Both the position numbers and the translations under genes were made by a program. A DNA stretch of 64,000 nt from Wohlfahrtiimonas populi (GTDB taxonomy: Bacteria; Pseudomonadota; Gammaproteobacteria; Cardiobacteriales; Wohlfahrtiimonadaceae), in contig NZ_MVDN01000003.1 in NCBI RefSeq assembly GCF_002006795.1, forward strand, positions 113,957-177,956, given 5' to 3'. Shown piece after piece: positions 1 through 64,000 of the stretch. The notes beneath the pieces are model-generated. The model was given only the letters and a program-made list of their open reading frames with translations. It made no database searches and was not told the DNA's origin. Position 1 is the stretch's first letter; each line of letters opens with the position of its first letter.

Positions 1-978
1 ATTGCAGGGATTTCTGTTTGTTTTTTGGTTGGCATCATTGCATTTTATTTAGGTAAAAGCTTTCCTTTAATTGGCGGTGCTGTATTTGGTATCACGATTG
101 GCATTGCTTTGAATGCAATTTTTTCCAAGCAATCTGAAATCATCAGCATCGGCACAAGCTTTACAGGCAAAAAATTCTTACATTACGCCATTATTTTATT
201 GGGCTTTGAGATGAGCATTCAGGAAGTTGTTTCTGTTGGCCTAAGCTCATTATGGATTATATTGTTCACACTATTGGCAACCTTTATCACAGCATACATT
301 GCAGCCAAAGCTTTGAAACTAGATTTTGTCACAGGGACATTGATTGGCGTTGGCACAAGTATTTGTGGCGGTTCAGCAATTGCCGCTACAGCACCTATCG
401 TAAGTGCGAGCAATCAACAAATATCTTATGCGATTGCCACAATCTTTTTATTCAACATCATTGCTGTCTTTCTCTTCCCTGCATTGGGTCATTTACTCAA
501 TATGAGCAATGAAGCTTTTGGTATTTGGGCAGGTACAGCGATTAACGATACATCCTCTGTATTGGCTGCTGCATATTCTTACAGTGATGAATCAGGTGCA
601 TTAGCAACGATTGTTAAACTCACACGCACATTGATGATCATTCCGATTACATTTGGTTTATCCATTTATATGGCAAAAGCACAAACTGCCAATGCTGATT
701 ATAAATTTGAACTCACTAAAGCAATTCCCTATTTCATTACAGGCTTCATCATCACAACTTTGATTAATTCTTTAGGCTTCATTCCAACAAACATCACACA
801 CTTTTTAGCACAATCAGGCAAATTCCTAATCATCGTTGCAATGGTTGGCATTGGCTTAAATACGGATCTTGCGAAATTACTCAGAAATGGCATCAAACCC
901 ATTATCATGGGCTTAATCTGTTGGATTGTATTATCTATCGTTGCGTTGATTGTGATGTATTTTATGGGCTATATTTAA
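1..978 (+). CDS. YeiH/UPF0324-family inner-membrane protein (putative sulfate exporter); 5' end probably truncated by the window edge
   Basis: ORF 25..978 is entirely hydrophobic with multiple TM segments and G-rich motifs typical of the YeiH family. The reading frame stays open back to base 1 and the first annotated codon is TTG. Confidence 0.55.
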   Translation: MAGISVCFLVGIIAFYLGKSFPLIGGAVFGITIGIALNAIFSKQSEIISIGTSFTGKKFLHYAIILLGFEMSIQEVVSVGLSSLWIILFTLLATFITAYIAAKALKLDFVTGTLIGVGTSICGGSAIAATAPIVSASNQQISYAIATIFLFNIIAVFLFPALGHLLNMSNEAFGIWAGTAINDTSSVLAAAYSYSDESGALATIVKLTRTLMIIPITFGLSIYMAKAQTANADYKFELTKAIPYFITGFIITTLINSLGFIPTNITHFLAQSGKFLIIVAMVGIGLNTDLAKLLRNGIKPIIMGLICWIVLSIVALIVMYFMGYI

Positions 979-995
979 CAGCAAGGAAAAATATC

Positions 996-1607
996 ATGCG
1001 CCGTTATATGTACACAATTGCTCTTTTGATCATTGCTATCCTTATAACTATTACTGATGCAAAATCTTTGCAAGATGGTGATATTATTTTCCAAACCTCT
1101 CGATCTTCCCAAAGCCAAGCAATACAACTTGTAACAAAATCCAAATATTCTCACATGGGTATTATCTTTCATAAAAAAGGACAGCCTTATGTTTTTGAGG
1201 CTGTTCAACCTGTTAAATCAACGCCCTTAAAAGAATGGATAGCGCGTGGTGAAAAAGGCCATTATGTTGTTAAACGCCTCAAAAATTCAGAACAAGTGCT
1301 CACACCGCAAAATAAATTGAAAATGCAGAAAATTGCCCAAGGTTTTCTAGGCAAATCTTATGATCAAACTTTTGAATGGAATGACCAAAAAATGTATTGC
1401 TCTGAAATTGTATGGAAAATTTACCAACGAGCAACAGGTATCGAAATTGGCACATTAGAACGTTTAGGTGATTTCGATTTATCACATCCAATCGTGCAAC
1501 AAAAAATCAAAGAGCGTTATGGCAAAAATATTCCCATGAACGAAACGGTCATTAGCCCTCAATCCATGTTTGAGAGCCCATTGTTGGAAACGGTGATTCA
1601 ATATTAA
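996..1607 (+). CDS. YiiX/YebB-like permuted papain-fold (DUF830) protein with N-terminal signal peptide
   Basis: An internal ATG at 996 gives MRRYMYTIALLIIAILITITDA, a signal peptide. The downstream motifs (DGDIIF, SHMGII, MYCSEIVWKIY) fit the permuted NlpC/P60-papain YiiX family. Confidence 0.45.
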   Translation: MRRYMYTIALLIIAILITITDAKSLQDGDIIFQTSRSSQSQAIQLVTKSKYSHMGIIFHKKGQPYVFEAVQPVKSTPLKEWIARGEKGHYVVKRLKNSEQVLTPQNKLKMQKIAQGFLGKSYDQTFEWNDQKMYCSEIVWKIYQRATGIEIGTLERLGDFDLSHPIVQQKIKERYGKNIPMNETVISPQSMFESPLLETVIQY

Positions 1608-2179
1608 TGAACAATATAGATAACGGTACCTTATTTACAATCGTCAAACAACATGATGAATTAATGTCTATTCTTTCCTTTATACAAGGCTATCATCATC
1701 TCAATATTTATATTGGTGCAGGACTCATTAGAAACATCACTTGGGCTTATCTACATGATATTGATATTTCTATAGAATCATCTGACATAGATCTTGTATA
1801 TTTTGATTCAGAAGATCACAACTTGATGCAATACCAAAGTTTCACAGAACACTTACAACTTCAATTTCCAAACATTCAGTGGGATATCACCAATCAAGCA
1901 AATGTTCACCAATGGTATGACAAATACTTTAGTAAAAAAATTGAAGCCTTCAGCTGTTTAGAAGAAGCAATTGCTACATGGCCTGAAACTGCCACTGCTG
2001 TTGCCATTAAGTTAAATAACAATAATGAATTAGATATTATTGCACCTTTTGGATTAGCTGATTTACTCCAAATGATCATCCGATGGAATCCTACCCTTGT
2101 AGATTACGCATACTATAAAAAACGGATTCAGCAAAAGCAATATTCAGCACAATGGCCTAAAGTCAAAATCATCTATTAA
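1607..2179 (+). CDS. nucleotidyltransferase-family protein (DUF925-like)
   Basis: 190-aa ORF whose start overlaps the previous stop (TAATG). It carries a G-rich loop followed by acidic DxD-type residues (IGAGLIRN...DIDLVYFD) reminiscent of the Pol-beta nucleotidyltransferase fold. Assignment rests on weak pattern recognition only. Confidence 0.3.
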   Translation: MNNIDNGTLFTIVKQHDELMSILSFIQGYHHLNIYIGAGLIRNITWAYLHDIDISIESSDIDLVYFDSEDHNLMQYQSFTEHLQLQFPNIQWDITNQANVHQWYDKYFSKKIEAFSCLEEAIATWPETATAVAIKLNNNNELDIIAPFGLADLLQMIIRWNPTLVDYAYYKKRIQQKQYSAQWPKVKIIY

Positions 2180-2202
2180 GCCAGCTCAAACTATTTCTAT
2201 AA

Positions 2203-2925
2203 CTAACTCGAAAAATCTGTACTCACAAAGTATTTATAGCGCATGCCAGGTGCTAAAAACTGGGCAACACTGATAATATTATTGCGATCCCATGTTCTTC
2301 TTGTAATGTATAGACATGGTTCACCTGCGGGGATTTCTAATAAATCCGCATGGATTTCTGTCGCAGCAACGGCTTCAATCGTTTGCTCCATACGGCTTAA
2401 GCCATGTTTCTCTAGTAAATAACCGCTTGGCGTAGTTTTCAGAAAGTCTTGCTCAATAAAATTTGGCACAAAAATCGGGTTCACATAGCGCTTTTCAATG
2501 ATCAACGGCTGACCATTTTCATAATGCACTAAATGGCAAAAATGCACACTAGAACCTGTAAAAATCCCTAAACCCAATGCAACATTTTCATCTGCACTGA
2601 CAACATCTTGCACCAATACTTTGATGGAATGTTTATTGCCACGCTTTGTAACTTCTAATGCAATATCCGTCACATTCGTAGCAGAGGCTGCTGCTTTCTC
2701 TGCTGTCACAAATGTCCCTTTACCCGGAATGCGTGTTAATACATTTTGCGCAGTTAAATCTGTAATGGCACGATTCACCGTCATTCGGCTCACTTCAAAC
2801 ATTGCAGACAGTTCCAATTCTGTTGGAATTTGCCCACCTTGTTTGAATAAACCTGAAGTAATTCCACTTAAGATGTAATTTTTTATATTTTTATATTTAG
2901 GAATTGCCATGGTGACTTTCTGCAT
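2203..2925 (-). CDS. hutC: histidine utilisation repressor HutC (GntR family, HTH + UTRA effector domain)
   Basis: 240 aa with an N-terminal GntR winged helix (ELELSAMFEVSRMTVNRAITDL) and a C-terminal UTRA-like domain. It lies immediately next to hutU, hutI, hutG and hutH. Confidence 0.85.
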   Translation of the reverse strand: MQKVTMAIPKYKNIKNYILSGITSGLFKQGGQIPTELELSAMFEVSRMTVNRAITDLTAQNVLTRIPGKGTFVTAEKAAASATNVTDIALEVTKRGNKHSIKVLVQDVVSADENVALGLGIFTGSSVHFCHLVHYENGQPLIIEKRYVNPIFVPNFIEQDFLKTTPSGYLLEKHGLSRMEQTIEAVAATEIHADLLEIPAGEPCLYITRRTWDRNNIISVAQFLAPGMRYKYFVSTDFSS

Positions 2926-3065
2926 AATTTCTCTTTAGCCAAATTAAGTTAATCAGTGATTTTCCTATTATTGCATACAACATAAAAGAAAGGTGCTAGA
3001 TTTCAGTTTATCACCAAAACCTAGCACCTTTTTGTTTCACGCTAGAAATATATCACTTTTTAGCA

Positions 3066-3092
3066 TCCTTCCCTCCGGGAAGGATGCGGATA
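3066..3092. terminator. GC-rich perfect hairpin (11-bp stem GCATCCTTCCC/GGGAAGGATGC, 3-nt loop) between hutU stop and hutC start
   Basis: Read directly from the sequence. There is no clean T-tract, so this may be a weak terminator, attenuator or REP-like element. Confidence 0.3.
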
Positions 3093-3126
3093 AGCTTATT
3101 TTGAGCCGATTTACTATAAAAACTAA

Positions 3127-5154
3127 TTATTTCTTGGTTTTCTCTGCAACAACACGCTTAACCAAGTCATCACAAGGAATGTATGGCAATGTGATATGGC
3201 CTTTGCCTGCGTAGTTTTTATTGTATTCAACGCTCGTTGCGATTGAGTTAGGATTTCTCGCCCAACTTCTTCTTGCAACGCCGCCCATTACATCCCACAT
3301 CATTGCTGATTCGATGATCTTAGCAGCACGGTCAGAGCCATCCAATACCATACCAAAACCACCATTGATGGATTTACCGATACCAACGCCACCGCCATTA
3401 TGCAATGCAACTAAGCTCATGCCACGTGCTGCATTTCCTGCGAAGCACTGAGTTGCCATATCTGCCATCACATTACTACCATCTTTGATGTTAGAAGTTT
3501 CGCGGAATGGTGAATCCGTACCTGAAACGTCATGGTGATCACGGCCTAACATGACTGGGCCAATTTCACCATTTTTGATCATTTCATTGAAGCGTAATGC
3601 GATCTTTGTGCGGCCTTCAGCATCTTGATACAAAATACGAGCTTGTGTACCCACAACCATTTTGTTCTTCTCTGCATCACGGATCCAGATCCAGTTATCA
3701 CGATCTTGTCCACGGCGATTAGGATCAATACAATCCATTGCAGCTTGGTCAGTTTTGCGCAAATCTTCAGGATTGCCTGATAAGCAAACCCAGCGGAATG
3801 GACCATAACCGTAGTCAAACAATTCAGGACCTAAGATATCTTCAACGTATGAAGGATAGATAAAGCCATCTTTCTCATCGTAACCATTCTTAGAAACTTC
3901 TGTAACACCTGCATCATAAACAGATTTCAAGAATGCATTACCATAATCGAAGAAGTAAGAACCATTTTCTGATAATTTTTGAATCATTTCGAAATGCTTA
4001 CGCAATGAAGCATTCACTAAACCAATAAATTTCTCACGATCATTTGCCAACATTGCTGTTCTTTCTTCAAAAGAAACGCCTTGTGGGCAGTAACCGCCAT
4101 CATAAACGTTGTGGCAAGATGTTTGATCAGACAATAAAGGAATGTGAATATTGTTTTCTACCGCATATTCCAATAGATCCACAATGTTACCGTGGTAAGC
4201 GATAGAAATTGTTTCTTTCTTGTCCAAATACTCTTGTGCTGTATCAAATACTTCTTTCAAGTTAGAGCTTGCTAAAGAAACCCAACCTTGATCCAAACGT
4301 GTTTGAATACGAGAGAAATCCACTTCTGCAACGATACCAACACCGTTTGCAATTTCAATCGCTTTAGGTTGCGCGCCACTCATGCCACCCAAGCCACTTG
4401 TTACGAACAATACGCCTTTTAAATCTTGATCATCTTTCAAACCTAATTTCAAACGACCTGCATTTAAAATTGTATTGAATGTACCATGAACAATACCTTG
4501 TGGCCCGATGTACATCCAACCGCCAGCTGTCATTTGACCATAGTTAGCAACACCCATTTGTTCAGCAATTTCCCAATCTTTTGGATTGTCGAACATACCG
4601 ATCATCAATGAGTTTGTGATGATTACGCGCGGCGCATCTGGTTTAGATGGGAATAAACCCAAAGGATGACCTGATTGCACAACCAATGTTTGGTCCTGCG
4701 TCATCACTTCTAGATATTTTTTAATGAGGCGATATTGCAACCAGTTTTGGCAAACTTGGCCAGTTTCACCATAAGTCACCAATTCATATGGATACAAGCT
4801 GATTTCAAAGTCTAAGTTGTTATCCATCATCACTTGCATTGATTTACCTTCAACACAAGCGCCTTTATACTCTTCTATGCCTTTACCATAAATGCGGCCT
4901 TCAGGACGGAAACGATAAGCATAGATACGGCCATAAGACACCAATTCTTCCATGAATTCTGGCGCTAATGTTTCATGCAATTCTTCAGGCACATAACGCA
5001 AAGCATTTTTCAAAGCCACTTCTGCTTGTGCTTGTGTTAGACGAAAGCCACGATTTGGTGCACGTCTATATTGTGGATCAAACGCTGGATATTCTGGCAA
5101 TGTGTTATCTAATTTGATTTCCATCGCTTGGGACACATCATAATTCGTTGTCAT
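3127..5154 (-). CDS. hutU: urocanate hydratase (long ~675-aa form)
   Basis: Conserved urocanase blocks are present (GQMTAGGWMYIGPQGIVHGTF, SGLGGMSGAQPKA, LSDQTSCHN, GPFRWVCLSGNPEDL, LHNGGGVGIGKS). The 675-aa length matches the long urocanase lineage rather than the ~557-aa Pseudomonas form. Confidence 0.9.
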   Translation of the reverse strand: MTTNYDVSQAMEIKLDNTLPEYPAFDPQYRRAPNRGFRLTQAQAEVALKNALRYVPEELHETLAPEFMEELVSYGRIYAYRFRPEGRIYGKGIEEYKGACVEGKSMQVMMDNNLDFEISLYPYELVTYGETGQVCQNWLQYRLIKKYLEVMTQDQTLVVQSGHPLGLFPSKPDAPRVIITNSLMIGMFDNPKDWEIAEQMGVANYGQMTAGGWMYIGPQGIVHGTFNTILNAGRLKLGLKDDQDLKGVLFVTSGLGGMSGAQPKAIEIANGVGIVAEVDFSRIQTRLDQGWVSLASSNLKEVFDTAQEYLDKKETISIAYHGNIVDLLEYAVENNIHIPLLSDQTSCHNVYDGGYCPQGVSFEERTAMLANDREKFIGLVNASLRKHFEMIQKLSENGSYFFDYGNAFLKSVYDAGVTEVSKNGYDEKDGFIYPSYVEDILGPELFDYGYGPFRWVCLSGNPEDLRKTDQAAMDCIDPNRRGQDRDNWIWIRDAEKNKMVVGTQARILYQDAEGRTKIALRFNEMIKNGEIGPVMLGRDHHDVSGTDSPFRETSNIKDGSNVMADMATQCFAGNAARGMSLVALHNGGGVGIGKSINGGFGMVLDGSDRAAKIIESAMMWDVMGGVARRSWARNPNSIATSVEYNKNYAGKGHITLPYIPCDDLVKRVVAEKTKK

Positions 5155-5194
5155 TGTTACCCTCCTAAAAATATAAAGTAATTTATGCTAAACA

Positions 5195-5206
5195 TTGTCT
5201 ATACAA
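5195..5206. promoter_or_regulatory. putative HutC operator half-palindrome TTGTCTATACAA (core TGTCTATACA) ~40 bp upstream of hutU
   Basis: The 10-mer TGTCTATACA occurs twice in the hutU/hutI divergent intergenic region. It fits the GT-N-TA-N-AC consensus of HutC/FarR-type GntR regulators. Confidence 0.4.
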
Positions 5207-5503
5207 ATATAAAGGATTTTTTTTGTTTGTCTAATAATAAAATGTATTCTTTCTAAATTCTATGCATCAATCAACTTATCATACTGAAAAATATTGAATA
5301 AATTAGATATAAACTTTCAATATAAATTACATTCTCACTTCATGAGAAAGCTTTAACAAAGTTGTATAGCAATTCCACTATACATTTTCAAAGAATATTA
5401 ATATTAAAAATATAATTGATTTTAAAAGAATAAATTTTTTATTTGCATAAATTTCTTGATAATTACATTCTTTAATGATCTAATCATTTCAGTTTACAGA
5501 CAA

Positions 5504-5515
5504 ATGTCTATACAT
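5504..5515. promoter_or_regulatory. second copy of putative HutC operator ATGTCTATACAT ~100 bp upstream of hutI
   Basis: Identical 10-mer core TGTCTATACA in the same AT-rich divergent promoter region, 5155-5615. Confidence 0.4.
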
Positions 5516-5615
5516 AATATTGTAGTCAAAAGCTTGTGAAAGCATTTTTAAGGGTTATACATTCGTATGATCTGAATCTATAATGTTGTTATTGAATTAG
5601 TATTGATAAAGGCGG

Positions 5616-6848
5616 ATGGCAATGAAACTCCCAAATAACTGCACAATTTGGACTAATGGCAGATTAATGACAATGGATCCAACCATTGATCAAGAATATG
5701 GTTTATTGGATCAACATGACATCATCACTCATGATGATAAAATCATTGCGGTATTACCATCTGCAACTTATACAAAACCAGCTGATGCAACTACAGTTGA
5801 TTTAGAAAACCGCTTAGTCACACCAGGTTTTATTGATTGCCATACCCACCTAGTATTCGGTGGCAATCGTGCGAAAGAGTGGGAAATGCGTTTAAATGGC
5901 GTGCCTTATATTGAGATCGCAAAACAAGGCGGTGGCATTAATTCAACAGTTCGTAATACTCGCGAATTATCTGAGCAAGCTCTGCATGATTTAGCTTTCC
6001 CACGCATGCAATCCTTGGCAAATGAAGGTGTCACAACCATTGAATCTAAATCAGGCTATGGCTTGGATCTAGAAAATGAACGTAAGCAATTAAAAGTATC
6101 ACAAGACTTAGCTAAAAATTACCCAATCGAAATCGCATCCACACTATTATCAGCGCATGCTGTACCACCAGAATATAAAGACAAAGCAGATGAATACATT
6201 GATTTCATTTGCGAAACCATCATGCCAACATTATGGCAAGAAGGTTTATATGAAGCAGTGGATGTATTTTGTGAATCCGTTGGCTTCTCTCTAGAGCAAA
6301 CTAAAAAAGTATTTGATCGCGCTAAAGAGCTAGGCATTCCTGTGAAAGGTCACATGGAGCAAATGTCTAACTTAGGTGGCAGTGAACTCATTGCTAAATA
6401 CAATGGTTTATCTGTAGATCATATTGAATTTCTAGATGAAGCAGCGATTAAAGCCATTTCACAATCAGGCACAGTGGCAACACTATTACCTTTAGCTTTC
6501 TATTTCTTACGCGAAACTCAAAAACCACCCATTGCTTTATTAAGACAATATAAAGTACCAATGGCAATCTCTACAGACTTTAATCCTGGCACAAGCCCAT
6601 TTACTTCTATCCGCTTTGCGATGAATGCAGCTTCTGTACAGTTTGGCTTAACACCTTTAGAAGTCATGGAAGGTGTGACAAGAAATGCAGCCCAAGCTTT
6701 AGGCCGAAAAGAGACACACGGACAACTAAAACAAGATTTTGTTGCTAACTTTGCAGTTTGGAACGTACAAAATCCTGTCGAAATATTTTATGAACTTGGA
6801 CACAATCCACTCGTTCATCGCGTTTTTCATGGCAAAATCGCGCAATAA
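5616..6848 (+). CDS. hutI: imidazolonepropionase
   Basis: 410 aa with metal-dependent amidohydrolase motifs (DCHTHLVFGG, KGHMEQ, DFNPGTSP) and hut operon context. Confidence 0.9.
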   Translation: MAMKLPNNCTIWTNGRLMTMDPTIDQEYGLLDQHDIITHDDKIIAVLPSATYTKPADATTVDLENRLVTPGFIDCHTHLVFGGNRAKEWEMRLNGVPYIEIAKQGGGINSTVRNTRELSEQALHDLAFPRMQSLANEGVTTIESKSGYGLDLENERKQLKVSQDLAKNYPIEIASTLLSAHAVPPEYKDKADEYIDFICETIMPTLWQEGLYEAVDVFCESVGFSLEQTKKVFDRAKELGIPVKGHMEQMSNLGGSELIAKYNGLSVDHIEFLDEAAIKAISQSGTVATLLPLAFYFLRETQKPPIALLRQYKVPMAISTDFNPGTSPFTSIRFAMNAASVQFGLTPLEVMEGVTRNAAQALGRKETHGQLKQDFVANFAVWNVQNPVEIFYELGHNPLVHRVFHGKIAQ

Positions 6849-6873
6849 CGCATAATACTTTGAGGAGAACACT

Positions 6874-7836
6874 ATGCAGTTTTGGGAACAAACACCAGAG
6901 AACATTTGGCAAGGTCGCGATGATTCAGCGGAAAGCCCAAGTGCTAAAAGAATTTTCCAAACCGTTCAACAAGCATCTGTTTTTGCACCTGAAAAATATC
7001 CTAATCACATTGCATTGATGGGATTCATGTGCGACAAAGGTGTTGAACTGAATAAAGGACGCGTTGGCGCTGCAACTGCACCGAATATTATTCGCCAAGG
7101 CATGGCAAACTTTGCTGATCATGAAGCAACTAAACCTTTAGTGGATTTGGGCAACGTGATTTTCCAAGGGGATTCTCTACCTGCTGTACAAGCAGCATTT
7201 GCTGAGCATATCACTGCTTGCCATCAAAATGGCTTACCAACATTAGTGTTTGGTGGTGGTCATGAAACTGCTTATGCTCATGCCAAAGGTTTATATGATG
7301 CTTATCCTGATGCACGCATTGGCATCATCAACTTTGATGCTCACTTAGATGTTCGTAAAGCTAATACCGCATCGTCAGGAACACCATTTAAACAATTGGC
7401 AGAAGAGTGCCAAAACAGCAATCGCCCATTTAACTATTTATGCGTTGGTGTTAGCCGTGCTTCTAATACAAAAGCATTACTCGATACCGCCAATGAATTG
7501 AACGTTAAAATCATTTGGGATACAGAATGCACAGAAGGCAATATTGCAAATCTCAACAATCAAGTGAATGCATTCTTAGCTGATTTAGATGTTGTGTATT
7601 TAACCATTGATTTGGATGCCCTACCATTTGCAGAAATGTTTGCTGTATCTGCACCAAGTACTTTGGGCGTTCGCACACAAATTTATTTAATTTTGGCAGA
7701 AACCATCATCAGCTCCAATAAATTGAAAGCTGTTGATTTGGTTGAATACAATCCAAGTTTAGATCGTGACATGTTATGCGCTAAAACAGCAGCACGCATC
7801 GCATGGCACATCTACAATAGCTGGGCAAATAACTAA
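6874..7836 (+). CDS. hutG: formimidoylglutamase (arginase/ureohydrolase fold)
   Basis: 320 aa with arginase-family motifs (GGGHETAYAH, INFDAHLDVR, TIDLDALP). A GAGGAG RBS precedes it, and it lies between hutI and hutH. Confidence 0.85.
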   Translation: MQFWEQTPENIWQGRDDSAESPSAKRIFQTVQQASVFAPEKYPNHIALMGFMCDKGVELNKGRVGAATAPNIIRQGMANFADHEATKPLVDLGNVIFQGDSLPAVQAAFAEHITACHQNGLPTLVFGGGHETAYAHAKGLYDAYPDARIGIINFDAHLDVRKANTASSGTPFKQLAEECQNSNRPFNYLCVGVSRASNTKALLDTANELNVKIIWDTECTEGNIANLNNQVNAFLADLDVVYLTIDLDALPFAEMFAVSAPSTLGVRTQIYLILAETIISSNKLKAVDLVEYNPSLDRDMLCAKTAARIAWHIYNSWANN

Positions 7837-7905
7837 AATAATAACCCGCTCAAAAATATTATAAACATCGCCTTACACACAGTTACGTAAAGTAGAGGAT
7901 CAATT

Positions 7906-9444
7906 ATGACTGTAATTAAAATTGACGGAAATAGCTTAACGCTTGATAACGTTGTAGAAGTTGCTCGTTTAGGTGCAACTGTTGAACTAACCGCTGAATC
8001 CATTAAAAGTATTGATATTTCTCGTCAATACGTTGATGAATTAGTTGAATCTGGTGAAATCGTTTACGGTATCACAACAGGTTTTGGTAACTTCAGTAAT
8101 GTTCACATTTCTAAAGATCAAGCCAAAGATCTACAGCGCAACTTAATCATCAGCCATTCATGTGGCGTGGGCGATTATTTGCCAACAGATGCAGTGCGTG
8201 CAATGATGCTACTTCGCATCAACAACCTAGCTAAAGGCTATTCAGGCATTCGCTTGAGCACAATCGAAACTTTGATGAACATGTTGAATAAAGGCGTTCA
8301 TCCAAAGATTTTTGAAAAAGGCTCATTAGGCGCGAGTGGCGACTTAGTACCGTTAGCACACATGGTTCTACCAATGATCGGCGAAGGTGAAGCAGAATAC
8401 CAAGGTGAAATTTTACCTGGTAAAGAAGCTATGGCAAAAGCTGGCATTCCAATCATTGAATTAACATCGAAAGAAGGTTTAGCATTGATCAATGGCACGC
8501 AAGCAATGACTGCTGTCGGTGCATTGACTTGTTATGATGCGATCAAACTATTGAAAGCAAGTGATATTGCGGTTGCTTTGACAATGGAAGCATTGAATGG
8601 CATCACAGATCCATTCATCCCTGAATTGCATGCACTTCGCCCACATCCAGGACAAGGTGCTTCAGCACAGAACTTATTATCTTTGTTAGCTAATAGTGAA
8701 CGCACAACGCATCAAGGCGATATTCGCGTACAAGATGCTTATGTATTACGTTGCGCACCACAAATTCACGGTGCTAGCCATGATGCGATTGAATATGTAC
8801 GTCGCAAAGTAGACATTGAAATCAACTCAGTAACAGACAACCCAATCATCCTAGTGGATAAAAAAATGGGGATTTCTGGCGGGCATTTCCACGGTCAGCC
8901 AATGGCATTGGCTTTCGATTTCTTAGGCATTGCTTTAGCTGAATTGGCTAACGTGAGTGAGCGCCGCATTGAGCGTTTAGTAAACCCTGCTTTGAATAAC
9001 GGCTTACCTGCATTCTTGACAGAGCAAGGTGGTTTACATTCTGGCTTTATGATCGTGCAATATGCAGCGGCATCTTTAGTTTCTGAAAACAAAGTGCTAG
9101 CACATCCTGCAAGCGTGGATTCTATTCCATCTTCTGCAAACCAAGAAGATCATGTAAGCATGGGCACAATCGCTGCACGCAAAGCGCAAAGCATCTACAA
9201 AAATGCCAAAGCAGTTGTTGGCATGGAATTGATGTTAGCAAGCCAAGCAGTTGATTTAAACAAAAAAGATGCGGGTAAAGCTTTAGGCACAGGCACAAAA
9301 GCTGCGTACGATACTATTCGTTCACAAATCCCAACTTTGACGGAAGATCGCGTAATCTATCCTGACATCCACAAATCAGCAGATTTGTTAGAAACAGATC
9401 TAGTGGACAATGTAGAGAAAGCTCTCGGCTTCTCTTTAAGCTAA
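7906..9444 (+). CDS. hutH: histidine ammonia-lyase
   Basis: 512 aa carrying the MIO-forming ASG triad context (GSLGASGDLVPLAH) and the typical HAL C-terminal region. Confidence 0.9.
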   Translation: MTVIKIDGNSLTLDNVVEVARLGATVELTAESIKSIDISRQYVDELVESGEIVYGITTGFGNFSNVHISKDQAKDLQRNLIISHSCGVGDYLPTDAVRAMMLLRINNLAKGYSGIRLSTIETLMNMLNKGVHPKIFEKGSLGASGDLVPLAHMVLPMIGEGEAEYQGEILPGKEAMAKAGIPIIELTSKEGLALINGTQAMTAVGALTCYDAIKLLKASDIAVALTMEALNGITDPFIPELHALRPHPGQGASAQNLLSLLANSERTTHQGDIRVQDAYVLRCAPQIHGASHDAIEYVRRKVDIEINSVTDNPIILVDKKMGISGGHFHGQPMALAFDFLGIALAELANVSERRIERLVNPALNNGLPAFLTEQGGLHSGFMIVQYAAASLVSENKVLAHPASVDSIPSSANQEDHVSMGTIAARKAQSIYKNAKAVVGMELMLASQAVDLNKKDAGKALGTGTKAAYDTIRSQIPTLTEDRVIYPDIHKSADLLETDLVDNVEKALGFSLS

Positions 9445-9478
9445 TCGCATAAATTATTAGCAAATTCTTATTATAAAT

Positions 9479-9520
9479 ATAAGCCTAACAACTCTGTATG
9501 TTAGGCTTAGCAGATTTTTT
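9479..9520 (+). terminator. hairpin (AAGCCTAACA...TGTTAGGCTT) followed by a T-run between hutH and the permease gene; possible partial terminator or attenuator
   Basis: 10-bp inverted repeat with an 8-nt loop, then AGCAGATTTTTT. Confidence 0.3.
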
Positions 9521-9562
9521 CGTGCAAAAAATATTTTGCATATCCATTGGAGGATTTCATTA

Positions 9563-10972
9563 ATGGCTACTCAACTGAAGAGAGGCTTAACTCCGCGCCA
9601 TGTTTTATTCATCGGTTTAGGCTCCGCTGTCGGCACTGGCTTATTCTACGGCTCTGCCAATGCCATTCAAATGGCTGGCCCTGCTGTATTGATCGCATAT
9701 TTATTATCAGGCATTGCTGTATTTATGGTGATGCGCGCTTTAGGTGAAATGATCATGTATAGCCCGATGCCTGGTGCATTTGGTGCTTATGCTACAAAAT
9801 ATTTAGGACCTTTAGCAGGTTTTTTCACAGGCTGGACATACGTTTTTGAAATGGCTTTAGTTTGTATTGCCGATGTGACAGCTTTCGCCATCTATATGGG
9901 CTTTTGGTACCCCGATGTTGCACCTTGGATTTGGGCACTGGGCATTACATTAGTTTTATGTGGCATTAATCTTTGCTCTGTTAAATTATTTGGCGAATTA
10001 GGCTTTTGGTTATCTTTATTAAAAGTACTCGCAATCGTTGCAATGATTTGTGCTGGTGGCTACATTTTATTATCAGGTATGGATGCAACAAGCTCCACTT
10101 TAGATTCAGCGCCTGCCATTAGTAATTTATGGTCACATGGTGGCTTTGCACCCAATGGCATTTACGGCATCATCATCGCCCTTAGCGTTGTTGTTTTCTC
10201 ATTTGGTGGCATTGAAACTTTAGGCTTAACTGCGCTAGAAGCTGAAAATCCTGAGAAAACTTTACCCATGTCCATCAATGTTGTACCTGTACAAATCTTA
10301 CTCTTTTACTTCTTAGCTTTAATGGTCTTGATGGCACTTTTCCCTTGGAATCAAATTGGTTTAGGCGCAAGCCCATTCGTAACAATTTTCAGCAGCTTAG
10401 GCATCGAATCAGCAGCAAATTTATTGAATATTGTTGTTATAACAGCAGCAGTTTCTGCAATCAACAGTGATATCTTTGGCGCTGGCAGAATGATGTATGG
10501 CTTAGCAGAACAAGGCCACGCACCAAAATCATTCAGCAAACTATCATCCAATGGTGTGCCAATTTATCCAATCATTGTTATGTTCTTTGTGATGATTTTG
10601 GGCGTTGTTTTGAATTATCTTTTCCCTAAAGGTTTATTCTTCGTGATCGCTGCCATGGCAACATTTGCAACTGTTTGGGTTTGGTTAACTGTATTAATTT
10701 CACAAGTTGCAATGCGTAAAAAATTATCGAAAGAAGAAACTAGTCAATTAAAATTCCCTGTGCCATTTTGGCCAGTTGGTCCAGCATTTGCTATTGGCTT
10801 CATGATCTTTGTGATTGGTATTTTAGGCTATTACGAGCCTGCACGAAAAGCATTGTATGCAGGTGGCATTTGGTTAGTTTTATTATTAACTTGTTATTAT
10901 TTATGGGTTAAACCTCATCAAATGCAAGGTGACAATGAGCTATCAAACTTTAAACCCATTCAACAAGATTAA
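9563..10972 (+). CDS. amino-acid permease of the APC family (proline/histidine-type; probable histidine transporter of the hut operon)
   Basis: About 469 aa with 12 TM segments and ProY/HutT-like motifs ([21 protein letters not shown]). I prefer the start at ATG 9563, which follows a GGAGG RBS at 9546-9550, over the ORF-track start at 9536. Confidence 0.8.
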
Positions 10973-11063
10973 TCTCCATTAGTCTTGATATCACAATCCA
11001 TAGTCCACATAATAATATTTCACGATATGAATTCAATGGGATTATGGATTTCAAAGGGATGCT

Positions 11064-11648
11064 ATGGAAAAAATTACATTTAAAGATTTAGTTGAAACAC
11101 CATGGAAAAATGGTCAAGGCACGACACGCCAAATTGCTATCCATCCAAAAAATGCTGATATTTCTAACTTTCAATGGCGCATCAGTGCAGCAACTGTGAA
11201 TGCTGTTGGCCCATTCTCTAACTTTGATAACGTTACAAGAAGCCTAGCACTATTAACAGGCGAAAAAATTACGCTCAACATCCAAGGGCAAACTGTAGAG
11301 CTTCACCGCGATGGGCAGCCTGTGACATTTAGCGGAACAGTGCCTACAGAAATGACAGATTGCCCTGCACCTGCTTTAGATTTTGGCGTGATGACCAATA
11401 ATAATTTTGCCAAGCATTCTCTTGTCCATGCGGACTTTAATGATAGACAAACTTATCAAAGAAAATCATCCACAACTCTATTTCTTGCACTCAAACCTTG
11501 CCAGCTAGACAAAAATAGTCTCGATACATTCGATGCGATTTTATTATCAGAAACAGATCCTAATTGTGTTACTATTCAAACACAAACTAGAACAGCACCT
11601 TTATTGATTGCTGAAATTTCTGAATACTGTCCAGCGGAGCCACAATGA
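11064..11648 (+). CDS. hutD: HutD-family protein
   Basis: 194 aa. The N-terminal motif W.NG.G.TR.I matches the conserved HutD (PF05962) signature, and the gene sits inside the hut operon. Confidence 0.65.
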   Translation: MEKITFKDLVETPWKNGQGTTRQIAIHPKNADISNFQWRISAATVNAVGPFSNFDNVTRSLALLTGEKITLNIQGQTVELHRDGQPVTFSGTVPTEMTDCPAPALDFGVMTNNNFAKHSLVHADFNDRQTYQRKSSTTLFLALKPCQLDKNSLDTFDAILLSETDPNCVTIQTQTRTAPLLIAEISEYCPAEPQ

Positions 11649-12214
11649 AAGCTATAATTATCCCTGCATTATTACTCGCATCATCAATTGCAACAGCAGA
11701 AGAGATCACTTACACCATTGATCCTACACATACAGCCACTGTATTTAGCTGGGATCATTTAGGTTATTCAACACCAAGCGCTAACTTTAAAGCAATTAAT
11801 GGTGAAATTGTTTTTAATGATACCAATCCTGCGCAATCCAAAGTTAATGTAATCATTAACACAAAAAGCATTAATACTAATGTTGATATGTTTGACCTCA
11901 AATTACAAGATACTGAATGGTTCAATGGCGCTGAATTTCCAACCATTACTTTTGATAGTACAAAAGTAACGCCACTAGAAAATAATCAATACAAAGTAGA
12001 TGGCGTTCTAACCATCAAAGGCATTTCAAAAGTTATCAGCTTAAACGCAAAGCTCAATAAAAAAGCCATTCATCCAATGGCGGGTGGCGAGGCGATTGGC
12101 TTCAATGCAACCACACATTTTAATCGCTCTGATTTTGAAATGGGTGATTATGTACCCGCTGTGAGCGACCAAATCAATGTGAATATCACAGTGGAAGCCA
12201 TTGCTAAAGAATAA
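11645..12214 (+). CDS. YceI-family periplasmic polyisoprenoid-binding protein
   Basis: 189 aa with a signal peptide (MKAIIIPALLLASSIATA) and the YceI-like beta-barrel pattern. Its start overlaps the hutD stop (ATGA). Confidence 0.7.
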   Translation: MKAIIIPALLLASSIATAEEITYTIDPTHTATVFSWDHLGYSTPSANFKAINGEIVFNDTNPAQSKVNVIINTKSINTNVDMFDLKLQDTEWFNGAEFPTITFDSTKVTPLENNQYKVDGVLTIKGISKVISLNAKLNKKAIHPMAGGEAIGFNATTHFNRSDFEMGDYVPAVSDQINVNITVEAIAKE

Positions 12215-12233
12215 TATTTCTATGAAGTGAGCA

Positions 12234-12270
12234 AAAATAGCGAATAGACAAATATTCGCTATTTTTTTTA
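12234..12270. terminator. rho-independent terminator (ATAGCGAATA-gacaaa-TATTCGCTAT + T7), likely bidirectional for the hut operon and the convergent cytochrome c gene
   Basis: Perfect 10-bp stem followed by TTTTTTT, read directly from the sequence. Confidence 0.6.
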
Positions 12271-12330
12271 TCTGTGATTTTTCAATCCAACCATTTCCCA
12301 TTTTTATAAATGGCTAAATATTTTTAGAGG

Positions 12331-13692
12331 TTATTTTCTAACTTTTTGCCTTTGAGTTTTCTTAATTTTCTTTGCTTTCTTAGATCTGTGATATGACCAA
12401 AATAATCCAATCACAACTAATATTCCTATAAAATCAATAAAGTAAATAACTACTGGCCAGCCTTTCATCGGTGGCTCGCCCTCTTTTAGCTTTTGAATAT
12501 CTTCCGCTGTGATTTTATCATTATAATTCTGCCAATCTGAATTATGCATAATGAAGTTCGTTAATTGCGCAACCTCTTCATTATTGAATTTATCTTTGTA
12601 AGCTGGCATTTGATAAGCGATACGATCCGCATTATGTACTGATTCTGTGCCTGACAAAATCACTTGAGCCACATTCAATGTACGACCTTGCTCACCATTG
12701 CCTCGATTTGCCAACAATGGCGCTACATTTTGAGCACCTTCGCCCTGAATACCATGGCAAGCGGAACAATATTCTTGATACAGCCCATAACCTTCACTGT
12801 GCTTATCAGAGTTTGCAATAATTGCATTAACGCGCTCTGATGGCAATTGAATCGAGCGTAGATAAACAATCATACTGTGAATATCTTCATCAGTTAAATG
12901 GCTCAAACTATGCGTTGTTACATCAGACATTGGACCTGCAAAGGCATGTTGTGTATTTCGCCCTTCTTTCAACAGTCGAAATAACTCTTGATCATCATTT
13001 TCTTGCAATGTTCTTAAATTCGGTGCATACCAACCACCAAGTTGAGCTCCTGATAAGAATGTTTCACTTGTTTCATCTAAGCCTTGCTCAACCAAAGTCA
13101 CTGAGCGAGGCGTATGACAAGTACCACAATGACCTAAGCCTTGCACCAAATATGCACCACGATTCCATTCATCAGTTTGATCAGGTTGCGGAATATATTT
13201 CCTACTATCTGTCAATAATGCAATCCAAATACTCATTGGGAAACGCATATTCAACGGCCATTCCATATCTGTAGGCAAATTTGGCTCTGTAATAGGCTGA
13301 ACCTCATTCATAAAGTAATCATACAATACACGAACATCCGCATCATTCATTTTTGCATACGATACAAATGGCATTGCAGGATACAATGGATCACCCGATG
13401 GCTTTTCACCATGACGAAGCGCTTGTTCAAAATTTTCGTAAGTGTAATTGCCAATGCCATAGGTTTTATCTGGCGTAATGTTGGTGGCATAAATTGTGCC
13501 GATTGGCGAAGCTAAGCCATGCCCGCCAGCATAAGGCTTACTTTCATCATTCGTATGGCATGCCATACAATCACCTGCGCGAGCTAAATACTCACCTTGG
13601 CTCATATTTGCTGCGTCATTCGCCCAAACAAAACTACCGCACAATACAACCAATAACGTGCTCATTTTATAAAAATATGATTTCATAGCCAT
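12331..13692 (-). CDS. membrane-anchored triheme cytochrome c (ADH/gluconate-dehydrogenase cytochrome subunit-like)
   Basis: 453 aa with a signal peptide, three CxxCH motifs (CMACH, CGTCH, CSACH) and a C-terminal TM helix followed by a Lys-rich tail. Confidence 0.75.
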   Translation of the reverse strand: MAMKSYFYKMSTLLVVLCGSFVWANDAANMSQGEYLARAGDCMACHTNDESKPYAGGHGLASPIGTIYATNITPDKTYGIGNYTYENFEQALRHGEKPSGDPLYPAMPFVSYAKMNDADVRVLYDYFMNEVQPITEPNLPTDMEWPLNMRFPMSIWIALLTDSRKYIPQPDQTDEWNRGAYLVQGLGHCGTCHTPRSVTLVEQGLDETSETFLSGAQLGGWYAPNLRTLQENDDQELFRLLKEGRNTQHAFAGPMSDVTTHSLSHLTDEDIHSMIVYLRSIQLPSERVNAIIANSDKHSEGYGLYQEYCSACHGIQGEGAQNVAPLLANRGNGEQGRTLNVAQVILSGTESVHNADRIAYQMPAYKDKFNNEEVAQLTNFIMHNSDWQNYNDKITAEDIQKLKEGEPPMKGWPVVIYFIDFIGILVVIGLFWSYHRSKKAKKIKKTQRQKVRK

Positions 13693-13695
13693 TCC

Positions 13696-15588
13696 TTACC
13701 CTTGCAACTCGCCAACAGCGCGATAAGCCGCATCAATTGCTGCATGCGCATAAGCGCCCCATTCAGAATCTGAATTGGCGATATAAATATTGCCAAAAGG
13801 CTTTTTAGCAACTGCCATCACTCTTTCAAAATACTTTTCATCATCAAATAACGAGTTAGGATAATAAGCATACCCATGAGACCAGCGGTTCACTGTAATG
13901 CCGATAATATCTTCTTGAAGAAAGCCATATTCACCAAACATATCTTGCAATTGCTGGCGAATGATCTTTTCATGATCATCAAATGTCATACCCAATAATT
14001 GAGAACGCCCCATTGCCGCCTGCTTTGTTGCAGGCAAACCACTATCTGGCATCGTGGGCACATAGATCATATGTACAACGATGGGATCTAAATCAGATTT
14101 TGCATGTTCATAGCCACCCATTGATACAGGATAATTTAATTTCACAGTGCTGTAAGGCGCACTTGGACAATAAATATTAGATGTGCCTGCCTCTTGAAAA
14201 CAGAGCCAATTACTCAATGCAACTTTGGTATAAACGAGTGGTGCTTTCACATTGTGGCGCAATGCTACTTTCTGCTCTTCTGGCATAGTTGGCACCAGAT
14301 AAGGGATCATCATGTTATAACATGCCATGATCGCCGCTTTTGCTCTTACCTTATGTGTTTTCCCATCTCGCAAATAAACAACATCAGTCTTCGTGCCATT
14401 TTCAACATTAACGGCGTTAATCACAGTAGAATTCAGGCGAATACGAACATTAGAGCGAGGGCTATCCAATTTACTGTAATCAAATTTAGCCATCACAACA
14501 TCTTCCATCGTATTGCCTTTAGCAACAGGTGGAATCAATTGACGAACAATCAAACGAGCGATCGTTGCATTACCATCAGGGAAATGATGAATGTATAAAT
14601 CATCAATAGCTGCTTGTACCTCTTCATCTAATGGATCAATACCCATTTTTTCAAAACCTGGTAACGCACAAGCACGCGCATCACTACAACTAATCGCATC
14701 AATGCCAACCGCCATAAAGTCATGCGTGGATTGCTGGAAAAATAGTACACCTTTTTCTGATAGCTTAACTTTATCTCGCAGGAACTGGCTATAGCTGTGA
14801 GAAACTAAGTAAGCTTCTTTCTCTTCAATGGTTAGATCTGATAAGTAATCAATCTCTTCTTTATGTAATTGTATAAGCTGAGCTTTATCATGATCACTCA
14901 TTGGGAAATCGCCAATAAATTCATGATATGTTAAGCCATTTTTTTGATTTTTAGGCACATCATCCGCAACACCTTGCCCTGGATCACCGCTGACAATTTT
15001 ATTCACGCCAAAGTGTTTTTGATCAAAGAAAACGGCTTTACTGAAACCGCGCTTGGGATAAAAGCCCACATCAAAATGATTTTCCAAACGCGTGAGATCA
15101 ATGCCTAATTTGTGAATAAACTCTATCGCTTCTTGACTATAAACACTTCTCGGCGATTGTAAGGATTCACTGCCACCATAACTCATTAATATACTTTCAT
15201 CTGTTGAAAATTCATTGCGCTTCGCATGACCACCAAAATCATCATGATTATCTAAAATTAGAATTTTCTTATCTGCACCAAAACGCGCTACATACAAATG
15301 CGCTGCCGTTAAGCCACTAATGCCAGCACCCACAATAACTAAATCATATTCCTCTTCGATCTCTTCTGGCATTGCAAATGAAGCACCTGCACGCCCTAAT
15401 TTATGTGCAGATTCAAATGAACCATCATGACTGCCTCTCAAACCTGTTAACTTAGGTGGGTAATACTCCTCATCCAATACCATTGCTTGAATATAATCTG
15501 ATGCATTTGTAATTTGTTGCAGTGGCGTCATGCCTGCGGCAATTGTTAAAGCCACGCCATTTAGAAAATCTCTACGAGTGATACGCAT
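13696..15588 (-). CDS. Tat-exported FAD-dependent oxidoreductase (flavin amine-oxidase-like; possibly spermidine-dehydrogenase SpdH-like)
   Basis: 630 aa with a twin-arginine motif (RITRRDFLNGVAL) and a dinucleotide-binding motif (DLVIVGAGISGLTAAHLY...DNHDDFGGHA). Its stop lies 3 bp from the cytochrome c start. Confidence 0.55.
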   Translation of the reverse strand: MRITRRDFLNGVALTIAAGMTPLQQITNASDYIQAMVLDEEYYPPKLTGLRGSHDGSFESAHKLGRAGASFAMPEEIEEEYDLVIVGAGISGLTAAHLYVARFGADKKILILDNHDDFGGHAKRNEFSTDESILMSYGGSESLQSPRSVYSQEAIEFIHKLGIDLTRLENHFDVGFYPKRGFSKAVFFDQKHFGVNKIVSGDPGQGVADDVPKNQKNGLTYHEFIGDFPMSDHDKAQLIQLHKEEIDYLSDLTIEEKEAYLVSHSYSQFLRDKVKLSEKGVLFFQQSTHDFMAVGIDAISCSDARACALPGFEKMGIDPLDEEVQAAIDDLYIHHFPDGNATIARLIVRQLIPPVAKGNTMEDVVMAKFDYSKLDSPRSNVRIRLNSTVINAVNVENGTKTDVVYLRDGKTHKVRAKAAIMACYNMMIPYLVPTMPEEQKVALRHNVKAPLVYTKVALSNWLCFQEAGTSNIYCPSAPYSTVKLNYPVSMGGYEHAKSDLDPIVVHMIYVPTMPDSGLPATKQAAMGRSQLLGMTFDDHEKIIRQQLQDMFGEYGFLQEDIIGITVNRWSHGYAYYPNSLFDDEKYFERVMAVAKKPFGNIYIANSDSEWGAYAHAAIDAAYRAVGELQG

Positions 15589-15669
15589 AAAAACCTTATT
15601 CTTAACCTTAAAAATACCTTAACGCTTTCTATTGAGAAGTGTTGAAGCCCCCTATATAAACAGATCATT

Positions 15670-15705
15670 GAATATAAAAAAAGAGATCCATTGACCTCTT
15701 TTTTT
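15670..15705. terminator. weak hairpin flanked by A- and T-tracts (AAAAAAAGAGATCC..ACCTCTTTTTTTATT); possible bidirectional terminator downstream of truA
   Basis: Short stem (~5-7 bp) with a strong poly-T. Confidence 0.3.
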
Positions 15706-15737
15706 ATTGTTTTGTTTATTAAAGGAATTTTTTTACA

Positions 15738-16520
15738 TCAACCATCTGCTTTGGTGGTTAAAACACTCCAATCATAATCAATGTGATCTAAAAACAATCC
15801 AGATGCTGGTGCAGTCACACCACCTTGTTTGCGATCTAAACTTTCTAGTACCATTTTGGCATAAGTAGTGGGTGCCTTTCCGCTACCAACTTTCAATAAT
15901 ACACCCACAATATTACGCACCATGTGATGCAAAAAAGCATTGCCGTGAACATCTATATAAATATAGTCACCGTCTTGATGAAGATTGATAGAGAATATTT
16001 CACGAATAGATGTTGGCGCTTGGCATTCACTCGAGCGAAATGCATTAAAATCATGCTCACCCACTAAATCATTGGCAGCCAACTGCATTACATTCACATC
16101 CAAAGGATAATTAATGTGCGTTGTGTAAAAACGATCTATCACTGAACGATAGGGTTTATTACAAATCACATATTGATAAAATCTACCTTGCGCGCTGTAT
16201 CTTGCATGGAAATCTAATGGTGCACGATAAACCGCATTAACGCCACAATCATCAGGTAAATTTGTATTAATGCCACGAATCCAAGAATAATCTGTACGTT
16301 CTGAAGTTGTGAAGAAATTCACCACTTGATTGCGTGCATGCACACCAGCATCAGTTCGCCCTGCACATATCAATTGAATAGAATGATTGGCAACTTTTTC
16401 AATGGCTTTGACTAAAACTGATTCCACAGAACGAACTGGCGGCACTTTTTGCGCCTGCCAGCCACGAAAGTTTGTGCCATCATAAGAAATTGATAGCACG
16501 ATATTTTCTTGCTCAATCAT
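15738..16520 (-). CDS. truA: tRNA pseudouridine(38-40) synthase
   Basis: 260 aa with the conserved SYDGTNFRGWQ and RTDAGVHA catalytic motifs. Confidence 0.85.
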   Translation of the reverse strand: MIEQENIVLSISYDGTNFRGWQAQKVPPVRSVESVLVKAIEKVANHSIQLICAGRTDAGVHARNQVVNFFTTSERTDYSWIRGINTNLPDDCGVNAVYRAPLDFHARYSAQGRFYQYVICNKPYRSVIDRFYTTHINYPLDVNVMQLAANDLVGEHDFNAFRSSECQAPTSIREIFSINLHQDGDYIYIDVHGNAFLHHMVRNIVGVLLKVGSGKAPTTYAKMVLESLDRKQGGVTAPASGLFLDHIDYDWSVLTTKADG

Positions 16521-17359
16521 TATTTATCGCGTACTCGCTTAGATTCAATGATTGTTTTCGAACGACTCATCTCTTCAATGAATGAAGAACCGCGTTTTAA
16601 TGCAAGATTCACCAATAAAACATCCACAATTGCTAAGTCAGCCAAACGTGAAATCATTGGGATATATTCTTTCGTATCTTCTGTCGCACCAGATTCTAAT
16701 ACAACATCAGATAATTCACCCAATGGTGAATTCTTGCTTGTGAAAGAGATAATGGACGCACCATTTTCTTTTGCAAAAGCAACAGAGTCTAAAATATCTT
16801 GGCTTCGACCAGTGTGAGAAACCGCAATCATGACATCTTTTTTCTTCATCAATGATGCAGCCAAAGAATGAACATGGTGATCACTGAATACTGAAACTGT
16901 AATGCCCACACGCAATAATTTTTGCTGAATATCTAATGCAACAACGTTCGATGCACCATGACCAATGCACAATACATTGGATGATTTCATTAGAATTTTT
17001 ACGGCTTGATCAATTGCTTTCACAGAAATTGATTCTTTCGTGCGCAATAAAGCAGCAGATGCTTGTGTAATCACTTTATTAACAATATCTTTCGTATTGT
17101 CAGATTCAGAAACATTACTATGAATGAATGGAACACCAGCATTCAGAGCGCCTGCAAGCTCTTGTTTAAATACATGATAACCATCAAATCCTAACGCACG
17201 GCAAAAACGAATAACAGTTGGTTCTGAAACACCCACAGTTTTTGCCAACATACCGATAGACAAAGAAGCTGCATCATTTGGGTGACTCATTATCCAATCC
17301 GCGACTAATTTTTCTGATTTTCTTAGCTTGTCACGATGGCTTTTAATATGTGAAATCAC
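16520..17359 (-). CDS. RpiR/MurR-family transcriptional regulator (HexR-like; HTH + SIS domain)
   Basis: 279 aa with an N-terminal HTH_6 (AKTVGVSEPTVIRFCRALGF) and a C-terminal SIS domain. It overlaps the glk stop and is probably co-transcribed with it. Confidence 0.75.
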   Translation of the reverse strand: MISHIKSHRDKLRKSEKLVADWIMSHPNDAASLSIGMLAKTVGVSEPTVIRFCRALGFDGYHVFKQELAGALNAGVPFIHSNVSESDNTKDIVNKVITQASAALLRTKESISVKAIDQAVKILMKSSNVLCIGHGASNVVALDIQQKLLRVGITVSVFSDHHVHSLAASLMKKKDVMIAVSHTGRSQDILDSVAFAKENGASIISFTSKNSPLGELSDVVLESGATEDTKEYIPMISRLADLAIVDVLLVNLALKRGSSFIEEMSRSKTIIESKRVRDK

Positions 17360-18348
17360 TCTTTTGTATCCTCCATATAAGCAACTTTTCGAGTTAATCC
17401 AGTTAAAGCGGGATAAGGATCTGTTACGACAAATGTTGGTATATTTTCTAGTAATTGCCCAACAGATGTACTGGCTTCAAATGATGCTCGAAATTCTGAT
17501 TGTGCAAAAAACTCTAGAAACCTAGGAATAACCCCACCAGCAAGATAAACAGCCTTTGCTCCCGTAATTAAAGTGTAGTTTTTAGCTACTTTGCCAATCA
17601 TAGCACAATATCTTGTAAAAAGTTGTACAGCAAATGCATCTTTTTTGTTGATTAAACGCTCAACTAGTTCAATAGGCGTTGGTTTGGCACCTATTTGTTC
17701 AGAAGTTGTATGTAAAAAATCGATAAGCTGCGGAATGCCTTTTTTGCCTGCAATAAAATCTTCGATGATTATTTTATTTTTATTAGAATTTTTTAAATAA
17801 TCCCAAAAGTCCCTGATAAACTCATCATCCATCATCATGGATGAATGTCCACCTTCAGATGGAATCGCCAACCAATCATGATGATGAATCACTAAACTTG
17901 TGCCAATCCCTGAACCTAAAGAAATTGCCAATTTAGGAGCTTTTTCTAAAAGCATACCACCACCAATTTGTAGCAAAGATGTATCTGGTAAATGAGGTAA
18001 AGCATAGCCTAGCATCTCAACATCATTGAAAAAATGTACTTGAGCTGGCAATAGCCTTTCTTGAATGTCTGTGAGCTTAAATGCCCAATGATTATTCACA
18101 AACTGAATATCATTCAAATCAACTGGTGCTGCAATGGCTAACAAAATTAAATTTGGCAATTCTACATTTTGCTCAGCACAGTAATGGCGAATAATTTCAT
18201 CAGGCCCATTAAAATCACCCGAGCGATAGATTTCAACGGCGTGATATTTTGTTAAATCATCACTGTAGATAGCAGCAACGCGACTATTAGTCGCGCCAAT
18301 ATCTGCAATTAAAGCATGAATCTGTTTAGTCACGTGGCAACCATTCAT
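17356..18348 (-). CDS. glk: glucokinase
   Basis: 330 aa. ALIADIGATNSRVA matches the Glk N-terminal ATP-binding motif, and the overall length and pattern fit the bacterial Glk family. Confidence 0.75.
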   Translation of the reverse strand: MNGCHVTKQIHALIADIGATNSRVAAIYSDDLTKYHAVEIYRSGDFNGPDEIIRHYCAEQNVELPNLILLAIAAPVDLNDIQFVNNHWAFKLTDIQERLLPAQVHFFNDVEMLGYALPHLPDTSLLQIGGGMLLEKAPKLAISLGSGIGTSLVIHHHDWLAIPSEGGHSSMMMDDEFIRDFWDYLKNSNKNKIIIEDFIAGKKGIPQLIDFLHTTSEQIGAKPTPIELVERLINKKDAFAVQLFTRYCAMIGKVAKNYTLITGAKAVYLAGGVIPRFLEFFAQSEFRASFEASTSVGQLLENIPTFVVTDPYPALTGLTRKVAYMEDTKE

Positions 18349-18937
18349 TCAATATCTTCAAAGCATCTTGCAAACCAATTGTATGATCTGTTGCTGAGAA
18401 TAATTGCACAGTTGCTGGCATTGCAAACTCTTTCAAAGCTTCTTCCACTTTAAATAATGCTGATTTTGCAGGACCACGCTTTAGCTTATCTGCTTTTGTT
18501 AAGAGAATATGAACACGCAAATCCTGTGATTCACACCAGCGAAGCATTTGTTCATCTAAAACAGTCATTGGATGACGAACGTCCATCATCATGATTAAAC
18601 CTGTTAGATTTTTACGTGTTTCAAAGTAACCTTGAATCACTGATTGCCAATGCAAACGAATGCGCTCAGGTACTTTTGCATAACCATAACCCGGTAAATC
18701 CACCAAAAAGTTTTGTGGATCCACTTCGAAATAGTTAATCAATTGTGTACGCCCTGGCGTTTTACTTGTACGAGCCAATGTTGATTGCGAAGTTAACGCA
18801 TTCAAAGCACTGGATTTACCAGCATTAGAACGACCAGCAAAAGCCACTTCATGCCCTTCTGTTTCAGGCAGTTGGTTCAATTGATTCGCGCTCGTTAAAA
18901 ATTTTGTCGCATGAAAGCGTTGAATTAAATTACTCAT
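18326..18937 (-). CDS. yihA: ribosome biogenesis GTP-binding protein YihA/EngB
   Basis: G1 motif GRSNAGKSSALN, G3 DLPGYG and G4 TKADK are present. I chose the start at MSNLIQ (18937) rather than the upstream in-frame M. Confidence 0.8.
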   Translation of the reverse strand: MSNLIQRFHATKFLTSANQLNQLPETEGHEVAFAGRSNAGKSSALNALTSQSTLARTSKTPGRTQLINYFEVDPQNFLVDLPGYGYAKVPERIRLHWQSVIQGYFETRKNLTGLIMMMDVRHPMTVLDEQMLRWCESQDLRVHILLTKADKLKRGPAKSALFKVEEALKEFAMPATVQLFSATDHTIGLQDALKILNEWLPRD

Positions 18938-19325
18938 GTGTCTCTTTTTGAGGTTTTTGACTACATTCCTCTGCCACAATGGCAAGTACAGTCATGTATT
19001 TGTCGTTAACAGTTTGCATAAAATTAATCTCATCTACAGAGAGAGATTCTATTTGATGCGCATAAGCCTTTTCAGCAATTGCAGTGAAACGTTCAGCATT
19101 GGTATCACCCATCATGACAACAATGTTACTTGAAATACAACGGGATTCAAACTCTGTCATCTTCCCTTCTTCAATCTGTTTCGCTTGTGTAGCCATCAAT
19201 CGTGCAATAATACTTTGCTGTGTAAATGAAAAAGGTTGTTGCATCTTTTCTAATGAATTAAACGTTAATTGTGCATTAGAAAATGATAGCGTGATTAAGG
19301 CTAAGAATAAAGTTATTCGTTTCAT
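18930..19325 (-). CDS. hypothetical small secreted protein
   Basis: The signal peptide MKRITLFLALITLSFSNA starts at an internal Met. I did not recognise any conserved family. Confidence 0.35.
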   Translation of the reverse strand: MKRITLFLALITLSFSNAQLTFNSLEKMQQPFSFTQQSIIARLMATQAKQIEEGKMTEFESRCISSNIVVMMGDTNAERFTAIAEKAYAHQIESLSVDEINFMQTVNDKYMTVLAIVAEECSQKPQKETHE

Positions 19326-19569
19326 AGTTAATTGTCTATTCGTTAAATTAATCAATTTCGTGTGAGATAGGAAATATTATCAAAAATTTTTGTCTTTTGG
19401 GATGAGATACCTTTTATGCTATAATCTTTCCTTTTTTGGGAAAATTCCCATACCAATAGCCGTCAGGCATGATAAATGATTTCGAACGAATTTGCTCGTT
19501 TTTGTCGTATATCACTAATTTTTTCGCCCTTGCGATGAGGGCTTCACTTGAACAATCAAGGAACTTTTA

Positions 19570-21689
19570 TGTCGAAAACAATGAGGACGCAAAGCAAGTA
19601 TTTTACAAGCCTAAACATCCCCGTGTTCGTAGGCGCCAATATACTAATATTAGCTCTTTTATGCATTACAATTTTTGTCCCGAATACAAAAGACTTTTTC
19701 AGCGCGATTCAAACGTGGATCGTTGATAACCTTAAATGGTATTACATATTATCCGTCGCCATCATATTAGGCGCAGCTATATTCATTACATTCAGTCGCT
19801 TTGGTGACATTCGATTAGGGCCAGATCATTCCCGCCCAACTTATACAAATTTCAGCTGGTTCGCCATGCTTTTCTCCACAGGAATGGGGATAGGCTTAAT
19901 GTTCTTTGGTGTTGCAGAGCCAGTAATGCACTATATCGCACCGCCAGTAGGTGAACCTGAAACCGTTAAAGCTGCAACAGAAGCGATGCGCTTAACCTTC
20001 TTCCATTGGGGATTACATGCTTGGGCAATCTATGCGATTGTTGGCTTAATCTTAGCGTATTTCTGCTTCCGCCATAAATTACCTTTAGCATTACGTTCTG
20101 CGCTTTATCCATTAATTGGTGAACGCATTTACGGTAAAATTGGTGATGCCATTGATATCTTTGCTGTTATCGGTACAGCATTTGGTGTGGCAACATCTTT
20201 AGGTTTTGGTGTAGAACAAATTTTTGCAGGTTTAGACTATTTAACAAGTTATAAATTATCTGCTTATGCACAAGATCCTAATGCTTTATTGTCTGTCACT
20301 GGCATTAAAATCGTCATCGTGATCATTGCAACAGCAGGTGCAACTTTATCTGTGAGTTTAGGTTTAGATAAAGGGATTAAAATCCTCTCTGAAACCAACC
20401 TATATATGGCATTAGCATTGATGTTATTGGTGCTATTTTTAGGTGGTAAAACTGTGATGTTGTTCCAAGCATACATTCAAAACATTGGTAGCTACTTATC
20501 TGATTTAGTGAACAAAACATTTAACTTATATGCTTACGAGCCAAAAGATCCTCGCGATTGGATCGGTGGTTGGACGATTCTTTATTGGGGCTGGTGGTTA
20601 TCATGGTCGCCATTTGTGGGCATGTTCATCGCTCGTATTTCTCGTGGTCGTACAATCCGCACATTCTTATTGGGCGTATTATTAGTGCCAGCAGGCTTCA
20701 CATTACTGTGGATGACTGTGTTTGGTAACTCAGCGATCGATATGATTCGTAATGATGGCGTGATTGCAATCACTGATGCGATTAATACCGATAAATCATT
20801 AGCGTTATTCGTATTCTTGGAAGGATTCCCTTGGGCTTCCGTATTATCAGGCTTAAGCATCGTGATGGTATTTGTATTCTTCATTACAAGTGCCGATTCT
20901 GGTGCAATCGTAATGGATATGCTCTCTTCCACTAAAACACAAACACCACTATGGCAACGTGTTTATTGGGGATCAATCACAGGCGTGATTGCCATTGTGT
21001 TGATGTCCGCCAATGGTTTGGAAGCACTACAAACTGCGACCATTGCCTCCGCATTCCCATTCAGTATTATTTTATTGATCTCACTGTATGGGTTATTTAA
21101 AGCTTTGCGCGTGGATTATGGTAAAAAAGAAATTCGCATAAATTCCATCAATAATGTACAAACAAGCGCAGCATCTGGCGGTTGGCAGAAACGTTTACGT
21201 AGTTTAGTGCTCTATCCACGCCGTGATCATGTGATTCGCTTTATTGAAGAAGTGGTTCAACCTGCTTTTGAAGAAGTTGCTGCTGAATTATCAAAGCAAG
21301 GCATTCAAACAACCATTACCAAAAAAAGCGATGATGATATTCTCTTTGAAGTGGAACATGGTAAAAATGATAACTTTATGTATCGTATTAAAGCTCGTCA
21401 TTATTTGAAACCTAACTTCTCTTCCATTGAGGCATCGGACATTGATCCTGATTATCAGAAGTATTTCCGTGCGGAAGTGCATTTGGATAATGGTGCGCAA
21501 GGCTATGACATTATGGGCTACAGCAAAGAAAGCCTAAGCAATGACATTGTGGATCAATACACAAATCATTTACAATTCATTCATAACTTCCAATTGGAAC
21601 ATGATGTTAAATCTGTTTTGAAAGAAATTAACAATGGCAATGATACCAATGGAAACAGTGAAACAACAGAAGAACCTAGCAAAGCGTAA
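19570..21689 (+). CDS. betT: BCCT-family transporter (BetT-like choline/betaine transporter) with ~190-aa cytoplasmic C-terminal extension
   Basis: Carries the BCCT signature region (WTILYWGWWLSWSPFVGMFIARISRGRTIR) and 12 TM segments. A long hydrophilic C-terminal tail is typical of osmoregulated BetT/BetP. An AAGGA RBS precedes the ATG at 19570. Confidence 0.8.
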
Positions 21690-21710
21690 TTAGCTCAATA
21701 TTCTTCTAAC

Positions 21711-21750
21711 AAAAAGCCCAAATAGAAAACTATTTGGGCTTTTTTATATT
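21711..21750. terminator. rho-independent terminator (AGCCCAAATA-gaaaac-TATTTGGGCT + T6)
   Basis: Perfect 10-bp stem with a T-run. It lies between the convergent betT-like gene and the lipase gene. Confidence 0.6.
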
Positions 21751-22029
21751 TCAAAATTCATCATAAGTTTTTTCAAACTGTCACATAAAATAGTTCAACT
21801 TCTCTTATCTCATGGAAAATATTATAAATATACCTACTTATTTTATAGCTAATACCACGGAGCATCCCATGAAATTAAAATCATTATTTATGACAGGCAT
21901 TTTATCATCAGCAATGTTTGTATATTCTTAAGATCAAATTTAAAACCCTAAATAACGTTTTATTAAAACTTTTGCACTATAGGATTCATCACAAAACCTT
22001 TATTATAAGCTCTGCAAAGCTGCTTACAA

Positions 22030-23448
22030 CTAGGATATTTCTCTTCCTTGACCCTGCTCTTGGCTTCTACTTTGGGATAGGCTTTGTGTTCTTGCAGTTT
22101 CTTCTAATGCTACTAAATTTTGCTTAGAAAAATCTTCAATCACACCAACTTCTTCAAGTTTTCCTTTATCTCTACAGAAAACCTTTAATCCATCATCCTC
22201 ATTAAATTTTCCTAGCAGGTCATTAGTGCTATTAGCATAATGATCAAAACAACCTACTTTGCAAAAATCCATTGCATATGATTTGCCTGCAATCAACATT
22301 ACAGGATTGCCATTCGCATTATTCTCTATGCTGATATCCGGCCTATTAGCGGATAGATTAATTTGGTTTTCATTATTAGATGATTGACTTTGTTCTAATT
22401 CTTGTTGTTTAGCTTCTTCAAACTGCTTTTTAAAGTTTTCAGTTTCACTGAATAGGTATTGAACACTATCTATCTTATCTTGGTGTTGATCTATTTTATC
22501 TTCAAGGTAATTTTGCCAATCCTCTGGTAGCTTACCTTTGATCTGTTCTCCATTTTCAGAAAAAAATGTGATTAATTCCGTTTCTACTGTTCTTACATTT
22601 TCTAAAACAGATTCTCTATTAATTTGGATATCTCTTCTAAATTCGTTCACTAAAGTTAAATTTTCACCTGTTAGATTTGCAGCAAGTGGATCATTCAATA
22701 TAGATAGGTGCTTATTGTCATTCAGATCATTGACGAAATTACTCATGCTATGAACGCCGCCATAAGTAAAAGCCGCTACACCTAGCCACATTTCATTATT
22801 ATCGACATCTTTATCGCCATACTTTAAGGTTTTTAGTAGGATTAATTCATCTTCGCGCGCATATAAAATTTCTTTACCTATGTGATGGTTAGCAATATTC
22901 ACAACATCATTTGCCATCATGTGATTAGTGATATCACCATGGTATTCTCTAGGGACAGTTTTATATTCACCTTGTAAATTTTGATATTTCAAACCCACAG
23001 AGCCATAACCATTGAAAGTCATGGCTTTTAGCCCATATTCATAAGCACAAACCTCAGCAAGTGCACCACCTAAAGAGTGACCAGTGATGCTGACTTGAGG
23101 GATTGGTACATTGTTATCTTTAGCATAATCTTTAGAATATTGAAGAGCTCTTTCAGTTAATGCTAGAGCATGAGGAATCTGGAGATTAACATCTTGGGTT
23201 GCCATCAAATAATCCACTACCCCATCTTCCATAGAAGCTGTACCACGATGAGCTACAAAAATTTCACCAGTATTAATATCCTGATATATAGTGCCTTGGT
23301 AATCAGTCTTTTCGTCAGAATATTGTTCTATAACTTTAAATTTACCCAATTGAACTTGGTAAGTTTCATCAGTGTCTATATATTTTGGATCGATATCATT
23401 GTAAGCATCATCGGCTAAATTTGCATATTTTTGAGGAAAGTCTGACAT
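22030..23448 (-). CDS. class-3 (fungal-type) lipase-domain protein without signal peptide; candidate secreted phospholipase/lipase effector
   Basis: 472 aa with the GHSLGGALAE nucleophile elbow inside a lipase_3-like N-terminal half. There is no Sec or Tat signal. The C-terminal ~200 aa are low-complexity (S/Q/N/E-rich). Confidence 0.65.
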   Translation of the reverse strand: MSDFPQKYANLADDAYNDIDPKYIDTDETYQVQLGKFKVIEQYSDEKTDYQGTIYQDINTGEIFVAHRGTASMEDGVVDYLMATQDVNLQIPHALALTERALQYSKDYAKDNNVPIPQVSITGHSLGGALAEVCAYEYGLKAMTFNGYGSVGLKYQNLQGEYKTVPREYHGDITNHMMANDVVNIANHHIGKEILYAREDELILLKTLKYGDKDVDNNEMWLGVAAFTYGGVHSMSNFVNDLNDNKHLSILNDPLAANLTGENLTLVNEFRRDIQINRESVLENVRTVETELITFFSENGEQIKGKLPEDWQNYLEDKIDQHQDKIDSVQYLFSETENFKKQFEEAKQQELEQSQSSNNENQINLSANRPDISIENNANGNPVMLIAGKSYAMDFCKVGCFDHYANSTNDLLGKFNEDDGLKVFCRDKGKLEEVGVIEDFSKQNLVALEETARTQSLSQSRSQEQGQGREIS

Positions 23449-24065
23449 CTCTAAATCTCCTCTAACTCAATATGAAATGTGAAATATTCTTCAGGCTGAA
23501 AAGCATCCTTTTTTATGCCACTACTTAAATAATTAGATAAATTTTTATTTTCTGGATATCTCTCTTTTAAATGACTTTTTTCAAAATATTTTTTATCTAA
23601 ATCACTGTCTGAAATGGAAGCACTGAATCGGGTTTCTTCTTTTGCGCCTGTGGCTTTAAAAACGATTGAAGCATTGTTAAACCCCCAATGGCAAACACCC
23701 CCACCATAGCCATAATCCTCATCCAACATACCATCTACATAAAATTCCCCTTGATACTCAGTATCTGATATTTTCTGAAATTCAAGTGGAATTCTGTGTC
23801 GTGGCTGTAAAGAAGCCCCAGCAAAGCCCTTGAGTTGGTACTGACAATTAGTCGTTTGATAAATAGCATACGTATTTAAACTTTCGAGTTTTCCTGGTGC
23901 ATTTTCAATTTTGATGGTGACTCGATACCCTTTTTGAGGATTGGGGTTTTCCTGAAAACGTTTTTCTTCTTCTTTTTGGGTTGAAGTATATCTTTGATTG
24001 TTATTCATAAATCCTTTTCCATAGCTCACGCTGATTAAAAATACAATTGGCAAAATCCATAGTTT
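23421..24065. repeat. tandem direct repeat copy A (~645 bp) spanning the lipase start and paralog-1 gene
   Basis: This segment re-occurs at +765 bp (24186..24830). Identity is high at both ends and diverged in the middle. Confidence 0.7.
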
Positions 24066-24074
24066 GGTCCACAT
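23451..24074 (-). CDS. secreted protein, paralog 1 (putative lipase immunity protein)
   Basis: 207 aa with the signal peptide MWTKLWILPIVFLISVSYG. Its stop is 2 bp from the lipase start. It is a paralog of ORF 24216..24842 (N-terminal ~75 aa nearly identical, then ~60-70% identity). Confidence 0.4.
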   Translation of the reverse strand: MWTKLWILPIVFLISVSYGKGFMNNNQRYTSTQKEEEKRFQENPNPQKGYRVTIKIENAPGKLESLNTYAIYQTTNCQYQLKGFAGASLQPRHRIPLEFQKISDTEYQGEFYVDGMLDEDYGYGGGVCHWGFNNASIVFKATGAKEETRFSASISDSDLDKKYFEKSHLKERYPENKNLSNYLSSGIKKDAFQPEEYFTFHIELEEI

Positions 24075-24150
24075 ATTGATTATCCTTTTGGGTAACTGCT
24101 TAAGTTATTTTATTTCTAAATACTTTTTCTTAATTCAATGATTGATTCAA

Positions 24151-24213
24151 TTAAGAAAAAATATTATGAATATTGTTTGCTAAGTTAGTATATTTTTGAG
24201 GAAAGTCTGACAT
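24151..24213 (-). pseudogene. orphan 5' fragment of a second lipase copy (MSDFPQKYTNLANNIHNIFS*), remnant of effector gene duplication
   Basis: The reverse strand reads ATGTCAGACTTTCCTCAAAAATAT..., nearly identical to the first 8 codons of the intact lipase (MSDFPQKY). It then diverges and terminates after 20 codons. Confidence 0.55.
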
Positions 24214-24830
24214 CTCTAAATCTCCTCTAATTCAATATAAAATGTGAAATATTCTTCAGGTTTAAATCTTTCTTTTTTAAGCCCTCCTTGGCTTAAGTAT
24301 CTTGGGAGTTTTTCATCTATAGGGTAATTCTCTTTCAAATGGTTAAACTCAAGTTGTTTTTTATTCAGATCGCTATCTGAAATAGATGCGCTAAATCTTG
24401 TATCATCTACATTTTCTGTTGCGGAAAATACAATTGAAACATTGTTAAAACCCCAATGGCAAATACCTCCGCCATAGCCATAATCTTCATCCAACATACC
24501 ATCTACATAAAATTCCCCTTGGTACTCAGTGTCTGATATTTTTTTAAATTCAAGTGGAATTCTATGATAGGGTTGTAAAGAAGCCCCAGCAAAACCTTTG
24601 AGTTGGTACTGACAATTTCGTGTTTGATAGTTAGCATAGGTGTACAGCTTCTCAAATTCACCCGGTGCATTTTCAATTTTGATGGTAACTCGGTACCCTT
24701 TTTGGGGATTGGGGTTTTCCTGAAAACGCTTTTCTTCTTCTTTTTGGGTTGAAGTATATCTTTGATTGTTATTCATAAATCCTTTTCCATAGCTCACGCT
24801 GATTAAAAATGCAATTGGCAAAATCCATAG
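24186..24830. repeat. tandem direct repeat copy B (~645 bp) spanning the orphan lipase 5' fragment and paralog-2 gene
   Basis: Same as copy A. For example, TATTTTTGAGGAAAGTCTGACATCTCTAAATCTCCTCTAA is shared at both locations. Confidence 0.7.
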
Positions 24831-24842
24831 TTTTGGCTTCAT
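24216..24842 (-). CDS. secreted protein, paralog 2 (putative lipase immunity protein)
   Basis: Signal peptide MKPKLWILPIAFLISVSYG (start taken at an internal Met). It is paralogous to 23451..24074, including the conserved Cys/Trp block GYGGG(V/I)CHWGFNN. Confidence 0.4.
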   Translation of the reverse strand: MKPKLWILPIAFLISVSYGKGFMNNNQRYTSTQKEEEKRFQENPNPQKGYRVTIKIENAPGEFEKLYTYANYQTRNCQYQLKGFAGASLQPYHRIPLEFKKISDTEYQGEFYVDGMLDEDYGYGGGICHWGFNNVSIVFSATENVDDTRFSASISDSDLNKKQLEFNHLKENYPIDEKLPRYLSQGGLKKERFKPEEYFTFYIELEEI

Positions 24843-24918
24843 TTTCCATCCTTTATGTATAACTTTGTAAAAAATCATATTTATAAATATGATTTTTTAC
24901 TATTTCTATAATCGATAC

Positions 24919-25440
24919 TTACAATTCATTGATAGCTTTGAATCTTTCAACCCTTTGCTTCTCAAGGGATTCGAACCATTCTGTAGATGGCTTTTTATAA
25001 ATTCGTTCAGAAAATACATAATACGTAAGATGTCCATTTTTTACCATAAAACGATACATTGCATATTCTGTAATATTTCCACTCGTTATTAATTTTTCTA
25101 AATAGTATTCATTCTTTTTTTCATCTTTAGTCGCGGCTATTGTTGTTGACAATATAGGTTCCTTAGTATTTTGAGCTAGGTAGCTTAGATACCCATCCAT
25201 TTTATCCACAGTGATCGTTTTTTGTTCCCAGTATGAAACCATGCTTTTGAAACTATTTAAGTCCTCTCCTTTGGGTAAAAACTCCACGACATTTACTTTT
25301 GCATCACTATTTTCATATGCTTGAGAATATTCAACACCTGCAAAATCAATCTTGTCAATTGTCTTATTCTCAGCAACTGAGATGTATACTAATTCTAAAA
25401 AAATTAAAAATATCAATACTATTTTTTTTATATCTTTCAT
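24919..25440 (-). CDS. hypothetical secreted protein (signal peptide; unrelated to the paralog pair)
   Basis: MKDIKKIVLIFLIFLELVYISVA is a signal peptide. The gene lies 36 bp downstream of the giant ATPase gene on the same strand. Confidence 0.35.
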   Translation of the reverse strand: MKDIKKIVLIFLIFLELVYISVAENKTIDKIDFAGVEYSQAYENSDAKVNVVEFLPKGEDLNSFKSMVSYWEQKTITVDKMDGYLSYLAQNTKEPILSTTIAATKDEKKNEYYLEKLITSGNITEYAMYRFMVKNGHLTYYVFSERIYKKPSTEWFESLEKQRVERFKAINEL

Positions 25441-25524
25441 GTTTATTATTTCCATAAAATTTAAAAACTGAGTGGATAAGATGACCACTCAGCAGGGTTA
25501 ACTTAATTTGTACCCGAGCACAAT

Positions 25525-28500
25525 TTACTCAGTCACAATTCTATTTTCTTTAATCAATCGTATTTCTCGGCGGCCGCCCAAAGCTTCAACGCCTTTCACA
25601 AGTGCATCTAAGCGATGAACAATATACTGTGGATTATTCATCTGCATTGTATCTTTCAAGCTATTCACGCCTTTAACCAATTCACCCATTTGTTTCGCCA
25701 CATAACGATTCACATTTTGCAAATCATCGCTTTCTTTAAATTCATCGAGCTTTTCACTCAATTTCGCGATTTGTGCCGCAATATGTAATGAAGCCTGAGC
25801 ATTGGTCTTGCTATTGTTACTGGAAACTAAAACGCCTGATAATTTAGTCACTTCATCTGCAATTTTCAAACTCGCATTCGTTGCATCTTGCTGATCGCCC
25901 ATTAATCGAAGGCTTTCAGTTAATGACACTAAGTGATTCGCAAAATTCAGATCTTTCACGCTCATCGCCAATTCTGCTAATTGAGATACGATCTTCATAC
26001 CTGTATCAGTTTCATCGCCACCCATGGATTTATTACGAGCAAAATCTCGTTTGATTTGTGCCCAGCGCTCTTTTTCTACATCTGTTAATGTGCCACGAAT
26101 TTCATTGAGTTTTAATAAATTCTCTTCAGCACCCGATGTTAATAGCTGAGCTTCACCAATGTAGTGATCATTAATTACTTGGTTAATTTCTGCCTCATTC
26201 ATTACTGCAGAAATTTTCTCCACCATTTTATTCATATTACGGTAGCTGCCTTGCAACTTAAATGGCGGTTCTGTGCGATATTTATCAGATTGTGCTGCAC
26301 TCACAATGTATTGCTGATTCACCTTGAAAACGATTTCGCGAATGATCATCAAATGCTTCAATACAGTTGTGATTTCTGCAATCTCCGCACCACTATAATC
26401 ATAACTCAATGCACTTGAATTAATCGGCTTGCCTTCTGCATGATCCATGAATTGATATAAATCTTTCAAATCACGAAGTGCCAAAGGTGACAATACTGCG
26501 TTCGATGTTAATGAGTTTTCGATATAACTTGAGATGAACGCATCCTGCATCCCACCCAAAACTTCACCTAAGTTATAAATATCCGCACGGTTTGCCAACA
26601 TATCAGGAATTTTAAAGACTTCACCCGATTCTGTATAAGGATTCCCTGCCATCACAACGCAGAATTTCTTCCCACGCATGTCATAAGTTTTTGTTTTGCC
26701 ATTCCAAACACCTTCAATTCTTCGTGTACCATCACACAATGAAATGAACTTTTGTAGGAATTCAGGATTTGTATGTTGAATATCATCAATATACAACATC
26801 ACATTGTTGCCCATTTCAAAAGCTAAGTTAGCTTTTTCTAGCTCCTGCCTTGCTGTAGCATTCGGTGCTTGATCAGGATCTAATGATAAAACATCATGCC
26901 CCAAAGCTGGACCATTCACTTTCATGAAAATTAAGCCCAAGCGATTCGCCACATATTCCATCAATGTGGTTTTACCATAACCTGGCGGAGAAATGAGGAG
27001 CAATAAACCCATTAAGTCTGTACGGCGATTTTCGCCCACTGTACCCATTTGCTTCGCTAAGTTATCACCAATGATTGTGAAATAAACATCATTGATCAAT
27101 TTATTGCGCACGAATGAGCTAAGCGGCTTTGCCTTAAATTCATCTAAACGTAATTTCTCACGCTGCTCTGCCAAAATTCCTTGACGAAGCTCTAAATATT
27201 TTCTAAATTCAGGCACAACATATAAACGATGGCGGCGTAATCGCTTAAAAAACTCATCCAAGTTAATCATCATTTTACCTTGAGAAACTCTAGAATGTTC
27301 GCCCAATAAATCTGTGATCTCAATGTCTAATTCAACTTCACTGAAACGCTGAACTACTTTACCTTCATTACCCAACATCAATAACATAATCGCCTCAGGA
27401 ATGTAACGAACCTTATTCTCAAATTCAGGTAATGAGCATAAGCCTTTCAACCAATTCTCAATCAACTGCCAACGTGCATCAAATCGCCCATTCATACCTA
27501 ACTGTGAATGGTTAAAGTTGTGCCACATATGTGCATCTTCAAGTTTCTTTTGCAATCCCGACGCTAGCTCTCGGCCATAACGGCTACAGAAGAATTCTTG
27601 TGGCGTTCTTGCTAGAACATAAATCAAGTATTCTGCTGCATGCTTAATGTTCAATGGTTCGTGCTTGATTGGATATTCCGCATAGAACATTGATAATGTT
27701 ACTTCAATCTCTTCTTGAAGATCATCTAAGCCATCTTTATGCCCAAACAAAGTATAAATATCCATACTCGTTTTAGCGCGATCAATCCAAGAGCTTGCCA
27801 CATCATCCTCTTGCTCAAAGTTCCAATACAACATGGCTAAGCTTCTCGCCATTGCGCTGAATCTTAATAGATCAGCACTTTCATGCAATGGGACAAGCTG
27901 CTTTAAGATCTGTACTGCATCGTGATCATGAATCCCTTTTTCATAACCATCACGATAGCGACTTGCTGCAAAATCACGCACCAATTTATCTAAATTTTCT
28001 TGAATGGAAATCGCTGCATGCAAAATGCCTGTGGTTAAGCCATCTTGATTATTTCTAGCCGCCACAATGATGCTATTGGCAAGATATTCACCACGATAAA
28101 CTTCTGACGATTCTGATTCCATCGTCATGTTCCAGAATGGCTGATATTGCGCTAGGATTTCGTTATTGATGCGCTCTTGATAATCTGTGCCCGTTAATTG
28201 TAAATAGAGATAATTTTCTTTCGGTAAAATCGTCAAATCAGGTTCTTGTGTATTTACGCTGAAGCGATGTTTACCCAAGCGAATAACATTGCCGCCTGAT
28301 TCAAAAATCTCTGATTTATCTCGGAGTGATCTGACTGCTTGATCTTTTGCACTTTTGAAGCGCGATTCAATGTCATCCGCTTTAACATTATCATGCAATT
28401 CACGGAGTTTTTCTGTGATGTCACGAATTTTCACAGCTAAAGCATCTGTTACGAAAAACGCATTCAATTCGGTTGCATCATTGAGCCGTGCCGTTCTTCT

Positions 28501-30879
28501 TGGAATGCTTTCTAAAATGCGATCTGCTGCAGTTTGTAAAGATTGTGCCCTACGCTGGCGTTCTTCTAATAGTTGTTGCTTATGTCCTTCGAAACTCTCT
28601 AAAACTTCATCACGCTTTGCAATAATGTCAGCTAAAAACTCATCACTTTCGCTGAATTGATTTTCAAGCTCTTCCAATTGCACCAATAAACGTGATAATT
28701 CATCATCGCAACGCTCTGGTGCCACTGCTAAATTTAAAGCATTGGCAACACTTTGGCTAAAAAGCTTAAATTGTGCACCAAATTGCGCCACCATTTCTGT
28801 GGAAGATAAAGACTTACGCTTTTGAATGATGCGCGCCTTCATCTGGTTTAATTTAGCATAAACCTCAGCAATGGATTCAACGATCTTAGTTTGCAATGTC
28901 ACATCATCAAACTTCAATGTCGCCATCAAATTGGACAACATATCTAAATCACCCGACATATCATCAGATTCTGTCAGTAATGTTTGTAATTGTGCTGTGT
29001 TGATTGCTTGTTGCGTTGCAGTTTCTGTCGTTTGAATTTTGTCTAAAAATGGTTGCAATGAGCGATCATCTGCCAAAAATTCCGCAGTTGCGCGAGAAAT
29101 TTGTGCTTGGCGCTCTTTCATTTGTGTTTCCATTGCATCAATCTCTTTCAGATCAATGTAACGATAACCACGCAATGTGACTAAGCGGCCAATTTGCATA
29201 TTGATGGAATGTAGCGCTTCTACAAATTCATCAGTTTCCTGCCAGCTATCTGCATACAATTGCGATAACAATGTTTTTTGCATTGTCATCGCCTCACGCA
29301 TTGCAGCATCAGATTGACGACGAATGGCTTCTACTTTCTCATATTCATCTAAAACCAATTCGCTGGTTTGAGAAATCGAACGCAAAATACCTGCAAATGG
29401 GAAATTCTTTTCATCATTGAGCCAGAAATAGCGATCAAATAACTGTTTCGTTGTTTCACTCAATAAGCTATAACGATCTGATGAAACACTCTGATCACCA
29501 ATTTCACGCACAACATGATATAAATCGGAAATTCCGCGCACTAAATCAGGATTACCAATTCGACCTAATAAACTATTATTATTGGGTTGTTTTGCTGAAT
29601 ATTCATCACTGAAAAATGGTGTTTGCCAAATCTGCATAGGATGAACGCGTGTTGCTTCATGATCTGCGGTTTCAAAAACAACCATTCTGCCATCTTCAAA
29701 CACAGCATAACCGAGCGCTAAAATAGGATTCCCTAGCGTTCGTTCAATCATATTATAGTTGAATAATGCTAAACGCCCTTCTGCACCATCATAGAAAATG
29801 TATAAAACATCTTCACCATTCGGCGATCTACGAATACGGCGAAAACGCATGCCACTCATATTATGCTCATACGTTTTAAAATCGCCACTTTGAAGATAAT
29901 AACCACCAGGGAAAATAATCCCGTGATCTTCTGGCAATTGAATACATGCAAAGCCAATCGCATCAATGCGTTGAACTTTTTGCGTCATTGTATTGTAAAC
30001 GAGATAGCGCCAAGTATCTTCGCGATATGGCAATACTTTTAGTAAGATCAATGATCCGACTTTTGCATACTCTATTTTGGCATCATTGATGGATTGATTT
30101 TTATCTAGAACTTCTTCACGATAAATTCCTAAGCCATCATTCGTATTATTTTCACATTTAACCGTTAAATCCCCGCCAATTGTTTCCACAAAAACGGTAT
30201 CTAAAATATTAATGTGAGGAAAACGCCCATTGACGATATTTTCACGATCTGTCGTTATCCATTCAAAATCATAAGCTGGCGGCAATGAAATATCACGCTC
30301 ACCACGATTATCAATGTATTCGATTTTCTGTTTATCACTAGAAATTGACCAACGGAAAACACGAATATCGCTTAATCGCTCACCCATTTGGAAGCTTGCC
30401 AACAGCTTGCCATCACGCTCAACTAATTGTAATAGCTGTGCATTTTTATAATAAGTGTAAAGCTCATTAAAATCTTGAACGAAACGATCTATGTTTAAAA
30501 ATGTACCTTCTAACGGCACAGTTTCAACATCATAACTACCATCATGCTCAACTAAACGGTAGAGAGAGAAAACATCTTCAACGTGCGTTTCTTTCTTTAA
30601 ACCTAAGAAAACGTTATAACCAAACAGTAACCAATCACCAAAGCGCACAATATCGCGTGCAATACAGTTGTTTTCGGTACGAATACGGATTCGCCCAATC
30701 ACTTCCATATCACTTTTGCCAAACTCTTCTAAACGCTTGGAATTCAGCCCATCAATATTCTCTTGAAGTTCTGTTCCCAATGCATTTAGTCGACGGCTTA
30801 ATATTTCATAAGCGCCACCTTCTGCAACTGCGCTGTCTAACACTTCTTGGTTTTGATCTTTCTGTTCGATTTCTGACAT
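25525..30879 (-). CDS. giant (~1784-aa) coiled-coil protein with C-terminal MoxR/AAA_5-type AAA+ ATPase domain; flotillin-associated; function unknown
   Basis: Walker A LLLISPPGYGKTTL sits at ~aa 1300-1313 (nt ~26980). Walker B is VMLYIDDIQH, sensor-1 is VVMAGNPYTE (ATMNP-like) and an arginine finger lies in DMLANRADIY (LLDRF-like). Long predicted coiled coils flank the ATPase. There is no signal peptide or TM segment. I prefer the ATG start at 30879, since the ORF-track start at 30903 is TTG. Confidence 0.6.
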   Translation of the reverse strand: MSEIEQKDQNQEVLDSAVAEGGAYEILSRRLNALGTELQENIDGLNSKRLEEFGKSDMEVIGRIRIRTENNCIARDIVRFGDWLLFGYNVFLGLKKETHVEDVFSLYRLVEHDGSYDVETVPLEGTFLNIDRFVQDFNELYTYYKNAQLLQLVERDGKLLASFQMGERLSDIRVFRWSISSDKQKIEYIDNRGERDISLPPAYDFEWITTDRENIVNGRFPHINILDTVFVETIGGDLTVKCENNTNDGLGIYREEVLDKNQSINDAKIEYAKVGSLILLKVLPYREDTWRYLVYNTMTQKVQRIDAIGFACIQLPEDHGIIFPGGYYLQSGDFKTYEHNMSGMRFRRIRRSPNGEDVLYIFYDGAEGRLALFNYNMIERTLGNPILALGYAVFEDGRMVVFETADHEATRVHPMQIWQTPFFSDEYSAKQPNNNSLLGRIGNPDLVRGISDLYHVVREIGDQSVSSDRYSLLSETTKQLFDRYFWLNDEKNFPFAGILRSISQTSELVLDEYEKVEAIRRQSDAAMREAMTMQKTLLSQLYADSWQETDEFVEALHSINMQIGRLVTLRGYRYIDLKEIDAMETQMKERQAQISRATAEFLADDRSLQPFLDKIQTTETATQQAINTAQLQTLLTESDDMSGDLDMLSNLMATLKFDDVTLQTKIVESIAEVYAKLNQMKARIIQKRKSLSSTEMVAQFGAQFKLFSQSVANALNLAVAPERCDDELSRLLVQLEELENQFSESDEFLADIIAKRDEVLESFEGHKQQLLEERQRRAQSLQTAADRILESIPRRTARLNDATELNAFFVTDALAVKIRDITEKLRELHDNVKADDIESRFKSAKDQAVRSLRDKSEIFESGGNVIRLGKHRFSVNTQEPDLTILPKENYLYLQLTGTDYQERINNEILAQYQPFWNMTMESESSEVYRGEYLANSIIVAARNNQDGLTTGILHAAISIQENLDKLVRDFAASRYRDGYEKGIHDHDAVQILKQLVPLHESADLLRFSAMARSLAMLYWNFEQEDDVASSWIDRAKTSMDIYTLFGHKDGLDDLQEEIEVTLSMFYAEYPIKHEPLNIKHAAEYLIYVLARTPQEFFCSRYGRELASGLQKKLEDAHMWHNFNHSQLGMNGRFDARWQLIENWLKGLCSLPEFENKVRYIPEAIMLLMLGNEGKVVQRFSEVELDIEITDLLGEHSRVSQGKMMINLDEFFKRLRRHRLYVVPEFRKYLELRQGILAEQREKLRLDEFKAKPLSSFVRNKLINDVYFTIIGDNLAKQMGTVGENRRTDLMGLLLLISPPGYGKTTLMEYVANRLGLIFMKVNGPALGHDVLSLDPDQAPNATARQELEKANLAFEMGNNVMLYIDDIQHTNPEFLQKFISLCDGTRRIEGVWNGKTKTYDMRGKKFCVVMAGNPYTESGEVFKIPDMLANRADIYNLGEVLGGMQDAFISSYIENSLTSNAVLSPLALRDLKDLYQFMDHAEGKPINSSALSYDYSGAEIAEITTVLKHLMIIREIVFKVNQQYIVSAAQSDKYRTEPPFKLQGSYRNMNKMVEKISAVMNEAEINQVINDHYIGEAQLLTSGAEENLLKLNEIRGTLTDVEKERWAQIKRDFARNKSMGGDETDTGMKIVSQLAELAMSVKDLNFANHLVSLTESLRLMGDQQDATNASLKIADEVTKLSGVLVSSNNSKTNAQASLHIAAQIAKLSEKLDEFKESDDLQNVNRYVAKQMGELVKGVNSLKDTMQMNNPQYIVHRLDALVKGVEALGGRREIRLIKENRIVTE

Positions 30880-30967
30880 ATTCACAACTTTATTTAAAAT
30901 CAATCAACTAAACATAGCGAGCTAATCTCGCTATGTTCTGTTTATTTTCAAAGAAATGCATCAATGA

Positions 30968-33034
30968 TTATGGTTCAGCCTGATCATCATTGCGTTCTTT
31001 GTTGCCTTGATAACCTAAAAACTGCGTTGCCAATGCATTCAAATCAACATTGCTTAAAGGATTACTTTGCGTTGCATTAGTGCCACCATTTTGTGCTGGT
31101 GCTTGAATACGGCTCAATACAGTTTGCAGTGCTGTTTGTAAAATTGGGCTTTGGTTCACAGAGCCTTCAATTGCTTTACCTACGCTAATTGCTTTAGAGA
31201 AGCTTTCGAAGAACTTGTCATTGCCGCCCACAATTTCCATCTTCGCATTACTCAATGCAGCGCCTAACACATCTGCTTGTTCGCGAGCGATTTCTTGATT
31301 TGCACTGATAGAAGCCATTGCTTGTTCGAAGCCTTTTTCCAATGCTAAACGGAACTCTTCGTGCGCACGTGAATCTTCCGTCATTGTGCCCATAGCATGG
31401 AATTTCTCCACCAAACCTTCTGCTTCTGCACGAAGTTTCTCACGAATAATAGATGCTTCCACCAAGCCTTGTTTTTCAACGGCTGTTGCTTTAGCTTCTA
31501 CAACTTTAGCTTCTGCTAAACCTTTATCTTGAATCGCTTTAGCTTCTGCTGAGCCTTTCTCTTGAATACCTTTAGCTTCTGCAATGCGCATTTCACCTGC
31601 AACAAAGGCTTGAACCATACCTTCTTTCTCTTCAGCTTCTGCTTTCGCTAACATGACACGCGCTTCTGCTAAACCGATTGCAGCTTGCTCTGCTTCTGTA
31701 CCTTCCGCCATACGTTTTTGAGCTTCAGCATCTTTCGTTGCTGCTTCCAAGTTCGCTTGGGCAATCGTGCTGATTTCAACTGCACGATGTTTTGCAGCTG
31801 TTTCATCCGCTTCTGCTTGCTTCACTTGCTTCACTAACTCTTCTTCAGCTTTGGCTTGTGCTGCCAAGATTTTCGTTTGTTTCTCACGTTCCGCAGCAGA
31901 TATTTCACGAACTTCTTTAATGCGCTCTTCTTCAATCGCCACTGTTTTTTCAACAGAAATACGTTCACGAATCACATCAGCAATGATGCGTTTTTCTTCT
32001 TCAACTGCTTTATCTTTTTCAATCGTTTGCAATTCGATTTCGCGTTCACGTGCAACCACTTCCAATTCACGCGCACGAGTAACACGTTCTTCTTCGATTG
32101 CAACTGCACGCATACGATTTTGCTGTGCAACTTCAACTTCACGCTGGCGATTTTCTTCACGCACTTCAATTTCTTGCTGTGAAATGATGCGAGCTTGTTC
32201 TGCTTTTAAGCGCTCTTCTTCTTGAACTTTTAATGTTTCTGCTAATTCACGTGCACGAATCGTTTCAATTTCACGTTTTTGGCGTGCTTCAGCATCTGCT
32301 TGTTGGCGTTCTAATTCTAATTTAGCTTCAAATGTTTCAGTATCTTTCTTTTTCAAAGCCAATTCTAAATCACGTTCACGTTTGTTTGTTTCATCTTTAT
32401 GAACGGCTGTGATTGCTGTGATTTTATTGATACCTTCCGCATCGAAGATATTGTTTGGATCTAAGTGACCAATTGGCGTTTGCTCCAAATAGTCAATTGC
32501 AACGTCTTCCAATGCATAACCATTTAAGTCTTTACCGATTACATCCACAATGCGCTCACGGAAGTTTAGACGATCTTCAAACAGTTTTGCTAAATCAAAT
32601 TGCTTACCAACAGTTTTCAATGCTTCAGAGAATTTTGCACTGAATAATTCACTCACAGCATGGTGATCCGATGCACGATCTACACCAATAGATTTTGCAA
32701 CTTTCAATACATCTTCTGTGGTTTCATTCACACGAATATAGAATGCAACAGCAATATCAGCACGCAAGTTATCTTTACAGATCAAACCTTCTTTACCACG
32801 GCGATCCACCAATAATGTCAATAAAGAGATCTTCATGAACTCTTTCTTATGAATGACTGGTAATACCAATTTACCTGTAAAGAATACTTTTGGTTTGCTC
32901 GTCGTATCATTCAGAATCAAAGCTGTGCCTTGCGGAACTTTCACATAGAATGCTTTGATGATTGCAAATAGACCAAAGATAACAACCAGTGAAACACCGA
33001 TCACCGACAATACTAAAACAACAATTTCTGGCAT
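30968..33034 (-). CDS. flotillin-family SPFH/band-7 protein (YqiK-like) with extended E/A/R-rich coiled-coil region
   Basis: 688 aa with an N-terminal TM helix followed by an SPFH domain. A ~300-aa charged coiled coil (EEERLKAEQAR...) and a C-terminal flotillin tail follow. Confidence 0.8.
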   Translation of the reverse strand: MPEIVVLVLSVIGVSLVVIFGLFAIIKAFYVKVPQGTALILNDTTSKPKVFFTGKLVLPVIHKKEFMKISLLTLLVDRRGKEGLICKDNLRADIAVAFYIRVNETTEDVLKVAKSIGVDRASDHHAVSELFSAKFSEALKTVGKQFDLAKLFEDRLNFRERIVDVIGKDLNGYALEDVAIDYLEQTPIGHLDPNNIFDAEGINKITAITAVHKDETNKRERDLELALKKKDTETFEAKLELERQQADAEARQKREIETIRARELAETLKVQEEERLKAEQARIISQQEIEVREENRQREVEVAQQNRMRAVAIEEERVTRARELEVVAREREIELQTIEKDKAVEEEKRIIADVIRERISVEKTVAIEEERIKEVREISAAEREKQTKILAAQAKAEEELVKQVKQAEADETAAKHRAVEISTIAQANLEAATKDAEAQKRMAEGTEAEQAAIGLAEARVMLAKAEAEEKEGMVQAFVAGEMRIAEAKGIQEKGSAEAKAIQDKGLAEAKVVEAKATAVEKQGLVEASIIREKLRAEAEGLVEKFHAMGTMTEDSRAHEEFRLALEKGFEQAMASISANQEIAREQADVLGAALSNAKMEIVGGNDKFFESFSKAISVGKAIEGSVNQSPILQTALQTVLSRIQAPAQNGGTNATQSNPLSNVDLNALATQFLGYQGNKERNDDQAEP

Positions 33035-33119
33035 ACGACTTTCCTATCTTATAATTAATCTAAAAATAACTCTCGAACCTTATATTTCTTGTACTGCTAA
33101 TTTTGATGCTTAAATTTGC

Positions 33120-33755
33120 CTAAAAATATTTCTTTTTGGGAATCACTTCATAATGATGATTGGCAGAATGATATTTAATAATAATCGCTTCACTACCGCG
33201 CGTTAATTGATTATTTTCATTGAGACAACGCACTTGTAGAATCATACCTGCACCACCATCCTCATAAGTCGCTTCACCTTTTTCAGCATTCACAATGCTA
33301 CTGCGAACAATGACAACTTCGCCTAAGATATCTTTATGTGTCACTGCTTTATTTAATTTGGATAACCATTTGTTAAATGGTCGAAAAAATATGGATGTTG
33401 CAACTAAACCAACAACACCGCTCGCCAATACATTGGCTAAACCTACGCCATAATATAAAAGTGCAACATCTTTCATTGGCATCTGTAACATGCGGAAAAT
33501 GAGATAGCTTGCGAGCCATGCAAATAAAGCAACAAATGTGGCAACCACAGTGAAAGGAATTTCATGTAATTTAAATTTTAATAATATGCCACCCAAAGCA
33601 TTGAGCGAACCAACATCACCTTCTGGTGAAATATCTAAGCTATCCAATTGAAAAATATCAATGGCGCCAATCAGCCAGAAAATAATGCACAACAATAATA
33701 AAGTTGTATAGATCACAACTGGAAATGCAAAAATTGTCTCTAAAAATAGCATCAT
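33120..33755 (-). CDS. NfeD/YqiJ-like inner-membrane protein (partner of flotillin)
   Basis: 211 aa with 3-4 N-terminal TM helices and a C-terminal soluble beta-rich (OB-like) segment (GEVVIVRSSIVNAEKGEATYEDGGAGMILQVR). It lies directly upstream of the flotillin gene, as in E. coli yqiJ-yqiK. Confidence 0.5.
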   Translation of the reverse strand: MMLFLETIFAFPVVIYTTLLLLCIIFWLIGAIDIFQLDSLDISPEGDVGSLNALGGILLKFKLHEIPFTVVATFVALFAWLASYLIFRMLQMPMKDVALLYYGVGLANVLASGVVGLVATSIFFRPFNKWLSKLNKAVTHKDILGEVVIVRSSIVNAEKGEATYEDGGAGMILQVRCLNENNQLTRGSEAIIIKYHSANHHYEVIPKKKYF

Positions 33756-33969
33756 ATTGCCACTTTCCTTCTTTGGTTTTTAACTATTTATACTATTCAT
33801 AATTCTTTCGGCAACGAAATATAGCACATTATAAAAAATTTTAATTAAATGACCTATTTTATTTGCAATTACCTAATTATTATCAACATCACTACAATGA
33901 TTATCTCAATCAATCCTCTCTATTAAACAATGTATAAATTGTATAATAAACACTGTTCAAATATCAAAT

Positions 33970-33998
33970 AAAAAATAGCGCCCGAAAGCGCTATTTAG
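33970..33998. terminator. rho-independent terminator for the minus-strand RidA gene (ATAGCGC-ccgaaa-GCGCTAT flanked by A/T tracts)
   Basis: 7-bp GC-rich stem. A T-run follows on the minus strand (TTTTTATTTG). Confidence 0.5.
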
Positions 33999-34026
33999 AA
34001 TTCTGTATAATTAACCCTAAGGTAAA

Positions 34027-34488
34027 TTATTTAACTGCGATAACTTCGATTTCAACAAACCATTCTGGCAAGTACAATGCTTTGATTTCGAATGTTGAAC
34101 GAGCTGGTGTATTTGGCTGTGCTTCTGTACCAAAATATTGGTTGTAGCCTTTCATGAAACCATCAAAGTCCATTTTGCCAGTTTCTGGTGTTGCTACCAA
34201 GAAAGCTTGCATTTTAACAATGTCAGACATTTCCAAACCTTTTGCCTTCAATTGTGCTTCGATACCTTTAAGAACGCTAACAGTTTGTGCTTCTGTATTA
34301 CCAAAAGTACCATCTTCCTGTTTAGCAGGAACAACACCACTTAAGTAGTAAGTTTTAGCTGTGCTTGGTACTTCAACTACTGTTGAAATTGGAAAGTTAC
34401 CTGGAGCTGGTGTACGTACGATTTCATCTGCCATAGCGCCACCCATAAGAGTTGATGCACAAATTAATGCTGCTAATGTCTTTTTCAT
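34027..34488 (-). CDS. RidA/YjgF-family protein with N-terminal signal peptide
   Basis: 153 aa with the signal peptide MKKTLAALICASTLMGGAMA. The RidA-like core carries PARSTFEI and a C-terminal VEIEVIAV. Confidence 0.7.
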   Translation of the reverse strand: MKKTLAALICASTLMGGAMADEIVRTPAPGNFPISTVVEVPSTAKTYYLSGVVPAKQEDGTFGNTEAQTVSVLKGIEAQLKAKGLEMSDIVKMQAFLVATPETGKMDFDGFMKGYNQYFGTEAQPNTPARSTFEIKALYLPEWFVEIEVIAVK

Positions 34489-34704
34489 ATTAATCCTTAA
34501 CTAATTGCGTTCTCATGTAAATGATCAGTGATCATATAATTCACATAAATTGCGGTAAATATGATTCATATCAAATCATATTCCGAATGCTACTATACAG
34601 TGAATCAGGCATTACGTGTACTATTGATTCGATATTTCATCAAAATCTACAAATTAAATTCAAGCTATCCATTTGATAAAATTATCATTTTTAAAAGTTG
34701 TATA

Positions 34705-36189
34705 TTATTGTAAATCTTGTGATGAACCATCGTCACCTGAAGGGAAATCGAGAGATTTCAGTACTTCCAAGCGTTTAATCCCATCTACATTAATCACAAG
34801 TCGAACCAATTCCGTCGCAATGTTATGATTATTATTCAAACGAATGCGACGAATCATATAAACATGATAAATTTTCTCGCCCAATACTGGCGTTTCATCT
34901 TCTTCTAAAAATGGCAACTCTTCAAAGGCAATATCAATATAACGAAGATAATCAGAAATATTAAATCTCGTAATATCCGCAATTGGAAAGCGCGTTTTCT
35001 CAAATAAATTTGGCTGATTATTCAACTGAACTTCTTTCTTGTAAAAAAGAATATCTTCATCACGATCATTATTCGTGAAAAAATCCTCATTGGTTGTTTG
35101 ATGCACAGCTTTCACATCATCTGGCAATGCGCTGTGGGAAATGAATCGGAATGATTCTTTACAAATCCCGATAGGTTTTTTCACACCTTCTTTATAAATC
35201 AAAAGCTTTCGATCAGGCAACCAACGCTGAAACCATAGTTGCATCCTACGTTTACTGATATCTTTAAAGCGATCTCTAAAAATGTAAGCAAGCACCATTG
35301 CAATGAATACTTTGATACTGATGTCAGCATATTGCCCACCACGAATATTGAGCATCAAAAATAGCGTAATACTCATAGATATTGCTGCAATCGCAGCATA
35401 AATCGTGTGCAATAAAAGCGGTGCACCTTTACGATGATTGATATCTAAAAATAGATAACGATTAATGTATCTACGCAAAGAACTCCAGCGATGCAATACT
35501 TTTTCATTGCTCTCACCTGGTTTTGCAATACTTTCAGGATATTTTTCCTCACGATAATTAATCTCTTCTCGCCATGCATTGCTGATCCCTGCACGGCAAG
35601 GAATTGCACGCTCTGTGATTAATTTTCGTAAATAAAAAGTCGTCACCCAAGAGATATATTCATCACAATGCTCATAAGCCTTGGACACAATTTTGCCCTC
35701 GATTGCTCGGCAAACTGCTTCTAACTCACGATAAGCTTGGATCGTTTTTTCAATATCCACCAACAGCTGCTGAACATTCTCTTCTGTTTTTTGATTGGGT
35801 GCTTTTAATAGTGATTTAACAGCCAAACGAATGCTTCGTTTATAAGTTAACGCTGCACGCTTCAATGCGTTTTCATAGCTCTCAATTTCTGGTGTATTCA
35901 CCAACCAATCTTTTAATTCATTGGATAGTTTTTCCAGCAAACCTTTTTTCTTATAAAAATATTTGAGCTTATGGGTTGCTGGACTTAAACGAACATAATT
36001 TTTTAATGATTTTTGGAACTCTTTTGCTGAGTAGGATTGCGGGTTAATTTGCAATGCAACTGGCAAAAAGAAATAGGTTTCTACTTGATACTTAATGTTC
36101 TTTGCTTTGGCATGATCAAAAGAGACTCTTTGTTTGATCTCAAACTGACGGTGGCCATGGATTTTCAATGATTCTTTAATCATGTGCAC
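34705..36189 (-). CDS. hypothetical membrane protein, co-operonic with Na/Pi cotransporter
   Basis: 494 aa with two central TM helices (LLLHTIYAAIAAISMSITLFLML..., VFIAMVLAYIF). No family was recognised. It lies 14 bp downstream of 36204..38156. Confidence 0.3.
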   Translation of the reverse strand: MHMIKESLKIHGHRQFEIKQRVSFDHAKAKNIKYQVETYFFLPVALQINPQSYSAKEFQKSLKNYVRLSPATHKLKYFYKKKGLLEKLSNELKDWLVNTPEIESYENALKRAALTYKRSIRLAVKSLLKAPNQKTEENVQQLLVDIEKTIQAYRELEAVCRAIEGKIVSKAYEHCDEYISWVTTFYLRKLITERAIPCRAGISNAWREEINYREEKYPESIAKPGESNEKVLHRWSSLRRYINRYLFLDINHRKGAPLLLHTIYAAIAAISMSITLFLMLNIRGGQYADISIKVFIAMVLAYIFRDRFKDISKRRMQLWFQRWLPDRKLLIYKEGVKKPIGICKESFRFISHSALPDDVKAVHQTTNEDFFTNNDRDEDILFYKKEVQLNNQPNLFEKTRFPIADITRFNISDYLRYIDIAFEELPFLEEDETPVLGEKIYHVYMIRRIRLNNNHNIATELVRLVINVDGIKRLEVLKSLDFPSGDDGSSQDLQ

Positions 36190-36203
36190 CTCTTTTTACT
36201 ATT

Positions 36204-38156
36204 TTACTTTACATCTATCTGAACCTCTTGTTCTGTGACATTATGTAAATTCCCATCAATGTCTTCTTCGACAACGGGCTCAGCTTCTTTTTCATTTTTA
36301 ATTTCATCACTATTCACAAAAGGATAAGCTTGGCTTTCAATCGTAAAGCGCAAAATACCATACAAACTTTTAATCAAACGGCGACAATAACTTAGATCAT
36401 TCATCACAGAACTTGTGCTAAATGCATTCACTTCCGCATGGCTACTTGCCAAGAATAGTTCACGGCGGAAAACGCGTTCAAATTGCTTACTTTTTTCTGA
36501 TAAATCATCAATCTTCACTAAAATTTCTTCACGCTTCACAGGATCAATCAAATCCTCATCTAGCGTGCTATAAATCGTATATAACGAACGCATATTTGTG
36601 TACACAAACAGCTTCAAGTCCTGATAGAAATCACGCATAATACTATCATGAACCGTTAAATAGCGATTAAAATTCTTTTGTAAATGGCGACCAGATTTAA
36701 CAGCATCCACCAATGATAAAGCCACCATTTGGCAGTTTAAAAGGTAATCTTGATAATAATCGGCATCTTCTGAATCCGAAAAATCAATGCGGCTCATATA
36801 GATTAAAATGTCGCCATATAAACCTTTAACATAACGCTGATACAAGATATTTGCATCCACAGATGCTTTTGTGTGGCTCTCTAAAAAGCTTTGCTCATCA
36901 AAAGTTTCTTTGGTCACATCTTCCAATGGAATATTTAAAGATAAGCACAATACTTCACTGCTTACTTCACCTAAATGCTGAACCTCTTTAAACACCGCAC
37001 CAACAGCTGCTGGTGGAACAGTTAATGACTGTTCGCGTAAGTATTTAGGCTGAATAGATTTGTCTAATTCAATGGGTTCATAAACTGTTTCGGCTGTTTC
37101 AACAACGACTGGTGCTTTAATTTCATTAGGTACAACTTTCTCTAACCAAACAATCAATTTACGCTGTAATTGCCAAAAGATTGAAACACCCAATACATTA
37201 AATAACGTGTGGAAAACAGCTAATTGAGTCAAATGATCTAAATCCAACTGTTTACCCAAATACAGTACGATATAAGTCAAAGGTTGTAACAAGATTAATG
37301 CCAATGAACCTGTCGTAAAGTTAAAGAGAATATGAGCAATGGCTAACCTTTTCCCTTCTCGACTGCCACCGATGAATCCAATCACAGCTGTTGTGACTGT
37401 ACTTCCCCAAATTGCGCCCACAGTTAGTATAAAACTATCATCCAATGTGATTTGCTTTAAACCTAACGCCGTCAAAATCAACATAATGGTTGCATGGCTA
37501 GATTGTAAAACCATCGTTGCCAAGAACCCAACAGTAAGCAGAATCAAGAATCTTTGAATACCTGATAATTGAAATTTAGTTAAATCAAAGTCTGTTGTGA
37601 AATCAGAGAAGCCATTTTTCATGTGAGCAATGGCTAAAAATATAAAGGCAATGCCTAATACAACTCGGCCTAATGCTTTACTTTTATCACCATTGAAAGA
37701 TGCTAAAACACCCAACACTAAAAGTGGATATGCAAATGGCGCTAAACTTACACTTTGCCCCGCCATCGCCAATAACCAAACACCTGTGCTGGAGCCTAAA
37801 TAAGCACCCAGCATAATCATAAAACCACCTGCTAAAGTGATCAATGATGAGCTGATGAACGCAATGATTAACAATGAAACGATCGTGGTGGATTGCAATA
37901 TCATGGTGGATGCAATACCAAAGACTAAACCTTTCCAACGCTTGGATGTACTTTTCGCCAATAACTTTTCAAGTTTACCACCTGCCAATTGTTGTAAACC
38001 ATCTGTCATACATTGCATGCCAAATAAGAAAAATGCCAAGCCAGAACACAGCTCAATCCAGCTAGGATTGCCTTTAAAAGAGTATAAAAGTATTGCTGCG
38101 ACTGCTAAAAATAGCGCATTTCGAATTTGATTCTTATCCATACACCACTTATTCAA
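36204..38156 (-). CDS. Na/Pi-cotransporter II-related protein (NptA/YjbB-like) with C-terminal PhoU-like domain
   Basis: 650 aa with duplicated Na_Pi_cotrans motifs (QSTTIVSLLI, SSTGVWLLAMAGQ) and a C-terminal alpha-helical PhoU-like region. Confidence 0.7.
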   Translation of the reverse strand: MNKWCMDKNQIRNALFLAVAAILLYSFKGNPSWIELCSGLAFFLFGMQCMTDGLQQLAGGKLEKLLAKSTSKRWKGLVFGIASTMILQSTTIVSLLIIAFISSSLITLAGGFMIMLGAYLGSSTGVWLLAMAGQSVSLAPFAYPLLVLGVLASFNGDKSKALGRVVLGIAFIFLAIAHMKNGFSDFTTDFDLTKFQLSGIQRFLILLTVGFLATMVLQSSHATIMLILTALGLKQITLDDSFILTVGAIWGSTVTTAVIGFIGGSREGKRLAIAHILFNFTTGSLALILLQPLTYIVLYLGKQLDLDHLTQLAVFHTLFNVLGVSIFWQLQRKLIVWLEKVVPNEIKAPVVVETAETVYEPIELDKSIQPKYLREQSLTVPPAAVGAVFKEVQHLGEVSSEVLCLSLNIPLEDVTKETFDEQSFLESHTKASVDANILYQRYVKGLYGDILIYMSRIDFSDSEDADYYQDYLLNCQMVALSLVDAVKSGRHLQKNFNRYLTVHDSIMRDFYQDLKLFVYTNMRSLYTIYSTLDEDLIDPVKREEILVKIDDLSEKSKQFERVFRRELFLASSHAEVNAFSTSSVMNDLSYCRRLIKSLYGILRFTIESQAYPFVNSDEIKNEKEAEPVVEEDIDGNLHNVTEQEVQIDVK

Positions 38157-38296
38157 TTAGAATTATTTATTAGAGTATGCCATTGTAACGATGATTGCTT
38201 GTTTTTGGTAATTTTCTTTTAAAATAAAACTGTATTAAAAAAGCTTTCCATCCATTGGAAAGCCTTAATGATTAAGCCATTAATAAAATGATATTT

Positions 38297-38680
38297 TTAT
38301 GCAATCTCACCATGTTTTTCTTTGTGAGATAACTCCACCATTTTATTATGCTGGTCCACAAAAACCACTTGCTGTTGCAATGTTTTTGCTTCTTCTGGCG
38401 TTACTAATGCATAGGCAATTAAAATCACAATATCTCCTGTTTGAGCATATCGTGCAGCAGCACCATTCAAACAAATTACGCCTGAACCTGCTTCGCCACG
38501 AATCGTATAAGTTTCTAAGCGTGAACCATTGTTCACATTCACAACTTGAACTTTTTCACCTTCCAATATATTCGCTTGATCTAATAAATCACCATCAATC
38601 GTGATGCTACCAACATAATTTAAGTTAGCTTCTGTCACTGTTGCACGGTGGATTTTAGACTTCATCATGGATAAAAACAT
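38297..38680 (-). CDS. panD: aspartate 1-decarboxylase proenzyme
   Basis: Carries [10 protein letters not shown], the GS self-cleavage site (YVGSITID) and [15 protein letters not shown]. The true start is probably a few codons downstream of the first ATG. Confidence 0.85.
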
Positions 38681-38747
38681 GAGTTTACTTTTATTCCTTT
38701 AATTGTTGTTGAGATTGAGTGGATTTAAGATCCTTTTTGGACCAATA

Positions 38748-39629
38748 TTACGCAAGAATTGCACCAGAGATATTATGCCAAACCGAAAAAATCGCCCCAG
38801 GAATTGCGGCTTCTGGGCTAATGTATTTAAACGCAATAGTCACAGCTAAACCTGAGTTTTCAACGCCGACTTCAAAGGTTGTCGCTCTGATCTTATCTTT
38901 TTGCGAGAAAATAATTTTTGCTGAAAAATAGCCAAACACTAAGCCAATCAAATTATGGAGCATCACCGCGAATAATGTGAGATAACCGTAATTGAACATC
39001 GTGTCCAAATTCACCGCAATGATGATGGAAATCACCTAAGCAATGAGCACTGTAGAAATCAAACCTGAAGCTTGGTTAATAGGATTTTTACCGTGATATT
39101 TCAACAATACCCCATTGATAGCAAAGCCAATCAATAATGGTAGGATCAAAATATAGATGATGTGCGTGAAAATACTCAATGCACTCACTTCTATATAACT
39201 GCCTGAGAAAATGAAAAACATCAGTGGCGTTAAAATCGGTGCAAGCATCGTATTCACAGTGGATAAAATCACTGAAAGCTCTTTATCACCGTTAGATAAC
39301 AGTGTGAGAACATTTGAAGCAACACCTGTCGGACAACAGCCCACTAAAGTCAATCCAATCGCTAATTGATCAGGTAAATTCATAAGCTTACTCACCATAA
39401 AACCAATCATTGGCATGGATAAATAGCGTAAACCTACAATGAGCAAAATAATCTTTGGTTGCTTCAATGTTTCTTTAATGCGGAATGAATCTAAATTCAT
39501 GCCCATCATTAACATAATGCCACCAATGATGTAGCTGATTAGCCAACCTTGCCCGTTGAGTAATTTCGGAAACATCACTGCGATCGAAACGCCGATCGCA
39601 ATCAACAATAACAGCGGTTTATTGTTCAT
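38748..39629 (-). pseudogene. bile-acid:sodium symporter (BASS) family transporter, possibly PanS-like, interrupted by an in-frame TAG
   Basis: ORFs 39036..39629 (197 aa) and 38748..39035 (95 aa) share one frame. They are separated only by an amber codon (+ strand CTA at 39036-39038) that is followed by GTG. Together they make a ~293-aa, 9-10 TM BASS-like protein. Confidence 0.55.
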
Positions 39630-39635
39630 GACAAT

Positions 39636-40466
39636 TTATACTTTCAAATTATCTAATAAACGTGTACTGCCCATTTTTGCAGCCGCTAGAATAATTAAAG
39701 GTTCTTTCGTGCTTTCTGCAATGGCAAGTGTTTCACGATTACGAATGGAAATATAATCCACAACCCAATCAGCATCCGTTAATTTTTGAATACAATCTTT
39801 TTCTACCCGACGAAGATCACAATCAGCATTTGCTGTAATTGTATCCTTCATAACTTGTAAAGATTGTGATAAATAAATTGCACGTGACTTTTCATCATCT
39901 GACAAATAACCATTGCGGCTTGATAATGCCAATCCTGTTTCTGCTCTACAAATTGGCACAGAGATAATTTCAATCGGGAAATTTAATTCAACAACCATTT
40001 CACGAATGATATGCAATTGCTGATAATCCTTTTCACCAAAACAAGCAAAGTTTGGTTGAACAATATTGAATAGTTTACTCACAACAGTTGTCACGCCATT
40101 GAAATGCCCTGCGCGCGTTGCACCACATAATTCATTTTGAATATCTGATGGCACAACTCGAACAGATTGTGAGCCATTCGGATACATTTCTAACGCCGTA
40201 GGTGCAAATACAGCATCAATGCCCAAAGCTGCTAATTTTTCACAGTCAGCATCCAATGTACGAGGATAACTACCAAAATCTTCATTTTCACCAAACTGAA
40301 TAGGATTAACAAAGATTGAAACAATCACATAATCTGCAACTTCTTTGGCACGTTTTACCAAAGATAAATGTCCTTCATGTAGATTGCCCATCGTTGGTAC
40401 TAACGCAACCGTTGTCATCTTATTACGTAAAGCGCGTAACTCTGAAATAGTCTGTATCACCTGCAT
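39636..40466 (-). CDS. panC: pantoate--beta-alanine ligase
   Basis: Carries PTMGNLHEGHLSLV (the HIGH-like motif) and the panC family pattern. I chose the start at MQVIQT (40466), preceded by a GGAGA RBS. The longer ORF-track N-terminus is unlikely. Confidence 0.85.
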   Translation of the reverse strand: MQVIQTISELRALRNKMTTVALVPTMGNLHEGHLSLVKRAKEVADYVIVSIFVNPIQFGENEDFGSYPRTLDADCEKLAALGIDAVFAPTALEMYPNGSQSVRVVPSDIQNELCGATRAGHFNGVTTVVSKLFNIVQPNFACFGEKDYQQLHIIREMVVELNFPIEIISVPICRAETGLALSSRNGYLSDDEKSRAIYLSQSLQVMKDTITANADCDLRRVEKDCIQKLTDADWVVDYISIRNRETLAIAESTKEPLIILAAAKMGSTRLLDNLKV

Positions 40467-40617
40467 ATTCTTCTCCATTATCATCAGTTGACGAATGATT
40501 ATACGCCTCAAACAAGAGATGTCTGCATCGTTTATGGACAAATGAATATGATCAATTGCTTACATTTAATTTTCAACCAACATTACTTTATTCAGTTAAA
40601 ATCATCCCATCAATATC

Positions 40618-40663
40618 CATTTACTACGTTCCTTATGATTCATTTACTACGTTCCTTATGATT
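40618..40663 (+). repeat. perfect 23-bp tandem duplication (CATTTACTACGTTCCTTATGATT x2) covering the start codon of the downstream gene
   Basis: Read directly. The first copy carries an ATG (40635) that opens an 8-codon uORF (MIHLLRSL*). The second copy carries the genuine in-frame ATG (40658). Confidence 0.6.
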
Positions 40664-41653
40664 CATTACAAAAATCTAATCTCATCCTTACAAGATAGTT
40701 TTGTTTTTATTGGCAGCATGCTTATTAGCACTGCCCTTATCTATCCAATCATAGGTATTCAAGGTGGCATTGCATGGTCATCATTTGCAGTTTTATGTAC
40801 TTATTCGCTCTATAATGCCAAACCTGATCGAAGCAATTTGTTATATGTATCATTTTGGATGCTTATCATTATGAGCAGCACATATATTGGCAGATTTTTA
40901 CATCTTTCCCCTTGGTTTTATTTGTATTTATTCATCATTGCTTATTGCTATTATTTTTTCTTTGGCCGTGATCCTGTCTTTGATCGTGCCATTCGCTTTA
41001 TCATCATTCTATCAACCATTGGCACGACCTTACCACACATCACTGAAGGCTTGCCACTGGGTGCTTTCATTGGAACTGTAACCGCACTGATAGTTTGCCA
41101 TTACATGATGAGAAAACATTACGACTTAGCTGCATTTAAACAAGGAATTTTTACACAAGATTTATTTAAACTAGACACCAATATTATTCCGCGCGCATTC
41201 ATATATAGCTTAGGTATGTTTATTTGCTTATGGTTGCCACTCTATTTTGGTTTAAATAAAAACTACTGGGCAACCTTAACATTCATTATGGTCATGACAC
41301 CTAAAGCAGAAAATGTTGTACATAATACACTATTACGCTTTATCGGTAGCTTAGCTGCTGTTGCCTTATTATACTTGTTATTTCAACTACCTAATATTCA
41401 TCAAGTTATTTTTATTGCTCTATTCTTATTCTCCTTTATATTACCATTATGCTTTGGTAATAATTTTGCGATCGTAACATTTGCAGTGACTTGTTACAGC
41501 TTAGTCCTTGTAGAAATTGCAGGTTATTGGCAAAATCCAACTTATTCATTATTGATTGATAGACTGCTAGAAACATTTATTGGTGGATTGATCGCAATTC
41601 TTATTAGTATTATTTTGAAATGCATACGTTCTAGCCACCGTCCACATTCATGA
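40658..41653 (+). CDS. FUSC-family (aromatic-acid-exporter-like) inner-membrane protein
   Basis: About 332 aa and polytopic. The C-terminal DRLLETFIGGLIAILISIIL matches the conserved FUSC/ArAE motif. Confidence 0.45.
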   Translation: MIHYKNLISSLQDSFVFIGSMLISTALIYPIIGIQGGIAWSSFAVLCTYSLYNAKPDRSNLLYVSFWMLIIMSSTYIGRFLHLSPWFYLYLFIIAYCYYFFFGRDPVFDRAIRFIIILSTIGTTLPHITEGLPLGAFIGTVTALIVCHYMMRKHYDLAAFKQGIFTQDLFKLDTNIIPRAFIYSLGMFICLWLPLYFGLNKNYWATLTFIMVMTPKAENVVHNTLLRFIGSLAAVALLYLLFQLPNIHQVIFIALFLFSFILPLCFGNNFAIVTFAVTCYSLVLVEIAGYWQNPTYSLLIDRLLETFIGGLIAILISIILKCIRSSHRPHS

Positions 41654-42805
41654 ACCATTTAATTTCTGTGTAATATTTAGAAACTCTTTTCTGATTTCAG
41701 GATTATCAAATGTTGCAATTTCTGGTACTTGCATCGTGGAAAATGCTTGAAAATCACGTTGACTATCCTGCATTAAAGATAAAACATCCAGTGAGACTTT
41801 CACGGTTGAATAAGTATTCATGGCAATGGCTTCACGTGATTGTGCTTTTTTCAAAATCGCTTTAGAATTTTTTGCTTGATCTTGTAAATACTTCATATAA
41901 CGATCGATCGCTTCTAATGCCAATTGGTTCGCTTCAATGTTTTTATCCAAGACCTTGCGCTGTTCTCTATCTGCTGTGGCTTTTAAACGTTTGGCATCTT
42001 CCAAGCTCTTTTTCGCTTCTACTTTATAAGTATCCAACTGCACCATATAAATTTTCTCTAATTTATAGATGAAGTTTTCCTGAATTTTCACAACCATGCG
42101 ATGCAAAATTGTCGCCATACCGTAATAACGTTTCACAGCATCAAAATCTTGTGCATTGGTTTCCATTAGGTGCTGTAACTGTTTCGATACCGCTGTTGCA
42201 CTATTGAATAACATGATGGCACGAATCGTATCTTCGCCCGTCACCGTTGTATAGAGGAAGTCTAATTGCTCAGGGTCTAATTTGACTCCAGCTTTTGCAA
42301 GCTCATCGCTCATGCCACTGCGTAATTCTAATAGGCTTTTTTCTAATTCCACTAAATTCTTTTCATGAGCTTCGATCAATTGGTCAAAATCTGCTCGTGT
42401 GGATGCTGTCCATGTTTTTAATGTATCAGTTGGCGTATATTTCATTAAAGTACTGGCTTCTTCAGAGACTGAAAACAAACGTTTTTCACGCAGTTCACGC
42501 AAAGTTTTACGCTCTTCACCAATGCGCTTTTCCACTTTAAAATAATTTTGACGCAATCCTACCAATTCAGGCAATTCTAAGCGCTCAATCAAGTCATCCA
42601 AATAATCATCAATATCCGCATTGGCAGAAGTTTTATCGCGCCCAAACCATTGACTTTCTGGTAAATCAAATGATTCACCTAAAACACTTTCTGCTTTATC
42701 CAAAATGGTTAAACCTTTATGATCCAACTGTGCAACGCTAACTTGCCCAATACAAGCCGATAAAAACAGTGCAATCACCGAATATTGGAATCCATTTTGC
42801 TTCAT
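41648..42805 (-). CDS. hypothetical exported coiled-coil protein
   Basis: 385 aa. An N-terminal hydrophobic signal or anchor (YSVIALFLSACIGQVSVAQL) is followed by long helical, charged segments. No family was recognised. Confidence 0.3.
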   Translation of the reverse strand: MKQNGFQYSVIALFLSACIGQVSVAQLDHKGLTILDKAESVLGESFDLPESQWFGRDKTSANADIDDYLDDLIERLELPELVGLRQNYFKVEKRIGEERKTLRELREKRLFSVSEEASTLMKYTPTDTLKTWTASTRADFDQLIEAHEKNLVELEKSLLELRSGMSDELAKAGVKLDPEQLDFLYTTVTGEDTIRAIMLFNSATAVSKQLQHLMETNAQDFDAVKRYYGMATILHRMVVKIQENFIYKLEKIYMVQLDTYKVEAKKSLEDAKRLKATADREQRKVLDKNIEANQLALEAIDRYMKYLQDQAKNSKAILKKAQSREAIAMNTYSTVKVSLDVLSLMQDSQRDFQAFSTMQVPEIATFDNPEIRKEFLNITQKLNGS

Positions 42806-42928
42806 TTTAAATACACCAAACTTTATAATTCTGAGGTTAACATTATACAGCTAAAATACTTTTATCAAATTATCATGAAAATTTAGTAAAATAGATGACG
42901 ATATCACTATGAGCACACAAAATTAGCT

Positions 42929-45058
42929 ATGAAAATTCAAGCAGGTCGTACAAGAAAGATTTTCTATCACAGTAATCTTTTATTCAGCATTCGCATCATC
43001 ATTGCCTTGCTTGGCACCACTTTAATCCCTGCGCTAATGGGAGAAACACGCACCATTATCCCTTTAACATTGGGGGTAATTGCAGCTGCCATTTCGGACA
43101 TTGATGCTAGCCCAAAACAGCGTTTGATCAACCTTTCATTATTGTTAGTTTGTTTTGCCATTGCTGCATTTTCTGTGGAATTGCTCTTCCCTTATCCAAT
43201 CTTATTTTTAATTGGGTTAATTTTATCAGGCTTCTCATTCACCATCATTGGTGCATTGGGGCAAAAGTTCTCTGTGATTTCTTTAGGAACATTGTTGATG
43301 GCAACATACACAATGCTAGGTGTTGGCTTATTTAAAGAGCAATATGTATTGTCATCTTTATTAGTATTGGGAGCTTTGTGGTACGGCATCATTGCTTGGA
43401 TTGAGTCTATAGTACAGCCAATTCGCACAACGCATGAATACCTCAATCATTCTTTCAAAACATTGGGCAAGTTCTTGCATGCTAAATCCCACATGTTTGA
43501 TCCAGATGAAACAGATAATTTTGAAATCCAAACTGCAGAATTAACAGCCATTAATCAATCCCTGATTAAATCCATGAATGAAAGTAAGCGCTCTTTATTC
43601 AACCGTTTGCGTGGTGATCAAGGGCATAAGCGCGTTCGCATTATGTTGAACTATTACTTTGTGGCGCAGGATATTCATGAGCGCGCGACTTCTTCTCACA
43701 TTAGCTATCAAAAGCTAAGCAACCAACTGAAAAATAGTGATATTCTCTTCAGAATTTCGAGAATTTTAGCCTTACAAGGCAAAGCTTGCGCTCAAATTGC
43801 AGACAGCATTAAATATCGCCAACCTTATAATCACAGCCCTTTATTTGAGAAATATTTCAAATTATTGGAAGAATCTATACAAAATGCAGAAATTTCATCA
43901 TCTTTGCGTTTAACTTTACAAAACATCATGAAAAACTTATCAGAAATTGATAAGCAGTTCCGCCAAATAAATCAAGTGAACTATATTTCACAAGATGCCA
44001 TTGATAATAATATTGTGGAAGATGAGGTTTCAAGCTTTAAAGATGCTTATGATCGCATTAAAAAGCATTTAACCTTGAAGTCTGCACTATTTAGACATTC
44101 TGTGCGCATCAGTTTAGTATTTGCGATTGGCTACATCATTATCTTATTAACGCATCTGCCTCATGGTTATTGGATATTAATGACAGGTTTAGTCATTTGC
44201 CAACCGAACTATTCAACCACACAAAAGCGTGTATTAATCCGATTTGCTGGAACGATTTTAGGAATTTTCTTAGGCGTATTTTTCGTTTACTTGTTCAATA
44301 CTTTGCCAACCCAAATCTTCGCCATCATCACAAGTGCTTGGTTATACTTCATCTTTAAAAACTCTCGCCAAGCTTCTGCCACTGTATTCATTACATTATT
44401 AGTATTCTTCAGCTTTAGCTTAACAGGCGAAAGCTCTTGGGATGTTGCTTGGTCACGAATCATCGCAACCATCATTGGTTCGGTTGGTGCATTATTGGCA
44501 GTATTTTTATTATGGCCAGATTGGAAATATCGCACATTACCAAGTTTAGTGGAAACAGCAAATCATGATAATGCCAACTATCTGAAACAAACCCATCGCC
44601 AATATCAAGAAACTCGCATTGATAATGTAGATTATCGCTATGCGCGCCGTGAAGCCTACGATAACTCAGCAGATTTATCTGAGCTGATCAGCATTATGTC
44701 CAATGAGCCTAAAGTTGACCATGATTTGATCGATAAAGCCTTTAGATTTTTAACACTGAATCATACATTCATTAGTTACATTGCAACTTTGGGTGTACAT
44801 CGTGCATCTAAACTTTCTCCTGAAATCCAAGTGATTTTCAATAATATCGAACGTTTTATTTATGATGCACTTTATAATAACAATATCGATGTAGAACAAT
44901 CCCAAGCATTTTGTGATGCACTGCAAGAAATGCTTGATACTTTCAATGATTACGATTACACCAACATTGATTATCAAGTCATTTTACAATTGCAACTGAT
45001 GCTACAAATTTTGCCTGAGATTATTGAAACATCACAAGCCATCAGAACTAAAATCTAA
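42929..45058 (+). CDS. YccS/YhfK-family integral membrane protein (FUSC superfamily, duplicated membrane domain)
   Basis: 709 aa with two clusters of TM helices separated by a long cytoplasmic helical linker, matching the YccS architecture. Confidence 0.6.
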   Translation: MKIQAGRTRKIFYHSNLLFSIRIIIALLGTTLIPALMGETRTIIPLTLGVIAAAISDIDASPKQRLINLSLLLVCFAIAAFSVELLFPYPILFLIGLILSGFSFTIIGALGQKFSVISLGTLLMATYTMLGVGLFKEQYVLSSLLVLGALWYGIIAWIESIVQPIRTTHEYLNHSFKTLGKFLHAKSHMFDPDETDNFEIQTAELTAINQSLIKSMNESKRSLFNRLRGDQGHKRVRIMLNYYFVAQDIHERATSSHISYQKLSNQLKNSDILFRISRILALQGKACAQIADSIKYRQPYNHSPLFEKYFKLLEESIQNAEISSSLRLTLQNIMKNLSEIDKQFRQINQVNYISQDAIDNNIVEDEVSSFKDAYDRIKKHLTLKSALFRHSVRISLVFAIGYIIILLTHLPHGYWILMTGLVICQPNYSTTQKRVLIRFAGTILGIFLGVFFVYLFNTLPTQIFAIITSAWLYFIFKNSRQASATVFITLLVFFSFSLTGESSWDVAWSRIIATIIGSVGALLAVFLLWPDWKYRTLPSLVETANHDNANYLKQTHRQYQETRIDNVDYRYARREAYDNSADLSELISIMSNEPKVDHDLIDKAFRFLTLNHTFISYIATLGVHRASKLSPEIQVIFNNIERFIYDALYNNNIDVEQSQAFCDALQEMLDTFNDYDYTNIDYQVILQLQLMLQILPEIIETSQAIRTKI

Positions 45059-45078
45059 GTTATTTACTCAAACTTATT

Positions 45079-46296
45079 TTAATGTGTGACAACATCTTTT
45101 GGTATTGTTGCATTTAAAAATTGCTGTTTGTATTTCATAAATAAGAAAAGTGCCAATAACAGTGCAACAATACTAATGCCTGCACCCACAAAACCAACAG
45201 ATTCCAAGTTAATTTTAGTGATTACAATATTGCCAATCAATGCGCCACCGCCAATGCCAATATTAAAAATCCCAGAGAAAATGGACATGGAAACATCCGT
45301 TGCATCAGATGCTAAATCCAACACTTTCACTTGCAGAGCTAACATCACACACATACTTGCAATTCCCCAGAAAAATGAAAGAACAAATAACGCGATGGCA
45401 GATGATGCAATGGGCAATAATAAAATCGTACAAATTGTTAATAGCACAATGAATAACGGTAGAAAGGTTAAAGGATTACGACCATTGTATTTGCTAAATA
45501 AAATGCTTCCCACAATGCCTGCACCACCAAATACTAGTAATAATAACGTTGTGTAATTGGAAGAAACTTTAGCAATTTGTTCTGCGAATGGCTCAATGTA
45601 ACTGTAAGCAGTGAAATGTGCTGTGACACAAATTGCAGTTAAAACAAAAATTCCCACCAAAGCAGGTCTTTTAAAGATAATAGGCAAACTCTTTAATGAG
45701 CCTGCGTTTTGGCTAGGTAATTTTGGTAATACTCGCATTAATATTATTAATGTCACCAATGCCAATCCCCCAATGCAGAGGAAAGTAAAGCGCCAACCAA
45801 TGGCTTGCCCAATCAATCGCCCAATTGGAATCCCTAAAACTGTTGCTAAAGCTGTGCCTGTCGCAATAATGCCCAACGCTTGTGACTTACGACCAACAGG
45901 TGCAATTCGCACTGCTAACGCTGCTGTGATTGACCAGAAAATTGCATGGGCAATTGCGATGCCAATCCGCCCGATGATTAATGTCGTGAATGAATTCGCA
46001 AAGAAACAGATGATATGGCTAATGATGAAAATGACAAATATAAATAGCAATAAGCGCTTACACTCTACATTACCAACCATCAGCAAAAGCGGCAAAGATG
46101 CCAAAGCCACAACCCAAGCATAAATCGTAATCATAATGCCTGCTTTTGCGGCGGACATGCCAAAATCACGGCCAATATCCGTCAATAATGCAATGGGAAT
46201 AAATTCTGTGGTGTTGAATACAAATGCTGCAAATGCAAGACTCATCACGCCCAACCAAGCTATATTAACATGGTGACTTTTCTGTACTTGCTTCAC
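45079..46296 (-). CDS. MFS transporter (sugar/drug efflux SotB/YdeA-like)
   Basis: 405 aa with 12 TM segments and the MFS motif region GRIGIAIAHA. Confidence 0.7.
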   Translation of the reverse strand: MKQVQKSHHVNIAWLGVMSLAFAAFVFNTTEFIPIALLTDIGRDFGMSAAKAGIMITIYAWVVALASLPLLLMVGNVECKRLLLFIFVIFIISHIICFFANSFTTLIIGRIGIAIAHAIFWSITAALAVRIAPVGRKSQALGIIATGTALATVLGIPIGRLIGQAIGWRFTFLCIGGLALVTLIILMRVLPKLPSQNAGSLKSLPIIFKRPALVGIFVLTAICVTAHFTAYSYIEPFAEQIAKVSSNYTTLLLLVFGGAGIVGSILFSKYNGRNPLTFLPLFIVLLTICTILLLPIASSAIALFVLSFFWGIASMCVMLALQVKVLDLASDATDVSMSIFSGIFNIGIGGGALIGNIVITKINLESVGFVGAGISIVALLLALFLFMKYKQQFLNATIPKDVVTH

Positions 46297-46410
46297 GCTC
46301 TATCCTTTTATTTTAAAATTTAAGCCATATATTTTAGTCCAATAAAAAATCCCCTGAATAATTATTTCAGAGGATTTTAATAACAAATTTCAATGCCTAG
46401 AATTTAAGGG

Positions 46411-47463
46411 TTATTTCTCGCCACTCAATGTCACTAAGATTTTTGATTGAGTTTTATCTGACACCAACGTTTTAAAGCCTTCTTCTACAATATCTTTAAA
46501 CTCAATTTTTTTAGTGATAATTGAAGTCACATCCAATTGACCAGATGCCATTAAATCAATTGTTTCTTGGAAACTGGATGGTGAATAAGCAATGGAAGAT
46601 GTCACTTTCACACCAGTATTGATCAACTGCATTGGGTGCCATGTGATTGGATTTGCAAAGATCGAAATGATCACCATTGTGCCACGTGGTTTTGTTGCAT
46701 AGATGGATTGCTCCACTGTTTTTTGTACGCCAGCCACTTCAAAAGCAACATCCACACCGCGAGGAACAATTTTGCGAATCGCTTCCACAGCATCTTCTTT
46801 ACCTGAATTGATGATGTGTGTTGCACCAATTTCTTTCGCCATTGCTAAACGTGAATCAGATAAATCTAGAGCAATAATTTTAGTTGCACCACCTGCTTTG
46901 GCAGCTGCAATTGTCACTAAGCCAATTGGGCCTGCACCAAATACTGCAACTGTATCACCAAAGCACAAACCACCTTCTTTCACAGCCTGAACCGCAACTG
47001 CTGTTGGCTCGATCAATGCTGCTGTCTCTAAAGATAGATTATCAGGCAAATGATAAACCGCTGATTCTGGTACATTCACAAAATCAGCAAAACCACCATC
47101 ACAATGCAAGCCAATGAAGCTAAAGCCATCATAAATATCATCATATTCACTGCGCTTGCCGTGTGTGATTGTAGGGTTTACAGAAACACGATCACCCACT
47201 TTATATTTTGAGACATTTTTACCAACAGCTTCCACAACGCCAGAAAACTCATGCCCCATCGTTAATGGTGCAATTCCACCTGTTAATAAATCATTGGCTT
47301 TTGTTGGAATGAATACAGGGCCTTCTTCAAATTCATGCAAATCACTGCCACAAATCCCAGCCCAAGCTACACGAATTGTAACTTCATTATCTTTTAAAGA
47401 TTTCAATTCACGATCTTCAATACGAATGTCTTCACGGCCATGCCAAACAGCTGCTTTCATCAT
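46411..47463 (-). CDS. Zn-dependent medium-chain alcohol dehydrogenase (2,3-butanediol/sorbitol dehydrogenase-like)
   Basis: Carries GICGSDLHEF (catalytic Zn), GHEFSGVV, the Rossmann motif VAVFGAGPIGL and the second Zn-site spacing. Confidence 0.75.
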   Translation of the reverse strand: MMKAAVWHGREDIRIEDRELKSLKDNEVTIRVAWAGICGSDLHEFEEGPVFIPTKANDLLTGGIAPLTMGHEFSGVVEAVGKNVSKYKVGDRVSVNPTITHGKRSEYDDIYDGFSFIGLHCDGGFADFVNVPESAVYHLPDNLSLETAALIEPTAVAVQAVKEGGLCFGDTVAVFGAGPIGLVTIAAAKAGGATKIIALDLSDSRLAMAKEIGATHIINSGKEDAVEAIRKIVPRGVDVAFEVAGVQKTVEQSIYATKPRGTMVIISIFANPITWHPMQLINTGVKVTSSIAYSPSSFQETIDLMASGQLDVTSIITKKIEFKDIVEEGFKTLVSDKTQSKILVTLSGEK

Positions 47464-47602
47464 TATTCTCCTGTTGGATAAAAAATTTAAATCATAGTTC
47501 TACAATAGCAGATATGCATGTAAAGGAAGGTTAATGAGAATAGTTATTATTGATATTTGTCAGGTTATAAAATATTAATCTTATGAATCTAACAATAATT
47601 GA

Positions 47603-47842
47603 TTATATTTTTCTGGTAACAATGCATACTCCCCCCCATTTTGACTGATTAATAGCAAGGCCTATTCCACTCTTAATAATTGCTCCCCAAAAAATAACTA
47701 TTCTCCCTAATGAATTATCATCAATACCATATTCTTTCTGATTTATTTTAGTATCTTTCAAATTAAAGTCTGCAATTGAAGAATGGCAGAATAATTCTGT
47801 CATTCTAATATTATGATCTTTTTTCTGACCTTTCACTTCCAA
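47603..47842 (-). CDS. hypothetical small protein (TTG/GTG start, RBS-coupled to upstream gene)
   Basis: 79-aa ORF beginning 15 bp after the stop of 47858..48499, with a GAGGAG RBS. It lies in an AT-rich islet. Confidence 0.25.
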   Translation of the reverse strand: MEVKGQKKDHNIRMTELFCHSSIADFNLKDTKINQKEYGIDDNSLGRIVIFWGAIIKSGIGLAINQSKWGGVCIVTRKI

Positions 47843-47857
47843 GCTTTTTATAACTCC

Positions 47858-48499
47858 TCAATATAACTGAGGAGTATCATTTTCCTTAGTGACATCTCGA
47901 ATATCATGAATTAGATCGCATAACATTGTAGGCTGATTTGAGGAGAGCATAAAATAGTATTTATAATAATTTTTTGAGAAATTCCGACAAATCCCTCTAA
48001 CCGTTGTTATTTGAGATGGTAATTCAAAAGTTTCTCCTTTATACCGAGAAATTGGTACTGATGATAAAGGACCATCAATATCTTCTATGTCAGGATGATA
48101 TTCATTATTTTCACTCTCATTTCTATTTCTCTCTGAGGCGTGAAGAAATCCATGAATAATAACCAAATCACCTTGATCTATTGCTTGCTTAGCTTCCTCT
48201 TCATTGGCATATTTTTGTCCTGTACTGCTCAATGAGCTCAATGGACACTTAATATCACCATATGTAGGCAAATGTCTAAAAGTTGCTTGCCTACCATTAC
48301 TAGTAACATCTTTAATAAGAGGATTGCGCGTTATTGGTGTATAACACAAAGGACAAAAAATAAAGTCTTTCATATCTAATTCAAATTCACTAGGTAATAT
48401 TACTTGCCCTAACGATTTTAAAATCGAAATATTTTCTAGATCATATTCCCAATCTTTTAAGTATAAAGCAGTTTTAGTGTTCTTCATTATTATTCTCAA
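47858..48499 (-). CDS. hypothetical protein with Cys-pair motifs (CPLC...CP)
   Basis: 213 aa carrying FCPLCYTPI and DIKCPLSS, a possible Zn-ribbon. No family was recognised. The sequence is very AT-rich. Confidence 0.3.
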   Translation of the reverse strand: MRIIMKNTKTALYLKDWEYDLENISILKSLGQVILPSEFELDMKDFIFCPLCYTPITRNPLIKDVTSNGRQATFRHLPTYGDIKCPLSSLSSTGQKYANEEEAKQAIDQGDLVIIHGFLHASERNRNESENNEYHPDIEDIDGPLSSVPISRYKGETFELPSQITTVRGICRNFSKNYYKYYFMLSSNQPTMLCDLIHDIRDVTKENDTPQLY

Positions 48500-48580
48500 A
48501 TTATAATAATCTAAATATATAAAAATTAAAAAGCCATTCTCTCGAATGGCTTCTGTTTCCTAAATGATTATTGGATAATA

Positions 48581-49975
48581 TTAAATATTACCTACCATTT
48601 TTGTTGGGATCACCCATTCATCAAATTCTGCTTCTGTTAAGTAGCCTAATTCCAATGCAGATGCTTTCAATGTTAGGTTTTTCTGATAAGCATTTTTAGC
48701 AATTTTCGCTGCTTTATCGTAGCCAATGTATGGGTTCAATGCTGTCACCAACATTAATGAGTTATTCAACAGATCTTCAATGCGCTCTAAGTTTGGCTCA
48801 ATACCAATAGCACAGTGCTCATTGAAGCTATTCATACCATCCGCCAATAAACGTACAGATTGTAAGAAGTTATCAATGATCATTGGGCGGAATACGTTCA
48901 ATTCGAAGTTACCATTCATACCACCGATGTTCACAGCAACATCATTGCCCATCACTTGCGCACAAGCCATTGTCAATGCTTCACTTTGTGTTGGGTTCAC
49001 TTTACCTGGCATGATTGAGCTACCTGGTTCATTTTCAGGAATGCGAATTTCACCAATGCCACAACGTGGGCCAGAAGCTAACCAACGAACATCGTTAGCA
49101 ATCTTCATCAATGATGCTGCTAAACCTTTCAATGTGCCATGTGTATAAACTAAAGCATCTGTCGTGCCTAATGCTTCAAATTTATTTGGCGATGTAATAA
49201 AATCTTGCTTCGTGAATTCAGCAATCACACGTGCAACATTTTCAGAATATTTTGGCGGCGTATTTAAGCCTGTACCAACTGCTGTACCACCCAATGCTAA
49301 TTCAGATAAATGAGGCAATGAACCTTTAATATGGCGATGAGCATTTTTAAGCATCTCAACCCAACCAGAGATTTCTTGACCCAATGTTAATGGTGTTGCA
49401 TCTTGCAAATGCGTACGGCCAATTTTAACGATCATTTTGAAATCATTGGATTTTTTATCCAACACTTTTGTCAAAGATTCCAATGCTGGTAATAAATGTG
49501 TTTGAATCGCAACCACAGCAGAAATATGCATCGCCGTTGGGAATGTATCATTAGAGCTTTGTGATTTATTCACATCATCATTAGGGTGAATCAAGCGTGC
49601 TTCACCACGTTCGCCGCCCAATAGTTCACTTGCGCGGTTTGCGATCACTTCATTCAAGTTCATGTTGGTTTGTGTGCCAGAACCAGTTTGCCAAATTGCC
49701 AATGGGAATTCTGTCGCGTGTTTACCTTCAATGATTTCATCACAAGCTTCCAAGATTACTTTTGTTTTCTTTTCATCTAATAAACCAGCTTCATTATTCA
49801 CAATCGCCGCTGAGCGCTTAACAATTGCCATAGCTGTGATTAAATCTTTCGGCATTTTCTCTGTAGAGATTTTAAAGTTCTCTAAAGATCGCTGAGTTTG
49901 TGCACCCCAAAGTTTCTCCGCAGGTACTTTAACATCACCCATTGTATCTTTCTCAATGCGAAACTCGTTTGACAT
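48581..49975 (-). CDS. fumC: class II fumarate hydratase
   Basis: Carries the [16 protein letters not shown] signature and the TEKDTMG N-terminus. The start is taken at MSNEF. Confidence 0.9.
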
Positions 49976-50162
49976 CATATCCTCCATGATTTAATTGATG
50001 TAATGTAAATGTAGCTCATCAGGGACTTTAATTTATACCTATTTTGCAAATAAGCAACCTACATAATAAAATGATGATTTACATCTCAACAAAAAATAAA
50101 AATATTCGCTACAATATCGCCCTATTTTAATATTCAAAAATGAATGACCACTTTAGTGTAGG

Positions 50163-53100
50163 ATGACTGAAATGACCAACTTTGACCAACTCTGGAAGCC
50201 TTTTGCGCTTTCATTTGATGCCCTTAAAACCAAAGAAGGCTTAGAGTCGCTTGACCAACTATTTTTAAATAGTTTATCACCCGAATTAAAAAATCAAATT
50301 GAAGCTTGGCGTAAAGCAGAAATAACGTTGAGCGAAATCGAAACTTCAGAATTACAAATCAAGATTGCTGAAGCGCTGAATCAATTTATCTCAAATACGC
50401 TACAAATTCAAAAAGATACTGAATTTTATTTTAACCAAGCGAAAGATGAAGCAACTGTATTACAGTTTAAAGATCGTTACATCCAACGTGGTGCAAAACG
50501 TTATAAACAAGAGATCGCTGAAACTTTTGATGCCTTGACTGATCGCTTAATGGCGAAAAGCAAAGCAACTGCTGAAACATTTGAATTTGATTTAGCAAAA
50601 TATGCATTGGTACAAGAAGTTGGCTCTGATGAAGAAAAAGAGATCATCGAATGGGCTGCATTGGCATTAAATACAGAAGAAGGCCAAGCTGTGACAAAAG
50701 GCTGGGTTTCTTTCAAATTCCCAGAGCGTGTTGATCCTGCAAACTTAGTGAATAATGAAGAAATTACCTTTAAAGGCATTCCTGTGCTTCAAGGTAATGG
50801 CAAAGAGCGCCGCCGTGATGGCTTCCATTTAACAGATAATCGCATGTGCGATCATGATATCGCTGGCGAAGTGGATTACTGTAAATATTGCCATGATCAT
50901 GAAGGCGATTTCTGCAGTAAAGGCTTCCCTGTTAAAAAAGCTCAGCCTGAATTGGGCTTGAAGAAAGATACATTTGGCAATACACAAACAGGTTGCCCTT
51001 TGGATGAAAAAATCTCTGAGATGATTACATTGCGTAAATCTGGTCATGTGATCGGTGCTTTAGCAATGATCATGATCGAGAATCCAATGGTACCTGCAAC
51101 AGGTCATCGTATCTGTAATGATTGTATGAAGGCTTGTATCTATCAGAAAACTGAGCCAGTTAATATTCCGCAAATCGAAACGAACGTACTAACAAGCGTT
51201 TTAGAATTGCCTTGGGGTATTGAAATTTATGATATTTTCACGCGCTGGAATCCATTAAAACAATCTGCTTACCTGCCAACAGATGGCAATAATCGTAAAG
51301 TATTGGTATCAGGTTTAGGCCCTGCGGGCTTCACAATGACTCATTATCTATCACAAGCAGGTTGCCATGTTGTGGCTGTGGATGGTTTAAAAATTGAACC
51401 ATTACCAGAAGCTATCATCAATGGTCCTGTTGAGCACTGGTCATCATTGGAAGAAGATTTAGCGAGCCGTATTTTATATGGCTTCGGTGGCGTTGCTGAA
51501 TATGGTATTACAGTACGTTGGGATAAAAACTTCCTACGCTTGATCTATTTAGTGTTAGCGCGTCGTAACAATGTACAGATCTTCGGTGGTGTTCGCTTAG
51601 GTGGTACATTGATGTTGGAAGATGCTTTTGAATTAGGTTTCGACCACGTTTCAATGGCAGTGGGTGCAGGTTTGCCTCGTGTATTGAACATTGAAAATTC
51701 ATTGGCTCGCGGTATGCGCCAAGCTTCTGACTTCTTAATGGCAATGCAATTAACAGGTGCTGCAAAGCAAACTTCCCTTTCAACATTGCAAGTGCGTATG
51801 CCAGCAGTTGTGATCGGTGGTGGTTTAACAGCTGTGGATTCCGCAACAGAAATGCAAGCTTACTACATCACACAAGTTGAAAAGGTACTGCATCGTGTGG
51901 ATACTTTGGGTGAAGAAGCTGTTCGTGCTGCAATCTTTACACCAGAAGACCAAGACATTTTGGATGAATTCATTGCTCATGGCCGTGAAGTGAAAGCAGA
52001 ACGTGAACGTGCAGCTGCCGCTGGTGAAGCACCAAACTTTACGCCTTTATTGCATAAATGGGGCGGTGTTTTATTGGCATATCGCCGTACGATGCAAGAA
52101 TCGCCTGCTTATACATTGAACCATGAAGAGATCACAAAAGCATTTGAAGAAGGTATTTTCTACGGTGAGTCTTTAGATCCTCAAGGTGTTAATTTAGATA
52201 AATACGGTCACATCGAAACCATCACATTCAAAAAGAATGGTGAAGAAGTGATTATCCCTGCACGTACAGTGTTGGTAGCTGCAGGTACTTCACCGAATAC
52301 AATCTATGCAACAGAACATGGCACAATCAAAGTTGAAGATAAGCACCACTTCCAAGGCTATGATTTATTAGGCAACAAAGTTGAATATGATCGTGAGAAA
52401 AATGTGAAAGATGATTTTGCACCATTCACATCATACGAACATAAAGATCATCGCGTTTCATACATTGGTGATACACATCCAACATTCAACGGTAACGTTG
52501 TAAAAGCCATCACAAGCGCAAAACGTACAGCGGATCAAGTAATTGAATCCATGAAAGCATTGCCAGCAAACCATTTATCGAATGATGAATTGAGTGCAAC
52601 AATGACTGAAGGTTTAACAGTGACTGTTCAATCTGTGAATCGTGATAACCCTGCGGTTGCTGAAGTTTGGGTAAAAGCACCTTTTGTTGCGAAAAACTTC
52701 AAGCCAGGTCAATTCTTCCGCTTACAAACTTATGAAGTGGATGGACAGATCATTGAAGATACGCGCATGCAGATTCCACTGTTCACAGCATCGGGTACAG
52801 GTTCTAAAGATGGTGCAATTCGCTTAATGGTATTCCAATGGGGCGTTGCACCACGTTTGATCTCTCGTTTGAAACCTGGAGATCGTTTAGTATTGGCAGG
52901 CCCAACAGGCGCACCAACGGATATTCCAACGAATCAAAATATCTTAATCATGGCAGGTCGTTGGGGCACAGCAATCATGCTAGATTTAGCACCAGTATTA
53001 CGTGAAGCTGGTAATAAGATCACTTATGTTGCAACGCTTGCCCAAGCTTCTGAAATGGACAAAATGGATGAGTTGGAAGCAAGTACAGATCAGATCATTT

Positions 53101-53573
53101 GGTGCGTACAAAAAGGCGATAAATTAGAAGCTCGTCGCCCACAGGATTCATCAGTTGTTGCAACAGATATGATCGAATTACTTGAAAATCTAAACGATGA
53201 TGGCGTTGTGGATTTATCATCCATCGATCGTATGTTAGCGTTAGGTTCTACGGGTTTATTGAAAGGCTTACAGAAAGAATTGTCACCAGATGGTCGCTTA
53301 ATTGACATCTTTAAACCCGATGTTCAAGTGATGGGAACGGTTGGTAGCCCAATGCAATGTATGATGAAAGGTGTTTGCGGTCAATGTCTACAATGGCAGA
53401 TTGATCCTGTGACAAAACAACGTACAAAAGCAGTATTTACTTGTGCAGGTCAAGATCAAAACGTTAAAGAAATCGACTTAGATAACTTAACAGCACGTAC
53501 AAGCCAAAATAGATTATTAGATGTGATCAACGTTGCTTGGTTCAATAGAATCCTATCAAAAGCTGATCAATAA
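50163..53573 (+). CDS. large multidomain oxidoreductase: unknown N-terminal domain, GltD/NfnB-like FAD/NAD(P)-binding domain with Cys cluster, and C-terminal PyrK/NfnA-like FNR-fold domain with Cys cluster
   Basis: 1136 aa. Cys motifs (CDHDIAGEVDYCKYCHDHEGDFC and RICNDCMKAC) precede a Rossmann motif (VLVSGLGPAGFT). The C-terminal ~280 aa have an FNR-like RLQTY/GPTG pattern plus CMMKGVCGQC...C. Confidence 0.55.
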   Translation: MTEMTNFDQLWKPFALSFDALKTKEGLESLDQLFLNSLSPELKNQIEAWRKAEITLSEIETSELQIKIAEALNQFISNTLQIQKDTEFYFNQAKDEATVLQFKDRYIQRGAKRYKQEIAETFDALTDRLMAKSKATAETFEFDLAKYALVQEVGSDEEKEIIEWAALALNTEEGQAVTKGWVSFKFPERVDPANLVNNEEITFKGIPVLQGNGKERRRDGFHLTDNRMCDHDIAGEVDYCKYCHDHEGDFCSKGFPVKKAQPELGLKKDTFGNTQTGCPLDEKISEMITLRKSGHVIGALAMIMIENPMVPATGHRICNDCMKACIYQKTEPVNIPQIETNVLTSVLELPWGIEIYDIFTRWNPLKQSAYLPTDGNNRKVLVSGLGPAGFTMTHYLSQAGCHVVAVDGLKIEPLPEAIINGPVEHWSSLEEDLASRILYGFGGVAEYGITVRWDKNFLRLIYLVLARRNNVQIFGGVRLGGTLMLEDAFELGFDHVSMAVGAGLPRVLNIENSLARGMRQASDFLMAMQLTGAAKQTSLSTLQVRMPAVVIGGGLTAVDSATEMQAYYITQVEKVLHRVDTLGEEAVRAAIFTPEDQDILDEFIAHGREVKAERERAAAAGEAPNFTPLLHKWGGVLLAYRRTMQESPAYTLNHEEITKAFEEGIFYGESLDPQGVNLDKYGHIETITFKKNGEEVIIPARTVLVAAGTSPNTIYATEHGTIKVEDKHHFQGYDLLGNKVEYDREKNVKDDFAPFTSYEHKDHRVSYIGDTHPTFNGNVVKAITSAKRTADQVIESMKALPANHLSNDELSATMTEGLTVTVQSVNRDNPAVAEVWVKAPFVAKNFKPGQFFRLQTYEVDGQIIEDTRMQIPLFTASGTGSKDGAIRLMVFQWGVAPRLISRLKPGDRLVLAGPTGAPTDIPTNQNILIMAGRWGTAIMLDLAPVLREAGNKITYVATLAQASEMDKMDELEASTDQIIWCVQKGDKLEARRPQDSSVVATDMIELLENLNDDGVVDLSSIDRMLALGSTGLLKGLQKELSPDGRLIDIFKPDVQVMGTVGSPMQCMMKGVCGQCLQWQIDPVTKQRTKAVFTCAGQDQNVKEIDLDNLTARTSQNRLLDVINVAWFNRILSKADQ

Positions 53574-53608
53574 AATACACTTTGTATTTAGAATTGATGA
53601 TTGAATAT

Positions 53609-53640
53609 ATCTCGCCTTCGGGCAAGATTTTTATTTATAT
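53609..53640 (+). terminator. terminator hairpin (ATCTCGCC-ttcg-GGCAAGAT, one mismatch) + T-rich tail after the oxidoreductase gene
   Basis: Read directly from the sequence. Confidence 0.4.
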
Positions 53641-53646
53641 AACAAT

Positions 53647-53675
53647 AAAAAAGGAGCTCAAAGCTCCTCTTTTAA
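53647..53675. terminator. bidirectional terminator AAAAAGGAGCT-caa-AGCTCCTCTTTT downstream of yajQ (minus strand)
   Basis: 7-bp stem flanked by an A-tract and a T-tract. Confidence 0.5.
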
Positions 53676-53695
53676 TACTTAATTATATACTTAAC

Positions 53696-54178
53696 TTAAT
53701 CTCTAAAGTTATTGAATGCTAATGGCAAATCTTTAACTTTTTCTCTTAATATCGCCATAGCTTCTTGCAGATCATCGCGCTTTTTACCACTCACACGAAC
53801 GCTATCACCTTGGATCGCAGCTTGTACTTTCATTTTTTCATCTTTGATCACTTTTACAATTTTTTTGGCTTGATCTGTTTCGATACCAAATTTAATCGCA
53901 ATGGATTGTTTAACAATCTTTCCTGATTTTTCTGATTTTGCATTCAAATCTAAAAAGCGAATATCCACATTACGACGAGCCATTTTCGAAACCACAACGT
54001 TCAAAACTTGTTCAAGCTGAAAATCACTGTCACCATAAAGCACAACGGTTTTATCATTCAATTCACATTTTGCTTCAGTGCCTTTAAAATCAAAGCGCGT
54101 TTCAATCTCTTTGATTGATTGATCCATGGCATTGCGAACTTCAACCATATCTGGTTCCATAACAATATCAAATGAAGG
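53696..54178 (-). CDS. yajQ: YajQ-family nucleotide (c-di-GMP)-binding protein (UPF0234)
   Basis: MPSFDIV...ETRFDFKG...KQ...[12 protein letters not shown] is the canonical YajQ pattern at ~160 aa. The start is taken at MPSFDIV. Confidence 0.75.
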
Positions 54179-54302
54179 CATAATCAATTCCTTTTCTCTA
54201 AACATTAAATAGCCATAGATGATATCGCAAAACGCCAATCATTTCTGTAATGTTATGCTCATAGTCATAATTAGCTCATCCATAATCAATCATCTATAAA
54301 AT

Positions 54303-54332
54303 TCAAAAGGGAGCCAAAGCTCCCTTTTCTTT
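54303..54332. terminator. bidirectional terminator AAAAGGGAGC-caaa-GCTCCCTTTTC, near-identical in design to the 53647 hairpin
   Basis: 6-bp GC stem flanked by an A-tract and a T-tract. Confidence 0.45.
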
Positions 54333-54352
54333 ATTCTGCGATTAATTCTAAA

Positions 54353-54568
54353 TTATGCTTGTGCTTTTTGATAAGCAACACACATGGCATATATTTCATC
54401 TTTCAGTTGTAGCTTTTCCTTCTTCAATGAATCTAATGCGACATAATCCATACGATCTTTACCAGCTTTTGAAATTTTCTGATCCAGTGCGCTGTGCTTA
54501 GCAAACAGACTAGCAAAACGACTATTTTCCACTCTCAACTTTGAAATAATATCTCTATATTCGTGAAG
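54353..54568 (-). CDS. DUF465/YdcH-family small protein
   Basis: About 71 aa. MLHEYRDIISKLRVENSRFASLFAKHSALDQKI matches the YdcH pattern (F..L...H..LD..I). Confidence 0.5.
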   Translation of the reverse strand, partial: LHEYRDIISKLRVENSRFASLFAKHSALDQKISKAGKDRMDYVALDSLKKEKLQLKDEIYAMCVAYQKAQA

Positions 54569-54732
54569 CATAGAACCTCCTTTCAATTTGCGAATCGCAA
54601 CTATTAAGATACAGATATTTAACTGACATTTGCATTTTGATATTTTTATGAGTGATAAAAGTCAAATTTCACCCAATAAAAAAGCCTTAGCACCAATGAT
54701 TTTGCGCTAAGGCTTAAAATTGTAAAGACTAC

Positions 54733-56361
54733 TTATTGCTTACTTTTTTCAAACATCATCTCAGCAATATTATGAGCATGATCACCAATTCTTTCTAAAT
54801 TCGATAATAAATCAGTGTAAGTTAAACCAGATTTTGCCGTGCAATCACCATGGTTTAAACGATGAATATGCTGTTTTCTTAAATAGCGTTCCATCTCATC
54901 GATTTCATCTTCTAATTCATAAACGCGACGAGCTTTCGATAAATCTCCTTTATCTAATGCTTCAATCGACAGCGCCACCGAACGAATCGTTAATTCAAAC
55001 ATTTCATAAACTTCATTTCTTGCAAGTTCACTCAGTTCAATGTTGCGTTCATTCATGAAATTGATTTGCTCGATGATATTCTCTGAGTGATCGCCAATGC
55101 GCTCAATATCACAAACCAAGTTCAACATTGCTTGAAGCTCATTAGAATCTCTTGGTGTAATTGAATGTGGGAAAATCTTCACTAAATATTTAGTGATCTC
55201 TTCATCCAAAACATTAATATTTTTTTCTAAAATTTCAGATAACTTTGCATCTTCAGGATTATTTGTTTTCAAATAAGACAAAGCTGATTTCAAGCTATCC
55301 AAGCCCATATTGCCCATGTGAATCACTTCTTTTTTCGCTTGGCCAATCGCAATCGCTGGAGATTTCTCGATTAAGGTTTCATCCAAATACAGTGCAATTT
55401 TATCAGATTTCTTTTCACGCTCAGGCAATAACTTAGTGACTAAATATGCCCATAAACCAATGAATGGTAACTGAATTAATGTATTGGCTACGTTAAATGT
55501 TCCGTGTGCAAATGCGATCTGCATTTTTGGTTCTAAATGCAACATGCCTGTAATCCAGATCATGAAATGCGTGAATGGACCTAACAGAATTAGGAAAATG
55601 ATTGTACCCACAACGTTGAATAATACATGCACTGCCGCCGCACGCTTTGCTACGATGCTTGCACCAATCGCCGCCAATACTGCTGTAATTGTTGTTCCGA
55701 TATTATCACCGAATAATACTGGCAATGCTGCTTCTAAAGAGATTAAATTTTCAGCATACAAGCCTTGTAAAATACCAATCGTTGCGCTCGATGATTGAAC
55801 GATCAATGTAAATACTGTACCCACGATTACGCTTAAAATCGGGCTATGGCTCATTTCTACGATCAATGATGTGAATACTGGCAAATGGCGAAGTGGTGCT
55901 AAGCCGCTGCTCATTAAATCTAAACCAATAAATAAACCACCAAAGCCGAATAGGATCTGACCAATATTCTGCACTTTCGCAGATTTAAAGAAGAACAACA
56001 TCACTGAACCCAACAATAAGATTGGGTAAGCATATTCTCCAATATCAATACCGATGATGAATGCTGTCACTGTTGTACCAATGTTTGCACCCATGATTAC
56101 GCCGATAGCTTGGCGCAATGTCATCAAGCCTGCACTCACTAAGCCTACTGTAATTACAGTTGTACCAGAGCTTGATTGAATTAAAACTGTAACAAAAATA
56201 CCCGCCAAAATTCCCATGAATGGATTGGTGGTAAAGCGGTCTAAAATAGTGCGTAAACGGTTACCTGCGGATTTCTGTAATCCATCCCCCATAAACTTGA
56301 TAGAGAAAAGAAATAAACCCAAACCGCCTAAAAAATGGAAAAGTATCTGTTGCCAATCCAT
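54733..56361 (-). CDS. Na/Pi-cotransporter II-related protein with PhoU-like C-terminal domain (YjbB/NptA-like)
   Basis: 542 aa with duplicated QSSSGTTVI/QSSSATIGI motifs and a C-terminal PhoU-like repeat (ERIGDHxxNI, present twice). Confidence 0.75.
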   Translation of the reverse strand: MDWQQILFHFLGGLGLFLFSIKFMGDGLQKSAGNRLRTILDRFTTNPFMGILAGIFVTVLIQSSSGTTVITVGLVSAGLMTLRQAIGVIMGANIGTTVTAFIIGIDIGEYAYPILLLGSVMLFFFKSAKVQNIGQILFGFGGLFIGLDLMSSGLAPLRHLPVFTSLIVEMSHSPILSVIVGTVFTLIVQSSSATIGILQGLYAENLISLEAALPVLFGDNIGTTITAVLAAIGASIVAKRAAAVHVLFNVVGTIIFLILLGPFTHFMIWITGMLHLEPKMQIAFAHGTFNVANTLIQLPFIGLWAYLVTKLLPEREKKSDKIALYLDETLIEKSPAIAIGQAKKEVIHMGNMGLDSLKSALSYLKTNNPEDAKLSEILEKNINVLDEEITKYLVKIFPHSITPRDSNELQAMLNLVCDIERIGDHSENIIEQINFMNERNIELSELARNEVYEMFELTIRSVALSIEALDKGDLSKARRVYELEDEIDEMERYLRKQHIHRLNHGDCTAKSGLTYTDLLSNLERIGDHAHNIAEMMFEKSKQ

Positions 56362-56499
56362 GCATTACCCCGAAAATGAGTACAAAAGATAAAATAAAAG
56401 GCGCTATTCTAATCTATTATTTACTAGAATACGCCATTATCCTTCATTTGATCATTTAATGATCTGTTACTGATCAAGAATATAAAAAATAGTTTTGTG

Positions 56500-57873
56500 C
56501 TATATATCCACTGTCAGCGCTATAGAACTCGGATCAACTTCTGACAGAATATTGCCATCCATATCTACAATGACATTAAGCTTATGATTAGCCTGAAAAA
56601 ACACCTGATTATTCACTTGATGCGCTTGCCTTAAAGATAACCAATCTTTTTTATGAGACCAAATAATGCTGCCATCTTTGCGACTCAATTTCTGCAATGT
56701 ATATGTTTCATTATCCGCAATGGTTAGCTTCAAAGCGAGCATAATGCTCTCTTCATCCTGTGCAATGACTTCTGAATAAGCAGTATATTGGCGCTTTGGC
56801 GTAAAATCACGATATGATGTAATACGCGCTTGCTTTTGTGGATAAGGCAATAATAGAACTTTTCGATATGGGGACCGATCAGTGAATACGCCAGAACCAC
56901 CATGATCTTTTGTCCATTGAAATTTAAAATATCCAGCAGGGTAATATTTGTCATGCTTTTGCTGATACTCAATCAACTGAATGATTTCATCAGAAAACTC
57001 ATAACTTGCTTGGGAAAATTTATAACGTGTCACTGTTGTTGGATTTGGCAATTTTAAGTTAAATACTTCATGAGCTTTATCTTTCAGATAAACTTTTTGA
57101 ATGTCAGAAAACAAAATATAAGATTGACCAAGATTATTCACAATCTCTAAAGCTTTATAGAAATTCTGATAATCAATCGAAGCAATACCACTTGTAAATT
57201 CAGGATGATCAATAAAATAATCAGCATCTACGCTCACAAATATTTGATTCACTTTATCAAAGACATACAAAAAATATTTATTCACGATCAATAACGCACC
57301 ATGCTTTAAACTTGGTACCAATTGCACATCATAATCTGAATGCATGCCAGCGCCTTTAGTCGCAAAATTTACATCCATTGCTGTACGTTTAAGTTCCTTG
57401 CCTGTAATTGGATCAAACAATATTGTATAGAGCATGTACTCATTATTATTCTTGTACAACGCAACAACTGTTTCTACGCTATGTTCATCATCCACTGCAA
57501 TCAAAAGATTCTGGGTGAAATAAGGTTGAATCTCGCGTGTTGTTTCAACTTTTGGCTCTATTTGTTTTGGCTCTGCCACCACAACATTGTTATAAGTTGG
57601 TTTAGGTGCTTGAAACAAAAATACTTGAGTTACTTGATACACAATAAAAAGTGCAATCAAACCCAATAGTACTTTAATAATCTTCTTGCCGATATCCGCA
57701 TTATGATTGATAGAATTTCCATCAAGCTTATGATTATGGTTGATCGTAATATCATTACTATCCAAGAAAAAATTTGTCTGACAGTTATTACATAAGTAAT
57801 AATCTTCTTTGATCATTGTAATTTTGTAACTTTCACACTGCGGACATGCTATTTTCTTGATTGTTTTTGCCAT
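56500..57873 (-). CDS. hypothetical protein with N-terminal C4 zinc ribbon and single TM helix
   Basis: Carries CPQCESYK...CNNCQ, then a TM segment (IIKVLLGLIALFIVYQV), then a ~370-aa extracytoplasmic domain. No family was recognised. Confidence 0.35.
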   Translation of the reverse strand: MAKTIKKIACPQCESYKITMIKEDYYLCNNCQTNFFLDSNDITINHNHKLDGNSINHNADIGKKIIKVLLGLIALFIVYQVTQVFLFQAPKPTYNNVVVAEPKQIEPKVETTREIQPYFTQNLLIAVDDEHSVETVVALYKNNNEYMLYTILFDPITGKELKRTAMDVNFATKGAGMHSDYDVQLVPSLKHGALLIVNKYFLYVFDKVNQIFVSVDADYFIDHPEFTSGIASIDYQNFYKALEIVNNLGQSYILFSDIQKVYLKDKAHEVFNLKLPNPTTVTRYKFSQASYEFSDEIIQLIEYQQKHDKYYPAGYFKFQWTKDHGGSGVFTDRSPYRKVLLLPYPQKQARITSYRDFTPKRQYTAYSEVIAQDEESIMLALKLTIADNETYTLQKLSRKDGSIIWSHKKDWLSLRQAHQVNNQVFFQANHKLNVIVDMDGNILSEVDPSSIALTVDI

Positions 57874-57945
57874 AATAAATATCTTTGGATAATCTGAGAA
57901 CTAAATCGCATGCATTATAACTGTTTCCATCAGCAATGATATACT

Positions 57946-58317
57946 CTACATATTGCTTAATATATCTTCGATGTCATAACATTCAGGATGCCTTTGAATC
58001 ACTGCAATCAGCTCATATATACTTGAAAAAACAGGCGATAAATCCATTTCATCATGATTCAACAAAGCCACTTGATATTGGTGCTTCCCAGCATGATAAA
58101 CACAAATATAATTTGAATTATTATCCATCATAATGGGTAAAAGCTCAGAAAAATCATCAGGATATTCAGAGAAAAATGACATCATACTTTCAAACTCTTC
58201 TTGTTCTAATATCACGAAACCATCTCGACTGATAAAATTACCCAAGGCATCCACATCTCTACTTGGAAATTGATAGGTATTTAATAGATTTGTTATAAAA
58301 CTCATAGCATTTTGCAC
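57946..58317 (-). CDS. small acidic protein, possibly SMI1/KNR4 (SUKH)-like
   Basis: 123 aa. The pattern (LPSRDVDALGNFISRDG ... YHAGKHQYQVALLNHDE) resembles SUKH immunity-type proteins. The call is weak. Confidence 0.25.
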   Translation of the reverse strand: MQNAMSFITNLLNTYQFPSRDVDALGNFISRDGFVILEQEEFESMMSFFSEYPDDFSELLPIMMDNNSNYICVYHAGKHQYQVALLNHDEMDLSPVFSSIYELIAVIQRHPECYDIEDILSNM

Positions 58318-58431
58318 CCAAATAATATTGATTATCTGTATTATATAAATAATCAGAAAAACTTAGGAATATTCTCTATGATTGCTTTTTTAACCAATGC
58401 TGCCATCCATAAAAATAAAATTTAGTGAATT

Positions 58432-59127
58432 ATGAGCTTTCAATTAAACCCCAACCTTAAAAAATCATTACTGAAATTCATTTATGCATCTACTATTGTT
58501 GCATCATTGATCTTGGTCGCGGATATCACTCTGTTTGATATTCCTAATATTAATAGTGATCCTTTTACGCGTGGCAATCAGCTTCAATTTTGGATCTGTT
58601 TATACTTTTTATTTGATTTTGTTTTGCTATTTCTTTTAGCTGATAACAAATCCAGCTACCTGAAACGCTATGGCATTCTAGTTTTAATCTCCATTCCTTA
58701 TATTAATATCTTTGAATATTATGATCTCAGTATTTCCCACCAGATTTTTTATCTCTTAAAATTCTTGCCCATTTTACGTGGCACAATCGGTTTATTCCTA
58801 TTGGCAAAGCTACTCATCAGCAATAAAATCACAGGCTTATTTGTTTCCTATTTAGCGTTATTCTTCTCCATTGCCTACTTACAAACACTGATCTTCTTTG
58901 TGTTTGAAAATGGCATTAATCCTGATGTTAAAACTTATAGCGATGTGCTTTGGTGGGCTTCCATGACGGCCACAACATTAGGCTCGAACATTATCCCCAT
59001 CACAACAGCTGGTAAAGTAAGCACTGCGATCTTAGCCATTACAGGCATTACCATCTTCCCTATTTTTACGGTTTATGTCACAAGTTTGGTGCAAAACCTC
59101 AACAGTAAACATAAAGTCACTGAATAG
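58432..59127 (+). CDS. two-TM ion-channel (K+-channel-like) protein with non-canonical selectivity filter
   Basis: 231 aa. A pore-helix-like segment WWASMTATTLGSNI stands in place of the canonical WW..TMTTVGYGD, and TM helices flank it. Confidence 0.45.
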   Translation: MSFQLNPNLKKSLLKFIYASTIVASLILVADITLFDIPNINSDPFTRGNQLQFWICLYFLFDFVLLFLLADNKSSYLKRYGILVLISIPYINIFEYYDLSISHQIFYLLKFLPILRGTIGLFLLAKLLISNKITGLFVSYLALFFSIAYLQTLIFFVFENGINPDVKTYSDVLWWASMTATTLGSNIIPITTAGKVSTAILAITGITIFPIFTVYVTSLVQNLNSKHKVTE

Positions 59128-59219
59128 AAAATCAGCAAGCTACATTTGTATACCTTGAAATTCTAAAATTCGTCCACATTTTAATTGGACGTAACTGAAA
59201 CAATGAACAAGGAGTTCAA

Positions 59220-59759
59220 ATGGAACAATATCGTGGTACCACGATCTGTGCTGTGAGACGTGGCAATGAAGTTGTCATCGGCGGCGATGGTCAAGTTTCT
59301 CTTGGCAATACTGTGATGAAAGGTAATGCGCGTAAAGTTCGCCGTTTATACAATGGTAAAGTCATCGCTGGCTTTGCAGGCGGCACAGCAGATGCATTCA
59401 CACTGTTTGAACGTTTCGAGGCTAAATTAGAACAGCACAATGGTCAATTGACACGTGCAGCTGTTGAATTGGCAAAAGATTGGCGTACTGATCGTCAATT
59501 GCGCCGTTTAGAAGCATTATTGATCGTTGCTGATCCTACAGCAATTCTTGTAATTTCAGGTAACGGTGATGTCATCGAACCTGAACATGACATGGCAACC
59601 ATCGGTTCTGGTGGTGCATTTGCACAAAGTGCGGCCCTTGCCCTTATCTACAATACTGAATTAGATGCAGAATCCATCGTGCGTAAAAGTTTAAACATCG
59701 CAGCAGACATCTGTATTTACACAAATCACAATCAAACGATTGAAAAGTTAACGTTTTAG
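59220..59759 (+). CDS. hslV: ATP-dependent protease subunit HslV
   Basis: Thr2 nucleophile ([15 protein letters not shown]) and the GGDGQVS motif are present. It sits directly upstream of hslU. Confidence 0.9.
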
Positions 59760-59768
59760 GAATTTATC

Positions 59769-61112
59769 ATGAGTGAAATGACACCTAGAGAAATTGTCCA
59801 AGAATTGGATCGCTATATTGTTGGACAAAATGATGCAAAACGCGCTGTAGCGATTGCTTTACGTAATCGTTGGAGACGTCAGCAAGTGACAGGTGATTTA
59901 CGCAAAGAAATCACACCTAAAAATATTCTAATGATTGGGCCAACAGGCGTTGGTAAAACTGAAATCGCACGCCGTTTAGCAAGCTTAGCTAATGCGCCTT
60001 TCATTAAAGTAGAAGCAACAAAATTCACAGAAGTGGGTTATGTTGGTCGTGAAGTGGATTCAATCATCCGTGATTTAGTGGAAGCTGCCATTAAAAAAGC
60101 ACGTGAAGATGCGATTAAATTATCTCATCCAAAAGCTGAAGAAGCTGCAATCAATCGTATTTTAGATGTATTGATTCCACGCCCTAAATCGGTAGGCTTT
60201 GATAATGAGCCTGATGCACCAAGCACAGATAACTCAACAACACGTCAAAAATTCCGTGAAAAATTAATTCGTGGCGAACTCGATGATAAAGAGATTGAAA
60301 TCGAATTGACGCAAAAGCATGCTTCTAGCATGAACATCATGACACCGCCTGGCATGGAAGAAATGGCAGAGCAATTGCAATCGCTATTCAGCCAAACAGG
60401 TAATGAACCAAAGCATAAGCAAAAATTGAAAATCAAAGGTGCCTTGAAATTGGTTCAAGACGAAGAAGCGCGCCGTTTAGTGAATGAAGAAGAAGTGAAA
60501 AAAGCTGCAATCGAAGCTGCGGAAAACACTGGCATCGTATTCATTGATGAAATCGATAAAGTTTGTCGCCGTGGCGAAACTTCTGGCACAGATGTTTCTC
60601 GTGAAGGTGTTCAGCGTGACTTATTGCCAATCATTGAAGGTAGCACGATCTCTACTAAATATGGTCCTGTAAAAACAGATCATATCTTGTTCATCGCATC
60701 TGGTGCTTTCCACTTGGCTCGCCCTTCTGATTTGATTCCTGAATTACAAGGCCGCTTACCAATTCGTGTGGAATTGAGTGCATTAACAGCGAATGATTTT
60801 GAGCGCATTTTGAAAGAGCCATCTTCAGCTTTGATCAAGCAATACAAAGCATTGCTACAAACTGAAGAAGTTAACTTAGAATTCACAGATGGCGCAATTG
60901 CTGAAATCGCTAAGATTGCTTACAACGTGAACGAGAAAACTGAAAACATCGGTGCTCGCCGTTTACATACAATCTTGGAACATTTGTTAGAAGAGATCTC
61001 TTTCACAGCATCTGATAAGAGCGGTGAAAATGTAACGATTGACGAAGCAATGGTTAAAAGCTCATTGGGTGAATTGTCTGACAATGAAGATTTGAGCAGA
61101 TTTATTCTCTAA
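59769..61112 (+). CDS. hslU: ATP-dependent protease ATPase subunit HslU
   Basis: Walker [16 protein letters not shown], the I-domain and the C-terminal DLSRFIL are present. Confidence 0.9.
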
Positions 61113-61132
61113 TTCCCTGCTTTAAATAAACT

Positions 61133-61167
61133 CAATAAAAAAACCTCGCAATGCGAGGTTTTTTATT
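61133..61167. terminator. bidirectional rho-independent terminator AAAAAAACCTCGCAATGCGAGGTTTTTTATT between convergent hslU and PstS-like genes
   Basis: GC stem flanked by A7 and T6. Confidence 0.6.
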
Positions 61168-62380
61168 AAATCGGCACATAGCCTGTTTGTTCAATAATCT
61201 TTTGCCCTTGTTCTGATAAAATCCATTGAAGCAATTTTTCCACATCTGGATTATTATTATCTTCTAATGTCACAGCATAAAATGATGCAGTTAAAGGATA
61301 TTCGCCAGATTTAATCGTTGCTTTAGAAGGTAATATTCCATCAATACTTAATAATTTAACCTCATTGTTTGCTAGCATTGATTGCACAAAATAGCAAAAT
61401 GAAAAACCCATTGAATTAGCATAGTTTCTATAATCTGCTGTTTGATTAATAATTCCTCCCATGCCTTGTACAACATCTTCTTTAGGTGGAGAAATAATTG
61501 GAATATTTCCCATAAATTTCAGGAATGCACTTTGACTGCCACTTCCCTCATTGCGCTGAAATGCTCGAATAGCTTCATTCTTGCCACCTAATTCCTGCCA
61601 GTTTTTAATTTTACCGCTGTAAATATCTCTTATCTGTTCTGTCGTTAAATCATTCACAGGATTATTACTATTCACAAAAAAGACAAATGCATCTTGACCA
61701 ATCGGAGTAAATTTCATAGTTACATTATTATTTTTCGCATCTTCCAACTGCTCCTTTGAAGGTGAAACTACAAAAATCATATCTACTTTACGACTAATTA
61801 ATCGCTGATACGCATAAATTGTATTGTTGTAACTAACTGCGCTCTCATGAAGATTATAATGTCGTTGAGGATATACTGCTTGTGCAAATGCAGCATACAC
61901 AGGATATAATGCTCTAGCCCCATCTAACTTTGGCAATGGATCAGTTAATTTTAAAGTGCTTGGTTCATCTAAATAAACTGATTTTGTATTTTCTGTAAAT
62001 GGCACATAATCATATATCTCAAGGCTTTTCTCGCTTACTCTCGCAAAACTATTATCATACATTCTATAGAAGTCTTCGACCATCACAGGTGTTGCTAATA
62101 TCCCGACAAATCCACACCACAAATAGATTTTGATTTTTCGTGAATATCGCTTCATAAACAAAGATACAATCACTAATGGAATGCCTAATATCGTCAATCC
62201 AAAACCTGCATATACTTTAATCTGGCTCCCAGAAAAACTACCGATAATTAATACTAGAAATGATGCAAATAAGAAAGCTGCGACCAATATTAATAAAACA
62301 AAAATTTTCCATGCTATATGAGTACTGCCGTTATCAATTCTTAGCTCATTCTGTTTGTTATCTTCTTTATCAGTTTCCAT
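61166..62380 (-). CDS. PstS-family (type-2 periplasmic binding fold) phosphate-binding domain protein with N-terminal membrane anchor
   Basis: 404 aa. Two N-terminal TM helices are followed by a PBP-like domain carrying GSGSQSAF and a QDAFVFFVN pattern typical of PstS-like substrate-binding proteins. Confidence 0.55.
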   Translation of the reverse strand: METDKEDNKQNELRIDNGSTHIAWKIFVLLILVAAFLFASFLVLIIGSFSGSQIKVYAGFGLTILGIPLVIVSLFMKRYSRKIKIYLWCGFVGILATPVMVEDFYRMYDNSFARVSEKSLEIYDYVPFTENTKSVYLDEPSTLKLTDPLPKLDGARALYPVYAAFAQAVYPQRHYNLHESAVSYNNTIYAYQRLISRKVDMIFVVSPSKEQLEDAKNNNVTMKFTPIGQDAFVFFVNSNNPVNDLTTEQIRDIYSGKIKNWQELGGKNEAIRAFQRNEGSGSQSAFLKFMGNIPIISPPKEDVVQGMGGIINQTADYRNYANSMGFSFCYFVQSMLANNEVKLLSIDGILPSKATIKSGEYPLTASFYAVTLEDNNNPDVEKLLQWILSEQGQKIIEQTGYVPI

Positions 62381-62452
62381 AAAAAAACCTCATAATTTTT
62401 GCTATAGCAGAATCTTATGAGGTTTAGGAATTTTAATCCAATTATAAATTTA

Positions 62453-63976
62453 TTAGAAATTCTCTGAATTTTCCAATTGCTTAACTTTAGTATCCAATTG
62501 ATCTTGGATCTCTTCCACTAATTCCTTGTCGTTTTCTTCTTCAGCGGCTTCTAATTTCGCTTCATCCACCAAACATTCAGGATTATAGATAGAGATCACT
62601 TCTTGACCATCTTTATCTTCAGTCACAATGTACTTCATGCCACTGTAGTTCATTTTGTGGCACATTCTTTGATACCAGCCAGCAAAACCTTCAGTTGGTT
62701 CATTAGGATTATGATAATAAGCATTCATCACACCTGGTAAACCTAAACCGCACACTAAACCTGACAACAACACACATGTAAATGTATAACCAATCAAAAT
62801 ACTGCTGTAGTTAGATAATTGTGGAACATTTGCAACGGCCAAAACCAATGCCAATGAAATACCACCACGAACACCGCCCCAAGATAAGATTGCTAAGCTA
62901 CCGTGATAGCTTTTTCTTCTCACTGATCTAAATGGTACGAATGCTAAGAAGTTACCTGCAAAACGTGATAAATGAAGGATGATAAATGCAACGACACCGC
63001 CCAATAACAAATCGCTATTGAAATCGATGATGAATAATTCCATACCAATCAATGTGAATAAGAACGAATTAATGATGCCTTCAACTGTATGCCAGAAATG
63101 GTTGATTTCGTTTATTTCTTGTTCTTTTAAAATATCCTGCCAGCGATTACCCACAATCAAACCGCCCACAACACAAGCGATTGGACCAGAAGCATGCGCA
63201 TACAATGCCACTAAGTAAGAACCTGTTGCTAAGAATGCTGTTGATAGAATCAATGATTCCATTTCATGTTTGCCATCTAACAATCTCAATACGAACAGAC
63301 CAAATACAACACCGATGATCACAGCAACGAATACTTCATAAGCTAAATCGGCAAAGAAAGCTTCAACTGTGAATTCTCCACCTTTAACGATTGCTAAAAT
63401 ACTCATGAACAATGCGATACACACAGCATCGTTGAACAATGATTCACCTTCTAATTTAACCATCAAATGATGTGGTGCCTTCACTGAACTTAAAACACCT
63501 TTAATGCCGATAGGGTCTGTCGCACCCAATGCTGCACCCAATAGTAATAATACTAACCAGCTAACAGGATCACCCACTAAAATTTGGAAGCCATACAATG
63601 TGAAACCAAAGAACATTGCACATAAAACCAAAGCGATACTTGCTAAAATTGCGATTGGCTTAAAGTATGTTCTTAAATCTGAGAGGCGGAATTTCAATGC
63701 TGATGATGTCAAAATGAAACAGATCACACCATTGATTAAGAAATCGTAAAAATCAATGCTACGAACCGCAGATTCGATCTCTACAATATTAATTTTAACA
63801 TAAGCATTATTACCAAATAAGCTCACTGCCCATTGTAATAAGAAAACGAAAATTGCAGAAACAATTGGCACACCAATTGCAGCAGGTAACTTTAATATGC
63901 GCTTATTAAAGAGTGCTGTAGCGATGGACAGTAGAAAAACTACCGTGAAAATCTGTAAAAAATAGAAACTTCCCAT
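62453..63976 (-). CDS. cation:proton antiporter (CPA1, NhaP-type Na+/H+ exchanger)
   Basis: 507 aa with an N-terminal 10-12 TM exchanger domain (GESLFNDA motif) and a C-terminal cytoplasmic acidic tail. Confidence 0.75.
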   Translation of the reverse strand: MGSFYFLQIFTVVFLLSIATALFNKRILKLPAAIGVPIVSAIFVFLLQWAVSLFGNNAYVKINIVEIESAVRSIDFYDFLINGVICFILTSSALKFRLSDLRTYFKPIAILASIALVLCAMFFGFTLYGFQILVGDPVSWLVLLLLGAALGATDPIGIKGVLSSVKAPHHLMVKLEGESLFNDAVCIALFMSILAIVKGGEFTVEAFFADLAYEVFVAVIIGVVFGLFVLRLLDGKHEMESLILSTAFLATGSYLVALYAHASGPIACVVGGLIVGNRWQDILKEQEINEINHFWHTVEGIINSFLFTLIGMELFIIDFNSDLLLGGVVAFIILHLSRFAGNFLAFVPFRSVRRKSYHGSLAILSWGGVRGGISLALVLAVANVPQLSNYSSILIGYTFTCVLLSGLVCGLGLPGVMNAYYHNPNEPTEGFAGWYQRMCHKMNYSGMKYIVTEDKDGQEVISIYNPECLVDEAKLEAAEEENDKELVEEIQDQLDTKVKQLENSENF

Positions 63977-64000
63977 ATTATTATAAATTGCCTATAGTTT

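What the first reader, a model, noticed from the sequence alone, without database searches (positions are those of the whole stretch)
25525..33755. Flotillin/NfeD pair co-transcribed with a ~1784-aa coiled-coil MoxR-type AAA+ ATPase: candidate uncharacterised membrane-microdomain-associated system
Three co-directional minus-strand genes with short gaps (33755 to 33120 NfeD/YqiJ-like; 33034 to 30968 YqiK-like flotillin; 30879 to 25525 giant protein). The first two reproduce the widespread SPFH-NfeD operon. The third is an unusually large soluble protein whose only recognisable domain is a C-terminal AAA_5/MoxR-like ATPase. Its motifs are Walker A GYGKTT at nt ~26980, Walker B IDD, sensor-1 MAGNP and an Arg finger NRAD. 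About 1300 aa of unassigned N-terminal sequence and extensive coiled coils precede it. I know of no described function for a flotillin-plus-giant-ATPase module. By analogy with other membrane-associated ATPase modules, it could be an abortive-infection or anti-phage system, an envelope-stress or remodelling machine, or a scaffold for the downstream lipase cassette. The domain calls are my pattern recognition from the sequence. The functional ideas are inference.
Basis: partly seen in the sequence, partly recalled or inferred. Interest (0 to 1): 0.85.

Follow-up and report, generated by a model that had tools for sequence, protein, structure and literature searches.

The report
Known flotillin–YqiJ–giant AAA+ ATPase operon
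The three genes are real and tightly linked, but they are another copy of an already described, widespread bacterial operon (the bacC-bacD-bacE part of the Pseudomonas aeruginosa "bac"/PspA envelope-stress cluster) whose molecular mechanism is still unknown.

Summary
Three minus-strand genes, with gaps of 85 and 88 nt, encode a 211-aa three-TM YqiJ-like protein, a 688-aa YqiK-like flotillin and a 1784-aa soluble AAA+ ATPase.

The module is not undescribed. The genes are orthologues of P. aeruginosa PA3730, PA3729 and PA3728 (bacC, bacD, bacE; 35%, 62% and 60% identity, same order). They match the "abbreviated operon" (band-7/flotillin + YqiJ/YuaF + novel AAA+ ATPase) described by Ravi et al. 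2024.

Linkage is not fortuitous. All 78 related loci with enough upstream DNA carry the flotillin gene directly upstream of the ATPase gene, and all 75 with enough DNA carry the YqiJ-like gene. The trio also occurs in Deinococcus and Streptomyces.

The downstream lipase cassette is a strain-specific, low-GC insertion and is not part of the system. No PADLOC defence model matches.

My best reading is a PspA-type envelope-stress module in which the ATPase remodels a flotillin/YqiJ membrane scaffold. That mechanism is inferred, not shown.

The parts
33973..33996 (-). Terminator-like hairpin plus T-run ending the upstream RidA-family gene; marks the upstream boundary of the unit
   Evidence: 10-bp stem, 4 GC pairs, tail TTTATTTGAT; sequence read
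33938..33967 (-). Sigma-70-like promoter candidate (TTGATA-18-TACAAT) about 180 nt upstream of the first gene. Consensus match only.
   Evidence: No sigma-54-type TGGCAC-N5-TTGC site lies in 33756-34000. This differs from the RpoN site proposed for P. aeruginosa bacA (PMC10948618).
33120..33755 (-). 211-aa YqiJ-like (short NfeD-like) inner-membrane protein: three hydrophobic segments plus a C-terminal soluble domain. Orthologue of P. aeruginosa PA3730/BacC.
   Evidence: TM 1-40, 63-92, 97-127. hhalign of the family profile against E. coli YqiJ gives 91%, E 1e-6. 35% identity to P. aeruginosa PA3730. Conserved upstream of the flotillin gene in 75 of 75 testable loci. No Pfam or NCBIfam hit.
30968..33034 (-). 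688-aa YqiK-like flotillin: N-terminal TM, SPFH region, long Ala/Glu-rich helical region, flotillin-type C-terminus. Orthologue of PA3729/BacD/PaFlo3.
   Evidence: BLASTP against E. coli YqiK E 7e-46. Family profile against human flotillin-1 (9bq2) E 0.0012. 62% identity to the P. aeruginosa 688-aa protein. Homologues are named 'flotillin family protein' or 'YqiK'. TM at 1-35. The AF2 model was poor, pLDDT 53.
30911..30937 (-). Stable intergenic hairpin (11-12 bp stem) between the flotillin and ATPase genes; possible attenuator or mRNA stabiliser
   Evidence: MFE -21.5 kcal/mol for the 88-nt gap, z = -3.6. Kept with stem changes in L002, L003 and L004. 47 of 70 related loci have an unusually stable gap. 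Function is inferred.
25525..30879 (-). 1784-aa soluble AAA+ ATPase, annotated elsewhere as 'DNA repair ATPase'. Orthologue of PA3728/BacE.
   Evidence: 60% identity to the P. aeruginosa protein P0114, whose locus is DUF2170-PspA-213aa-688aa-ATPase-PLD.
29425..30771 (-). DUF3686 domain (aa 37-485 of the 1784-aa protein), beta-rich. Ravi et al. call it beta-propeller repeats.
   Evidence: Pfam PF12458 E 1.5e-198, full-length match. The fold was not tested here. No PDB sequence relative.
28810..29061 (-). DUF7902 (aa 607-690) within the helical, coiled-coil-like region of about aa 490-860
   Evidence: Pfam PF25472 E 3.8e-20. Composition is 47-61% E/K/R/Q/A/L in aa 500-800. No dedicated coiled-coil predictor was run.
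27160..28242 (-). All-helical domain (about aa 880-1240) preceding the AAA+ core; no recognisable relative
   Evidence: AF2 model with pLDDT about 85-96 across this stretch. No PDB hit attributable to it.
26620..27003 (-). AAA+ core: Walker A SPPGYGKTT (nt 26965-26982), Walker B LYIDD, a beta-hairpin before sensor 1, sensor-1 GNP, Arg in NRAD

Best explanation
This is the Wohlfahrtiimonas copy of a conserved three-gene operon, the equivalent of P. aeruginosa bacC-bacD-bacE. It is the 'abbreviated' form of the PspA-associated envelope-stress operon that Ravi et al. 2024 defined by comparative genomics.

The flotillin (one TM, an SPFH domain and a long helical region) and the three-TM YqiJ/NfeD-like protein most likely form an oligomeric scaffold on the cytoplasmic face of the inner membrane. 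Solved SPFH-NfeD and flotillin complexes do this.

The soluble giant ATPase has a catalytically intact, MoxR/midasin-like AAA+ core. It probably docks on this scaffold through its DUF3686 and helical regions. It would then use ATP hydrolysis to assemble, disassemble or remodel the scaffold, and PspA polymers in genomes where a PspA gene is linked, during membrane stress.

Shown: homology, invariant catalytic motifs and strict gene linkage. From the literature on the P. aeruginosa orthologues: co-transcription, co-regulation, and induction by osmotic shock and phage infection.

Inferred: physical contact between the proteins, the substrate of the ATPase, and the physiological trigger in this organism.
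For: - Orthology and synteny with PA3730, PA3729 and PA3728.
- The flotillin gene lies directly upstream of the ATPase gene in 78 of 78 loci with enough upstream DNA. The YqiJ-like gene is present in 75 of 75. These loci span Gamma- and Betaproteobacteria and Myxococcota.
- The same trio occurs in Deinococcus, in Streptomyces and on plasmid pQBR103.
- PspA is within 8 kb upstream in 30 loci and DUF2170/YjfI in 26.
- Membrane-linked extras recur: rhomboid proteases directly downstream in four checked lineages, and PLD in P. aeruginosa.
- Walker A, Walker B, sensor-1 and Arg residues are invariant.
- The operon is described in PMC11237479.
- RT-PCR shows the bacABCDEF operon, and all its products rise 6-13-fold in a bacA deletion mutant (PMC10948618).
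- PA3728-PA3732 transcripts rise on phage infection (PMC12041424).
- PA3731 accumulates on osmotic shock (PMC2587700).
Against: - No experiment anywhere shows that the ATPase touches flotillin or PspA.
- Deleting the P. aeruginosa flotillin (PaFlo3) caused only about 20% less biofilm and no other phenotype (PMC13086221).
- No PspA or DUF2170 gene lies in this 64-kb window. The rest of the genome could not be searched.
- The promoter here looks sigma-70-like, not sigma-54-like, so regulation may differ from the P. aeruginosa model.
Confidence: 0.5

Rival explanations
1. Anti-phage or abortive-infection system. The membrane scaffold senses infection and the ATPase, with a PLD-type effector in some genomes, kills or arrests the cell.
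For: PA3728-PA3732 transcripts are induced by two virulent phages (PMC12041424). A PLD/HKD gene follows the ATPase gene in P. aeruginosa. The module occurs on large plasmids. Its distribution among Pseudomonas species is patchy and was read as horizontal transfer (PMC13086221). In Wohlfahrtiimonas it sits next to a variable insertion slot.
Against: None of the three proteins matches a PADLOC model; the only hit is a P-loop-only IetA match at E 0.007. Sequence conservation is very high, 60% identity over about 1700 aa between Wohlfahrtiimonas and Pseudomonas, which is unlike arms-race proteins. According to PMC13086221 the locus and its synteny are broadly conserved across P. aeruginosa genomes. 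The recurrent partners are PspA, YjfI, polyamine genes and rhomboid, not nucleases or other defence genes. Most loci have no effector-like gene. Induction by phage is also what a phage-shock or envelope-stress response does.
Confidence: 0.12
2. A DNA-repair ATPase, as the database name says, with the membrane genes as unrelated neighbours.
For: Homologues are named 'DNA repair ATPase', and the Pfam DUF3686 title reads 'ATPase involved in DNA repair'. Weak RuvB-type hits cover the P-loop segment (Pfam RuvB_N E 6e-4; NCBIfam RuvB 20 bits). RuvB appears among the weak Foldseek hits.
Confidence: 0.03
3. A MoxR-type maturation chaperone. The ATPase does not remodel the flotillin scaffold itself. 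Instead it uses the scaffold as a platform to insert or extract some other membrane client, such as a transporter, a protease or a respiratory complex, as RavA, CbbQ and NorQ do for their clients.
For: The closest structural neighbours are the MoxR proteins CbbQ and NorQ, plus midasin. SPFH cages are known to enclose client proteins such as FtsH in HflK/C (established knowledge). Variable downstream partners (rhomboid, PLD, DUF2721) could be clients.
Against: There is no VWA/MIDAS partner gene in or next to the operon (Pfam scans; locus annotations). Such a partner is the hallmark of MoxR systems. No single client gene is conserved. The only invariant partners are flotillin and YqiJ.
Confidence: 0.2
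4. A scaffold or secretion aid for the downstream lipase cassette.
For: Only adjacency: a 36-nt gap and the same strand.
Against: The cassette (21938-25524) is missing from three related Wohlfahrtiimonas genomes. The slot there holds a 217-aa TM protein, or an MFS transporter plus a 329-aa gene I did not annotate, or nothing. None of the 80 other loci has homologues of the cassette genes. Its GC is 0.33 against 0.389 for the operon.
Confidence: 0.02

Closest known systems
P. aeruginosa bacABCDEF (PA3732-PA3727) 'biofilm-associated cluster', specifically bacC, bacD (PaFlo3) and bacE
   Same: Same three proteins in the same order: 35%, 62% and 60% identity, and the flotillin is 688 aa in both. 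In P. aeruginosa the genes are co-transcribed and co-regulated (PMC10948618).
   Different: The window lacks bacA (DUF2170/YjfI), bacB (PspA) and bacF (PLD). No sigma-54 site lies upstream. A sigma-70-like promoter candidate is present instead.
The 'abbreviated' band-7/flotillin + YqiJ/YuaF + novel AAA+ ATPase operon of Ravi et al. 2024 (mSystems, PMC11237479)
   Same: [quoted passage not shown] PspA is not linked.
   Different: Nothing substantive. This is simply an instance in Wohlfahrtiimonas. The published work is computational, so function is equally open.
E. coli yqiJ-yqiK and other SPFH-NfeD operons (QmcA-YbbJ, HflK/C, B. subtilis YuaF-FloT)
   Same: The membrane pair is homologous to YqiJ and YqiK and has the same gene order.
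   Different: E. coli has no ATPase gene after yqiK. The window proteins belong to a diverged subfamily that escapes the Pfam Band_7, Flot, YqiJ and NfeD models.
MoxR-class AAA+ ATPases (CbbQ, NorQ, RavA) and midasin
   Different: The protein is five to six times longer. There is no VWA/MIDAS partner. The Walker A segment looks like classical AAA or RuvB. The AAA+ module is an isolated family: only 786 representatives at E 1e-3 or better among 1.84 billion proteins, and among the best 150 the ones that look complete are 1500-2036 aa long.
ESCRT-III/Vps4 (and PspA with associated AAA+ ATPases)
   Same: A functional analogy only: a membrane-bound polymer plus a dedicated AAA+ remodeller. PspA, an ESCRT-III homologue, is encoded next to the trio in about 40% of loci.

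Membership tests
YqiJ-flotillin-AAA+ operon (BacC-BacD-BacE type; Ravi et al. 2024) | Membrane protein with TM + band-7/SPFH + coiled coil + flotillin C-terminus | tested here: met
   TM at 1-35. BLASTP against YqiK E 7e-46 across the SPFH and helical regions; YqiK carries Pfam Band_7 + Flot. Profile against flotillin-1 E 0.0012.
YqiJ-flotillin-AAA+ operon (BacC-BacD-BacE type; Ravi et al. 2024) | 3-TM protein of the YqiJ/YuaF type encoded next to the flotillin gene | tested here: met
   Three hydrophobic segments. hhalign against E. coli YqiJ 91%, E 1e-6. 35% identity to PA3730.
YqiJ-flotillin-AAA+ operon (BacC-BacD-BacE type; Ravi et al. 2024) | Giant AAA+ ATPase carrying the DUF3686 N-terminal region | tested here: met
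   PF12458 E 1.5e-198, PF25472 E 4e-20, and AAA and AAA_5 both above cut-off. 60% identity to PA3728.
YqiJ-flotillin-AAA+ operon (BacC-BacD-BacE type; Ravi et al. 2024) | The N-terminal region is a beta-propeller | not tested
There is no PDB sequence relative.
YqiJ-flotillin-AAA+ operon (BacC-BacD-BacE type; Ravi et al. 2024) | Conserved collinear order YqiJ-like, then flotillin, then ATPase | tested here: met
   78 of 78 loci (flotillin) and 75 of 75 loci (YqiJ-like) with enough upstream DNA. Also Deinococcus, Streptomyces and pQBR103.
Full PspA-linked form (bacABCDEF) | CesT/Tir-like DUF2170 (YjfI) plus PspA (YjfJ-type) dyad upstream | tested here: not met
   No tblastn hit to P. aeruginosa PspA or DUF2170 anywhere in the 64-kb window. 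A RidA-family gene followed by a terminator-like hairpin lies upstream instead. The window therefore holds the abbreviated form.
SPFH-NfeD operon | NfeD-type C-terminal OB-fold domain in the partner protein | tested here: inconclusive
   The hhalign alignment to YqiJ runs through YqiJ residues 50-191, which overlaps its Pfam YqiJ_OB domain at 139-198. No Pfam NfeD or YqiJ_OB model hits the window protein directly.
MoxR AAA+ family | AAA+ core of the MoxR/AAA_5 structural type | tested here: inconclusive
MoxR AAA+ family | Partner protein with a VWA/MIDAS domain encoded alongside | tested here: not met
   There is no VWA domain in any neighbouring protein of the window. None appears in the P. 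aeruginosa, Deinococcus, Streptomyces or pQBR103 loci.
Known anti-phage defence systems (PADLOC-DB 2.0) | Match of any component to a defence-system protein model | tested here: not met
   The only hit is a 29-residue P-loop match to IetA at E 0.007. The flotillin and YqiJ-like proteins have none.
RuvB / DNA-repair AAA+ ATPases | Full-length match to RuvB-type models, or a DNA-binding domain | tested here: not met

The most novel reading that the evidence does not exclude
The trio is a self-sufficient, ATP-driven membrane-repair machine. A midasin/MoxR-like giant AAA+ motor mechanically assembles or strips a flotillin/YqiJ cage. This would be a flotillin-based counterpart of ESCRT-III/Vps4 that works without PspA. 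It would give bacterial flotillins their first dedicated energy-consuming remodeller.
Probability: 0.3. Interest if true: 0.7.

Novelty: new member of a known kind. Interest (0 to 1): 0.3.

Why it matters
The locus itself adds little, because the operon type is already catalogued and partly studied in P. aeruginosa. The underlying question is still worthwhile. A ~1700-aa AAA+ ATPase is kept at 45-60% identity across phyla and is always welded to a flotillin/NfeD pair, yet it has no known substrate or mechanism, and its database name ('DNA repair ATPase') is probably misleading. Working out what it does would clarify how bacterial flotillin scaffolds are regulated and how they connect to the PspA envelope-stress response.

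Tried and rejected
- Pfam, NCBIfam and PADLOC scans of the 688-aa and 211-aa proteins gave nothing, even at E 10. A single-sequence PDB search also gave nothing. Homology had to be shown through E. coli YqiK and YqiJ.
- AF2 of the flotillin with a shallow alignment (23 sequences, 67-95% identity) gave pLDDT 53, with the SPFH region below 50. The model was unusable and was not fold-searched.
- Full-text searches for DUF3686, PF12458 and 'DNA repair ATPase' + flotillin found no paper.
- A sigma-54 promoter like that proposed for bacA was looked for upstream of the first gene and not found.
- The lipase-cassette link was rejected.
- The idea of a PLD gene as a regular sixth gene was rejected. PLD homology at E below 1e-5 was seen only in L001. 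An HKD motif in the first downstream ORF was seen only in L001 and L009, and the L009 ORF has no Pfam hit.
Full report
**Observation.**
The three minus-strand ORFs exist as described: 33755-33120 (211 aa), 33034-30968 (688 aa) and 30879-25525 (1784 aa from the ATG). The last ORF is open back to a TTG at 30903, but close homologues are 1784 aa. The gaps are 85 and 88 nt. K1303, D1365, D1366, N1413 and R1431 are invariant in 28 homologues that share 45-71% identity with the window protein, so the ATPase is very likely active. Hydropathy gives no TM segment in the giant protein, one N-terminal TM in the 688-aa protein and three in the 211-aa protein.

**Identity of the two membrane proteins.**
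No Pfam, NCBIfam or PADLOC model hits either protein, even at E 10, and a PDB sequence search finds nothing. The 688-aa protein nevertheless aligns with E. coli YqiK at E 7e-46 (29% identity over 438 aa from the TM through the SPFH region). YqiK itself carries Pfam Band_7 and Flot. A profile of 29 family members reaches human flotillin-1 (9bq2) at E 0.0012. Databases name close homologues 'flotillin family protein' or 'YqiK'. A 25-member profile of the 211-aa family matches E. coli YqiJ (hhalign 91%, E 1e-6). These proteins belong to a diverged subfamily that current Pfam models miss. My AF2 model of the flotillin was too poor to use (pLDDT 53).

**The giant protein.**
It is not 1300 aa of unassigned sequence followed by an ATPase. 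Pfam DUF3686 matches aa 45-493 of the 1792-aa translation end to end at E 1.5e-198, and DUF7902 matches at E 4e-20. Pfam AAA and AAA_5 both score just above threshold. More than 5000 homologues exist, nearly all named 'DNA repair ATPase'. Identity is 73% in Gilliamella and other Orbaceae, 65% in Proteus, Providencia and Morganella, and 60% in P. aeruginosa.

The protein is not a MoxR family member, because it has no VWA partner and is five to six times the usual size. Its AAA+ module also forms an isolated family. Only 786 representatives among 1.84 billion proteins reach E 1e-3, and among the best 150 the ones that look complete are 1500-2036 aa long.

**Gene linkage.**
The window comes from a Wohlfahrtiimonas larvae-like genome: the ATPase is 98% identical to a W. 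larvae MAG protein and 95% to that of strain JCM 18424. I examined 81 loci carrying an ATPase homologue at 46-98% identity, from Gamma- and Betaproteobacteria, Myxococcota and others. Every locus with enough upstream DNA has the flotillin gene immediately upstream on the same strand (78 of 78) and the YqiJ-like gene before it (75 of 75). The few exceptions are contigs that end within about 1 kb of the ATPase gene. The same trio is annotated on replicons of Deinococcus and Streptomyces and on Pseudomonas plasmid pQBR103. The juxtaposition is therefore an operon conserved across phyla.

**It is already described.**
The P. aeruginosa homologue lies in the order DUF2170 - PspA - 213 aa - 688 aa - ATPase - PLD. 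This is PA3732-PA3727, the 'bac' cluster. Macé et al. 2008 (PMC2587700) tied PA3731, a PspA-like protein, to biofilm formation, swarming, rhamnolipid production, virulence and induction by osmotic shock. Wallart et al. 2024 (PMC10948618) showed by RT-PCR that six genes, bacA to bacF, form one operon, and that all its products rise 6-13-fold in a bacA deletion mutant. In that operon bacC is the YqiJ-like gene, bacD the flotillin, bacE the giant ATPase and bacF the PLD.

Ravi et al. 2024 (PMC11237479) describe the operon explicitly. [quoted passage not shown] The window is such an abbreviated operon, since no PspA or DUF2170 gene lies anywhere in the 64 kb.

Two further reports bear on function. 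PA3728-PA3732 transcripts rise on phage infection (PMC12041424). Deleting the flotillin (PaFlo3 = PA14_16180) lowers biofilm by only about 20% and changes nothing else that was tested (PMC13086221).

**Boundaries and surroundings.**
Upstream, the RidA-family gene ends in a terminator-like hairpin (33996-33973). A sigma-70-like promoter candidate follows at 33967-33938, and I found no sigma-54 site there. Downstream, the 'lipase cassette' (21938-25524) is not part of the system. Homology to three other Wohlfahrtiimonas genomes stops exactly at the ATPase stop codon and resumes near 21930. In between, those genomes carry a 217-aa TM protein, or an MFS transporter plus a 329-aa gene I did not annotate, or nothing. 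None of the other 80 loci has the cassette genes, and its GC is 0.33 against 0.389 for the operon. Genes downstream of the ATPase are variable in general. Rhomboid proteases recur in several lineages (Pfam E about 1e-20 to 1e-23 in four checked loci), and pQBR103 has an annotated rhomboid gene inside its PspA-flotillin cluster. PLD is rare.

**Mechanism.**
The best-supported reading is a PspA-type envelope-stress and membrane-organisation module. Flotillin and the YqiJ/NfeD-like protein would build an oligomeric scaffold on the inner membrane. I infer this from solved SPFH-NfeD and flotillin assemblies (established knowledge). The giant ATPase would be recruited through its non-catalytic regions and would remodel that scaffold, or linked PspA polymers, using ATP.

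The supporting points are the invariant linkage, the intact catalytic residues, the frequent PspA/YjfI and rhomboid neighbours, and the regulation data from P. aeruginosa. None of the physical steps has been shown. I give about 0.95 to the identification and about 0.35 to the specific remodelling mechanism.

There are four rivals:
- A MoxR-style chaperone acting on another client inside the scaffold (0.2).
- An anti-phage system (0.12). It has no PADLOC match, and the very high sequence conservation and the envelope-stress partners argue against it.
- A true DNA-repair role (0.03). The only support is the database name and a P-loop-level resemblance to RuvB.
- A role in serving the lipase cassette, which is refuted.

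**Verdict.**
The useful residue is that a very large, highly conserved ATPase with a probably misleading name still lacks any mechanism. An additional small observation is a conserved stable hairpin between the flotillin and ATPase genes. The window's gap scores z -3.6, and 47 of 70 loci have unusually stable gaps. The hairpin may set the scaffold-to-motor ratio.

Noticed in passing
window 21938-25524 (minus strand): A strain-specific low-GC (0.33) four-gene insertion sits directly after the ATPase gene. It encodes a 189-aa protein with an N-terminal hydrophobic segment, two paralogous 220-aa and 207-aa proteins (82% identical), and a 472-aa lipase-like protein with a GHSLGG motif (weak Pfam Lipase_3 and Mbeg1-like hits, weak NCBIfam SA1320-family hit). 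The layout resembles a lipase toxin with duplicated immunity genes. It is absent from three related Wohlfahrtiimonas genomes, where the same slot holds other cargo.
   Followed up: partly
window 30911-30937; also L002, L003, L004 and 47 of 70 related loci: A stable hairpin (11-12 bp stem) lies in the 88-nt gap between the flotillin and ATPase genes. It is kept with stem changes in other Wohlfahrtiimonas genomes, and in L003 a T-run follows it. Most related loci also have an unusually stable gap. It could be an attenuator or a transcript stabiliser.
   Followed up: partly
L006, L007, L022, L073 (first gene after the ATPase); L085 4460-5014: Rhomboid-family intramembrane protease genes recur next to the operon in unrelated lineages (Pfam Rhomboid E 1e-20 to 1e-23). 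One is annotated within the pQBR103 PspA-flotillin cluster. This is another membrane-linked partner.
   Followed up: partly
L085 (P. fluorescens SBW25 plasmid pQBR103, 84437-97641 in the record): A single plasmid-borne cluster joins both PspA operon classes of Ravi et al. Its order is YjfI, PspA, rhomboid, DUF2491, DUF350, DUF1190, glutathionylspermidine synthase, a hypothetical protein of about 217 aa in the YqiJ position, an SPFH protein, and the 'DNA repair ATPase'.
   Followed up: no
window 34705-36189 (minus strand): A 494-aa protein with TM-like stretches has no Pfam or NCBIfam family. It is conserved (87-96% identity) in the two W. larvae relatives and lies between a Na/Pi cotransporter gene and the RidA-family gene.
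   Followed up: no
whole flotillin subfamily (P0121-P0240): None of the 120 closest flotillin homologues carries a precomputed Pfam domain. This widespread YqiK-like subfamily is invisible to the current Band_7 and Flot models, which may cause it to be missed in SPFH surveys.
   Followed up: no
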